NCBI GenBank assembly: GCA_951406725.2
Contig: OX597814.1
Location: 101,804,001 to 101,868,000 of the forward strand
Length of the DNA: 64,000 bases
Direction of reading: 5' to 3'
Source of the DNA: Octopus vulgaris
Lineage: Eukaryota
Shown piece after piece: positions 1 to 64,000 of the stretch. The notes under the pieces are model-generated. The model searched no databases and was not told the DNA's origin. It was given only the letters and a program-made list of their open reading frames with translations. Every line of letters begins with the position of its first letter. The stretch's first letter is position 1. The translations under genes were made by a program, and so were the position numbers.

Positions 1-572
1 GTTTCCCGAAGATGTTGTCTCTTCGGAGAAATGTATGTATATCACAATCTTATTTTTCCTCATCATAAAATTTCTAGATTTCATGTTTTTTTAGAGAAGG
101 GAAAGAGAACTCACCCTGATATGTATTTTGTGAGACATTGTCAGGGTCATAATCGTGTTTCAGGATATAGTTTAACAAGAAATTGTGAGTAATAAATATC
201 AACGAACGAGTAAACGTAAGACGAGTTCATACGGAATAAGACGAGCAACATATGATTGAAAACTGAACGAACCTGCCTTATTCCCTGAACTATTTTGCTA
301 AACGATATGTCGTCCATTCTGCACCAGCAATAATATCACGACAATGTACATGAGCTACAACGTATCTCAAAGAATATCTATATAAACAAACGTAATAGAT
401 AGATTGATGTCATAAATATAAACATGACGTCTGATTGGCAACTATCAATAAGAACACAATTTATTAATTACTATAGTTGCTATGTTTAGCTTCATATTAC
501 CCCTGATCGAGTAGATTTAGCATCAAAGGCTTTCCATCTGTAATTACCCTACTTTTCTTTTCTTTTTTTTAA

Positions 573-973
573 TCTCTATCTCTCTATATATATAAAGCTG
601 AAGTTATCTGTGTATGGCAGGTTTGGTAGCCTTCAATTAACACTATCTCCTCCGAGACCCTGCGGCGCAAGTTGACCAAAATTGAGTGTATGATAGAAGA
701 AGACTTGCTCTTCCTTCCGTAGAAGAAAAAAATTCAAATCGGACCGTGTTAAAACCAAAAATTATTTACATCAAAAAGGTGCTTTTTTTCTTTCAAAATC
801 CCTATTTTTTACGATTTTTTGACTGCTGTGTCGCCATTTTTCAGTGTATTTCAACCAGATAAATGTTCACTTAAAGAGAATAACAAGCTACATAATGCAA
901 AAGTTTTACTTTTCAAACATTCCAATTCTAAAGAGTCGAAACAAACCCGAGCAACGCTGGGCGATACTGCTAG
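573..973 (+). mobile_element. Non-autonomous Helitron-like element (~400 bp)
   Basis: Starts TC(TCTATCTCTCTATATATATAAAG) after an A. Ends with a GC-rich subterminal hairpin CCCGAGCAACGCTGGG followed by CTAG and then T (A|T target, no TSD), which are Helitron terminal hallmarks. Confidence 0.7.
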
Positions 974-1353
974 TAAACGTAATGTTTTCCAGGCTACGTG
1001 ATTTAATATACGCTATTTCTGTTTGTTTGTTTGTTTGCAACAATAACACTTAATTTGACAATAGCAACAATAACACTTAATTTGACAATAGACTTCACTG
1101 TTTAGTGCAAATTGTTGGTTTCATTTTGTTGGCCAGTATTTCACTGTAACCGACATTGGTGGCTGTAAATCCCTTTCAAGAGTGATGTTCCAGTATAGGC
1201 CCTTTTGAGTCCCAAAAGATGGTTTGCATCGCTTTTCCTGAGGAAGGTTGAGTCTTGAGTTTCTTTTCGCTGACGATTCCGGGTGTTCCCACTCCATACT
1301 CTACCTTTTGGATTCTGACTCAAAGTGATGGGGCCAGGTCTCATCAACCGTGA

Positions 1354-1720
1354 CTATTCTCTTCTAAAACGTGTTGTCTTCATTGATGTAGAGATCGAGC
1401 AAGTGTTAACAGCTCCCCACCTGATTGTGCTTATACTCTTCAGTAAGCTCTTTTGGCACTCATCTCGCACAGACTTTACAGAAGCGAAGTGCTTATAGAT
1501 TATTTCATTTGCGGAGCCCTGACTTATTTTCAGAGAACATGCCACCTCGTTGATGGTTACTCTTCGGTTTGACAGAACCATCTGTCGAGCTTGCTTACTC
1601 TTCACATCAGTGGTGAAGGTTGATACACGCCCTCCCTGTTCGTGTATCATGCATGTTTAAACCTCTCGTGTATCCCGCTTTTTAAACCTCTCTATCCACT
1701 CATATAGACTTCTTCACAGT
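1354..1720 (-). pseudogene. Degenerate mariner transposase N-terminal (HTH) fragment
   Basis: Translation ARQMVLSNRRVTINEVACSLKISQGSANEII resembles the mariner second HTH (NRRxTIxEIAxxLxISxGS). It is frameshifted near the WVP linker. Confidence 0.7.
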
Positions 1721-1769
1721 AGAGCGCTGTCTCCGTTTGTAATGAAATGGTTAGTCCACTTTACTCAGT

Positions 1770-1990
1770 AAGGAGCTTAAGGCCGGTTTCCCAGAGTCTC
1801 TGTCGTATACATTCCTCCCTGGATAGGATGCTGAACAGTCGCTGATATACTCATTTTTACCAGCTGAATGAACTGGAGCAATGTGAAATGAAATGTTTTG
1901 CTCAAAACAACACACCACCCGGTCCCGGAATCGAAACCACCATCTTACAATCATCAGACCACCACTCTAACCACTAAGCTATACACCACC
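1770..1990 (-). mobile_element. tRNA-derived SINE (family D here)
   Basis: Minus strand has a tRNA-like head (TAGCTTAGTGGTTAGAG...GGTTTCGATTCC) then TTGAGCAAAACATTTCATTTCACATTGCTCCAG. Related copies lie at ~41635-41920 and 60947-61145. Confidence 0.7.
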
Positions 1991-2085
1991 ACATTGAACT
2001 GAAAGCGTGCAGTGAATTTCAGCCCTTACACACCTTCAGACGAGAGAAATCAGATCACTGATCCCTGTTCTTCGATGGTGCTCAT

Positions 2086-2450
2086 TTACTCTTTTACTCT
2101 TTTAGTTGTTTTAGTCATTTGACTGCGGCCATGCTGGAGCAATGTCTTTAGTCGAGCAAATCGACCCCAGGATTTATTTTTTGTAAGCCTAGTACTTATT
2201 CTACTGCTAAGTTAGGGGGACATAAACACACTAGCATCGGTTGTCAAGCGATGTTGGGAGACAAACACAAACATATACACACACATATACAACGGGCTTC
2301 TTTCAGTTTCCGTCTGCCAAATCATTCACAAGGCTTTGGTCAGCCCGAGGCTATAGTAGAAGTCACTTGCCCAAGGTGCCACGCAGTGGGAATGAACCCG
2401 GAACCATGTGGTAGTAAGCTTGCTTACTACTTACCACTCAGTCACTCATG
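2086..2450 (-). mobile_element. tRNA-derived CORE-type SINE (family A here; octopus OR-like)
   Basis: Near-identical dispersed copies across the window, with head GTGGCTGTGTGGTAAG..GGTTCAGTCCC, body GGCACCTTGGGCAAGTG and tail GACTGAAACAAGTAAAAGAG. Confidence 0.8.
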
Positions 2451-2948
2451 GCCATGTTTACTTTGTAACACAAGAAAGAAAACTGGAGCAATTAAGGTCA
2501 AATCTCAAGTACCACCTTTTAGTGCGTGAGCCCTGAAGGTTGTGCCGCCAACCTAAAGAAGGTGTCAGCGAAAGTGTTGATAATTTTAGACTTACCTTTG
2601 AACATTGAATTATATTCCAGATTCGTTTAACATTATATTTTACAGATCAAAGTTTCTGTGGAAAACTACGTGAATAGCCATTTGAGTGCCCACGCGAAGC
2701 CTAAAATTATTTTTTCTAATATCAATCTAAAGGTAGAAATAATTTTAATAAATCAAGAATTCTTGTTGTATGGTATTTGATATACCTGTATTTGTCTATG
2801 TTGTTCAAATGCATGTCACTGACCTCTCTCAGTTATTTCTCTTAACATCTTTTTGTTTAAATTATGCAAATTATCTAGTCCTTTATGGGTTCTACACGTT
2901 TTGTATAAGTCTAAGTCCCCTGGCTTCTTGAATTAAGTTTGGATAATT

Positions 2949-2993
2949 GTCATGCTGATGATTCCAATTGAGGTAGAAACGCATGTCTACGAC
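2949..2993 (+). ncRNA. Minimal type I hammerhead ribozyme, slightly degenerate
   Basis: GTCATG-CTGATGA-TTCC/AATTGA/GGTA-GAAAC-GCAT-GTC-TACGAC. Core boxes and GUC triplet are intact; stem I pairs 5 of 6 and stem II 3 of 4. Confidence 0.6.
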
Positions 2994-3384
2994 TGTCCTC
3001 TTGTCTCCAGACAACAAACATCTCCTTTTCCTTAATGGTATATCAACTTTGGGGGAGTTTTGATTTCAGAGATAATTTCCCCTTTTTATGTGGAGCTGGT
3101 CTGAATTTGCCTTTTGGTAATTATGATACGTTTTCTTGAGAAGACAATTTTGATTAATCAAGAATGTCGTTCGGTATTTGCTACACCATGAATGTATATA
3201 TGTGTCTGGAATTTTTATTCGTTTCAGTCAACTGGACAGCAACCATGCTGCAGCAGTACCTTGAAGTATTTCGTTGAACAAATTGGCTCCAGTATATATT
3301 CTATTGGTTTCCTTTGCAAAATTCTTAAGTTATGGGGACGTAAACAAACTATCACCAGTTGTCAACTAGCAGGTGGGGTAACAA

Positions 3385-3815
3385 ACATATACACATACAT
3401 ACACACATACATACACACATGCATACATACATGCATACATACACACACATACGTACATACATACACATACACACACATACATACATATATACACACACAT
3501 ATATACATACGCACATACATACACACGTACGTACGTACATAAATACGTACGTACATACATACATACATACATACATACACTCACATACATACACAAATAC
3601 ACATACATACACATACAGACACACACATACGTACATACACACATACACATACATATATTCACACATACCTACATACACACATACACACGCATACATATAT
3701 ACATACATACATATATACATGCATACATACACACACATACACACACATACATACACATGCATACATACATACATACATACATACATACATACATACATAC
3801 ATACATACATACACG
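3385..3815. repeat. Compound (TACA)n/(CA)n microsatellite inside a family A SINE
   Basis: Direct reading; this is the source of the HTYI/MYVC pseudo-ORFs. Confidence 0.95.
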
Positions 3816-4293
3816 ATAGGATTCCACATAGATTCCATCAACCAAATTCACCCAGAAGGTATTGATCGACCCAGAGCTATAGCAGAAAACACTATCCTAA
3901 TCTATCATGCCTTGGAACTGAACCTGAAACCATGCGATTGCAAAGTGAGCTTCTTAAAAGGCCATCCTAACGTGATAGTCACCATAAGACTCAATATCTT
4001 TGTAAGCGAAATTAGCTTGTTAGTATATTTTCATATATTTCATACTATTTTCAATAAGTGCTCTAATATTTTGTTCAGACTGACAATACCACATATGTGT
4101 GTGTATACGTAAACAACAGTGTACATATATTAGTAGGTCAAGGCAGCCAACTTCCACAACCACAAAGGACAAAGCTGACATTATGCATATCATGATTTTT
4201 GAGGACTGCCAAATTTCAGTTAAAATCATAGCTTTCCCGTGAAAGTATTGGACATGAGAAAGTTTTCCACAAAATGGGTGCCGAAATGCATAA

Positions 4294-4695
4294 TCTCTTT
4301 TTCTTTTTTTACTTGTTTCAGTCATTTGACTGCGGCCATGCTGGAGCACCGCCTTTAGTCGAGCAAATCGACCCCGTGACTTATTCTTTGTAAGCCCAGT
4401 ACTTATTCTATCGGTCTCTTTTGCCGAACCGCTAAGTGACGGGGACGTAAACACACCAGCATCGGCTGTCAAGCAATGCTAGGGGGCCGAACACAGACAC
4501 ACACATTCACACATATATATATACATATATACGACAGGCTTCTTTCAGTTTCCGTCTACCAAATCCACTCACAAGGCATTGGTCGGCCCGGGGCTATAGC
4601 AGAAGACACTTGCCCAAGATGCCACGCAGTGGGACTGAACCCAGAACCATGTGGTTGGTTAGCAAGCTACTTACCACACAGCCACTCCTGCGCCT
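4294..4695 (-). mobile_element. Family A SINE, full length
   Basis: Complete head GGCGCAGGAGTGGCTGTGTGG through tail on the minus strand. It truncates the adjacent mariner. Confidence 0.85.
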
Positions 4696-4699
4696 ATCA

Positions 4700-5831
4700 G
4701 AAATATATCAGAGTGATGACACCAAAGGCAATTTTGGGCCAGTTTGCAGTGGGAGAGGCTAATTTTATGACTCGTTTAGTTACCATGAATGAAACTTGGC
4801 TTCATCATTATGATCCTCAGACCAAGCAGCATTCAATATAGTGGCACGCAGCGGATTACTGCGTCCCAAGAGGTTTCGTGCCCAAAAGTCAGCTGGAAAG
4901 ATTCTGGCTTCAATGTTCTGGGACAAAGATGGAGTACTCCTCATAAAATACCTATTTCTTTACTACCCACAAGGGGCTACACACAGAGGGGGCAAACAAG
5001 GACAGACAAATGGATTAAGTCGATTATATCGACCCCGGTGCGTAACAGGTACTTATTTAATCGACCCCGAAAGGATGAAAGGCAAAGTCGATCTCGGCGG
5101 AATTTGAACTCAGAACGTAACGGCAGACGAAATACCTATTTCTTTATTACCCACAAGGGGCTAAACACAGAGGGGACAAACAAGGACAGACATAGGTATT
5201 AAGTCGATTACATCGACCCCAGTGCGTAACTGGTACTTAATTTATCGACTCCGAAAGGATGAAAGGCAAAGTCGACCTCGGCGGAATTTGAACTCACAAC
5301 GTAACGGCAGACGAAATACCGCTAAGCATTTCGCCCGGTGTGCTGACGTTTCTGCCAGCTCGCCACCTCATAAAATACCTGCCAAAGGGCCACACTATCA
5401 ATTCAGAATACTACTTGTGTCTGTTGAATGAACTGCGTGAGTCTTTGAAGCAGAAACACCATAGAAAGCTGAGCCATGGTGTACTGTTTTTGCAGGACAA
5501 TATACCAGCTCACATATCACCTGAAGCTTTACGGAAAATACACAGCTTTAGCTTCAAACTGGTAAGTACTCACCTTACTCTCCTGACGTGGACCCCTCTG
5601 GCTATCATTTCTTTCCACAACTGAAGAAAGAACTCAAAGGAACGAAATTTCACTCTGAGACCTGGTTAAAGGCCCGAATTTCCAAGTTCTTTTTACAGGG
5701 TTTAGAAAAACTGAAGGACTTCTGAAATAAGTATGTTAATCTGAGAGGGTAATATTTTGAATAAAATCATAATTAATTGATCATCCTTATTTTCTTTTAC
5801 CCAAAGCCAGGAACTTTTCAGCACCTCCTTG
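4700..5831 (+). mobile_element. Decayed mariner transposon (DD34D catalytic region plus right TIR), interrupted by a SINE
   Basis: Motifs VTMNETWLHHYDPQTK, SAGKILASMFWDKDGVLL, YLPKGHTINSEYY, FLQDNIPAH and PYSPD with frameshifts. Right end AACTTTTCAGCACCTCCTTG followed by TA. Confidence 0.85.
4954..5365 (-). mobile_element. Family B tRNA-derived SINE (partially duplicated) with 15-bp TSD
   Basis: CCTCATAAAATACCT at 4939-4953 and 5366-5380. Removing the insert restores the transposase reading GVLLIKYLPKGHT. Confidence 0.9.
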
Positions 5832-5984
5832 TAGTACATTCCATAGAACCTCCCAAAACTAGATACCAAATATCTACACATTGTCCAAGGCTAATGAGGT
5901 TACCTATAAAGAAAACCAAACAATACCAAAGTAAGTATCCCCACAAGCTAAGAATCTACTTTCCACTTTACAAGAATGAAGGAC

Positions 5985-6270
5985 AACACACATACACATA
6001 CATACACACATGCATACACATATATATACATACACATATACATACATATATGCACACACACATATACATACATACACATACATATACACACATACATACA
6101 TACACATACATACATACATACATACATACATACATACATACATACATACACACACATACATACATACGCACACATACATATATGCACACACACATACACG
6201 CATACACACATACATACACACACATACATATATATATACAAACATGCATACGTACATACATACATACATG

Positions 6271-6302
<32 letters not shown>

Positions 6303-6328
6303 CATACATACATACATACATACATACA

Positions 6329-6360
<32 letters not shown>

Positions 6361-6428
6361 CACACATACATACATACATACATACATACATACATACATA
6401 CATACATACATACATACATACATACACG
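5985..6428. repeat. (TACA)n compound microsatellite
   Basis: Direct reading. Confidence 0.95.
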
Positions 6429-6811
6429 ATAGAAGCTCACTTTGTAATCACATGGTTTCAGGTTCATCAGGTGCCTAAAACTATACACGTTAATTTTCAA
6501 TCTTAATGTTCATATAAGTCCACAAATTAAGGCGGTGAACTAGCACAATTGTTAGCACACCGGGCAAAATGCTTAACAGTTGACTTTGCTTTTCATCCTT
6601 TCCGAGCTGATGAAATGAGTAGCAGTTAAGCACTGGCATTGACTTACCCACTTCCTCTGAAATTGGTGGTCTTGTGCCAAAACTTGAAACCAATATAAAT
6701 TTTTAAAAAGTAAATAACTTAAACAAACATGCATAATACGTTTATATCAACAGTTAAGAGTATTTACGTTTTTTAAACAAACTACTATATATGTGTGTGT
6801 GTGTGTGTGTG

Positions 6812-7086
6812 TGGAGGCACAATGGCCCAGTGGGACTCGCAGTCGTAGGATCGCGGTTTCGATTCCAAGGCCGGGCGTTGTGAGTGTTTATTGAGCGAAA
6901 ACACTCAAAACCTCCACGAGGCTCCGGCAGAGGGTGGTGATCCCTGCTGTACTCTTTCACCATTCTTTCTTCTGTTGGCCTGCTCGCTTAGCCAGCGGGG
7001 TGACATCATTCGAAGTCTAAAACAATGCGAATGCATTGTGACCAGCAATGTGTAACAACATCTGATGGTCTGGTTGGTCACGTGAT

Positions 7087-7094
<8 letters not shown>
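6812..7094 (+). mobile_element. tRNA-derived SINE with RTE-type 3' end
   Basis: A-box/B-box head (TGGCCCAGTGG...GGTTTCGATTCC). The 3' end GCATTGTGACCAGC...GTGATCACGTGAT matches the tail of the RTE fragment at ~18048-18110. Confidence 0.7.
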
Positions 7095-7150
<56 letters not shown>

Positions 7151-7189
7151 GTGTGTGTGTGTAAGTATGTATGTATATATATATATATA

Positions 7190-7379
7190 TGTATGCGTAC
7201 TGTTGGCGATTTTTTTTCCTCAGTCTTCCCTTCTCTGGATCTTTCCTTCTCCTATGTTTCCGACAAAGAGCTCCGCTCGAAACGTTAAACTGTACTTCTT
7301 TCCTGAGCGTCCAATAATACTATATTTGTTCCACGTCCTCGCGTTGTTGTGTTTTTTTTTTTTGCTTTCTAGTTTGGAT

Positions 7380-7426
<47 letters not shown>

Positions 7427-7442
7427 GCTTTCTTGTTTGGAT

Positions 7443-7445
<3 letters not shown>
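7190..7445 (+). mobile_element. Solo 3' terminus of the Neptune-type PLE family, with mutated hammerhead
   Basis: Aligns with 58925-59126. HHR at 7256-7290 has CCGACAA in place of CTGATGA. The segment ends at (TA)n. Confidence 0.75.
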
Positions 7446-7486
<41 letters not shown>

Positions 7487-7623
7487 TGTATATACATATA
7501 TATATGTATATGCATATACATATATGTATAATTGCACATTGACTTTCACACACTTTAAGTTTTATTTAATATATATATATTTAATAAATATTTTCGCAAT
7601 GAATATTTTCGCTTATTTTCGCA

Positions 7624-9282
7624 ATGAATAAAGTGGGTATGTCACGGGAAGAAGTTAATGTAATTAAAATGGCTAGGAAATCGCTAATTAAATATAAAGA
7701 TAAATTATGGGCTAGGAATGATACTAGAGATTGTTTTGATATACCTATGGGAGCACCAGATTCTGCACAGGCTACTGATTTAGTAGGTATTTTTCTTTTA
7801 TCTGAACTCCAATTAGAAAATCTTAAGATAGAGGGTGGTTTATATAGAGACGATCTTCTACTAGTTACAAAGAATTGTACTAATAGGAATCTAGAAGTAT
7901 ATAAGAAAAAACTATATAGTTTCTTTAAAAGATATGGTTTAAGTATTACTATATATAAGGAGAATTATAATGTTAATTATTTAGATGTTAATTTTAATCT
8001 TATTACAGGTAAAACACAACCATATCATAAACTTAATGAGAACCTTAGATATATAAATGTTAATAGTAATCACCCATTTTCTATTAAAAAATCGTTGATT
8101 AATAATATTAGTAAACGTATTTCATTACTCTCTTATGATATAGAGATTTTTAATAAACATGCTAAATATTATAATGAGGCCCTTAGAGGGGCAGGTTATA
8201 ATAGGAATATTAAATTTTATAATATTAGTGATAAAGATTTAATTGTTAATTTTCGAGATACTTCTAATAATAATTATAATTTTGTTAGGTTTAGTGGTAA
8301 AAATAATAGATATAAAAAAAATAATAAAAATGATAAAAATATAAATAAGAATAATAATAATAATAATAAATATAATAATAATAATATAAATAAGAATAAT
8401 AAAAATAAAAATAAATTTAATAATTATTATAATAATTATATTGATAAATTTAATAATATTAATAATTCCTTAAATGCTGTACATAGATATAATTCTGATA
8501 ATAATTTTAATAAAATAAAGAATTATAAATATATTTATAATAATGATAATAATAATAAGGTTAATAAGAATAAAATTTGGTTAATTGTTCCTTATGGAGA
8601 TGAAGTAAAAACGAATATTATTAAAGAGATTTTAGATGTTATAGAACTATTTATTAGAGATAATCGTAAATATAGAAACATTTTCTCTTTTAATAATTTT
8701 GGAGTTGGTTACTCTACCACTAATAATGTAGGTAACATTATTTCTTCATTTAATAAATATAAACTGAATAATTTTTATAAAAAGAAATTATTTGATAATA
8801 ATATTAATAATGATAAGACTTATATTAATTGTACATGTAGAGATAAATCTAATTGTATATTAAATAATAATTGTGATATTAACGATGTAGTGTATAAATG
8901 TATAGTTACATTACATGATAATAACTTTAAGAATAATAATTACACAAAAGCGGTTTATATAGGTTCTACTTCCTCAAAAATAAAACTAAGAATCGCACAA
9001 CATATGAATTCTTTTAAAAATAAAAACTTAATCAACTCAACCGGACTTAGTAAGTACATTTGGAGTCTTAAATCACTAAATATTAATTATAGTTTAATTT
9101 GGGAAATAATTTGTAAAACTAAATCATATACTATAGGAGCTAATTGTTGTTATTTATGCTCTAATGAGTTTAAAGAAATTTTATTTTATAAGTATGATAA
9201 TTTACTTAATACTGGTGAAGAGCGAAAAATAAAATGCAGACATAAGTTACTTTACTTATATAATAAGTTTCATGATAAATAG
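7624..9282 (+). CDS. Penelope-like (Naiad-type) reverse transcriptase / GIY-YIG endonuclease, N-terminally truncated
   Basis: RT motifs FDIPMG, GLYRDD and VNYLDVNFNL; thumb YINVNSNHP; Asn-rich linker; CTC-x5-C-x5-C knuckle; GIY-YIG VVY...YIG, R(IAQH), LSKYIW, CYLC..E, LLN, CRH. No stop codons in 552 codons. Confidence 0.9.
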   Translation: MNKVGMSREEVNVIKMARKSLIKYKDKLWARNDTRDCFDIPMGAPDSAQATDLVGIFLLSELQLENLKIEGGLYRDDLLLVTKNCTNRNLEVYKKKLYSFFKRYGLSITIYKENYNVNYLDVNFNLITGKTQPYHKLNENLRYINVNSNHPFSIKKSLINNISKRISLLSYDIEIFNKHAKYYNEALRGAGYNRNIKFYNISDKDLIVNFRDTSNNNYNFVRFSGKNNRYKKNNKNDKNINKNNNNNNKYNNNNINKNNKNKNKFNNYYNNYIDKFNNINNSLNAVHRYNSDNNFNKIKNYKYIYNNDNNNKVNKNKIWLIVPYGDEVKTNIIKEILDVIELFIRDNRKYRNIFSFNNFGVGYSTTNNVGNIISSFNKYKLNNFYKKKLFDNNINNDKTYINCTCRDKSNCILNNNCDINDVVYKCIVTLHDNNFKNNNYTKAVYIGSTSSKIKLRIAQHMNSFKNKNLINSTGLSKYIWSLKSLNINYSLIWEIICKTKSYTIGANCCYLCSNEFKEILFYKYDNLLNTGEERKIKCRHKLLYLYNKFHDK

Positions 9283-12200
9283 CAATATTAGTTCCCTTTT
9301 AGGTTACTTTAGTTTAGTTTAAATTAGTTTAGATAATATATATTTTTGGTTATGTTGTCTAGGCTTTAATTATAGTTAGTCTTTATTGATTTTTCTTTGT
9401 TTTAATTAGTTCATTTTTAATGTATATTAATTTAACAGTATATGGTATGTTAAAACTTTAATAATTTATATTAGATTTTTTTTAATTTTCTTTATTTATA
9501 TATTTTTTTATTTTTTTATTTTTTTATTTTAATTTTATTTTATTATGTATTTTTATTATGCATTTGTTATATGTATTTTGGAGGATATATTTATATGTTG
9601 ATGGGTGTTATTTAGTGGTGTTTTTATTGAGTTTTGTATGTATGTGTGAATGTTTTGATCCCTTTGTTTTTTGTTTTTTATTTGGTATGTTGAATTGACA
9701 GATTTTATTTGGGTATTGTCTGTTATAATAAAGTACACACACCCATAACAAATATAAGTGCCCACTTCATTCGATGTACCTGGAATTGCATGTGAGCCTC
9801 AACATATACACCTAACGGCCACTCCTGCCCCATATGGATAAATAAACACATACATCCCCAAAAATGGGCGTAATCCCACTCACACCAATCACATGTATAC
9901 AATTATACACACTAGAATAATACATAACTAACCCAAATATACAGAACATACCAAAAATTACCAACTAACCACCATCACATATGAAACCAACACCCATACA
10001 ATGACAAAACTCCCCCCTCCATACCCAATTTACACCTACATAGCAATCCCAATATATTCATCCATACATGGACGCACGTGCGAGAAGCACATGCACATAA
10101 TAGATATGTACAACCCCCCAATACACACTCATATACATACGTATCAGGCTCGACATCCACAGCGATACGTTTACACCCACTCACACCAAGATGGGTGAAT
10201 TGCACAGCCAGGGAACGCACACACACATGTGTGCATTTTTTGATTGTGCAACTCGCCCATATGCATGTATGCGGGCGCGATTACATTGTTGCATATATCG
10301 AGCCCAAATAGCATGCATATGTACATGTGAGGGGGTACACGCTAATGACGTGCGCGTGTACCCCCTGCAAATATACTCGTGCGTGAATATACACATAGAG
10401 ACTACCACACAGGTACAAATGTGTATAGTAATGGGAGCCCCATTACTACACTTAATGTATACTCTCACCCATCCGCACGAATGTGAAAGTGAATCTCCGG
10501 TGTATATGTTGAGGCTTATATGTAGCGCTGTGGAGGCGAACGTCGTTGAAATTGTGAATGAATGGGTGGAGTTGGGAATTGTAACCGGGTGGTGGACTAG
10601 CGTTGCTTGGAATTGTGAGTGGAATAGTGTAGTTTTGAGGTAGGCATCGAGAATGGGTTGGGTTGCTGCAAGTTGTTTGTTAGAGCTGCTAAGGTGAGCT
10701 AAAGTTCATAAATGTATATAATGATTTTTCATGGTAGTTTTTTTAAAGAATCCATTCATAATAAATTTTTTTAAGTAGTGTTGGTTTGCCACGTGGATAT
10801 AGTTTTTAGTTCCATTTATTCTTTTTTCTCCATTCATAATTTTAAATGACGTTTACTTTCCATGGCGCGTATTCTTTTTTACATAAGTTATTTCTATGGT
10901 AACGTAATTTTGGTTTGATTTTTTTAACGGCTAAGAATTTAATTTCACTTCATAATTTGAAACTGACTTGTAAGTATGTAATTTATTTATCCTTATGTCA
11001 TATTGTTATTTTTGATATTCTGGTTAATTACGATGTATTTAATGTTGTTTTCATAGGAGTGTTTATGTATATGAGATTGTGTGTGAGTTTTTAGTTGTAT
11101 AATTTATTTATCTGTATGAGTGTGGGTGTGTAAATATTGTTGTATATATCGAGTTTAGTGAGTATGTATATGCGTATATGTGAGGGAGTATATGTATCTG
11201 TTGTGTGTGTGTGTTTTGCGTGTGTGTGTTTTTGTGTGTGAATGTGTATATGGGTTTGTTATTTAGGTTTTGGGATGTATGTGTTAATTTGTCTGTGTGG
11301 GGAGGGAGTGGGATTTGGTGTATATTGAGGTTTATAAGTTAGTATAGGTATGTGTATAAGTCGTGGGTCTGTGGTTTACGTGTGTGTATTTGTGTGTGAA
11401 TGTTTAGGTTAGGGGGATTGCTATATAGGTTTGTTATAGAGTTTAGCAAAGGGAGATTTTATCGTTATAGGTTTTAAGAGTTTTGGTTTATCATGGTTTT
11501 TTTTTTTTTTTTTTTTTTTTAGGGAATTCGTGGTAATTTGTCTATTTTCGATGTTGGTTGTTTTATTACATTGTTTCATTCATAATTTTTTGAGTGGTGT
11601 TCGTTTTGCCACGTGAATATTATTTTTAATTCCATTTATTCCATTTCTCCATTCATTAATTTAGAGATGTTCGTTTCCAGAGCGGTTATATTTTTTATAC
11701 ATATGTTAAGTTCCTTGGTAAAGTAATTTTGTTTGGTGTATATGTTGAGGCTTATTTGTACTTGTGGGTGTGTGTGAGTGGGGTGGGTGTTTGTATTTGT
11801 TATGAGTGTGTGGTTTACGTGTGTGTTTTTGTGTGTGAATGTATAGGTTATAGGGATTGCTATATAAGTATGTTATAGTGTTTAGTAAAGGGAGGTTTTA
11901 TTATTTCTGTTTTGTGAGTTTTAGCTTATCATGGTAGTTTTATAAAAGAATCCATTCATAATTTTTGTGTTGATTTGTCTTTGTGGGGTTGAGTGGGTTT
12001 TTGGAGTATATGTTGAGGTTTATATGTATGTATTGGTATGTGTAAGTGGTGTGGGTATTTGTATATGTCGTGGGTGTGTGGTTTACGTGTGTGTATTTGT
12101 GTGTGAATGTTTAGGTTAGGGGGATTGCTATATAGGTATGTTATAGAGTTTAGTAAAGGGAGATTTTATCATTATATGTTTTTGTGAGTTTTAGTTTATC

Positions 12201-12846
12201 ATGGTAGGTTTGTTTAGGAATTCGTAGTAATTTGTGTATATTTGCGATGTCTGTTGTTTTATTGCATTGTTTCATTCATAATTTTTAAGTAGTGTTCGTT
12301 TTACCAAGTGAATATAATTTTTAATTCCATTTATTCCATTTCTCCGTTCATAATTTTGAGTGATGTCCGTTTTCTAGAGCGTGAATGTGGGTTGTATGTG
12401 TGTGTGTGTGGGAGTATGAATAAGTATTGTGTTGAAGTATTTAGCTATTTTATTTATTTATAGTTGCCTAGACGTTTTTATGTGTATGTATAGGGATATA
12501 TATATAGGTGTGTGATTTAGTGTATGTAGTTAGATATGGTTATATATAATTAGGTATATGTGTATGGGTGTATATATAGTTTATTATTATATTATTATTA
12601 TTTTTTTGTTTTGTTTTATATTTTATATTTTATATTTTTTATTTTATATTTTATATTTTATATTTTATATTTTATATTTAATTGTTGATAGGTTTATTTT
12701 AGTTTATATATTGTTTATATATTGATTATATATGGATTATATATAGGTTATATATGGATTATATATTTATATTTTTTCATTCATACTTTAATTATTTTAA
12801 AATTATTATTTATATATTTTAAAATATTGATATTTTAGATTGAAGT

Positions 12847-12889
12847 CCACCTGAAGATTGTCGATCAAGACAAGAAACGATTGTAGTGG
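12847..12889 (+). ncRNA. Minimal type I hammerhead ribozyme at the Naiad 3' end
   Basis: CCAC-CTGAAGA-TTGTC/GATCAA/GACAA-GAAAC-GATT-GTA-GTGG. Perfect stem I (4 bp) and stem II (5 bp), short near-palindromic stem III, GUA cleavage triplet. Confidence 0.85.
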
Positions 12890-14369
12890 CGGTTTTTTTG
12901 ACTATTTATTAAAATTTTATGTATTGATTAAGTCTTTCCTTGTTTGTTTTGCAAAATAGTGGTTTTGTCTCTAATAATATTTTATATATATATATATATA
13001 TATAATAGAATTAAATAGAGCATATAAATCATATATTCAACAAGAAATTTTCAACTGATACCTCTTTATCTGATTATGCTTTCACTTACAATACTAACTA
13101 ACACACCATCAACTTACCAAATAATAACACAATGCAAATAGTTATATAAGCACACATACAAGCAAAAGTGTACCAGTACACACACACACACACACATAGA
13201 ACTGAACACAAAGACACACACACACATAGAACTGAGCACAAAGACACACACACACAACAGGCATCTTTCAGTTTCTGACTATCACACAAAGACACACACA
13301 TATACAGACACATGCAAAAGCACACATGCCTACATACATACATATTATACAGAACAAAGAAAAATATTTTTTCGGCTTGTTTTATTTTCATAATGACCTT
13401 CTGTAAATTCAAAATAAATTATACCCTTACAATTACACAACTTATCATAATTGCACTTTTACTTTCACTCACTTTAAGTTTTATTTAATTTCTTTCAATT
13501 AACCATTCAGTCTCCCTTCTCTAACCTTTAACATGGTTTACTAGAAATCTTACTTTCCCAACCCAAAATTTCCTTTATATAGAATTTTAACCAGAATGGT
13601 AAAACTTTGTCAGCATTCTCACAAACCACAAGGTAAATATCAAAAGGGAAATAAGGGGTTCTGGCACTGCCATTTTGGTGTCGCTAATTCAATGCTGGCT
13701 TATTTGATATCAGATGTTTTAATATTTTTCAAGTTTTCTCCTTTCCTCTCTCTCTCTCTCATTCTCTCCCCTCTCTCTTTCTCTCCCCTCTCACTTCCTC
13801 TTCCCCTCCCCTCTCACTCTGTATGTGTGTGAGCATATTTCTCTTTATGTACATAAGGAGAGGAAAAGTGTTTACGTCACTCAGGTTCAATTAATAAATT
13901 ATAATCTCTCTCTCTCATGCTTCCCTCTCTCTCATTCTCCTTCTCCTTCTCTCTTTCATTCTACATGTGTATATTTGAGCTTATATACATGTGTATGTGT
14001 GTATATATGCGTATGTGTGTGTGTGTGCATGCTTGTGTGTGTACATGTGTATGTGTATGCATGCTTGCATGCATGCGTGTGTGTGCATGTGTTTGTGTGC
14101 ATGCATGTATATTTCTATAACTCTGTATGTGTGCATGTGTGTGAGTGTGTGTCCCTCTGGTGCTAAAAAGTACTGTCACCAAAAGAGGGTCAGTGTCCAG
14201 TCAGCATCCAAACGGCTGCCCCTAGTAATCTCAATCAACATCAAGACTGCTGCTTTTAATCGAGCATCCAGAGCTGAATGATAATCTTTGCAGCAACACA
14301 ATGCCTGTTCAGGTTTTCTATGAGAATCTTCTGGCAACTCCGTAACAGATTCCATTCATGTGAAAGAGA

Positions 14370-14570
14370 TTCATCATCATCATCATTATCGTTTAATATC
14401 TGCCTTCCATGGGTTGGACGATTTGACTGAGGGCTGGCGAACTTGATGGCTGCACCAGGCTCCAATCTTGATCTGGCAGAGTTTCTACAACTGGATGCCC
14501 TTCCTAACACCAACCACTCCGCGACTGTAGTGAGTGCTTTTACATGCCACCGGCACGGGGGCCAGTCAAC
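14370..14570 (-). mobile_element. Family C repeat (SINE or LINE tail ending in (GAT)n)
   Basis: Shared motif CCAACCCATG..GGAAGGCAGATATTAAACGATGATG. Copies at ~29200, 29450, 35560, 46268, 55640, 59140 and 59755. Confidence 0.75.
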
Positions 14571-14574
14571 TAAC

Positions 14575-15161
14575 TGGTCTTTTCCAAAGGACTTTTGGGC
14601 CAGGGCCTATCGATATCTTCCAGAAATCCCTGGCCTTACAGTGCTATCAAGGAGCTCTGCCGGTTTGAGACAAACTCTACAGGCACAGAAGTACTGTCAG
14701 ACGGACCTGTCTGAAGTGTGTGCAGGGCAATGAAACCATCCTGCATGCACTCGTCCAGTGTACATGCATTACTGACTTGTGGAATTTTGTCGAGAGGGAA
14801 GTACTGCCTCCCAGTAATGTAGTAGAAAGGTAGGTGATTGTTGCAAAAATGACTCGTGTGAATGGGCCTACTCTGAATATTCGTCTGTAAGCCAGAGCAG
14901 TTGAAGGGAAGAGGGGTGCCTCCCTGGTGTGCTCTTGGCAGTCTGGGTGACCAGGATATGTGGGTGCCCTAGTTGGCCTTGATTGGAACTCCACTATCAG
15001 GGAATTTTGTCGTTAGATCTTTTGTTAAATGCGTTTGTTTTCTTATTGCTTTTGTTTCCTTTCTGTTTTAAACCCCACTTGTCTCTAGTTTTGTATTGTC
15101 TCGTTTTGTATTGTATGTTTTTGTGTTTGGCCCTTGTGACCAATAAAGAAAGGATTATTAC

Positions 15162-15192
<31 letters not shown>

Positions 15193-15195
15193 TAT
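14575..15195 (+). mobile_element. Tx1/L1-clade LINE 3' fragment
   Basis: Translates to ALPV*DKLYRH...TCLKCVQGNETILHALVQC...LWNFVE (C-terminal CCHC zinc knuckle). It is followed by a 3' UTR, AATAAA and an (ATT)n tail. Confidence 0.7.
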
Positions 15196-15614
15196 TTTAC
15201 TGCAAGAAAATATCATTTTTAAAATATAAATCATCTTCATCATCATTGTCATTTTCATCATATATATGGAATTATCAACAATGAAATATTCTATTAATAA
15301 TTATTATTGTTATTACTTTTATTTATTCATTTATTTATTTATATATTTGCTAAGTAGCTTATTTTGTTATTTTCCTTAGCTACTCAAAAAATTGGTTGCA
15401 TCTGCAAAAATATTGAAAATTATCTTTAATCATTCAAAATTCCAACATATTATGTTAATGTGTTTCATCTACTGTTTATATGCTAAATTTCCAATGCAAT
15501 ATAATAACTTCACAAAAGCTGGTGGTGGAGTGGTTTGTTTCTTCATAGTTTTTCTTTTAAATATCTCAAATATTTATATTTACTGTAACTGCACATTTGT
15601 CTTGGTCGTCAAGT

Positions 15615-15675
<61 letters not shown>

Positions 15676-15935
15676 TTATTTATTTATTCATTTATTTATT
15701 TATACACATACACACAGTTAGATATACACATATACGTGTCCTCCTCCTCATCATCATCATCGTTTAAGCGGACGTTAAACGATGATGATGAGGCGGACAC
15801 CTATATGCGTGTATCTGTCTCTTAGTGTATGTGTATAAATAAATAAATATATATATATAATTACATATATTTACATATATGTATGTATATATACATGCAT
15901 GTGTGTGCATGTGTGCATGCATATATATGTATGTG

Positions 15936-15972
<37 letters not shown>

Positions 15973-16009
15973 GTACGTATGTATATATGTATATATGTAT
16001 GTATGTATG

Positions 16010-16043
<34 letters not shown>

Positions 16044-16274
16044 TGTATGTATGTATCAGCAATACTTATTTAGATACTCATACTCATATATCATAAATAT
16101 CAAAACTATGAGTTTTTAATATACACTATACATATATATTTTTTTAATATGTAAGCATGTGACAAGCACAATGATATATAGTTTCCATAAATACAAGAGA
16201 TAGATATTTACAGCAAATAATACATTAAAGCATATACATAGACACACAACCATAGACACATGTTTGTATGTATG

Positions 16275-16308
<34 letters not shown>

Positions 16309-16974
16309 TGTATGTATGTATGTATGTATGTATGTATGTATGATAGAGCAGTGCATGCCATCAAAGTGACACTGGAGTAAAATATACGAAGTCCAATATA
16401 CCTATCATGACTACCTGTCTGATAAGGGTACACCAAGCACATGCATCACAACCATATGTGCGCGACATGGTGATTTCATATCATGATTAACAGTACATGA
16501 CCTTGCAGGTGGGGCCCAGTTAGAATTTTCTTCAGGTTAAGTAGCCCATCCTGCTCAAATGGTCCTTGAATAAGGATTGTTTAAGGATGTTGAACAAAAC
16601 ACCCATGTTTCTAAAGGTGAATTATCCAAACCCCCCAAAATTCCTCTCAACACATGGCTATGATGCTCCCCCATTACTTCTGCTTGTGATCAGAGATGCA
16701 AATATCGTCAGCCATTAAGGTACATGCTCAACTGGTTTAGGTCAAACAACTGATAAGCAAATCTGTGGTATTGAGCAGAATATTTGCTGTAGCCCATCTT
16801 TTATACCAAGACAAAACAATGTACATGATAACACTTCCAATCAGAAGCCGTGAGAGCCATTGCCTGATACTGCATATGTATGTATCTATGTATGTATGTA
16901 TGTTTTCTTTCTCTTTTAAATTTAGAATACATTTTGACTACCCACCTGCCTGGTAGCAAAGTTGTGAAATAATG

Positions 16975-17202
16975 TGTTCATCATCCTTTCAATTTGAAGA
17001 AGTTCTAGCAGATTTTTATAGTCCCAAGTATCAAGACTATTTGTAGTGTATGAATTAAGGTTCTGCGTTCTCTCTCCAAGAAACTTACTTTGCTTCAGAC
17101 GGGTTGTTATGTATCCTGTTGCTCCAATAATAATAGGTATGAAGCTGAATGTGTATCTTGGGTACTGGATTCACTAACTCCATATCAAAGGTCCATAAAT
17201 GT
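16975..17202 (-). pseudogene. R4/Dong-like (RLE-type) non-LTR retrotransposon C-terminal fragment
   Basis: Minus strand reads IYGPL...YPRYTFSFIPIIIGATGYITTRLK.../LIHTLQIVLILGTIKIC*NFFKL, resembling the post-RLE C-terminus (IPIIIGALG...LGTVKI). Confidence 0.6.
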
Positions 17203-17408
17203 CCTCTTTCTCTTTTATTTTTCTATGTATGAATGTCATTATCATCATTATCATTTAACATTTGCATTGTCGAAGCTGGTATACATTGGGTGTTTTCTGA
17301 GGCTGTGTTTTACAACTTGATGTGATGGTCATAAACTGTTATATTTGATTATGGTTCTGCTAGAGCTGAACAACATCAACACCAAACAACAAATCACACA
17401 CACGTACA

Positions 17409-17508
<100 letters not shown>

Positions 17509-17559
17509 CAAAATGCATGCAGTCCAAAGAAGTAGCATAAAGCCAAATAGCAGAAGAAA

Positions 17560-18112
17560 GCATTGAAACTGAGGAAGTAAAGGAGTTCATCTACTGAGAG
17601 CACACAGTGAATATGTGCCAAGACATGGATGTGGAAATCTCAATGAGAATAAGGGCAAGATGGAAGGCATTTGTCTTAATAAATGATGTGCTTAAAGCAA
17701 AGATGAATAAGACCATACAAGCCAAACTCTTCAATATCACTATCCTACCTGCACTCTTTTATGCAAATGAGACGTGAAAAACTGCAAAGAGGGAAGAACA
17801 TCAATTGGCTTCAATGCAAAAAGCTATGGAAAGATCCATGCTAAAAGAGTAATTATGAAAGCATATCCAAAATGAGATAATTCAAGAACAGAGAAGCGTG
17901 AATGATACAGCTACAGAATACTGAAAGTACAATTATTGAGTGGTATCTAAGAGATCAGGAAAAGCATCTATGACAATAAAAGATGATTTAGTTAAGCAGT
18001 ATGGAACAAGATGATAAAGAATAACACAATCCAGAAAGAATATGAAGTGCATTGTGACCAGCGATGTATAACAGCAGCCAATAGTCTGGTCAGTACAGTG
18101 ATACAGTGATAT
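17560..18112 (+). pseudogene. RTE-clade LINE 3' fragment
   Basis: EISMRIRARWKAF...AKLFNITILPALFYANET*...QKAMERSML is a typical RTE post-RT region. It contains stops. Confidence 0.75.
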
Positions 18113-18172
18113 GTATATATACATAACTTGCATTAAATATTTATTATTTTTTTTGCAGTATATCTAAGTATG

Positions 18173-18580
18173 CTCTTTTACTCTTTTACTTGTTTCAGTC
18201 ATTTGACTGCGGCCATGCTGGAGCACCACCTTTTAGTCAAAGAAATCGACCCCAGGACTTATTCTTTGTAAGCCTAGCACTAATTCTATCGGTCTCTTTT
18301 GCCAAAGTTACAGGGACATAAACACACCAGCATTGGTTGTCAAGCAATGTTGGGGGACAAACACAGACACACAAATATATACACACACACATACATATAT
18401 ATATGTGTACATATATATGACGGGCTTCTTTCAGCTTTTGTCTACCAAATCCACTCACAAGGCTTTGGTCAACCTGAGGCTATAGCAGAAGACACTTGCC
18501 CAAGGTGCCACACAGTAGGACTGAACCTAGAACCATGTGGTTGTTAAGCAAGCTACTTACCACACAGCCGCTCCTGCGCC
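18173..18580 (-). mobile_element. Family A SINE
   Basis: Homologous to 4294-4695. Confidence 0.85.
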
Positions 18581-20340
18581 TGTATATATTATTCACATAA
18601 TTTTTGTAAATTCATAGTCACAAACTCATTGCACTAACTACCTGTTGCAACATTGTGTCCTCTCAGTGACTAAAATCTTCATTCCCATGAACTAAAATTG
18701 TACTGCTTAGAATTATGTGCATTTAACAATCATATGACTCCTTGTACCTCACTACTACTGCCACTACTACCACCACCACCAACAATAAATAACACACATG
18801 TACACACACACACACAATGTTGGGGTACAAACACAGACACACCCTGAAAGTATTTTCAGTATCTTTCCAAAGAGTTATTATTTTTTGTTGTTATCTAAAG
18901 TAACTGCTGTCCACTCCTACTTAATACATATATGACCACTCACATTATTAGTAACTGCTAAATATAGCGTTGTTGAGCTAGTAACCGTCTTTAGTCTAAA
19001 AGCAGTTAATGAGGTGATTAGTCACCAAAACATCTAGATACCTCTTATAACTTTTGATAAATATTCCATATTTTCTTTATGTGACAAATTTGGAGTCCAT
19101 TCTTCCTATTCATTAAGGCAGCATGCAGGAAGAATTATTAGTGTGTCAGCTCGGCAGCATCTCTTCGGACTCTTTATATTCTAAATTCAAATCCAACCTA
19201 AGGGCCAATCAAGTACTGGAATTAATATAATCAACCTGTCCCCCACCTCCCCTCAAAACTGTTGGCTTTGTGCCAAAACTTGAAAGCATTTTTCCCATTA
19301 TTAGTTTAATCCACATAGACTTAAAGTTACAGAGCGATTATCTGTTGGGTTATTGTGTTTTTCCAATGAATAAATATCTTGTTTAGATTAACTATGATTG
19401 TATTTTCAAGGTTCTTGTGCAGTATCTATTTACTATAAATACATATGGTAGTGGTCTTGGTGACTTCCCATCATTCTACAATGAGAATTCAGTTGTTCAA
19501 TCAAGTTAATTACCAGCTCCTTAATTAACTTAGAAGTGGTTAACATTCCACAGACATGTGTACACTTAATATTATTATTAGGTAGAATCAGCTTCACATA
19601 GCTGTTCCTCTTCAAATGCAGGTATAATCCACCCAACAAGCTTCTACACAGCTTCTGCCTATCCAGTTTCACACATAAGATATAGCCAAGCCAAGGGTAC
19701 AGAAAATGATATTTTGTCCACTATGCTACACAGCGGGATAAACCAAGGATCATATGGTTGCACCTACATGTGCATTAACATTTGCATGTATGCATGTATG
19801 TACGTATATATGTGTGTATGTATGTATGCATGTATGTATGTATCTACATATACTATGTATGTATGTATGTATGTCTTGCAAATGAATTAAACTGCATCCA
19901 GTGGTGGATCTTCAGTTCAGGAGTTCTGGAGTTACAAGGGGTATAAAGTCACACTTCAATTATTATTATTCCCGGGTCCATTCTGCCAGGCTCCCACCTA
20001 TGGGTTAAACAGATCTCTCAAGAGTAGAAGAGTCTCCCATTACTTTTGACAAAGTCATGGAGAAGGCTGCTCTCCTAGAAGAGAGATACTCAGTTAAAAT
20101 AGTACTAGTCATTTTGCAATGATTGTTAATGGAACCTTTTTTGACAACCAAGGGAGTGGCAAAAGTGTTGTACAAGCTTTTGTCACTTAAATCTAGTGAT
20201 GTACAGATGACTCACTATTTATTTCATTTCTGGGTCAGTTGTGTATTTTATGAAGTTCTATGGTGATGGATGCATGGTGACATATGCAGATTTGTAAGAA
20301 TACCCATGCACAAGCAAGGATCCTTCCTCAAAGTCCAACC

Positions 20341-21202
20341 CTTGACTTCATCATGGTGGGAAGGTTAAACAAGTGGGTGTCAGAGCTATGCTGTTGGGGA
20401 CTTTGAGTCTCTGGTAGGGCCGCCCAAGGCAAACAGGTCTGACACTGGTGGTGCTAGGGCTACAACCCAGCTAACTGGAGGGTAATGTTGAATTTCAAGT
20501 GGTATCTGTTCCAGAATCTGGCGGCTTACTGGTGGTATTAGTTTGTGTCTGTAGGTATCCTGCACAGTGAAAAGGCACAACATGAGGATAACCTGCCACC
20601 AGTTGTGTACAATGGTCTATAAATACAGACAAAAACTAATTTCATGGACTCTAATCATCCCTTGAAACTCCTATGAACTCACAATGCAGTGAACTCAGTA
20701 GGAGCCAGCTCAACCCCTATCAGGTGAATGCCATTGCAATAACAGCAACATACAAGGATCAGAGTAAATCAGAACAATCAGGTTGAATACAAGATGGCTA
20801 TCATCTTACAAGATAAATGAAAATCAGACTGAAAGGGAATATGAATTTTGTGGGAATTTTATTATTTGTATATTTTGTGGCAAAATCTGCCTGTCCAAGG
20901 CTGAACTTAAATCTTACATAAGAGCACACAACAGGGCACTTCCTATTGATTTATAGAACACACGTATTAGTTTGCCCTTATCAGTGTCACATATAATACA
21001 GGGTCTGCAAATCTCATGAATGTTTGAAGAAACACTTCAAGGTCCACTGATCAGACATCACAGGCAGTTCTAACTACACCAAAACATACATACGGAACTA
21101 ATGTGCACTTTGCATGGAGGTCTCTTTAAAAGTATATCTGGTTTAAAAAGCCACATAAGATCTTATACAAGCACTAAGCTTTGTATTGTGCAGACAACCG
21201 TC

Positions 21203-21203
<1 letters not shown>
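20341..21203 (+). mobile_element. Internally deleted RTE-like element: 5' UTR motif joined to C-terminal C2H2 fingers
   Basis: GAGCTATGCTG...GGTAGGGCCGCCCAAGGCAAACAGGTC resembles the RTE 5' UTR motif. Downstream are ICIFCGKICLSKAELKSYIRAH and two more decayed C2H2-like repeats, then a (TATG)n tail. Confidence 0.55.
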
Positions 21204-21233
<30 letters not shown>

Positions 21234-21736
21234 TCTATCTATCTATCTATGTCATTATTTAGCTCTATGTCATCGTTTCATGCCAATAGAGAAAGAGACA
21301 ATTTCTAACCTAGATTCAAGGCTCCTTCATTGGAATTCTAAAATCAACAGGGTATTTTTGCATGTGTGTGTGCATATGTGCAGTATTTGGAAACAGTGCA
21401 TGTACAGATTTGTATGCTATGTGTTGTGTATGTATTCTCATGCATATAGTTGCACGTCTAGACATGCGCATATAAACTTAAATGATGTCAGGAAATTTTA
21501 CAACTTTTTACAGTTCCAGTGATAGCTTGGATCTGTAGTCTTCAAATCATGTATGTGTGTGTATATGTATGTATGTATGTATGTAGTATACATGTATGTA
21601 TGAATGAATGTATGTATGAATGAATGAATGAATGTATGTATGCATGAATGAATGTATGTATGCATGAATTCATGTATGTATGCATGAATGCAAGTATGCA
21701 TGCATATATTAATTATTTTATTATTGTAGTTATCTT

Positions 21737-21834
21737 TAACCTGATGAGTGGCTATATTTATATTGAAGTGATTTTACTACTACTATTTTTACTATAATCA
21801 TTTCTTAAATATAGCCACGAAACAAGTGTCGTTA
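21737..21834 (+). ncRNA. Type I hammerhead ribozyme with extended stem II
   Basis: TAAC-CTGATGA-GTGGCTATATTTA...TAAATATAGCCAC-GAAAC-AAGT-GTC-GTTA. Perfect core, 13-bp perfect stem II base with further pairing, GUC triplet (cut after 21830). Confidence 0.85.
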
Positions 21835-21990
21835 TTCTACTAAATATATACATTTTATTTAATATTTTGCACATTACTTAATCATCATTATATGTTTTAT
21901 CTTACATTTAATCTTTCTATAATATATAATTTTCTAGATGGTATAATTTAATTTTTCATTAGTGAATTCATGAAAGGTGTTTTTTTTCTA

Positions 21991-22037
<47 letters not shown>

Positions 22038-22089
22038 TATAGATATATATATATATACATATATATGTATGCATACACACACATATACT

Positions 22090-22475
22090 TTATTACTTGT
22101 TTCAGTCATTTGACTGTAGCCATGCTGGAGCACGCCTTTAGTTGAGCAAATCGACCCCAGAACTGTAAGCCTAGTACTTATTCTCTCGGTCTGTTTTGCC
22201 GAACTGCTAAGTTACGGGTCCATAAACACACCAGCATCGGTTGTCAATCTATGTTGGGGGGACAAACAGAGACACACGAACATACATACACATATATATA
22301 TATATACATATATACGGGCTTCTTTCAGTTTCCGTCAACCAAATCCACTCACAAGGCTTTGGTCGGCCTGAAGTTATAGTAGAAGACATTTGCCCAAGGC
22401 GCCACACAGTGGGACTGAACCCCAGAACCATGTGGTTGTTAAGCAAGCTACTTACCATACAGCCATTCCTACGCC
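22090..22475 (-). mobile_element. Family A SINE
   Basis: Homologous to 4294-4695. Confidence 0.8.
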
Positions 22476-25069
22476 TATATATATATATATATAATATATA
22501 TATGCAACATATACATATACACATAATACACATACACACACGTATATGGATGGATGGATCACTCGATAAATTACTTCTAAGTGTGACCAATGACTAGAAT
22601 GTTTTATTGAGGAAGTCTAATAAGACTGAAACATGTCATTTTCTTTCACACGTTGGCTTTAAGGCAAAGGTCCTCTCTTGTTGGCATAGTCTTTATTGTC
22701 CCAAGTTTTCAAGTAGCAGATTTTATTGTAGCTATTTTATATACATGTTGTTTTTAAGATTTGAAGCAGCACTAGAGGAAACTTTACATGAGATAACTGC
22801 TATTAACTGAATTTTTTCAACTCATTATTTTACATATGTGAGAAACTCCCATATGTTTAATAACAAATCATATATTGTATCAGCAATAGATAAGTTTATC
22901 AGCTACTTTAGTATTCAGTAAATCATAAGAAAAAGGGGTTCACAATATCTATTTCTTTAGTAGAAACTTCTGTTATTGTATCTTTTTAGTGAAGAGAGAC
23001 AGTCGTGTCAGTCAGTGGCATATGGTGGTTGTTGTCAGGCTTGGTCCCAGGAATATCTTTAAGGGAGGGCACAAGGTAAGAAGGGAATACAATTCCAGGA
23101 GAAGAGGGCAAATATTTAGAAGGGTGCACTTTTTTTCTTTACTTGAGGGAGGGGCACATGCCCCCCCCCCCCATCCATCTCAGGTTGTATAGAGTTTGCT
23201 GCCACACCCAGTACCGCCAAATTTCAACAGGGGTATAACAAAAGTTTTCCATTAAGCTTTGTTATTAAATTAACGAATAATGTTAATATTTATAATGACT
23301 TTGCCATTTCCAATGGGTGTGCAGTGTACACCAAGAATATGCACCCCTGGTGTAATGACCCTTTAGAGAACATTCAAGACTGAATAGAGGGAGAGAGGAA
23401 GATATTCCCAAACTAGAAAACTGGCCTGAGTCCTTGCAACAGAGTGAATTCCTCTGCTAAAAGTACCCAACGTGCCAAGGTACTAAGTGAGATCCTCTAC
23501 TAAAGGTACCACTAAACTCCGCCTAAGATTGCTATAAGCAACAACACAGTTGTTTTTTCTTAGCCTGGATTGAGTAGACCTAAAATCAAAGGCATCTATC
23601 CATGATCATTTTATTTTTTCAAACAGCTCATTTGGATTCATATTATCCAGTAGGTGATTCTTCTTCATTTAAGGCTATAAGGTGTGTGGCTTGACAGAGA
23701 TTTGGCAGCTATTTCTAGCGGGCAGTGGCAGCTCATGTATAAGCACTGCAGAACTGCAGCACTCCCTGTTTCCACTCAATATTATCGATAACATTCAATA
23801 TAATGAGTCCTTTTTTCTTTAATTCTTTCTTTATACTTGTACAGTATATAAATCCTTAAGCTTCATGTCAGTAGCCATTCCTTAGTTTATGAAAAAGATA
23901 CAAAAATCTTGGTATAGAACTGTGCATTTCACAGTTCCAGTGACGCACTGTCTGGCTGTTGTGTGCATGCTCACATGTCCGAGATAGGAAGCTTCATGTT
24001 AGGGAGAAAGAGCACTATCATTCTCACTGTGCAGGTGAAAGGTAGTGTTTGACTCTGCGTGTGTTGTACTTAAAAAGGTGTTTATATTCTTGAATGTGAT
24101 AAAGTGTAGAATTAGATTATCCCCCTTCAGTGTTGCTGCCAGGATTTGAAAAATAGGCCAGAATTTCCCCCCTTATTTTGTGATTTAGGAGGGGATTTTT
24201 GAAAAACAAGGGGGAATTCGAGGCAGTGTTCAGTGAACAAATTAAACACACTACCCTGCAGTGGCTAAAACGCAAACCGATCAAGTTTATGTATAAATAT
24301 TCTTTTTATATGTTTGTTTCCTTTTACACGATACAAAAAATAACAGCTAAAAATTCTCTGAAGCAGCAACCCCTACTAATTCTATCTACAAGCCGCCACT
24401 GCTAGAGGGTAAAGCGATACTGAAGTTCAGCACAATGTTTCCATACCAGAGTTCAGTGCGATCTCACATTCGCTGATATCTATAATCTCTTTGTCCACCG
24501 TTTTCCGCTTAAGAAACATTTGCTTCGGATTTTAGACAGTGTAATGTGAATTCACATATTCATACTTAATTAGCAACCACCCACACCTAGAAGTCTCGAC
24601 AAAGTTACAAAACAGGTTATCTTAATTCTTAAAGTAAAATACAAATTAAGATACAAGGTGAGAATAAACAAAGAGACACGAATTAAAACAAAAATAAATC
24701 GTGTAACCAAACAAAGTCAGAACAGACAGATTATATTATTAGTCCCAATTTATATTTCACATACAAGATTAAGTTTCTGAGCCTCCACATGGTTGTTTGA
24801 CCTGCTAGAAATAACAGCGGAATCTCCCTTATATCACATTCTGTCGTCTTCGGGACGGAAAAACACATTTAAAATTGTCCGACAGACCTCTTAAAAAGAC
24901 GAGTTAATCATCGTTTAAATACTTTCGATCCAAGACCTACTCAGAGACAATCTGGGGTTATAAAATAACGACAATGCTATTTTGTTGACTACAAAACAAA
25001 AAATATAATATTAAAACAACCAGAAATGTCACATTCGTTGTCACTTCAACCTACATAAACTTTAAAGTC

Positions 25070-25122
25070 AGTTGGCAACACTTCCGGTTCCGGTAGCGAT
25101 GTTTATTTACTGAACATGGCGG
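25070..25122 (+). promoter_or_regulatory. Putative core promoter of the SOWAH-like gene
   Basis: ETS/GABP-type ACTTCCGGT with an adjacent TTCCGGT at ~25080-25094, and a YY1-like AACATGGCGG overlapping the ATG. The local sequence is CpG-richer and microsatellite-free. Confidence 0.5.
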
Positions 25123-25239
25123 TTAGCGAATTAAGTTTAGAGTCTGTTTTAAACTTTATGATAGAAACTGGTGGGAAATGCACTAACAAAGAACTTGTAA
25201 CTGGTTTTAAACAGTTTCTCGAAGATCCAACTAATAAAG
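25116..25239 (+). CDS. SOWAH: SOWAH/sosondowah ankyrin-repeat family protein, coding exon 1
   Basis: MAVSELSLESVLNFMIETGGKCTNKELVTGFKQFLEDPTNK matches the SOWAH N-terminal pattern (L.F...GG.V.N.EL...FK.FL). Donor AAG|GTAAAT, phase 1. Confidence 0.85.
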
Positions 25240-25411
25240 GTAAATGACATATAGTTTGTCAATTACATACATGTTGCTCACTTCAATCATTCTATTGTTT
25301 TCTCTATAAGGCGTGGTCTGTTAATATCGTATCCTATAATTCTCACAATCCCTGTTAAATCCCATTAATATATGTCTAGAATGTTATTCTTCCTTTTGAA
25401 ACTATATTTCA

Positions 25412-25476
<65 letters not shown>

Positions 25477-27106
25477 TAATGCGTTATATTATGCTACCAC
25501 AACACTTAATTTCATTAATTCGACACTTTTGTTTTATTGTAATAGGGTAATAGGATTTTAATTAATTGAAAAGGTCTCTTGTATTTTCTGCGTTTAAAAG
25601 TTATAGTAAAGGACAGCTGTGATATTTATTACTAGTGATATTGCACCACATTCAATCTCGTAACCCATATTTGTATAATATTACAGTTTGTGGAAACAAA
25701 GTAAAACCTCTTCTGTATAATTTCACAAATCTTGATACAGTCTTTAACAATAAAAAAATTTAATTAAGATACAGAACAAAATTCCGTAACAGATATAGTT
25801 AAGAATATAATCAATAAGAATAGTACCTTGTATTTACCTACGTAAACTAGGTAAATATATTTTCAAAACAACTTAATGCACACTAGCTTAATAGAAAATT
25901 GATGTTGGGCTTGGGACGATAAAAGCCTGTTTGTAATGTTCAGTGTGTGAAACTTTATCATTGCAATATTTTTATTGAATATAAGAGAAAGAGAAAAAAA
26001 ACTTGAACCGAATTATGTTTAAAAAAGTTCTAGCACGATGTTAAATAGGCCTCTCATATTTTGTTAAAGCGAAATGTTGACTGTCATAGGCAATGATTAA
26101 GACTTCCAACCATGACTGTCTTTTATCCAGAACAATGTATCTAATATCATATTACCTAAAGAGTCTTCTATTTTTAAATACAATAACAACGTGATTAGAA
26201 AGGGATTTTGCTGCCATTTTTAGCAGCTTAAGTGATCGTGTGGAGGTTCACTCGTCACGTGAAATGAAAATGTAAACACGATAGGCGGGGCTTTTTAGAC
26301 ACACTTTTCAAACTACGTTTATTTATAGCATTTATTTCTACGAAGTAATTGAATAAATATGTACAGTATGTCTAATGTTTTTAAGATAAACGTCAACTTC
26401 GAAAAGTCTTTTGTTTTTTTAATGTCGAGCAGATTTATTATCAGTGTAGCTCTGACTACCTTATCTCTTTGTATATTTAAGACTACATCTTTTTTTGTTT
26501 TTTAAGAGACGTGAGGGTGTGATTTGAGGGAAATTTGGTTGCTATTTTTGGCAAGTTGAGTAACCACGTAGAAGCTCTTTAGTCCCCTGTTCTGTCTCAT
26601 CGTAGATTTGATAGTACATTATCAGCTCATACGGAAGTATAGTATACAATAGCGAAGTGATGAGAAAGTCATTTTGTTGCTATTTTTACACAATATTCCC
26701 ATTCGACTGGTGATATTTGTCTGTAAAAATAAACCTTTTGAAATTTTTTTTTTAATATATTAAACGAATTTCATTTTTATTTTCAATTTAAGGAATTTTG
26801 ATCAGTACTAGATTTTCACTAGATTATATCTCTATATTTTTTCATCTCTCTAAGCCTCTTTCATGCATCCACGCGCAAACAAATATAGTACTGTTTAACG
26901 TATTTGGTTGAATATTCACTATAAATAAAACAAATTTGAAACTTAAATCAAATATCTTCGCCGGACGCTATGATATAAGTCAAGCTTTTGTGTAGATGTT
27001 TTTGTTGAGGAATGTAAACTGGAAGTAGGGGGCACTTTTTTTTTTTTTTTGCACCCACATACCACGCTTACACGGCACAATCGTGACTAGTTAGCAGTGA
27101 CCGAAT

Positions 27107-27325
27107 GATATAGGTCGTCTGCTTTGGTGTCATTGTGACCTTTGTCGTCTGCTTAAATATCAATTTGTAATCTATGTCGTCTGCTTAAGTATTATTGTGT
27201 TGAGACCTAGGTCATCAGCTGAATCCTTTCTGTATGACCTAGGTCATTGGCTCAAATATCAGTGTGTGCCCTTGGTCGTCTGCTTAATTATATATATACT
27301 ATGGGACCTATGTCATCTGCTCAAG
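27107..27325. repeat. Diverged ~32-bp minisatellite with conserved GACCTAGGTCRTCTGCT core (7 units)
   Basis: The core recurs 7 times with variable 12-19 nt AT-rich spacers. Confidence 0.75.
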
Positions 27326-28399
27326 CATCTCTGACTGTGTTTGTACAACAACAGCATTTTGAATCAGTTAACATAGTGATTTATCTGTATTGGGTTTCTG
27401 TGATTTGTATGCTATGGAACAAGGTGAATGATCCTTTTCAAAAATGGAAGATTTTACAAAGAGCGTTACAAAATAGGGAGATTGCCATCATCATTATCTG
27501 CTTGTCATCCCCCTACTAAATTATAAAGATTTCATTTCAGAGAATGAAGTTGAGACAAGGAGTAATTTCTTCTTTGTTGTAAATAAAGTCATACTGCTAT
27601 CCAGTGTGCATACATACATCAAAGAGAACACGTGTGATGAAAGTAAAATTGGACACCAGAGGTATCACTCACAGTTTTGTGATTGATACCTCTAATACAA
27701 AAGACATGATTGTTGATATGGTGCATATGAAGGATGTTAGTTGATTGTAAAAATGCAAGTGGAAGGAGCTTATAGGAGAAAAAATGTGGTCTGATTTTAG
27801 GATACCAGGCCTCGTAAAACAGATGACAAACATTATGACAAGAGGTTGTACATGGTTGGTGGAAGATATGACGGTTTCATGTGGATGATATTCTGTATCC
27901 TCATGTACTTGAGAATGGAGACTAGATGAAATTTTCTATGCATAAAAGGATGTGTAGTTAAAGGTGTCTGCAAATATCTATTGTGATTGCAAGAACCAAA
28001 CCAGCAATGAAAAACTGACTTAAAAAATGATGGTGAATAGAAACTCACCAGCTTAGTTTCATTCAGTAGTAACAGAATCATTGTATTTCCACAAATGTTA
28101 GCAATTACAATGACACATTTCTTGAATATCTAAAACTCTCACAAAAGCTGTTTTAGTCCTGAACAACTACTGATTAATAAGAGACAAATATTTTTTTACA
28201 TTAGAGTATTGCTCACACATTTGAGCTGGATCACTTATGTTCTCAACTGCATCAAAGCAATGCTTGCTTACATGTTAGACATGCTTCCAATCACCAACTC
28301 TAAAAGAATTGCTGAATTTCTTATATTCCTAAAATAGTCTCTTGACCATGTTATGTTGCATCCTCCCAAACTCACTTCATGCAAGTACTTCTCTTTTTG

Positions 28400-28640
28400 T
28401 CTGAGCATAAGAGGAATCAGATGTCATGTGTTAGAAGACTAGACTGGTATGGAAGTATGATACAGATGAATAAGGAGAGCTTTATAAAGAAGTATCGATC
28501 ACTTAACATAGATATGGCTTTCAGAAAGGAACCCAGAAAAACATGGGATGAAGTGATGAATACTAATCTCAGGGCCTTGAACTGGGATGACTGGTGATAA
28601 GCTGAGATTCTGGAAGCATGATATGTATAGATATGCACAA
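28400..28640 (+). pseudogene. RTE LINE C-terminal fragment
   Basis: RRLDWYGSMIQM...RKEPRKTWDEVM matches the RTE pattern RLRWYGHVxR...GRPRKTW. Confidence 0.65.
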
Positions 28641-31600
28641 CTGGGCCCTTTACCCAACTTTCTCCTCAAGCCAGCTCCTCCAACCATCATCTCTCTAACT
28701 GCAGTATTCTGCTGTAAAGTGGTTGGCATCTAGCCATTGAAACTATGCCAGAGCAGACACTGGAGTGCAATGCAGTCTGTAGATTTGTTGGATCCTGTCA
28801 AACCATCCAACCCACACCAGCATGGAACATGGATATTAAATGATGATGATGAGGATGATTCCATAACAGTCGCCTTTATTCAACTCTTCAAATAAAGCAT
28901 CCCGTTCAATGCATTTCCATTTGCACCAACTCACTCGTCTTAAACGAGTGAAATAATTATTTTTCTAAAGCACCAAGGCAATTCTGTAAGGACAGACTGT
29001 AAACAGATTCATATCTTCTTAATAATCTTTTAATAATTTTTTCCATGCTTGCATGGGTTGGACAGCCTTCTTCAATACAGTGTCTTATCATTCATTGCAA
29101 TCCCTTGTCATTTTTATGAGTTTCAGCCTTTTGTGATTATCCTTCATATCTTTCCATTTCTTCTTCAAGTTTCTTTCGCAAGTTCCTATCCTTCTTATGC
29201 ATCATCATCATCGTTCAGCATCCGCTTTCCATGCTGGCATGGGTTGGATGGTTTGACATAGAGCTGTGCAGGCTCTAATTGTCTGTTGTGGCATGGTTTC
29301 TATGGCTAGATGCCCTTCCTAATGCCAACCACTTAAGAGAGTGTGCTGGGTGCTTTTTATGTATTACCAGCATCAGGTGCATATTAGTGCAGTCTTTTCT
29401 TTTTTCATGCTACAGTATCCATGCTGATGTCACATAAAAGCACTCATGCCCGTGCCATGTAAAAGCACCCAATACATTTTGTGAAGTGGTTGGTGTTAGG
29501 AAGAGTATCCAGCCATATAATCCATGCCAAAACAGACAAATGGAGCCTGGGCATCTCTCCAGCTAGCCAGTGCCTGTCAAAACATCCAGCCCATGCCAGC
29601 ATGGGGAACAGATATTAAATGATGATGATAATCTGATTTCTCTATACCCAATTTTTCTCTCAGTTCATTTGAGCTCTGTTGTTCAGCTGCAGACTCACTT
29701 TGCACAACCTATGCCCATACCCTAAGCAAATAATTCACTTTGAATGACGAATATATAGATGTAACTCTTGTCTCATGGTTGAGATGTTGCAGTAGCAAGG
29801 GTAGCTAACTGTAATGACAATTGTTCCAGCAAAATATAATTTACCTTTACAAAAGTAAAGGAACCATTAAAAAAAAACATTGTATTGTAAAGTAGTGTTT
29901 GTTAACTAAAGCAAATCACTTTCTTTCAATGGGATAAAAGTTGTTTTATTTTTTTTAACGGAAGTGATAAAGTTAATTAGTTGTATCTTGTGAGTGAATA
30001 TTTCATTTGCCACAAAGATTATTGAACTCAGAACAGGGGAGTAGTTTTTGTGAGGTGAGAAACTATGAAGTGAAAAGGCTTGATTTCACTTATATACTGA
30101 ATTAGATACAGATAAAGGTGAGCTATCAGATAAGAAAACAAGGTGAAATGGGGATGAAAGAAAGTGTTGCACTAATGCAGTGCCACTAAATGAAATGTAG
30201 CCATGTTGGGGCACCACTTTGAAGGGGTTTTGTCAAACAAGTCAACCCCAGTACTTAGTTTTAAGTCTGGCACTTACTCTAGTGGTGGTGGTGGAACATA
30301 AACAAACCAACACCAGTTATCATGCATTGGAGAAACAAACACAGGCATAAAATACACACACACTCACACATATACACACTTACATATGATGGGCTTCCAT
30401 ACAGTTTCTGTCCACCAAGCTCATTCACAAGGCATTAGTTGGCTTGGGGCTATAGTAGAAGACACTTGACCAAGGTGTCATACAGTGAAACTGGACCTGA
30501 AATCATGAGGTTGCAAATCAAGATTCTTAACTACACTGCCATCTTTGTACCTTGATAAAATGTTCAATACAATAATGATTTCTTCTGCTCAGACTCAAGT
30601 TCAGGTTTTTGAAGAGCTGTTACATAGTCTCACGTCAGCACTGATCAAACAGCAGATGTATAGCATGTGGCTGGTCAAACTAATGAAAGGTACAATTCAT
30701 AGATCTATTGTTCCAAGCATACTACCATGCCCTCACCTAACAATATTTTATTAATGAAGGACAAAATTAACCTTAGCATTAATTATACTCATAATGATGT
30801 ACCAAACATACACTTACACACTTTTGCTTTCCTCTTTCCCTCTCACCCTACTAGTACAAACATTCTATGCACACCAACCAACAAGAAATCCTCTGCTGCA
30901 AGGGTGTCAAACATAAGACATGTCAGATCTGGCCTGTCCCATGGCAAAGTTTAGTCCAGCTCACAGCTCAATTTTATAAATAAAAGAACTTCATTATTTC
31001 AATTTTAAAATATTCTGTAAAATATATAATCAATAGCTTGCATTCAGAGTCAGAGCCTGACTAGAGTTTTAATTAATATCCTCATCCTTGCTTAATGTCC
31101 ATTTTCCATGCTGGCATGGGTTATAAGAGCTGGCATGCCAGGGGGTTGTGCCAAGTTCTCTTGTCTGTTTTAACATGGTTTCTATGCCAACCATTTTACA
31201 AAGTGTACTGAGTGGTTTTTTTTTTTCATGGCATGAACACTGGTGGGGGTCACCAAGTAACTTGCAGGACAAGTCATTCCACTCAACTGGGTTGAAGGAG
31301 AATACTATTGAGGGAAGTGACTTTGAGCCGGTTGGTGAGATATTGAAGGAATAATAGAGAGATAGAGATAGGTATCTTGTAGAAGGGATACAAGGATACT
31401 CCAGTTGGAGAAGACAGGATAAAAGATAGAGCTGGGGTGGTTATGTGTCAAGACATACACTCAAGGTATGAATATAGGTGAAATGTTACAGAGAATTGGA
31501 CTAGGTGAGTTGACAGGATAGACAGAGTGGAGAGTTTCATAAGAATGCAAGGAATGTTAGTTCAGATGGGATAGAGGTGGCTAGCACCTATAAGAATCTT

Positions 31601-33427
31601 TTATTATCTCAACCTGTGAAAATGATACTTATGAATTTATATACAAAAAATTGTGACCTATTTCCTTTTTTTTTTTATCTACACATGTCAAACCAGACAA
31701 TTTTTTTTTGTATACTTTACAAGTTTACATGATCATCCAAATGGATTCTAGTAATATGAACAATATTGAAAGGTCTTTCTATTAAGCACTGGTCTTCTCA
31801 AGAACTATGCATTTATTTGAACAATTTCTATTTTAACTTCTTTCTCTAAGGTCTCTTTCTTTACAGAACTCTATAACTACCTGAATACATTTTCTCCATA
31901 CATCTTTGCTCACAAACTTTACTGACACATCATTGTTTCCTCTCTTCATTGTCAATAAAGTTGTATTTTGACATCTTTCTTTATATGCTTTAGCCTCATC
32001 ATCATCATTGTTTAACAGCCATCTTCATTGCATGCATAGGTAGGACAGTTCACAGGAGCTGATCAGGTAGAAAATCTACCATATGCTACTGTCTGTTTGG
32101 ACAGGGTTTTTCCGGCTGGATACCCTTCCTAACACCAAAGAGTGTACTCAGTGCTTTTTACGTGGAGCTAGCTCAGGCAAGGTTTGTTTTGGCTGTTTTT
32201 TACAGCTGGATGCCCTTCCAAATGCCATCCACTTTACAGTGTGGACTGGATGCTTTTTACGTGGCACCAGTACTGGCAGGGTTACTACCATAACTCACAA
32301 GACAAAAAATTATGAAAGGGGCAGGGGCATTTGAGGAAGAAAATTCATGTCAGGATGAAAGGTTAGAGGGTGACAAAGAAACAGAGAAACAGAAACATTA
32401 TATATATAAGAATTTAGGAGCAGTTGTCCCTATCCAGTTTAAGCTTCAATCTGGCATGAAAAGCCAAATGAGCTTGACAATCCTGCTCTATATTGTCACT
32501 CACCCTGCTAGAAATAGAAGTCAAAATTCTCACTCCACTAGCTTAGAGTTTATAAATTAAACAGGAAAAGATACTTTAGGTCATAGGTTCTGAAACTATG
32601 CACCAAGAGGTACTAATATGCTTTTTTCTCTTTCTTTATATCATTTTACTTATTACATTTGTAGGACTGTGACCATGCTGAGGCACCACCTTGAAGGGTT
32701 TGCTTGGATAAATTGACCCCAGCATTTATTCTTTAGAGTCTAGTGCTTATTCTATCAGTTTCTTCTTCCATATCACCAAGTTGTAGGGATGTAAACAAAC
32801 CAATGTTGATCGTCCAGCAATGGAAATGGGGGGGGGGGGCACAAACACAAAGACATGCAGATACATATATATGTATTATCTTTTATTTGTTTCAGTCATT
32901 AGACAGTGGCCATGCTGGGGCACCCCCTTGAAAAATTTGTAGTCAAATGAATCAACCCCAGTGCTTATTTTTTTAAGCCTGGTACTTATTCTATTAGTCT
33001 CTTTTGCCAAACCATTAGGTTATGGGGGTATAAACATGCCAATACTGTCAAGTAGTGGTGGGGGACAAACATAGACACAAAGACACACATACATATATAT
33101 TACAATGGGCTTCTTTTGGTTTCTGTCTGCCAAAATCCACTTGCAAGGTTTTGTTTGGCCCTGAGGCTATAGTAGAAGACACTTGCCCAAAATTCCATGC
33201 AATGGAACTGAATCTGGAACTATGTGGTTGGGAAGCAAGCGTCTTGCTTCCACACTATTTCCATCTGCCAAATTCTCTCACAAGGTCTAGATCAGCTCAG
33301 GGCTATAGCAGAAGATGCTTGCCCCAGGTGCTGCACTGTGGGACTGAACCCAAATCCACATGGTTGCAAAATGAGTTTTTTTAACCATATAGTTATGTCT
33401 GTACAACTGAGTTTTTAAAATATGATT

Positions 33428-33652
33428 TAACTCTTTATCATTCAGATTACTCTGTTAAATGTAATACATTTTCATTCAAATTGTTTTGAATTAACTATCT
33501 TGTAGCTTTGAGGTTTCAATAATGTGTTTGTATAGTTTTACAATGACATTATTAGATAGGTGTGAGGAGCCAGAACTGTTCGGTTTGAATATATAGCAGG
33601 TAGAAAATTTGGGGCTGGATACAGCTGGTTTAAATGCTAAATCCATGTTAAT
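33428..33652. mobile_element. piggyBac-like MITE remnant
   Basis: TTAA-flanked, with degenerate terminal inverted sequence (TTTATCATTCA ... TAAATGCTAAA). Confidence 0.4.
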
Positions 33653-35002
33653 ACTTTGAGCTTTCAAAAGCAAAGCATGTTACTCATAATTTTGTTGTAC
33701 ACAAATGTGATTGATGAACATTTCTACAATAGGCACAAGGCCTGAAATTTGGGGGTAGGTGACTAGTTGATTACATCAACCCCAGTGTTTCACAGGTACT
33801 TAATTTATCAACCCCAAAAGGATGAAAGGCAAAGTCAACCTTGGTGGAATTTGAACTCAGAATGTAGCAGCAGATGAAATATTGCTAAGCATTTCACCCA
33901 GCATGCTAATGATTCTGTTAGCAGCTAAGTAAATAATAATTTTCTAGGGATTTTTTTCTAAATTTTAAAATTTAAAGCAGTCTTTTTTTTTAATTTCTTA
34001 CTTTCTATACAAAATACACCAGTTTTTTATATTTGATCTCCAGCACTTCTCACTGTCAAAAAATGTTGAGATACCATTGCATTAGATAATGTGTTTCTAT
34101 AAACTCCTAATAAAATGGCAGGATAGTCATGACTCAAATACATATGATCATAAGTTTTTTTCTATCAGGCATGGCTGTGTGGTTAAAACTCTTGCTCATA
34201 GTCTCAGGTTCAATCCCACTGCATGGTACCTTAGGCTATCTTCTACAATAGCTCTCGGCCAACTGATGCCTTGTGAATGAATTTGGTAGATGGAAAACTG
34301 TGTGGAAGCCCATAGTGTGTGTATGTATCTCTGTGTCTGTATTTGCCCTCCCCCACTTGACAGCCTGTTTTGGTTTGTTTACATATCTGTAACTTATCAT
34401 TTCAGCAAAAGTGGCCAATAGAATAAGTAGAATTCAAAAACAAAAACAAAAAAGTACTGGGGTTGATTTGCAGTGTTCCAGCTCCAGCATGGCCACAGTC
34501 CAGTGACTGAAACAAGTAAAAGATTAAAGATATCAAAACTGTGCTGAAGTTCAACAATAACAGCAATAAGAACAACTTCCTGCACCCACACCCACTTCTT
34601 CCGTCCTTAAAAATCCTAGGCATCCTACGTATGTAAAAATAGGAAAAAATACATTGTTTATTAAAGGGCTTTCTTTGCCCCATATTTATCTATCACTTAC
34701 AATGTTCCCTCTCTCTTTTCAGAGGTTTCTTAACATTTTTTCTAATAAATGAATAAATAAATAGGGAAATGAATATAAATGAACACAAAGACACACCACA
34801 CAAGTGTTTCTAATTATTTCACAGTTATAATGTAAGAAAGGACAAACCCAAGAACAAACGTAACATTTGGTTTAGCTTCTTTTATGGCATTTCACAATCA
34901 GTTTCACTTTGCTTGGCTCTATGTGTATACATTTATATATACATCTTTATATACACACACCTGCATATACATCATCGTTTAACATCCGCCTTCCATGCTG
35001 GC

Positions 35003-35048
<46 letters not shown>

Positions 35049-37708
35049 ATATATACGTATATAAACATATATATTCATCTATGTGTTTGTTGTGGGTATG
35101 TATGTACATTTATGTATATATATAAAACCCCATCTAGTATCTCACAACCTTTGACGCTGCCTATATACATTTTTATTCCTTCATTATGTTGTTATGCCAT
35201 GCTACATTTGTATTATTTGTTCATTGGCTTTCACCTTCTTCGTTCTGGTACATCTCCCCGCTTCTGTTTATTCTTATTTCATAAGCGAAATGTTGTTGTT
35301 CTTGTTGGTAGCTAACACTGGAGAGGATACTGATTCAATATAATTTCCAAAGAGGAAAAGGCATCTCTTTATTCGAATTTTATTACATACAACAGTCTTC
35401 ATTAGCACAAGTTATTACTTCAAGCTTGACTCATTTTGACTTCGTAACTTATGGTTTCTTTCCAGCCCTTCCAACTTTGGCACAACACCCAGCAATTTGG
35501 CGGGGAGGGGGTAAGTTGATTAGACCAACCCCAATGCTCAACTAGTAAAGCACCGTTTGCCAGCCTCATCTGGCATGTAAAAAGCACCCACTACACTCAC
35601 GGAGTGATTGGCATTAGGAAGGGCATCCAACCATAGAAACATTGCCAGATCAGACTGGGCCTGGTGCAGCCTTCTGGCTTCCCAGACCCCAGTTTAACTG
35701 TCCAACCCATGCTAGCATGGAAAGCGGACGCTAAACGAAGATGATGATGATGACGATAAATAAGAAAGGATTAAAGTCAAAGTTGACTTGGCCGAATTTG
35801 AACACAGAATCTAAAGATGAACAAAATGCCACCAAGCATTTTACCCAGCATGCTATCTCACCATCTTCATCACATTGTATATTACCATAACTCCTTATTC
35901 CACCCCCCACTATATTTCCAACACATGCATTCACATTTAAATACACGATTAAACTATCAACCCTTTACAGGAAATGATTATCATAATTTTTGTTTAGTTG
36001 TTCTTCATTGCTATTATCATTATGTAACCTTTAATTATGTATTAATGTCAGTCATAAACGTTTATGAGGTTATTAATGGTATTAATTATAATATGCATTT
36101 ATTTTGTTGTTGACTTCTGGCTGTGGTTAATTTCTTTTGCTCTTGATTGGTAGATTAAAAAGCTTTTTAAGCTGTTCACATTCAGAGTGAAAATATATCT
36201 TGATAATCACTGCTTTGTCTATATAATGATGAAATAACCCTTTCTACTATAGGTACAAGACCTGAGATTTTGGGGGAGGAGGCCAGTTGATATGATCAAC
36301 CCCAGTATGCAACTGGTACTTAATTTATCAATCCCAAAGGGATGAAAGGCAAAGTCAACCTCAGTGGAATTTGAACTCAGAACGTAGTGATGAGTGAAAT
36401 ACTGATAAGCACTTCATCCAGCATGCTAACGTTTCTGCCAGCTTGCTGCCTTGTAATGGTGAAATAACAGTCACATATGAAACATAAGAAAATATTATGT
36501 TTTTTATTGGGAGTTATTCATGCTCTGAAATATGTTTGTCATAACAGACAATTGAATTGTTAGAAGGCAGATGAAAATACACACACACACACACACACAA
36601 GTGCGAGGCATTAGTATTAAGCGGTTTTATCTAACCTCTTTTGCTTGACTAATATTAGAATGATGTCATATCACTCCTCCTTCAGCTAAAAAAAAAATTT
36701 TAGTTTGAAATCTCTGTTCCTAAGAATCATAATTAGAAACAACTACTACTACTACAACCACTATACTACTACTAATGATAATAATGATGATGATAATAAT
36801 AATAATAATAATGATTTCAAATTTTGCCACAAGAGCAGCCATTTTGGAGGAAGGGATGTGTCAATTACATCAACTCCAGTGTTCTATCAACCTCGAAAGG
36901 ACGAAAGGCAAAGTTGACCTCAGCAGAAATTGAACTCAGAATGTAGTGACAGGCAAAATACCTGTAAGCTTTTAGTCCAACACACTAACGATTCTGTCAG
37001 CTTGCCAAGGCACTAGGCCTGAAATTTTGAGGGTGGGGTCATATTGATTACATCAACCCAAATCTTCAACTAGTACTTTTTCATCAAACCCGAAAGGATG
37101 AAAGGCAAAGTTGATCTTGGCAGAATTTAAACTCTGATTGTAAAGACAGATAAATTTCTGCTAAGCATTTTGCCGGGTGTGCTGACGATCCTGCTGGCAT
37201 CACTGCCTTGATGCACAAGTCCCCTATCACCACTTGACAACTGTTGTTCTTTTGTTTACATCCTCATAACTTATCAGTTTGACAAGAGGTGACTGGTAGT
37301 ATGAATATCAGGCTTAGAAAACATAAATATGGGGATCTATTTGTTTGACTAAACTCTTTAAGGCAGTGCCCCAGCAGGACTGCAATCTAATGACTGAAAC
37401 TCTCATGACCTGGTCCAGCAATTAGATACTTCAGTAATTATTTTTGCCTGACAGGGTCACCTTTACTTTTGTAGCAGTTGACTATAATGCTGCTACATCA
37501 GTCATTGCGTATGACTTCCTCATGGGACCACCTGATTAATTCTACAAGTAACTAGGCCATATTCCAATCCACTAAATATTTAAGCATCTCAGTAACCATT
37601 GTTGATGGGCAAGGGCCTTTCCCTGTCTTCATATCCTTAATTGCTTTATCGACCAGCTATCTTTCAGTTCAGATAGATGGTCCCTGTATTGGGTCCAAGA
37701 TATATATA

Positions 37709-38273
37709 TTGGGTTGTCCGGAAAGTTCATGCCGATTTATAGTAGCTTACCTTTCAACTTATGTTAGAACATGGTTGAGTCTATAAAATAGGATTTGACT
37801 ACACCTCCATTTAGAGCACAGTTTATGCTATCTTTTTGTTGAAGAAGGTTTATGTTCCTATAACCTGTGTTAATTCTGTAACCCTTTAAAATGGAAGATA
37901 AGAAAGTTAATTTTCGGCACTTGATGTTTTGGGAACCAGATAAATATTGCTGCAGTTTGGCTGGGATGTGTTACCTCACCCTCCGTATTCACCAGATATT
38001 GCTCTTTCGGATTTCCACTTATTCAGGTCTCTGCAGAATAGTCTTAATGGTAAAAATTTCAATTCCTTGGTTGACATAAAAAGATACCTTGATGAATTTT
38101 TTGCCATGAAACCCCTCAATTCTGGGAGGTGGGTATTTTCAAGTTAAAGGAAAGATGGAGAAGCATTGTGCAACAAAATGGTTCATATTTGGTTGATTAA
38201 AAATGTAATGGCAAGTATTTATTGACCTTTTTCTTTCCTTTAAAAATCGGCATGAACTTTCCGGACAACCCAA
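37709..38273 (+). mobile_element. Internally deleted mariner (565 bp) with perfect TIRs
   Basis: 30-bp TIR TTGGGTTGTCCGGAAAGTTCATGCCGATTT at both ends with TA TSD. N-terminal MEDKKVNFRHLM is fused to C-terminal WDVLPHPPYSPDIALSDFHLFRSL. Confidence 0.92.
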
Positions 38274-38514
38274 TAGTTTATTCTATGCATTAATGCCCTC
38301 ATGAGTAATTACAGTACTTCCTTCTGAGAACAATTTATGACAGATATTACAAAAATGCAGAACATTGCTTCACCTCTGTCTTCAATTCGTCTACTTTGTA
38401 GCTGACTTAGACATAAAAGAATCACCATAATAATACTCTCACCCTAATTAATTCGACATGTTGTGCTAGTCTAAGAAATTATTAATTAATGTTAACTTTA
38501 TTATTTTGTTTCAG

Positions 38515-38576
38515 TAAAAAACCGTGAAAAATTCAAGGAATTTGTAAATACTCTATCACATGTGAAAGATGATAAG
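38515..38576 (+). CDS. SOWAH: SOWAH-like gene, coding exon 2
   Basis: Acceptor TTTTGTTTCAG|, donor AAG|GTGAGC. Phase 1 join gives VKNREKFKEFVNTLSHVKDDK (family motif R..FK.FVN). Confidence 0.88.
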
Positions 38577-40429
38577 GTGAGCATTTGTTTTTTGTTTTTT
38601 GGTTTTTTTTGTTGTTTTGCCAAAGTCAGCCCAGATTTAGCCTACTTAAGATCAAAGGTATTCTAGTTATGACCAACCTGTTTTCCTAACATAGTTTGTT
38701 TTAGACTAAAATATCCAGTATGCCCTTTCTTTTTGATAAAGACAATTGACTGTGATTTAAGAGATTCGGCTGCTATTTTTTACAAGTCAAAATTTGCTTG
38801 CTAATTTTTTGCATGTTGCAATTTGGCTGCTATTTGTGGCAGATCAAGCTACCATATAAAGGGTCTTTCATTGTTGTTACTGCTCATCTCCAATATGTCC
38901 TTCCTTTTTAAGATAGTAGGGTATGATATGAGAAAGATTTGACTGCTGTTTCTAGCACGTCATGCAGCTACATAGTGGCTTCTTCTGTTGGCTTGTTTTT
39001 GAGATCATTAGGTCTTGGGGGATTTTCTTTTATTATTTATATCTGTTATTGATCTCTAAGATTGGGAGAAGGCTACACTTTGGAGGAGAGATATAGTCAG
39101 TCACATTGACGCTGTGATGATGGCAATTTCTTTGTACCTGAAAATCATGAGGAAGAGCAGCACACCTTCAAGTGGTTATGTGAACTGATCATTGATGTTG
39201 CAGGGCATATTTCCTGCCTGCACTTAATAGCTTTAAAGTGAGTATCAGTCCACACAATCCGATCCTACTCTTTAGAATTGGTGGCCTGACCACAGCTACA
39301 GTGACCAACAGGCCTGACCACAGCTGCAGTGACCATTAAGCTATAGGTTTTTTTTTTACATTGGATTGACTTTCTTCTAGGTGAATTGCCATACAGGACT
39401 GGTGAGCTCAGCCTACCCTGGAGTTGCTGGAGAACTGACTGAATAGTCAAATGTATTCCAGCCATGACCATCTTACTTTTTTTGTTAAATGTAATTGTTT
39501 AGCCCTCAATTGGTCTGATTAAGCAAACCTATGATCCAAACTTTTCCATCATTGATTGTCCAATTTTGTAGGGTTGTTTAGGACTTCGTTAATTAATGGG
39601 TCTTTTCTGTTTCACAGTAGTGTATACTTTGAGGGAGATTTGGTTGTGATTATTAGCTGGTTGGTCATCCACAGAGGTTTGCTTATCTCAATCAGGGAAA
39701 GTGTTCTCTGGACTCCATCATTCAAAATTTCCTTCTTTCTCTATGCTAGTAGGGTATATAATGGTGGAGATTTGGCTGCTATTTCTAGCAAGTCAAATAA
39801 TAACATAGAGATTTTCTTGCTGGCTTATTAGCAACTGAAGTGAATGGTGCCTGAATACAGTACGTGAAAAGCTGAAGAACTGTATTACATTATCCAAAAG
39901 TACAATGCTTTCATTTTCAAGTCCAACTGCCTAGAATCACTGGTTACAGATTAGTTCTAAATATGTTTTAGATTCAGAAGTAACTTAAGCAATTTAACAA
40001 ATGCTTTTAGAGGGAAGATTGGGCTAGTAAAGCCCACACCTAGGAAATTATTCTTGGATCTTATCAGTTAACACTACAGAATTTTCAAGATACAAAAATA
40101 TAGTTCACATTCTTTAGCTATTGAGCTTTTTCAAGGCAACTATAGTTGCAATTAAACACTGAGGCTACTTATTAGAATAATAGCAAATCTAATATCAGTG
40201 GCTATGATGCCTATTATGGTGAAAATGCAAGATGTTGTAGCAGCACTGGAGGCTGGATCAATTTCACTAAGTAATAGGGCAAAGGATATTTAATGTGTCT
40301 GTAAGTCTGCATCTTATGTGTCTATAGTTTCCAATGAATACAGCATACTAAGACCATTTCCCTGAAGTTACCCTTAACTCTTGGTCTGGCTACCATGCTT
40401 GGAATTTCCTCTCCAGCTTCAGCTAAGAG

Positions 40430-40585
40430 TACTAGGCTGTCAGCATATAGGAATTCCAATGGATAGCTAATCTTAAATTCCTCTGTAATGGCTTTAAAGA
40501 CACTATAATGAATGAGAGGGGACTGATGACTGAACCATGATGAACTTCTTCCTTGGTGTCAAATTCATCACTGACCTTCACTTTA
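40430..40585 (-). pseudogene. RTE reverse transcriptase fragment
   Basis: SDEF....VHHGSVISPLSFIIV.../EFLYAD corresponds to decayed QGSxLSP and YADD motifs. Confidence 0.65.
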
Positions 40586-40762
40586 TTTATGTGTATACAT
40601 ACATAGATATGTACATATATACTTGCATTCATTCATTTATTCACTTAGGCATAGCAATACTAATAACCTAGTGTTAGAATTCAGTGTACATATACTTTAG
40701 ACAAAGCAGTAATAAGAAATTAAAATGACAAGGGAATAAGAAATTATGTCATGAATTTCATT

Positions 40763-40841
40763 AGCTTACAGTTGTCTTCTATAAGATGCAATGCACTAAT
40801 AGTTGAATGCTTGTGAATCTCCCTATAGCTTCATCAGAGCT
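40763..40841 (-). ncRNA. Degenerate hammerhead ribozyme with extended stem II
   Basis: Minus strand AGCT-CTGATGA-AGCTATAGG...CTTATAG-AAGAC-AACT-GTA-AGCT. Stems I and III are placed correctly but the GAAAC box is mutated. Confidence 0.45.
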
Positions 40842-40882
40842 TTAAACATGAAGTGCTATTTTATTTGGAAAAGCATTTACTT

Positions 40883-40950
<68 letters not shown>

Positions 40951-41939
40951 CTCTCTCTTTCGGAGAGGCACTGAGCAGCTATATGCACACATACACACCC
41001 GGCAGTAACTCCCGCCTACCGAATTCAATCACAAAGCTCCGGTCGGCTCGGGGCTATAGCGGAAGACACCTACCCAAAGTGCCACGCAGTGGGACTGAAC
41101 CCAAAACCATGTAGTTAGGAAGCAAGCTCCCTAACCACACAGCCATACCCGCGCCTACATATATATATATATATATATTACCAACAGAAGAAGCATAAAC
41201 ATATGTAGGAAATGAAGTCAAGAGTTTGAGGTGAGGAAATCCTCTCCCAGAAGTGGATTATGATACAATTTTATTTGAATATACGTTTAAGAACAGGTAT
41301 ATGAAAAACCACTACAGAAGTAATTAAAAGTGAAAATCTCTAAAAATATATCTTGGGAATGGAGACAGATTGAATGTGACAAAATTCAAGACAATGAGAG
41401 AAAGAGAAAAAAGAGAAACAGCATTTACAAGAGTCAGTAAAAGATTTTTCTACATAAGGATCCTTGTCAGATTTCCAATTACCAGACCGAGAGGGATGGA
41501 CTGGTGGTGGGGGAGAAAATGAAGCAACAGTGGCAAACATATATCTTCATACATATAACATATAGACACACACAGATGCATATACACACAAGTATACTTC
41601 TATACATGCAGCAAAACGTGTGTATGTTTGTGCATGAAGGTACATGGCTTAATGGTTAGGGTATTTGGCTCATGATCATTTCCTGGTGATGTGTGGTGTC
41701 CTTGAGCAAGATACATTATTTTGCATTGCTCTAGTCCACTCAGCTGGCAGAAATGAGTTGTACCTGTAATTCAAAGGGCCAGCCTTATCACACTCAATTT
41801 CATACTGAATCTCCTTGAGAAATATGTTAAGGGTACACATGTCTGTGGAGTACTTAGCCACATGCACGTTAATTTCATGAGCAGGCTGTTTCATTGATCA
41901 GATCACTGGAATCTTTGTAACTAATATACATACACACAC

Positions 41940-41981
<42 letters not shown>

Positions 41982-41985
<4 letters not shown>

Positions 41986-42212
41986 CTTTACTGCCCACAT
42001 GGGGCTAAACATAGAGGGGACAAACAAGGATAGACAAAGGGATTAAGTCAATTACATCGACCCCAGTGCGAAACTGGTACTATATTTATCGACCCCGAAA
42101 GGATGAAAGGCAAAGCCGACCTCGGTGGAATTTGAACTCAGAACGTATGACAGTCGAAATATTGCTAAGCATTTCGCCCGGCGTACTAACGTTTGTGCCA
42201 GCTCGCCACCTT
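41982..42212 (-). mobile_element. Family B SINE
   Basis: Homologous to 5135-5365. Confidence 0.85.
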
Positions 42213-42216
42213 AATG

Positions 42217-42251
<35 letters not shown>

Positions 42252-42345
42252 ACATATATATTTAAAACCAAACAGTTTGTTTATTAAAATGTTGTCGCAT
42301 TCAAAAAATGTTAGCTTGAAAATTTATGGTAATTGTTGTCTGGGA

Positions 42346-42415
42346 GCTATTTAGCTTAATGTTAAAGCACTCAGCTGGTACCTGAGGGGTACAGGTTCAA
42401 TTCCTGTAGCTGGCA
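42346..42415 (+). tRNA. tRNA-Thr(GGT)-like sequence (probable pseudogene or SINE head)
   Basis: D stem GCTT/AAGC, anticodon stem CTCAG/CTGAG with loop CTGGTAC, T arm ACAGG-TTCAATT-CCTGT, imperfect acceptor stem. A T-run follows immediately. Confidence 0.5.
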
Positions 42416-42850
42416 ACTTTTTTCTGTTTTATAAGGGTAGATATGCAATCTTTCTGCTTTCTCACAGGTAAGCCGTGTTTGAAATTTACTTTCTTGTTTG
42501 TAATATATATATGTATATATATCTGTTAATAATATTTATAAGGGATCACTGTGTATTGACTAAAGAAAATAGTATAGTCAATACATGGTGATTGCTTATA
42601 AGGTTTAAAGCTTATATTATTATTATTTACAGAATTGTTACTCATCCCCATTCATTTATTGCAGAAAACATACACATATATATCTATATATATACATGTG
42701 TATATACATGCATACACACAAACACATATACTATAGGTGCAGATATCTACACATAAGCCTATATGTAGTTACATACGGGGACACACCCATTAACACACAT
42801 GCACACACACACACACACACATATGTACACACACATAAATATAGTGAAAA

Positions 42851-43222
42851 GGCGTAGGAGTGGCTGTGTGGTAAGTAGCTTGCTTTCGGACCACATGGTT
42901 CCAGATTCAGTCCCACTGCATGACACCTTGGGCAAGTGTCTTCTACTCTAACCTCGGGCCTTGTGAGTGAATTTGATAGATGGAAACTGAAAGAAGCCCA
43001 TCGTATATATGTATATATATATGTGTCTATGTGTTTGTGTATCTGTGTTTGTCCTCCAACACCACTTGACAACCGATGATGGTGTGTTTACATCCCTGTA
43101 ACTTAGAGGTTCGGCAAAAAGAGACCGTTAGACTAAGTACGAGGCTTACAAAGAATAAGTCCTGGGGTTGATTTGCTTGACTAAAGGCAGTGCTCCAGCA
43201 TGGCCACAGTCAAATGACTGAA
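42851..43222 (+). mobile_element. Family A SINE (sense to the host gene)
   Basis: Full head-to-tail homology with the other copies. Confidence 0.85.
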
Positions 43223-43412
43223 ACAAGTAAAAAGAGTAAAGAATGCATGTATATTGACAGATGTACATGGATAGATATATGTACATATACACATACCTAC
43301 AGATATATATATATGTGGGTATATACAAATACATACATGCACAAATATATACACATGCATACATGTACTCATACAAATATAGATATATATATACTTATAC
43401 AGGTGTTATATT

Positions 43413-43489
<77 letters not shown>

Positions 43490-46267
43490 ATATATAATAT
43501 TTATAATCGAGTTAGTTGATGAGTAAAATAAACTAGTACTGAAATATAACCTCTTAGAGCTACAGGAAATATTCCAGTTGTAATGGATTGATAAAGAACT
43601 CTATGGAAAGGTCAAATAACATTATTATCTCTATCAGATTATTAATACGTAAAATATGAGGTGCTTAGAAGTATTTAGCATATTTAAATAGGACTTTAAC
43701 CAAATCAAAATAGTTATAGGCAAGCATTAAGTCGGCTCTGCCTGTTAGATGTGCACTTCTGATGTGAATTTACTGGCAATGTGGTACTTATTTACATCTT
43801 CATTAGTTGCTGACTGCAAAACTGAGTATAGTTTTAAATATATTCATATTAGAGGTGGAGCCAGAGAGTTATAAGAACTGTAAAAACTTCTTTTATTCAA
43901 TCATAAGCAATATACAGTGTAAATATCTTTACATAAAGAACTTAAATCATGAAAATCAACATTAAAATGATGTCGAATAGAGATAACTTAATGCCTGCCT
44001 CTAAGCAGTCTGATTCTGTTAACTAAAATTCCATTTTTTTAATGTGCTAAAGAGATTTGGGTATCAGATATTTTTTTATATACTTGTGGGTGTGAGTGTA
44101 TTGTTTTGGCTTGATCTTTCTGTAAGCATAACTACATTTTCATATATTTTTTTTTAGCGCATGTATGTTTGTTGGTGTGTAGCTCTGTGTTTTTTTATGG
44201 ATCTGTCACTCAGTGTATATGTGTTCAGAGTGAGAAATGGAGGATGGCTAACTTCCCTTATCAGTTAGAAGAGTGGGGTAGGTAATTTACATAGAGACAC
44301 ACATACATAGACTCCTGTATAGATAGAAACATGCACGTATTCATAGATGTGTGTATAGGTACATACACATGTGCATATACATACATAGGTAGGTATATAG
44401 ACTCAAACACATAGAGAAACAGGCAGATATACTTATGTATTATAAACAAATATGTGTTTCAGTTATGAATCCACTTTTATGGCCTAAGTTACTGACATTA
44501 CTTTCATAAATAAACTCAACTTATCAAACCCTTGGTGGCATTGGGAAAGTTTCCCACTTGAATGATGGATGCTTTTATATTTGTTTTTTTCCTTCAAATT
44601 AAGATTCCTTTGTAGAGATTTGTATTTTGACTTGATTGACTATGTCGACCTGTCTAAACATTTTTAAGCTTAAACCCTGCCTGTCCAAAGTATTTTCATA
44701 AGTCTTTCTTAAACATCCATGCTTGTTTTCAGACTTTTAGTTTGCCCCTGTTTCACAAGTTCTGGGTAATATAAAGCTTTCCTTTCATAAGTCCTAAGTT
44801 ACTCTGGTGGTTTAAAAAAAAGATTGGGAATGTGTGTCATATATGATACATGGAAGATAGGCAAATATGTCCTGTATACCACACATGTGATATACAAAAT
44901 AGGCAAAGGGTTAAAAAAACAAGGATTTTTCTAACAGTTAATGCACAATAAATATAACTCAACTGGCTGTTCTTTGATATTTGACTATGATTGAACTCAT
45001 TTTACATTGTTCCAAAAGTTAGATTATATTAACACAAACCTATTGAATCTCAGACTTTTACAACAGCCTCAACATCAGATTTTAGCTATTATCTTTTTTT
45101 TTTTCCATAGCCAATATTTATTTCTCTTCAGTTATTGTTATAATCTTTTTCATCTTCTCTTTCTTCCCCCACCACATCCCACCACCACAACTTTTCCGTT
45201 CAAATAATTCAAAACTTTAAAAACAAGTATGAAAAATAACTTTATGAAGAAGAATTATTTATAAGTTAACTTTGATGATGCCAAAATTTAGAAACAAACT
45301 TTTATTTTTGCATTCTGTAATAAATTCTGTGCATAAGATATGAGTAAGTCTGTTTCATTATTCTTTCCATTTTTTAAAATTGATTCCTTTTTTTTACCCT
45401 TAGCATAGTCAATTTATCTTAAGTGTATATAATTTAATTTTAAGTTCTGAATATGTGCATGCCAATTCATAGCATATCAGATTATTATATTGCTTCTAGT
45501 GAAACTCTTTATGTATTATCACATAAAACTTGTGCATTCATCCCTGGAGGTTGTCAGGTTTTCTTTTCTTTTTTTTTGCTTTTGATTAAAAAAAAATTTT
45601 TTTTTAGCAATAATAGAATTCTAGTTTACAAAGAATTTTTTCTTAGCTGATTATAGTTATCTAATCACAATTCCTTTCAATTTGTTTATTCTAGTTTTTA
45701 TTTACATATTTATTTTTCATATTAAACTATATACTGAACACTTAGCTGTATCGATTCTGCTCCAGATTGTTTTATAATAGTGCAAAAATGTTCATAGAAC
45801 TTCGGGTTGTTTACTTGTTGTAACAATCACTAGAAATCTGAGAATAGAATGCATTTGTAATTAAATATCCAGAAGAAAAAAAAAAACAGCTTCTAGACTT
45901 CAGCATTTCTATTAGGTAGTGTACTAGTTTACAATTAGCATTTACATAATAATTTGGAAAAATTTCATCAGATATGTATAGTGATCAGAGATCTATTGTT
46001 GTGACCATCACAGAATGACATGGTTTATTATAATCTAAGATTGATTGATAAATACATTATTACATTCTAAACAATGCAAATATATAATTATAAGGAGTAC
46101 ATGTGAAATTGCTGGCTACTGTCCTTACTTGAGTAGTTTCATGTAAAGATGTTGCAGAATGTTACCATTCATACAAATGGCATACTTATACATACAATGG
46201 AACTTCATACAGATTCCATCTATTAATTCTATTCTAGCTTGAAACTTGAATTAAAACTACATATATA

Positions 46268-46790
46268 TCATCATCATCATCATCGTTTAACGTCCGCTTT
46301 TCATGCTAGCATGGGTTGGACGATTTGACTGAGGTCTGGCGAACCAGCTGGCTGCACCAGACTCCAATCTGATATAGCTGAGTTCCTACAGCTGGATGCC
46401 CTTCCTAACGCCAACCACTCCAAGAGTGTAGTGGATGCTTTTACGTGCCACCGTCATGAGAGCCAGTTAGGTGGTACTGGCAACGACCATGCTCAAATGG
46501 TGCTTTTTATGTGCCACCTGCACAGGAGCCAGTCCAGTGGCACTGGCAACGACCTCACTCGAATGTTTTTTTTTCACATGCCACCAGTACAAGTGCTAGT
46601 AAGGTGACACAGGTAACGATCACGCTCGAATGGTGTTTTTAACGTGCTATCGGCACAGAGGCCAGCTTGTGCTCTGGCAATGTTCTCACTCGTATGGTAC
46701 TCTTAGCGCTCCACTAGCAACGGATGCCAGTCACCGAGTTTGATTTCAATTTCACTTGCCTCAACAGGTCTTCGCAAGCAGAGTTTGATT
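46268..46790 (-). mobile_element. Family C repeat with internal tandem subrepeats
   Basis: Homologous to 55640-56100 in reverse; repeated TTTTAYGTGCCACC...TGGCAACGA units. Confidence 0.75.
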
Positions 46791-46929
46791 TCAATTTCAA
46801 TTTTATATATATATTATTTAATAGATACAATACATGTTTATGTGCTACTAATGGTTTCACATGTTGAAAAATACCTCAAACATATTCATAAGGTATAAAC
46901 CACTTATTGTAATGAACTAAAAATCAAAT

Positions 46930-47135
46930 TACTCCTTTACTTGTTTCAGTCATTTGACTGTGGCCATGCTGGAGCACCGCCTTTAGTCGAGCAAATCGAC
47001 CCCAGGATTGTTCTTTGGAAGCCTAGTACTTATTCTATCAGTCTCTTTTACCGAACCACTAAGTTACGGGGACGTAAACACACCACCATCGGTTGTCAAG
47101 CGATGGTGGGGGACAAACACAGACACAAAAACATG

Positions 47136-47171
<36 letters not shown>

Positions 47172-47325
47172 CGATGGGCTTCTTTCAGTTTCCATCTACC
47201 AAATCCACTCACAAGGCTTTGGTCGGCTACAGTAGAAGACACTTGCCCAAGGTGCCATGCAGTGGGAATGAACCCGGAACCTTGTGGTAGGTAAGCAAAC
47301 TACTTACCACACAGCCACTCCTATG
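46930..47325 (-). mobile_element. Family A SINE (antisense to the host gene)
   Basis: Homologous to 4294-4695. Confidence 0.85.
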
Positions 47326-49664
47326 CAGAGAAGAAATGTGAACAGTTGAGAAGGAAGCATATAGAAAACATAGTTCTAGGTTCACCTTGCGTGACACCTT
47401 GGGTGAGTGTCATCTACTATAGTCTCAGGTGAAGGTACATGGCATAGTAGTTAGGGTATTTGGCTCATAATACTAATGTCATGAGTTCACTACCTGGCAA
47501 CGCATTATGTTCTTGAGCAAGACACTTTATTTTATATAGATAGATAGATAGATAGAGATATTGAATGTTTTTAGTAGAGTATTTGTTGGATAATATATTA
47601 CATTATATGAAATATATTATTTAACAAATATTCTACTGAATACATTCTTCAAAAAAAAAGCTACACACACACACATACACACATCCAAAAAAACAACATT
47701 GTTCAACTTCTCACTTTGTACAATGTTGATAACAATACTGTTTTATCATTACAACCCTTTAGAAATATAGGCTGTGGTTTCAGCTTACAAGACAGTTTAG
47801 TAGAATTAACACAATGACCTCCTTTGTTGAGCAAATGTATGACCACTCATTATTTGATGCGCATATAATAGACCAAAATATCCTCTCTGTATTTTCCAAT
47901 CCTTATCAATTTCTTTAGTAATGAGTATCTCACCATGATTTATACAGATAGCAAAACATACTGCTGGAAAAAATTAGTAGTACCTGTATTTCAAAGGATC
48001 AGCTTTGTCACATCCTGTGTCACACTGAATTTCCCTGAGAACTGCATTAAAGGTACTCATGTCTGTGGAATTGCATGTTAATTTCATGAGCTAGTTGTTC
48101 CATTTATCAGATCAACTGGGACCTTCATCACTGTAACCAGCAGGGTGCCAGATCTTTTACTTGTTTCTGTCATTAGAGTGTAACCATGCTGGGGCAACAC
48201 CTTGAAGAATTTTAGTCAAATGAATCAACCCCAGAACTTAGATTTTTAAGTCTGGTATTTATTCTGTCAGTATCTTTTGCTGAACCACTAAGTTACAGGA
48301 ATTTAAATACACCAGGCTCAGTTGTTAAGCAGTTAGAGTAGGCAAACAAAAACACACACACACACACATAATTATATACAAGAAGCTTCCTTCAGTTTCC
48401 ATGTACCAAATTCATTCACAAAGCTTTATATTCCTATTCTTTGTCTTCATTGTTGTTCAGCTTCTAAGTTTTTGTATCATCATCTTAATATTGATAACTG
48501 AACCAAAAACAACAACAGTTGACCGTTGGTTTTGTTAAGTTATAAGTTTTGCTTAGAGCCTGTAAAAACCCAAAATTAGATTAGCAAAAACGCAAGGACA
48601 TGTTGAGTGAACAAATAGAAGCTATTATTTCTGAAGCTTTTGTGAAAATAACAGAAAAATAAATAGTATAGATGAGATCATACTTTCCTGTTATCATCGT
48701 AAGCATCATCGTCAGGTCAGTGGATTATTATTAAAGCAGTGGATGGGCAGAATAGTTAGAACATTGGAAAAATGGCAAGTGGTATTTGTTATAGGTATGA
48801 GTTTAAATCCTGCTGAGTTCAACTTTGCTTTTCATATTTCTTGGGTTGATAAAAATAAAGTACTAATCAAGTATTGGGATGGATGCTACTAACTAACCTT
48901 TTCATGCCCTTCTCTTAAAATCTTTGGCTTTTGTCTTAATCAGAAACCGTTATTGTTGTTGTTGTTGTTGTTATTATTATTATTATTATCTCAGGTTTTG
49001 TTGTAACTCCTATAGTCTTGCATGCATAACAGGCTTGCTGCCTGCAACCTACAGTATCATGCTATCAATTCTTTTCAATTATCTAATACTTTGCTGATTA
49101 TTATTATTAGTAGTAGTAGTAGTTTTTATAACTGCTATGATCAATTTAAGTCGTCTTCATTTTTCTATTTGTAAGTTTTAATATTTTCATAATATCATCA
49201 ATACGGACCAAGCCAAAAGTGACCACAATTGATTGAAGGTTACTTGCCCTCAACAGCCCTCAATAGCCAACACCCTTGCTTGGTCGCTTATAGTGACTAC
49301 CTTCTCACTCATTTTCACTGTCAACTGCATGATGGAAAGTAATATCTCCTCAGAAGTAGTTTGGTTTGCATTATTATGGAGAGATAAAGTTCTACTGCCA
49401 TAGAGACTTTCTCTGAGATAAATAGCTTTGTTGCTAAATCACCTCAGACTATAAGGGCTGCCTGGTAAATTTGGGAAAGATATGGGAAAATACAGCTTCA
49501 CTGCCATAGAGAAGGTAACCTGTTCAGAAAATTGGGCTATCTGAACAAACTTGATTTAATGAAAAGGGCTCTGCGATAACCACATGTAGGAGATCTGAAA
49601 CCTGCAATCCACAGCAGCTGCAACCCATTTAGGATAGGAGTTACTCTGATTAAAAACCAGCATG

Positions 49665-50057
49665 GGCACAGGCATGGTTGTGTGGTACGAGGTTTGCTTC
49701 CCAACCACATGGTTCCAGGTTCAGTCTCATTGTGGCACCCTAGGCAGGTGACCTCTACTATAACTTCAGGTCAGCCAAAGCTTTGTAAGTGGATTTGATA
49801 GACGGAAACTGAAAAAAGCCCATCATATATATAAATATGTGTGTGTGTGTCTTTGTGTTTGTCGCCCACCGCTGTTTGACAACCAGTGTTGATGTGTTTA
49901 CATCCATGTAACTTAGTGGTTTGGCAAAAGAGTCCTAGAGAATAAGTACTAGGCTTTAAAAGAAAAAAAGTTCTGGGGTCGATTCATTCTTCTAAATTTC
50001 ATCAGGGCTGTGCTCCAGCTTGGTCACAGTTAACTGAAACAAGTAAAAGGTAAAAGA
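49665..50057 (+). mobile_element. Family A SINE
   Basis: Homologous to 42851-43222. Confidence 0.8.
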
Positions 50058-51191
50058 TAGTGTAGAGGGAATATTTTAGTCCTAACAGACAATCTCTCTA
50101 GTCCATACTGTAAAGGCAACGTCGGTCAGCAAGGAGTCTGAACAAATACTGTGTGGCACTTAGTTTGATATTTCAGCCAATGCTCATTCTTGGACTGGTA
50201 CTTTATTTTACTGACCACAGGAGGATGGCAGACAAAATTGATCTTGTTGGAATTTGAACTTGTGGCATAAAGATCCAGAACAAATACTGTAAAACATTCT
50301 GCATGTGAGTGTGCACTCATGTACACACATGTATGTCTAGGTTTGGAAGATTCAGTCAGGGTTAGATATAGATGTCAAGTGTGGAAATGGAGAAAAACAA
50401 ATTAAGGGAACATAGTTTCTCAGATACATCTCACCACCACTTCTCTGTTGCTTTCAATAATCTGAAGATGAATTAACAAGTCAACTGACCTGTTAATACA
50501 ACAGTTAAATCTTCTTCTCTCAGATTTTCAATATAGTCTTAATCCCAATTAATTAGAACTAAACGTAATAATCAGAAAGCTAATAAAAAAAAAATGCTTG
50601 AATTAACAAATAGGATAATGATCCAGACAGCCTTCTCTAGAATACCCAGTTAATGCATTTTTATGTATTATTTGACGCATTGCTTATTCAGTGCATGGTG
50701 TGTATTATCATTCAATGCTTGATTGATGACTAGTTATTATATCATTATTCAATGCATGATTCAGGAATATTTATGTACCAGTCAGTGTAATGATTGATGA
50801 ATAGTTTATTATTAAATACAATGTTGATTGTTTATTATTTAATGCATGATTGATTAACAGTTGTGTATTATACAATGTAAGGTTAATGAATTATATATTA
50901 TTCAAATCTTAATTCAAATCCTACTGTAGTTTTCCTAGAATTACTATCATAAAAGATAGTATTGCCCTCCCCAAAAAAACCAGTGATTCTGCCAATGTTT
51001 ATAACCCCCCCCCCCCCCATCACACCTCACAAAAAGATTAATTAATAAGTAGCAGATTGTAAAATAAATATCAAATATAAGACAACTAAGAATAAACTGC
51101 TACCTTCAAGCATTTAATAACATCCATTCAGTGGATAAAAACAATGGAACCATTTGAAGCATTACACAATATTAGCATTTCCTACTATCAC

Positions 51192-52025
51192 ACAAGGTGC
51201 ATTCCAGTAGTTTCCAGACTTCTTCAGGAAAGACATCAATTAATTTCAAAAAGTACAAAATCCTAATCTCCTTCTAAGTAGGATCCTCTGACTTCAATGC
51301 ATTTGTTGTAGCACTCTAGCCCCATTGAAGACCTCCAAAATAAAGGTTTCCCAGACCACTGTCACAGTCTCCTTTGTTTTAAAGGCAATTGCCCCTGAGG
51401 TTCTCCTTCAGTTTGGGGAACAGCCAAAAGTCACAGAGAGCAAGGTCTGGATTGCAGGAAATGTGAGAGGCAGCTTTTATGCCCATCACTGAACACCCAG
51501 GGCACAAACTTTGCACATGTTCAGATCTTCATCAGTAATTCCATGTACAGTTGCCACACCAACTCCAAACTACATGTTTATTGTCTGTCTTTATAAATAC
51601 ACAATGGTCTTCATTGAGAAAATTGCCAATTTTTTTTCAGCCAGCTCTGATGTTCTGACATCCCTCTCCTTTCCACACCTCTTATCTCTCACCTCCTCTC
51701 TACTGTCCTTGACCCTCTTGTGCTAGCAAAGAAGTTAATCCATAAGAAGTTTGAAGCATTTCATAAGTTTCTGTAGTGTTTTTGCCCAGTCTAAAACATG
51801 GTGAGCTTCCAAACATAGCTGCATTCTGCAATCTAGTCAGCTGTGACAAGCAGTGCTTAATAGTATGTTTAAAGTGCTGTTACAGCCAGCTCTTTCAATC
51901 TAGAATAACAAAAGTTGGCAGGTCAGCTTATTAGATGTGTAGTAATGACATAGAAAAATTGCAATAATCTAGGACAGTATAACCACCTCGTTGAAGAAAG
52001 TCTCAAAACTTCAGGAATTCACCTC
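51192..52025 (-). mobile_element. Old mariner-like DNA transposon remnant
   Basis: Degenerate TIRs (CAAGGTGCATTCCAGTAGTTTCCAGACT / AGTCTCAAAACTTCAGGAATTCACCTCA) around decayed internal sequence. Confidence 0.45.
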
Positions 52026-52118
52026 ATATTACATAATACATACACTTTCCAACTATATTAACCTGATACTAAACCACATATATACTGCAGTGCACAACAG
52101 TTCTATGACACTATAGTA

Positions 52119-52620
52119 CCGTAAATCCTCAAGTATAGTCCACCCTTGAGTATAATATGCAGGGGATTTTTACGGGGCTGTACCTCTGAAAACCCTAAAC
52201 CTTATGTATAATACGCACTCCTTCTCTAGCTTGAGTCATGCGTAATTTAGCCAGTAGCACCTAGTCGCGTAATACAATAATGGTGATGTTCTTAACTGTT
52301 ATATCGGAATGTAAATATGTTTGCAAATTGTTTTTGTTGCATGTTATTCTGTGTTCTGAATACTTTTATTTTAATAAATGTTGCTTACTGCAAGTTATGG
52401 ATGATTCTTTTATGACTTCATTACTTTCAGGCTTAGCTTAAGGTATTTTCGCACCCAACATCACAAAATGCGTCTGAATAAACATTGCCGGACAGCAAAT
52501 CGAGACTCGAACATTGTTTAAAAAATATTTTTCATTTTTAACCTTGTATATAGAATGCATTAGGGATTTTGACCTTTAAATTTTGGGAAATAAATGTGGA
52601 TTATACTCGAGGATTCACGG
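52119..52620. mobile_element. Non-autonomous Tc2/pogo-like DNA transposon (~500 bp)
   Basis: 25-bp imperfect TIR CCGTAAATCCTCAAGTATAGTCCAC / GTGGATTATACTCGAGGATTCACGG with TA TSD on both sides. Confidence 0.8.
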
Positions 52621-53739
52621 TATTTCAAAATATCACACTACAATTTTTAAAGCACTGTAGAAGATAAGATTGACTCCCAGATTTGAGATAATGCAACATG
52701 ATTTTAATCCCTAGCTTGTCATTTCATTTATTTCACAACCACCTTTGGAAATGATATGAACATCTCAGAATCCTGTTTCATCCCAACTAAATCATAGACA
52801 TGTGAGCTGAGTCAAAGCAACTGATATTTCTCCTATATTTGTTCCATAAAAATGCGAACAGCAGCATAAAAAAAATACAAATAAAGAGTCTTAAACGTCT
52901 TTCTACTTTAGGCACAAGATCTGAAATTTTTGTAGTGTTTTTGCCTAGTCTAACACATGTTGATTCCCATGATCCTGAAAGAATGAAAGGTAGAGTGAAC
53001 CATGGTGGATTTTGAACTCATAATCTGAAGATAAACAAAATGCTACTATATATTTTATCCAGCATACTAATAATTTTTCCATCTCATCGCTTTTTAAGAG
53101 TCAAATAACGAGAGCTGAATTGACTTACTTTCGACAATGTTTTCTTGATTTAACTATATGCTTTTAACAATTGTATTTAGAAACTACATGATTTCAAAGT
53201 GCCATTCTTAACCATGCAACTACATTTACATCTATATTAAACAATATATATTTCATATGAAATACATTAAATAATCTATATTGACTGAGTCATGCAATAT
53301 AAACCACAGCTGTCTCACTTTTTTTAATTTATTTATTTTTTTTATTTTATCTTATCTTCTATTCTTTGCAGAAAATTTCTTTATGTTTCTGAAAAACTTC
53401 TTTCTCTTGCTTCCCCACTTTATGATCCTGCAAGGAAATGTTCAGTTAATGGTTATGATTAAGAATTTAGGGGTAGGATTATGTTTTCAAGTCAGGATTT
53501 CAGGTTAGATTTTAGGGATAGATTTATACAGAAAGAGAAAATGTTTGAAAACAAAGGAATTTGTGATTTAAAAAATTTTTTTATTTGCAGTCATAATCTC
53601 CAACGTTTACAACTTAGAAATCTGAAAACAAAGTTTCTAAATAAATTAGAAATTTAAAAGGTTTGGAGGGAGGATGTTAATTGCTCATATATCTTTGTAT
53701 ATCAATATACATTTCATATACATTGGTGTATATGTGTGG

Positions 53740-53771
<32 letters not shown>

Positions 53772-54066
53772 TTATTTATATGCTGCTTGGATTGCCATGG
53801 CTAGAATAGCATTGTGTTTCTTTATACAGTTGGTTATTAAAATTTGAGCTATTTTTGATGAAAGAAATAATGAACAATGTATATCTGTGACAAATAATTT
53901 ATTGTGTTTTAAGTAATAATCTTATGCAGAATCATAATGATTCTCATTTAGCAAATTGACTGTCAACTGTCTTCTTTAATAACATCAACAGAAAAAAAAG
54001 TAATGTAATGATGACACAATGAATTATGATTCCTAATTTTTCACTTTTTTTTTTCTTTTTCTTCAG

Positions 54067-54414
54067 AGTGGTAATAAGTACCTTGTTCTTAAAAAGCAAT
54101 ACCGTTCAAACAAACTTCTTGGAAATAAGATCTCTCATTTTGAACCACAATCCCCTCCAGCAACACATGCATCTGCACCAACATCACATGAAGGCGAAAA
54201 GACTGACAATGTTGTCCGACAGAGCAAGCGAGCCAAATCAGAGCCACCTAACATGCAGCTGTCAGCTGGTATTCAAATAACCATCCAAGAACCACAATCA
54301 GAAACCGATGAAACCATTTCCAAGAGCCAAAGTGAAAATAATTTACAAAACAGTAAATCTCCAAATCTCGGACAAAGCAGCAACACTGCCTCTACATCAT
54401 CAGTTGCCTCAACA
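54067..54414 (+). CDS. SOWAH: SOWAH-like gene, coding exon 3
   Basis: Long polypyrimidine tract and CAG| acceptor; donor ACA|GTAAGT. Phase 0 join gives SGNKYLVLKKQYR (family motif KYxVLKKxY) followed by a 100-aa S/Q/E/P-rich linker. The ankyrin repeats would lie beyond the window. Confidence 0.88.
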
Positions 54415-54858
54415 GTAAGTGTGGATCATATCAATTGGCTTTTTTCCTGTTCAAAATTCTTAGGCTTGCATGTTTGATGCTGCATGTGCACGTTGTTATT
54501 TTATTTTAAAATCTTTGTTATAAAGTCACTTGTTCTTTTTTTCCAGATTTTATAGTGTAATATTTTAATGATGATTAAAAAAATTTTTGGTTTTCTCTTC
54601 ATCCTTTTTAATCAAAAGATGCCACTCTGTGTCTCTTATCATAATCCATAGTTTCAAATGTACAAAATGAAAGAAAATTATTTTGGGGGTTGGTTATTAC
54701 TCCAGTGTTTATGAGAATAGTTACCCACTTTTAAAATTGAGTCAATAAAACGCATAGGCTATGTGTGACCAACAATGTTTACATTATTAGAACTGCTTTA
54801 ATTTAAAATATATACATATATATGTGTGTATATATATATATATATGTATATAAATGTT

Positions 54859-54902
<44 letters not shown>

Positions 54903-54906
54903 CATA

Positions 54907-55630
54907 CAGGGGTTGGACAAAATACTGGAAACATCTTAAAATTTCAAACAAATTTATTTTAACATGGGGTTGGACTGTCTTTGGCAGTAAATTACAACTT
55001 GAATACTATGAGGCATGGACTTGTACAAAGTTTGAATTGTTTCCAAAGGAATTTTTGTCCATTCTTCAACTAAAACAGTCTCCAGTTCTTGTAGTGATGG
55101 TGGTGGAGGTTTCGACTCCTTACTTGTTTTTCTAAAATGCACCATAGATGTTCAATGATATTGAGATCTGGGGACTGTGGTGGCCAGATAAGATGTTCAA
55201 CTTCATTAGAATGTTCCTCGTGCCATTCAGTAACAACTTGGTGCATTACCATCCTGAAAGATTGCATTTCCCTTCAGAAACAGTTCCGCAACCTTAGGAT
55301 GAATTTGGTCAGATAAAATGCTTAAATAGTCTTGACTATTAATTCTGCCATGAAGGGAAACCATTGGGCCAGCAGATTTTCAAGATATAGCGCCCCCCCC
55401 CCAAACATCACAAATCCTCCTCCATGTTTAACAGTTGGAAGAAGGCTGTCTCTACATGTATACTCGGCCAGTGGTTGGAAATAAGGTAAAGGATGACTCG
55501 TCCAAGAAAATAACATTCTTCCACTGCTCTTGGAACCAATTCTGTAGGTTTTTACTTCACTCTAAATGCTTTGCAACATTTGTTTATGAAAGTTGTGGTT
55601 TTCTGATTGCAGCCTTCCTGTGAAATCCAG
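54907..55630 (-). mobile_element. Decayed Tc1-family transposon (DD34E region plus right TIR)
   Basis: Minus-strand motifs LLPTVKHGGG, WPPQSPDLNIIEHLW and LQELETVLVEEWTKIP with frameshifts. TA followed by TIR CAGGGGTTGGACAAAATA. Confidence 0.85.
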
Positions 55631-56166
55631 TGTTGAGGCAAGTGAAATCAAAATCGATGACTGGCACCCATGCCAGTGGAGCACTGAGAGCACTGTCCAA
55701 ACATGATCGTTGCCAGAGCAGCTGACTGGCTTCCATGCCGGTGGCACATAAAAAGCACTATTTGTGTGTGATTGTTACCAGCGTCGCCTTACTGGCACGT
55801 GAAAAACTATTCGAGTGAGGTCGTTGCTAGTGCTGCTGGACTAGCTCCTGTGCAGGTGGCACATAAAAAACACCATTTGAGTGTGGCCTTTGCCAGTACC
55901 GCCTGACTGGTCCTCATGCCAGTGACACATAAAAGCACCCACTACACTCTCAGAGTGGTTGGCGTTAGCAAGGGTATCCAGCTATAGAAACTTTGCCAGA
56001 TCAGATTGGAGCCTAGTGCAGCCATCTGGTTCGCCAGTCCTCAGTCAAAATCGTCCAACCCATGCTAGCATGGAAGGCAGACATTAAACGATGATGATGA
56101 TGTATGTATATATAAATATATATTCACCTCATCCCATGTCTGTATATATGTATGTATATATAAGTA

Positions 56167-56213
<47 letters not shown>

Positions 56214-56249
56214 TGTGTGTGTGTGTGTGTGTATATATATGTCTGTATA

Positions 56250-56288
<39 letters not shown>

Positions 56289-56432
56289 CTGTATATATCT
56301 ATGTGTGTGTACATGTATATATATATATATATGTGTGTGTGTCTGTGTGTGTGTGCATGTGTATATATATATGCGTGTGTATATATATATGTGTGTATAT
56401 ATACTTCGAGCTTACCAGTTCTCAATCAAACC

Positions 56433-58638
56433 AATGGGCCCCAATTTTGCCAACCTCTTTGTTGGCCACATTGAGGCCCAAGCATTCTGCCAGTTCTCCA
56501 GGCTGAGCTCAGAGCTATACGGTCGCTACATAGACGACTGTATAGGTGCCACTTTCCTCTCCCATGAACAACTCTGCCACTTCATCTCTTTCCTCTCTAA
56601 CTTCCACCATTCTCTCCAATTCACTTCTACTATCTCTGACATCTCTGTTAACTTCCTCGACATCTCTCTTACCATTGACCACCCCTCCCACTCTCACCAC
56701 CTCTGCCTTCTTCAAACCCACAGATTCTCATCTCTACCTCAACTCCTCCTCCTCCCATCCCTTCCACACCAAACGGGTCATCCCCTACTCCCAATTCCTC
56801 TGCCTCCGACGCTTGTGCAGCCATGACCAGGATTTTGAGACTCTGTCACAGTACCTGGCCCACCTGTTCAGGCATCAAGGATACCCCCAACCCTTGTCCA
56901 GAATGCCCTTTCCCATGCTCGTCAAATCGACTCATCACCACTCTTTCTCCTTCCTCTCACCAACGCCCTAACCACACCCCCTTTCCCCTCCTTTTCCACC
57001 CCTCCACTCTACCTCTTCGTTGGAGGATACTACAGGCCTTCTGTCGTCTCCAGCTCGATCCCACCACCCACTTCATTTTCCCTAACACACCCTTGTCCTC
57101 CTTCAAACGCGCCCGGGACCTACATGATCTCCTGGTCCGTAGCACCTTCTCCTATTCCCCCTCAGCCCCACATGGATCCTTCCCATGCTCCAGATCCCGC
57201 TGCAACACCTGCCCCTTCATCACCAACACCACTTCTATCACTGGTTCTAACCAACAAACTGTGTTTATTAGAAATTCCTTCACTTGCACTTCTTCTAGCC
57301 TCATCTACTACATTAAATGCAACCTCTGTGGGAAGCTTTATGTAGGTTAGACAGGCCGCTGACTGTCCAACCAGTTCACCGAACATCTAAGAGATGTTCG
57401 GCTACGTTCCAACACTCCTGTCGCCCGTCACTTCCGCTTGGCCAACCATTCCCCTCTAACATCTCTGTCTTTGGCCTCGCTCTACACTATGGATCCCCAG
57501 AAACAAGGCTTCACTTGGAACAGCGCTATATCTTCAATTTACAGACCTCTATCCCGCACGGACTTAACACAACCCTCTCTTCTTATTGATTGCCTCTACA
57601 CCTCCCGCAACAAGCAACTTTATTTCTTTTCTCATTTTTTATTTCTTACTTGTAATTGCGTCTTTTATATTGGATTTACTTCCTTATATTTTATTGTTTT
57701 TATAATTTTTTGTTTTTTTTATTGTTTATAATTTATTGTTTTTATTTCTATATACACGAACACATACACACACATACGTATTCACAAACGCACATATACC
57801 TCCCACACACCACACACATACAACATACATACATGCACATATACACACACATACTTCCACACACATACACACACTTACACAAACATACACACACAGAGGA
57901 ATGCACAGATACTATCCCACACAACCCCACACACACACAGGCACACATACCTTTAGACACACTCACATATAAACATACACCACCACATACACATACTCAA
58001 GCACACACGCGTACACACGACAAAATGGACACAACCTGACACACATCTCCATGTTCACACACACTAGCACAGGTTCGCGCATATACCTCCAACAAACAAT
58101 ACACATACAGACACACACACAATTATACAGCCATGGGCAAAAACACACACGCACATACACACGCACTTAAGCACACACACACACAAGCACATGCACGCAC
58201 ATACACACAGGTACACACATTATGCCTACACAAACCCCCACACACACACAACCCACGCACATACGCATACACAAATCCACATATACCCCTATACATATAT
58301 ATACACACAATACATGCATACACGCGCACACACACATACACATATAGACACACACACAAACATGCGCGCACACACGCATGCACACGAATGCACACACCTA
58401 ACACTCACAACCCCACAGATACATGTATATACAACCACATACACACACACATACACACGCACATACGACATGCACACACATACACACACACACAAATGAA
58501 CCCACACATACCTCCCATACACACAGCACACACTTATACATACACGCACACAATTATACATATATGTATATACACATACAAGCACACACATGCACAAAAG
58601 AAAGCACAGTTATTCCCCACACATGCGACCACACACAT

Positions 58639-58671
<33 letters not shown>

Positions 58672-59126
58672 GAATACATATACATACATGCACACATGCA
58701 TACTTCAAACTACCAGTACCTTCCATTGACCATTCTTCTATGCACATGGGTAGGTAGACACAAGAGACACTCCTACTATCATTCTTCCTATGACCTTAAA
58801 CAATACTAAGCCCAACCACACACATAGATTAACAGTCACACACACATACCACCTTCTCTTGCACTCTCCTGTCTTTGAAAGAACTTTTTTTTCACCCATT
58901 CCCTTCCGGTCATTCAATATGTGACCGCGTGTGTATCGTTGGCAATTTTTTTCCTCCGTCTTCCTTTCCTTGGATCTTTCCTTTTCCTATGTTTCTGATG
59001 AAAAGCTCCGCTCGAAATGTTAAATCCTCCTTATTTCTTTCCTTTCCTGAGCGTCCAATAACACTATACTTGTTCCACGTCCTCGCATTGTTGTGTTTTC
59101 TCTTTGTGTTTTCATGTTTGGATTAA
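56433..59126 (+). mobile_element. Decayed 5'-truncated Neptune-type Penelope-like element
   Basis: MGPNFANLFVG, YGRYIDD, VNFLDI, KPTDSHLYL..SSHP, IPYSQFL.LRRLCS, CSRSRCNTC, FTCTS..IYYIKCNLCGKLYVG*TG across frameshifts (56433-57589). Then a CA-rich 3' region and a terminal HHR. Confidence 0.85.
58991..59025 (+). ncRNA. Minimal type I hammerhead ribozyme of the Neptune-type PLE (slightly degenerate)
   Basis: GTTT-CTGATGA-A-AAGC/TCC/GCTC-GAAATGTT-AAAT. The consensus with the 7256-7290 copy gives an intact GAGC/GCTC stem and palindromic AACGTT. Confidence 0.7.
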
Positions 59127-59615
59127 CTTTATACATATATCATCATCATCATCATCATCGTTTAACGTCCGCTTTCCATGCTAGCATGGGTTGGACGGTT
59201 CAACTGGGGTCTGGCAAGCCCGAAGGCTGCACCAGGCCAGTCAGATCTGGCAGTGTTTCTACAGCTGGATGCCCTTCCTAACGCCAACCACTCCGAGAGT
59301 GTAGTGGGTGATTTTATGTGCCACCGACTCAGGTGCCAGTCGACGCTGGCAGACGGCCACGCTCGGATGGTGTTTTTTATGTGCCACCGACACAGGTGCC
59401 AGACGAGGCTGGCTGACGGCCACGCTCGGATGGTGTTTTCTTATGTGTCACCGACACAGGTGCCAGACGAGGCTGGCGGACGGCCACGATGTATATATAT
59501 ATATATATGTGTGTGTATATACATATCTATATATGTATAGATAAATATGTGTATAAATATGTATATATGAATATGTATATATAAATATGTGTATAAATAC
59601 GTATATAAATATGTA

Positions 59616-59653
<38 letters not shown>

Positions 59654-60384
59654 TGTATGTATGTATATATCTATATGTGTATATATATATGTATATGTAT
59701 ATATGTATATAAATATGTACATGTGTATACGTATATGTATGTGTGTATCAAATTCGACGACTGGTATCCGTGCTAGCAGGGTGCTAAGAGCACCATACGA
59801 GTGTGATCATTGACAGAGCGGCTATTCTAGTGTGATCGTTACCAGCATCGCCTTACTGGCACTTGTGCCCGTGCTAGTAGGGTGCCAAGAGCACCATCCA
59901 AGTGTCATCGTTGCCAGAGCGGTCAACTGGCTCCGTGCCGGTGGCACGTAAAAGAGCACCATTTGAGCGTGATCATTACCAACGTCGCCTTACTGGCTCC
60001 TGTGCCGGTGGCACATAAAAAGCACCCACTACACTCTCGGAGTGGTTGGCCTTAGGAAGGGTTCCAGCTGTAGAAACTCTGCCAGATTAAGATTGGAGCC
60101 CAGTGTGGCCGTCAGGTTCGCCAGCCCTCTGTCAAAATTGTCCAACCCATGCTAGCATGGAAGGCGGACGTTAAACGATGATGATGATGATGTATGTATG
60201 TATATATAAATATATATACACCTCATCCCATATCTGTATATATATATATAATGTATGTATATATATGTATGTTTATATAAGTATGTATATATGTAAGTAT
60301 ATATCTGTCAATTGTAAATAAGGTAAATAATTCCTCATCTCTTATAGAACTGTGTATATATGTGTGTGTATGTATATACATATG

Positions 60385-60438
<54 letters not shown>

Positions 60439-60448
60439 TGTATATATC

Positions 60449-60489
<41 letters not shown>

Positions 60490-60653
60490 ATATATATATA
60501 TATGTGTGTGTGTGTGTTCATGTGTATATATATGTGTGTGTGTGTATATATACTCGGAGCTTACCAGTTCTCAATCAAACCATCTAAGCCTTGCCTGCAT
60601 GGAAAGTGAACATTAAATGACGACGGTGATGATGATGATGATGACATATATGT

Positions 60654-60862
60654 ATAAACAAGGGTACAAGAATCACCAATTTCTAGAAATAGTCAGAAAA
60701 CAACTTGACAGCCACATTTCACAAGTTATCTCACAATAGAAAGGTGTTTTTGTTCACTCACTCACTTTTCCTCATTCGCATGTGGTTAGTGGTTCGTGTG
60801 GCTATCGAGTCATTTTCTGACTCTTATTTCTAGCAATTGGTACCTCTTGTACCCTTGTTTAT
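60654..60862. mobile_element. Foldback MITE (~210 bp) with ~63-bp imperfect TIRs
   Basis: ATAAACAAGGGTACAAGA...CAGCCACA mirrored by TGTGGCTA...TCTTGTACCCTTGTTTAT. Confidence 0.7.
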
Positions 60863-60946
60863 TAATTTGTTGTTAGGTTTTCATTGCTAATATGCCATCT
60901 AAATTATTATATATTTAAATATATTATATTTTTAATATATTAATAT

Positions 60947-61489
60947 AGGCGTGTGGCTCAGTGGTTAGGGTGTCAGCATCATGATTATAAGATTGTGGTT
61001 TCGATTCCTGGACCGGGCAACACATTGTGTTCTTGAGCAAAACACTTCATTTTACGTTGCTCCAGTCCACTCAGTTGGCAAAAATGAGTAACGCTGTGAT
61101 GGACTGGCGTCCCGTCCAGCTGGGGAAGACATGCCATAGAAACCATAGACGTAGCAGTGGCTGTGTGGTAAGTAGCTTGCTTACAAACCACATGGTTCTG
61201 GGTTCAGTCCCACTGCGTGGCACCTAGGGCAAGTGTCTTTTACTATAGCCTCGAGCCAACCAAAGCCTTGTGAGTGGATTAGGTAGACGGAAACTGAAAG
61301 AAGCCCGTCGTATATATGTATATATATTTATATGCATGTGTGTTTACATCCCCATAACTTAGCGGTTCGGCAAAAGAGACCGACAGAATAAGTACTAGGC
61401 TTACAAAGAATAAGTCCTGGGGTCGATTTGCTCGACTAAAGGCGATGCTCCAGCATGGCCACAGTCAAATGACTGAAACAAGTAAAAGA

Positions 61490-61528
<39 letters not shown>

Positions 61529-61820
61529 TACAGACAGGTGTGGCGTGTGGTAAGAAGTTTGCTACCCAGTCACATAGTTCTGGGTTCAGTCCCACCGTGT
61601 GGCACCTTGGGCAAGTGTCTTCTACTACAGCATAAGACTGACTGAAACCACATGAGTAGATTTGGTTGATAGAAACTGAAAAAGCCTGTCATATGTAAAT
61701 CTGTGTGTGTATGTCTCTGTCCCCCATCACCGCTTGACAACTGGTGTTGGTGTTTTTTGCATCCCCTGTAACTTAGCAGCTTGGCAAAAAGCAACTGATA
61801 GAATAAGTACTGGGTTTAAA
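60947..61820 (+). mobile_element. Cluster of three SINEs (family D, then two family A)
   Basis: Heads at ~60947, ~61150 and ~61535, homologous to other copies in the window. Confidence 0.8.
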
Positions 61821-61892
61821 AAGATATATATGAATATATATATAAACTATGCTAGCATGGAAAACAGCCATTAAATCATGATTATGATGTTT

Positions 61893-61951
<59 letters not shown>

Positions 61952-61982
61952 GTATATATATATTTGTGTATATATATATATT

Positions 61983-62033
<51 letters not shown>

Positions 62034-62987
62034 ATATATACACACTGTACTGTTCCATTGTTAGTAGGCACAGCTAAAAAAGTACTCAATCCAACAACAG
62101 ATAAGTATTATATTATAAACTCAGGATTTAAATGTGAGCTGCAGATTGTACAGTAACTGGATGGGCTTATATGGCATGTCGTGTACTTTACTGCAATCAG
62201 CCCATCTGATGACTGTACTGTTTGCGGCCCTGTGTTTATTAAATGATATATATGCATATGATTGTTTGTGGATATGAATATAGAAACAGACAGGCAGAGA
62301 CCTTTGGATTATTTTTAATTATTTAGTTCCATAGAGAACTAAAAACAGTAATTATTTTGTGTTACTAGGTCACTTTCAGAACACATGGGAAGAAATTACA
62401 CCTAAATGACTTATTTATTGAAAATTTGTTTGTTACTACATATGTGTAAACAGACATTCATATGCCAAAATCACAGACTTGATGACATGTTTTTGTTTAG
62501 AGTTTAGAAATCTTCAGTTAGAATCCAAATTCAACTAGGAATACAAGTGATCACTCTTTTAATGTTTACTGTCATCATTGTCAGTTTTCGTGTTAACACC
62601 ATTTAGTTTCAAACAGCTGTATGAATTATTTAAAGAAGTTCTGTTTCAGTAGAGAGATGGCATTAAAAACAAGAAAGAAAAAGAATTATAGGTGGAGACA
62701 CATCAAATTAATGTCATAGATGAAAGATAGTCTTGTTGGCAAGGAAACATTAAAAGTAAATGCTTTTAGATTTTCAAAATGGCAGCCATTGAGATAGCAA
62801 ACGTCTTCCAATATTAAATTTCACTTTATATTGAAAATTCTTATAGAACAGGGCTAAAGGTTGCATCCTGTAATAGTTTGGAGGGCATTTGAGTTGTGAC
62901 AGTCTGCCTCACAGTGGCCAGTGGCATGATAAAATGTACTGAGTCCATGCTGTAAAGTGTTTGGTAGTGGAAAGAGCATCCAGCCTA

Positions 62988-63252
62988 AGAGTTGCTGAAG
63001 CATGGAACAGACTGCCGGCATCAATTGTTAGTTGTCGGAGCAATGCATCCTTCAAAACTTCCATGCTTCCTGAGATTTGCTAACACTACACCTGATTTTC
63101 TCCCCTCTATATACACACAAGCATGTATCTGACTTCATACACTGTTCACTTTCCAGACATTTGTACATTACTGCATATTCTTTATATGCACTTTTGACAA
63201 GTTCTGGTTCACCTGAGCACTGTATACAATAATTTCATTATTATTATTATTA
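62988..63252 (+). mobile_element. CR1/L2-type LINE 3' end
   Basis: RVAEAWNRLPASIVSCRSNASFK (RVxxxWNxLP motif), then a 3' UTR and (ATT)n tail. Confidence 0.75.
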
Positions 63253-63817
63253 AAACAGTGCCAAAAATATGAAATAATTCAATACATTAATAAAGCCTAA
63301 TGGCATACACAGGACTAGCACTTACCATGCTAGTACTGTACCCACTAGTGGGGTGGTTAGATTGAAACATCTGATCAGATGTAAAATCCCCTCAACCATC
63401 ATCAAGCATTTGTGCACTTTCTTTGTGGTACAAAGAGAATTGACCTTGAGGATCATCAATCCTTCCACCACCAGAAATTCGGGGTTGCAACTATCAATGT
63501 TTGTGCAATGTAAGGAAGATTTGGTGAAATATAAAGATACTGTATGCAAGAAGTAAAACGTGTGCACATTTAAGTTTATGCTGATAATGTATTTAACCCT
63601 TTTGAGACACATGTTGTTTTAGTATGTGTAGCTAAAAAGACCAAAATTTTTTTCTGAGATTGATGTTGATGGGTGCATGTAGAAAACAAAGGATAAGATG
63701 CCTAAGACTACCTTATTAGTATGTAAAACTATATATTTGTTTATTCGACTTAACTGTTAAGTCAAATAAGCAAATACAATCATTCATCAACAGATGCTTG
63801 CATAGTATATTTAAAAT

Positions 63818-64000
63818 TAGATGGCCTGAACACATAAGCAATATGGAGCTATGGCAAAGAACAAATCAAGTTTTGATTAGGGAGCAAATATTTAAGAAAA
63901 AGTGGAAGTGGATTGGTAGCAGAATTAGAAAAGACACACCAAATGTAGCGAAAAGTGCTTTGCAGTGGAATCCGAATGGATATAGAAAGAAATGTAGGCC
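63818..64000 (+). pseudogene. RTE LINE C-terminal fragment running off the window
   Basis: RWPEHISNMELWQRTNQ...KKWKWIG...ALQWNPNGYRK is the RTE C-terminal signature. Confidence 0.75.

Follow-up and report, generated by a model that had tools for sequence, protein, structure and literature searches.

In a window of 64,000 nucleotides of Octopus vulgaris DNA (the whole stretch analysed, to which coordinates refer unless a locus is named) lies a young, high-copy Penelope-like retroelement, the 3' UTR of which has gained an inverted piece twice, each newly paired stretch then taking A>G changes that are very probably ADAR A-to-I edits, reverse-transcribed and inherited. Comparison of genomic copies shows two successive inversions, A>G change in paired regions on the transcribed strand, inheritance of these changes along lineages and a separate C>T bias.

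Identity and structure of the element

A search with positions 11500-12400 gave at least 213 matches, 40 of 512 candidates being scored, and the best 40 listed were 98-100% identical. The window copy is 5'-truncated at ~7610; in an intact natural copy (L017), a pLTR and a short 5' UTR precede the 837-aa ORF, which is followed by a 3.7-kb 3' UTR, and the full element is ~6.4 kb in length. The features of the window copy are listed below.

7610..9282, + strand: 5'-truncated Hydra-type Penelope-like ORF, 559-aa open frame (motifs compared with PMC8557442)
9283..9734, + strand: first part of the 3' UTR, T-rich and collinear with its counterpart in older subfamilies; 0 internal-branch A>G events for 114 A (copy alignment)
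9735..10720, - strand: inverted block, the reverse complement of L128 UTR 1463-2593, minus 138 nt (alignment)
9997..10452, unstranded: fossil fold-back hairpin, arms 9997-10223 and 10228-10452 (folding, precursor comparison)
10460..12222, + strand: 1763-nt segment, single here, tandemly duplicated in a sister subfamily (copy comparison)
10500..10725, - strand: inverted copy of the 'c' unit, hottest zone for new A>G (pair counts)
10721..12400, + strand: older G/T-rich direct units, also in subfamilies without any inversion
12847..12889, + strand: minimal type I hammerhead ribozyme motif (read by eye; same place in relatives)
12984..13003, + strand: 3' terminus, passing into the (TA)n insertion target (locus comparison)

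The ORF at 7610-9282 contains the C-terminal half of the reverse transcriptase (RT; PMG and YRDD), an Asn-rich stretch, a CxCx5C linker and, C-terminally, a GIY-YIG endonuclease; between the RT thumb and the endonuclease, an in-frame Asn/Lys-rich low-complexity stretch of ~100 aa (8260-8570) is open in young copies. In the 837-aa ORF of L017 the RT motifs come first and a VYIG-type endonuclease motif lies near the C-terminus, DKT is found where Naiad has DKA, the linker CTCRDKSNC follows the CxCx5C pattern of Hydra, and the N-terminal RIKWK is an inexact match to the Hydra RWK. By eye, unaligned to references, no CCHH motif was evident in the endonuclease, and a CxxC is present. A Pfam search of the ORF returned zero families above cut-off, and a 179-aa frame at 10104-10643 was rejected as a gene, being open in only 10 of 46 copies.

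The hammerhead motif comprises stem I (CCAC/GTGG), a CTGAAGA core, a 5-bp stem II and GAAAC, with a predicted cut after GTA at 12885; Rfam did not detect it at the gathering score, and it also differs from the minimum free energy (MFE) fold. The 3' end was the same in all six loci compared, with TA repeats following in five.

The Hydra clade is marked by a C-terminal GIY-YIG, DKT, a CxCx5C linker, a hammerhead and a (TA)n target (PMC8557442); Naiad, in the available portion of that source, has its GIY-YIG endonuclease N-terminal to the RT, DKA and no canonical hammerhead. As the RT comes first and GIY-YIG last, and DKT, CxCx5C, the hammerhead motif and (TA)n are present, the window element is, by its motifs, a Hydra-type Penelope-like retroelement. 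The Naiad identity given in an earlier note on this DNA is ruled out by the C-terminal GIY-YIG, DKT and the hammerhead motif, and the ribozyme that the same note had placed downstream of the repeat region is this motif.

A near-identical 28-nt AT-rich stretch flanks the element (7545-7572 and 13462-13489, ~480 nt past the 3' end). Elsewhere in the window there are fragments of another Penelope-like element in several frames (56164-57731; a GRYIDD-like RT motif, and a YVG motif after CxxC), a common dispersed repeat in the form of a tandem pair of 184-nt copies, adjoining mariner-like transposase remnants (4946-5320), and a tRNA-like match at 42346-42415 (Rfam RF00005, 51 bits, some non-standard pairs).

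Repeat units of the 3' UTR

The 3' UTR had been described as a set of direct and inverted paralogous units, and these were recovered at much the same positions, with best real alignment scores of 160-347 against a shuffle maximum of 140 (70 shuffles). The part described as inverted, 9735-10200, is indeed so, but its true span is larger (9735-10720) and takes in what had been regarded as the first direct copy. The direct units are c' (10721-10930), a'b' (11060-11290), abc (11280-11690), ab (11731-11960) and abc (11966-12390). The inverted 'c' copy at 10500-10725 complements 10720-10885, 11515-11710 and 12160-12400, and with the last of these gives 67 G·U vs 3 A·C, 46 of those G·U involving a G new since the inversion. 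Since its inversion the block has been drifting by A>G and C>T on the + strand, while the fossil hairpin within it is rich in G·U when read on the minus strand, the sense strand at the time of editing, and rich in A·C on the present sense strand.

In old subfamilies the a' homologue is a degenerate (TA)/(TG)/(TATG) microsatellite (L070, ~490-830 nt past the stop codon), which suggests that the repeated unit may have begun as a captured simple repeat. The 1763-nt segment is tandem, and sometimes present three times, in a young subfamily (L014, L016, L019, L024-L026, L029, L030, L032-L034, L039, L040, L045). Its upstream and downstream copies carry fixed differences, thus the tandem is a single inherited event; that it is remade at every insertion is ruled out, as the upstream copies cluster among themselves. 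Sister segments were also compared inside a single insertion, a comparison put aside since it mixed both inherited copies of this duplication.

Copies, age series and tree

Fifty-eight loci were fetched, anchored on the endonuclease at 62-97% protein identity; the copies analysed are the best search matches and not a random sample of the family. At 79-86% endonuclease identity the 3' UTR is mostly ~2.0-2.7 kb without the block, at 89-97% most copies have longer G/T-rich direct duplications, also without the block, and the block in the window orientation was found only at 97-100%. Almost no 3' UTR was found in 5 of the 58 loci. Short forms, in which the hammerhead lies only ~200-230 nt past the stop codon (L051, L055, L065, L134, L145; 87-94% endonuclease identity), occur beside long forms, and either recurrent deletion or a parallel short lineage is proposed for them. 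A middle-aged copy, L050, has a 99% identical 450-nt inverted repeat at UTR 731-2235, possibly an independent fresh inversion or insertion.

The post-inversion alignment consists of 46 copies spanning the block. Six of 40 further fetched loci were left out of it because no single match spanned the block, and three of the six (L096, L117, L118) are precursors. The tree of the 46 copies is ladder-shaped, and along it the G+T content of the block climbs from 0.33 up to 0.445, the block diverging ~4x faster than the rest. When the tree was rooted, with the 33 of the 46 copies that were long enough plus 4 outgroups, the pre-inversion sisters rooted the ladder at its A/C-rich end and the post-inversion clade had a bootstrap of 100. 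Internal branches carry 55 C>T, 16 G>A, 50 A>G and 3 T>C in the block; polymorphisms among the youngest copies alone were too few for a clear bias.

The precursor and the first round of A>G

In L128 the block lies the other way round (90% over 718 nt, plus the 138 nt missing from the window lineage), and L146, L147, L117, L118, L096 and L149 are of the same kind. The predicted sense-RNA stem of L128 has 282 pairs, 108 of them G·U. The fold-back is lacking in the sister L129, which is 94-95% identical to L128 over collinear segments, and the two were compared on columns confirmed by at least two of three further sisters (335/341 columns). A>G had occurred at 39/76 A of the 3' arm and 77/143 of the 5' arm (116/219 in total) against 1/276 and 0/197 in the flanks (1/473; arms vs flanks p=1e-68), and C>T on the arms at 1/13 and 1/70. 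On the 5' arm the proportion of A changed depended on the 5' neighbour, being 37/50 (74%) after U, 22/41 (54%) after A, 17/42 (40%) after C and 1/7 (14%) after G; the 3' arm is less clear, with 4/10 A>G at a 5' G. An ADAR-like signature fits this fresh fold-back very well, with about half of its A changed to G on both arms and a 5' order of U>A>C>G on the 5' arm.

Polarity of the G·U bias

The earlier note had reported that the downstream copies differ from the inverted and first copies mostly by C>T and A>G, turning Watson-Crick pairs into G·U on the sense RNA. The bias itself stands, with 305 G·U vs 79 A·C between the inverted arm and the downstream copies in nine overlapping and non-independent alignments, seven of which are individually significant and two not (25:23, 25:15). 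However, the closest and longest inverted pair (9997-10223/10228-10452) has the opposite bias on the sense RNA, 19 G·U vs 58 A·C. Sites with C in the first direct copy and T in the copy at 11060 outnumber the converse by 37:0, and those with A in the first and G downstream by 15:5, whereas comparisons among the downstream copies come out even (C/T 2:2, A/G 8:9; C/T 4:2, A/G 7:5). With these balanced and the nearest pair reversed, the bias, though genuine, does not reflect drift in the downstream copies, which are, on the copy comparison, near-ancestral; the inverted block is what changed. At the very example chosen to illustrate the drift, the precursors and basal copies match the downstream copy, and only late copies differ. 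Of the 37 sites at which the first copy has C and the downstream copy T, 36 had C as early as the precursors; so polarised, most of the supposed C>T is fossil A>G from the opposite strand, read as T>C after re-inversion. The count of G·U against A·C, proposed as a check, thus finds the bias but cannot separate selection from biased mutation, as G·U results from every A>G or C>U change that falls within a duplex.

Strand flip and the second round of A>G

Comparison with other genomic copies, also proposed as a check, gave the order of changes from the precursors and the 46 post-inversion copies. On a tree of seven precursors and 21 of the 46, orientated in window letters, A>G:T>C was 4:13 before the inversion and 169:11 after it (p=7e-11), and C>T:G>A was 16:21 and 131:34 (p=3e-5), totals that do not depend much on the weakly supported basal branch order after the inversion (bootstrap 29-50). 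A pairwise comparison of L046 with L128, reverse-complemented, had not given a clear polarity (48 vs 31), hence the use of this tree. By these counts the direction of change follows the transcribed strand and not the sequence. Along the trunk to the window, A>G:C>T went from 50:9 early to 17:37 late (p=1e-8), and only 13 further such changes lay on the pre-inversion branches sampled.

Pairing was measured by MFE folds and by an ungapped best-local-duplex score over the whole UTR. By terciles of this score, A>G in the block occurred at 2/110, 10/111 and 24/108 (p=9e-7), and synonymous sites of the ORF had 0/100 A>G on internal branches. As regards the suggested folding check, the enrichment in duplexes emerged with the whole-UTR score, unlike with a single MFE fold cut at 11960, where A>G was not enriched in helices (UTR p=0.15, block p=1.0). 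G>A also climbs with the duplex score (p=0.008), which is probably mis-polarised parallel A>G.

One branch, which may cover several transposition rounds, has 17 A>G on both arms vs 1 other change, and terminal A>G counts are overdispersed (X2=214, df 45). A>G is clustered on terminal branches (30 vs 15, p=2e-4; internal branches p=0.35), and terminal A>T clusters too (p=0.003). When weighted by exposure, A>G had a 5' G at 0.65 of expected (p=0.045; 0.54, p=0.001 with costlier reversals) and a 3' A at 1.37. The ADAR neighbour context called for in the earlier note is clear on the 5' arm of L128 and moderate in the second round, but is not seen in unweighted per-site counts, which are without 5'-G depletion (9/34, 10/35 and 8/17 sites hit). 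A test for mutual exclusion of edits at UA/UA steps, which suppression by G·U wobbles would lead one to expect, gave an odds ratio of 0.27 (p=0.11). Contigs of four runs guessed to be RNA cover 9740-10960; their differences are of the kind separating genomic copies and are uninformative on editing or expression. Adenosine-deaminase domains, candidates for ADAR, are found at four places in the genome.

A separate sense-strand C>T process

C>T is untied to pairing (21/97, 14/91 and 16/92 by duplex-score terciles in the block), is Poisson-like with variance equal to the mean, and prefers CpA and CpG on the sense strand; at CpG, with exposure equal on both strands, sense exceeds mirror by 20 vs 4 on internal and 39 vs 15 on terminal branches. 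In 18 diverged ORFs, synonymous C is rarer before A/G (0.12, 0.11) than before C/T (0.24, 0.26), thus the process looks old and element-wide. On these patterns it is a process separate from A>G, clock-like and duplex-independent. Also on the sense strand, internal branches of the 46-copy tree have 50:22 A>T vs T>A and 26:14 C>A vs G>T in the 3' UTR, an excess that is perhaps partly due to slippage in T-rich tracts.

A single strand-biased copying error or single-strand deamination behind both A>G and C>T, such as G·T wobble misincorporation while the sense strand is synthesised or damage to an exposed strand, would give one cause for the strand flip, and the CpG asymmetry and the depletion of synonymous C before A/G agree with it for C>T. 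It would, however, make A>G ubiquitous and clock-like, whereas A>G came in bursts and spared the synonymous ORF sites and all but one of the flanking A, and the first round had 116 A>G but 2 C>T. As an account of both classes it has little likelihood; for C>T alone it remains a candidate.

Selection, arm correction and the fate of the duplex

In 23 copies tallied, the sense duplexes hold A·C at 0-5 of 366 pairs while G·U climbs from ~40 to 79, the pairs being fold-defined and the tally so biased; lineages bearing the block are, in addition, the most numerous young ones found. Both observations might be taken to favour selection that built or keeps a G·U-rich RNA duplex, the first option of the earlier note, or that weakens perfect dsRNA to evade surveillance, with ordinary mutations supplying the changes. 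Yet A>T, C>A and C>T, which would also weaken or alter the duplex, are untied to duplex score, A opposite C changed no more readily than A opposite U (4/36 vs 5/36), and the duplex decays, Watson-Crick pairs falling from ~320 to 257 as mismatches go up. Selection would also leave the 5' neighbour order and the single-branch bursts unexplained, and does not sit well with the many subfamilies lacking the inversion or the loci with almost no 3' UTR. The bias needs no selection, since A>G and C>T both turn Watson-Crick pairs into G·U. The tests favour biased mutation, with no sign of selection for the duplex among them, and a selective origin appears quite improbable.

Template switching or gene conversion between the arms (quasi-palindrome correction) could also give directional changes: once the second inversion had taken place, A·C sites hit by A>G or C>T do become Watson-Crick pairs, and A·C in the fossil hairpin fell from ~80 to ~50. 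Rates are, however, similar at A·C and Watson-Crick positions, the internal-branch transversions listed mostly break pairs or fall on unpaired sites, and arm-to-arm copying would erase G·U rather than make 108, so that this explanation is highly improbable. Repair of A·C mismatches was likewise rejected, A·C having changed no faster than Watson-Crick positions.

Proposed sequence of events

ADAR editing fixed by reverse transcription, the other option of the earlier note, fits the A>G very well; of the C>T that it was also meant to cover, much is opposite-strand fossil A>G and the real remainder is duplex-independent. In the copy comparison, the history begins with older subfamilies having direct G/T-rich units only. 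A fold-back then gave a hairpin of ~280 predicted pairs, and on each arm roughly one A in two was replaced by G, the flanks remaining unchanged. Re-inversion of the region produced 9735-10720, in which the earlier changes now appear as T>C and the former G·U pairs as A·C. The block, now able to pair with the downstream units in the sense RNA, gained its new A>G in bursts, mostly early, while a slower, clock-like C>T at sense CpA/CpG erodes the C-rich block whether paired or not.

From the signature of the changes we infer ADAR as the agent and RNA as the substrate: element RNA would be edited by ADAR and the RT of the element would read I as G, with editing waning as G·U pairs build up. In the available part of PMC11994451, engineered guides with G·U wobbles show suppressed editing at UAN. 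The inversions may have arisen by the capture of partial copies in inverted orientation, for which Penelope-like insertions are known in the available text of PMC8557442, and the C>T could stem from RNA cytosine deamination or from T:G misincorporation in sense-strand synthesis.

A wider reading is put forward tentatively, and is rather doubtful: ADAR would be a heritable directional mutator that defuses the dsRNA of retrotransposons, every new inverted repeat being hyper-edited in a few transposition rounds, and the resulting G·U duplex would resist further editing and surveillance so that lineages persist and expand, alongside a second, undescribed mutator causing C>T at sense-strand CpA/CpG.

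If the favoured history of two edited inversions is true, an active retrotransposon family carries RNA editing into germline DNA, again and again and to an extent sufficient to rewrite a kilobase, and its numerous copies make up a chronological series of inherited RNA edits. The strand flip provides a natural control separating RNA-level from DNA-level mutation, and from the ladder of copies one can estimate the speed at which editing declines with the build-up of G·U pairs. There is also a warning, as G·U-compatible change in transposon hairpins is possible without selection, and such regions, here changing ~4x faster than the rest, distort dating based on divergence.

Comparison with known systems

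The window lineage has in common with the Hydra clade the C-terminal GIY-YIG, DKT, the CxCx5C linker, the hammerhead motif and the (TA)n target, as well as, in the available portion of PMC8557442, a pLTR with tandem and inverted insertions. Hydra elements are generally <3 kb, a tendency which is not diagnostic (PMC8557442), whereas the window lineage is ~6.4 kb, its 3.7-kb 3' UTR having grown via duplications and inversions.

Hyper-editing of repeat RNA is described in the available part of PMC5625713 for lizard Penelope among others and at very high levels in octopus, with an invertebrate motif in which 5' G is depleted and 3' A enriched. The window element shares the dependence on dsRNA and both features of this motif; however, the edits in the accessible text of that study were seen in RNA reads, whereas those of the window element stand in genomic DNA. 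APOBEC editing of DNA has been fixed in vertebrate LTR retrotransposons as sense-strand G>A arising from cDNA, and was absent in the 19 invertebrates screened (PMC4866542, as far as its available text goes). Strand-biased clusters in genomic retroelement copies, due to a host deaminase, are common to both systems in that text, but its APOBEC signature is G>A, and that of the window element is A>G confined to RNA duplexes together with sense-strand C>T.

A literature search, the scope of which was without most subscription journals, found no account of ADAR edits fixed in Penelope-like elements. A close parallel is the ADAR-type A>G hypermutation seen in avian retroviruses (Rous-associated virus as well as avian leukosis virus; available portion of PMC12925331), where, in the same portion, about half of A becomes G in an inverted-repeat region and is recorded by reverse transcription, as in the window element. 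The latter, in contrast, is an endogenous Penelope-like element in which the edits have been inherited over many rounds of copying, in two opposite-strand rounds that are ordered by a tree. Reverse-transcribed A>G hypermutation is thus itself known, and what the window locus adds is the two-round, tree-ordered record, with its built-in strand control and a separable C>T process.
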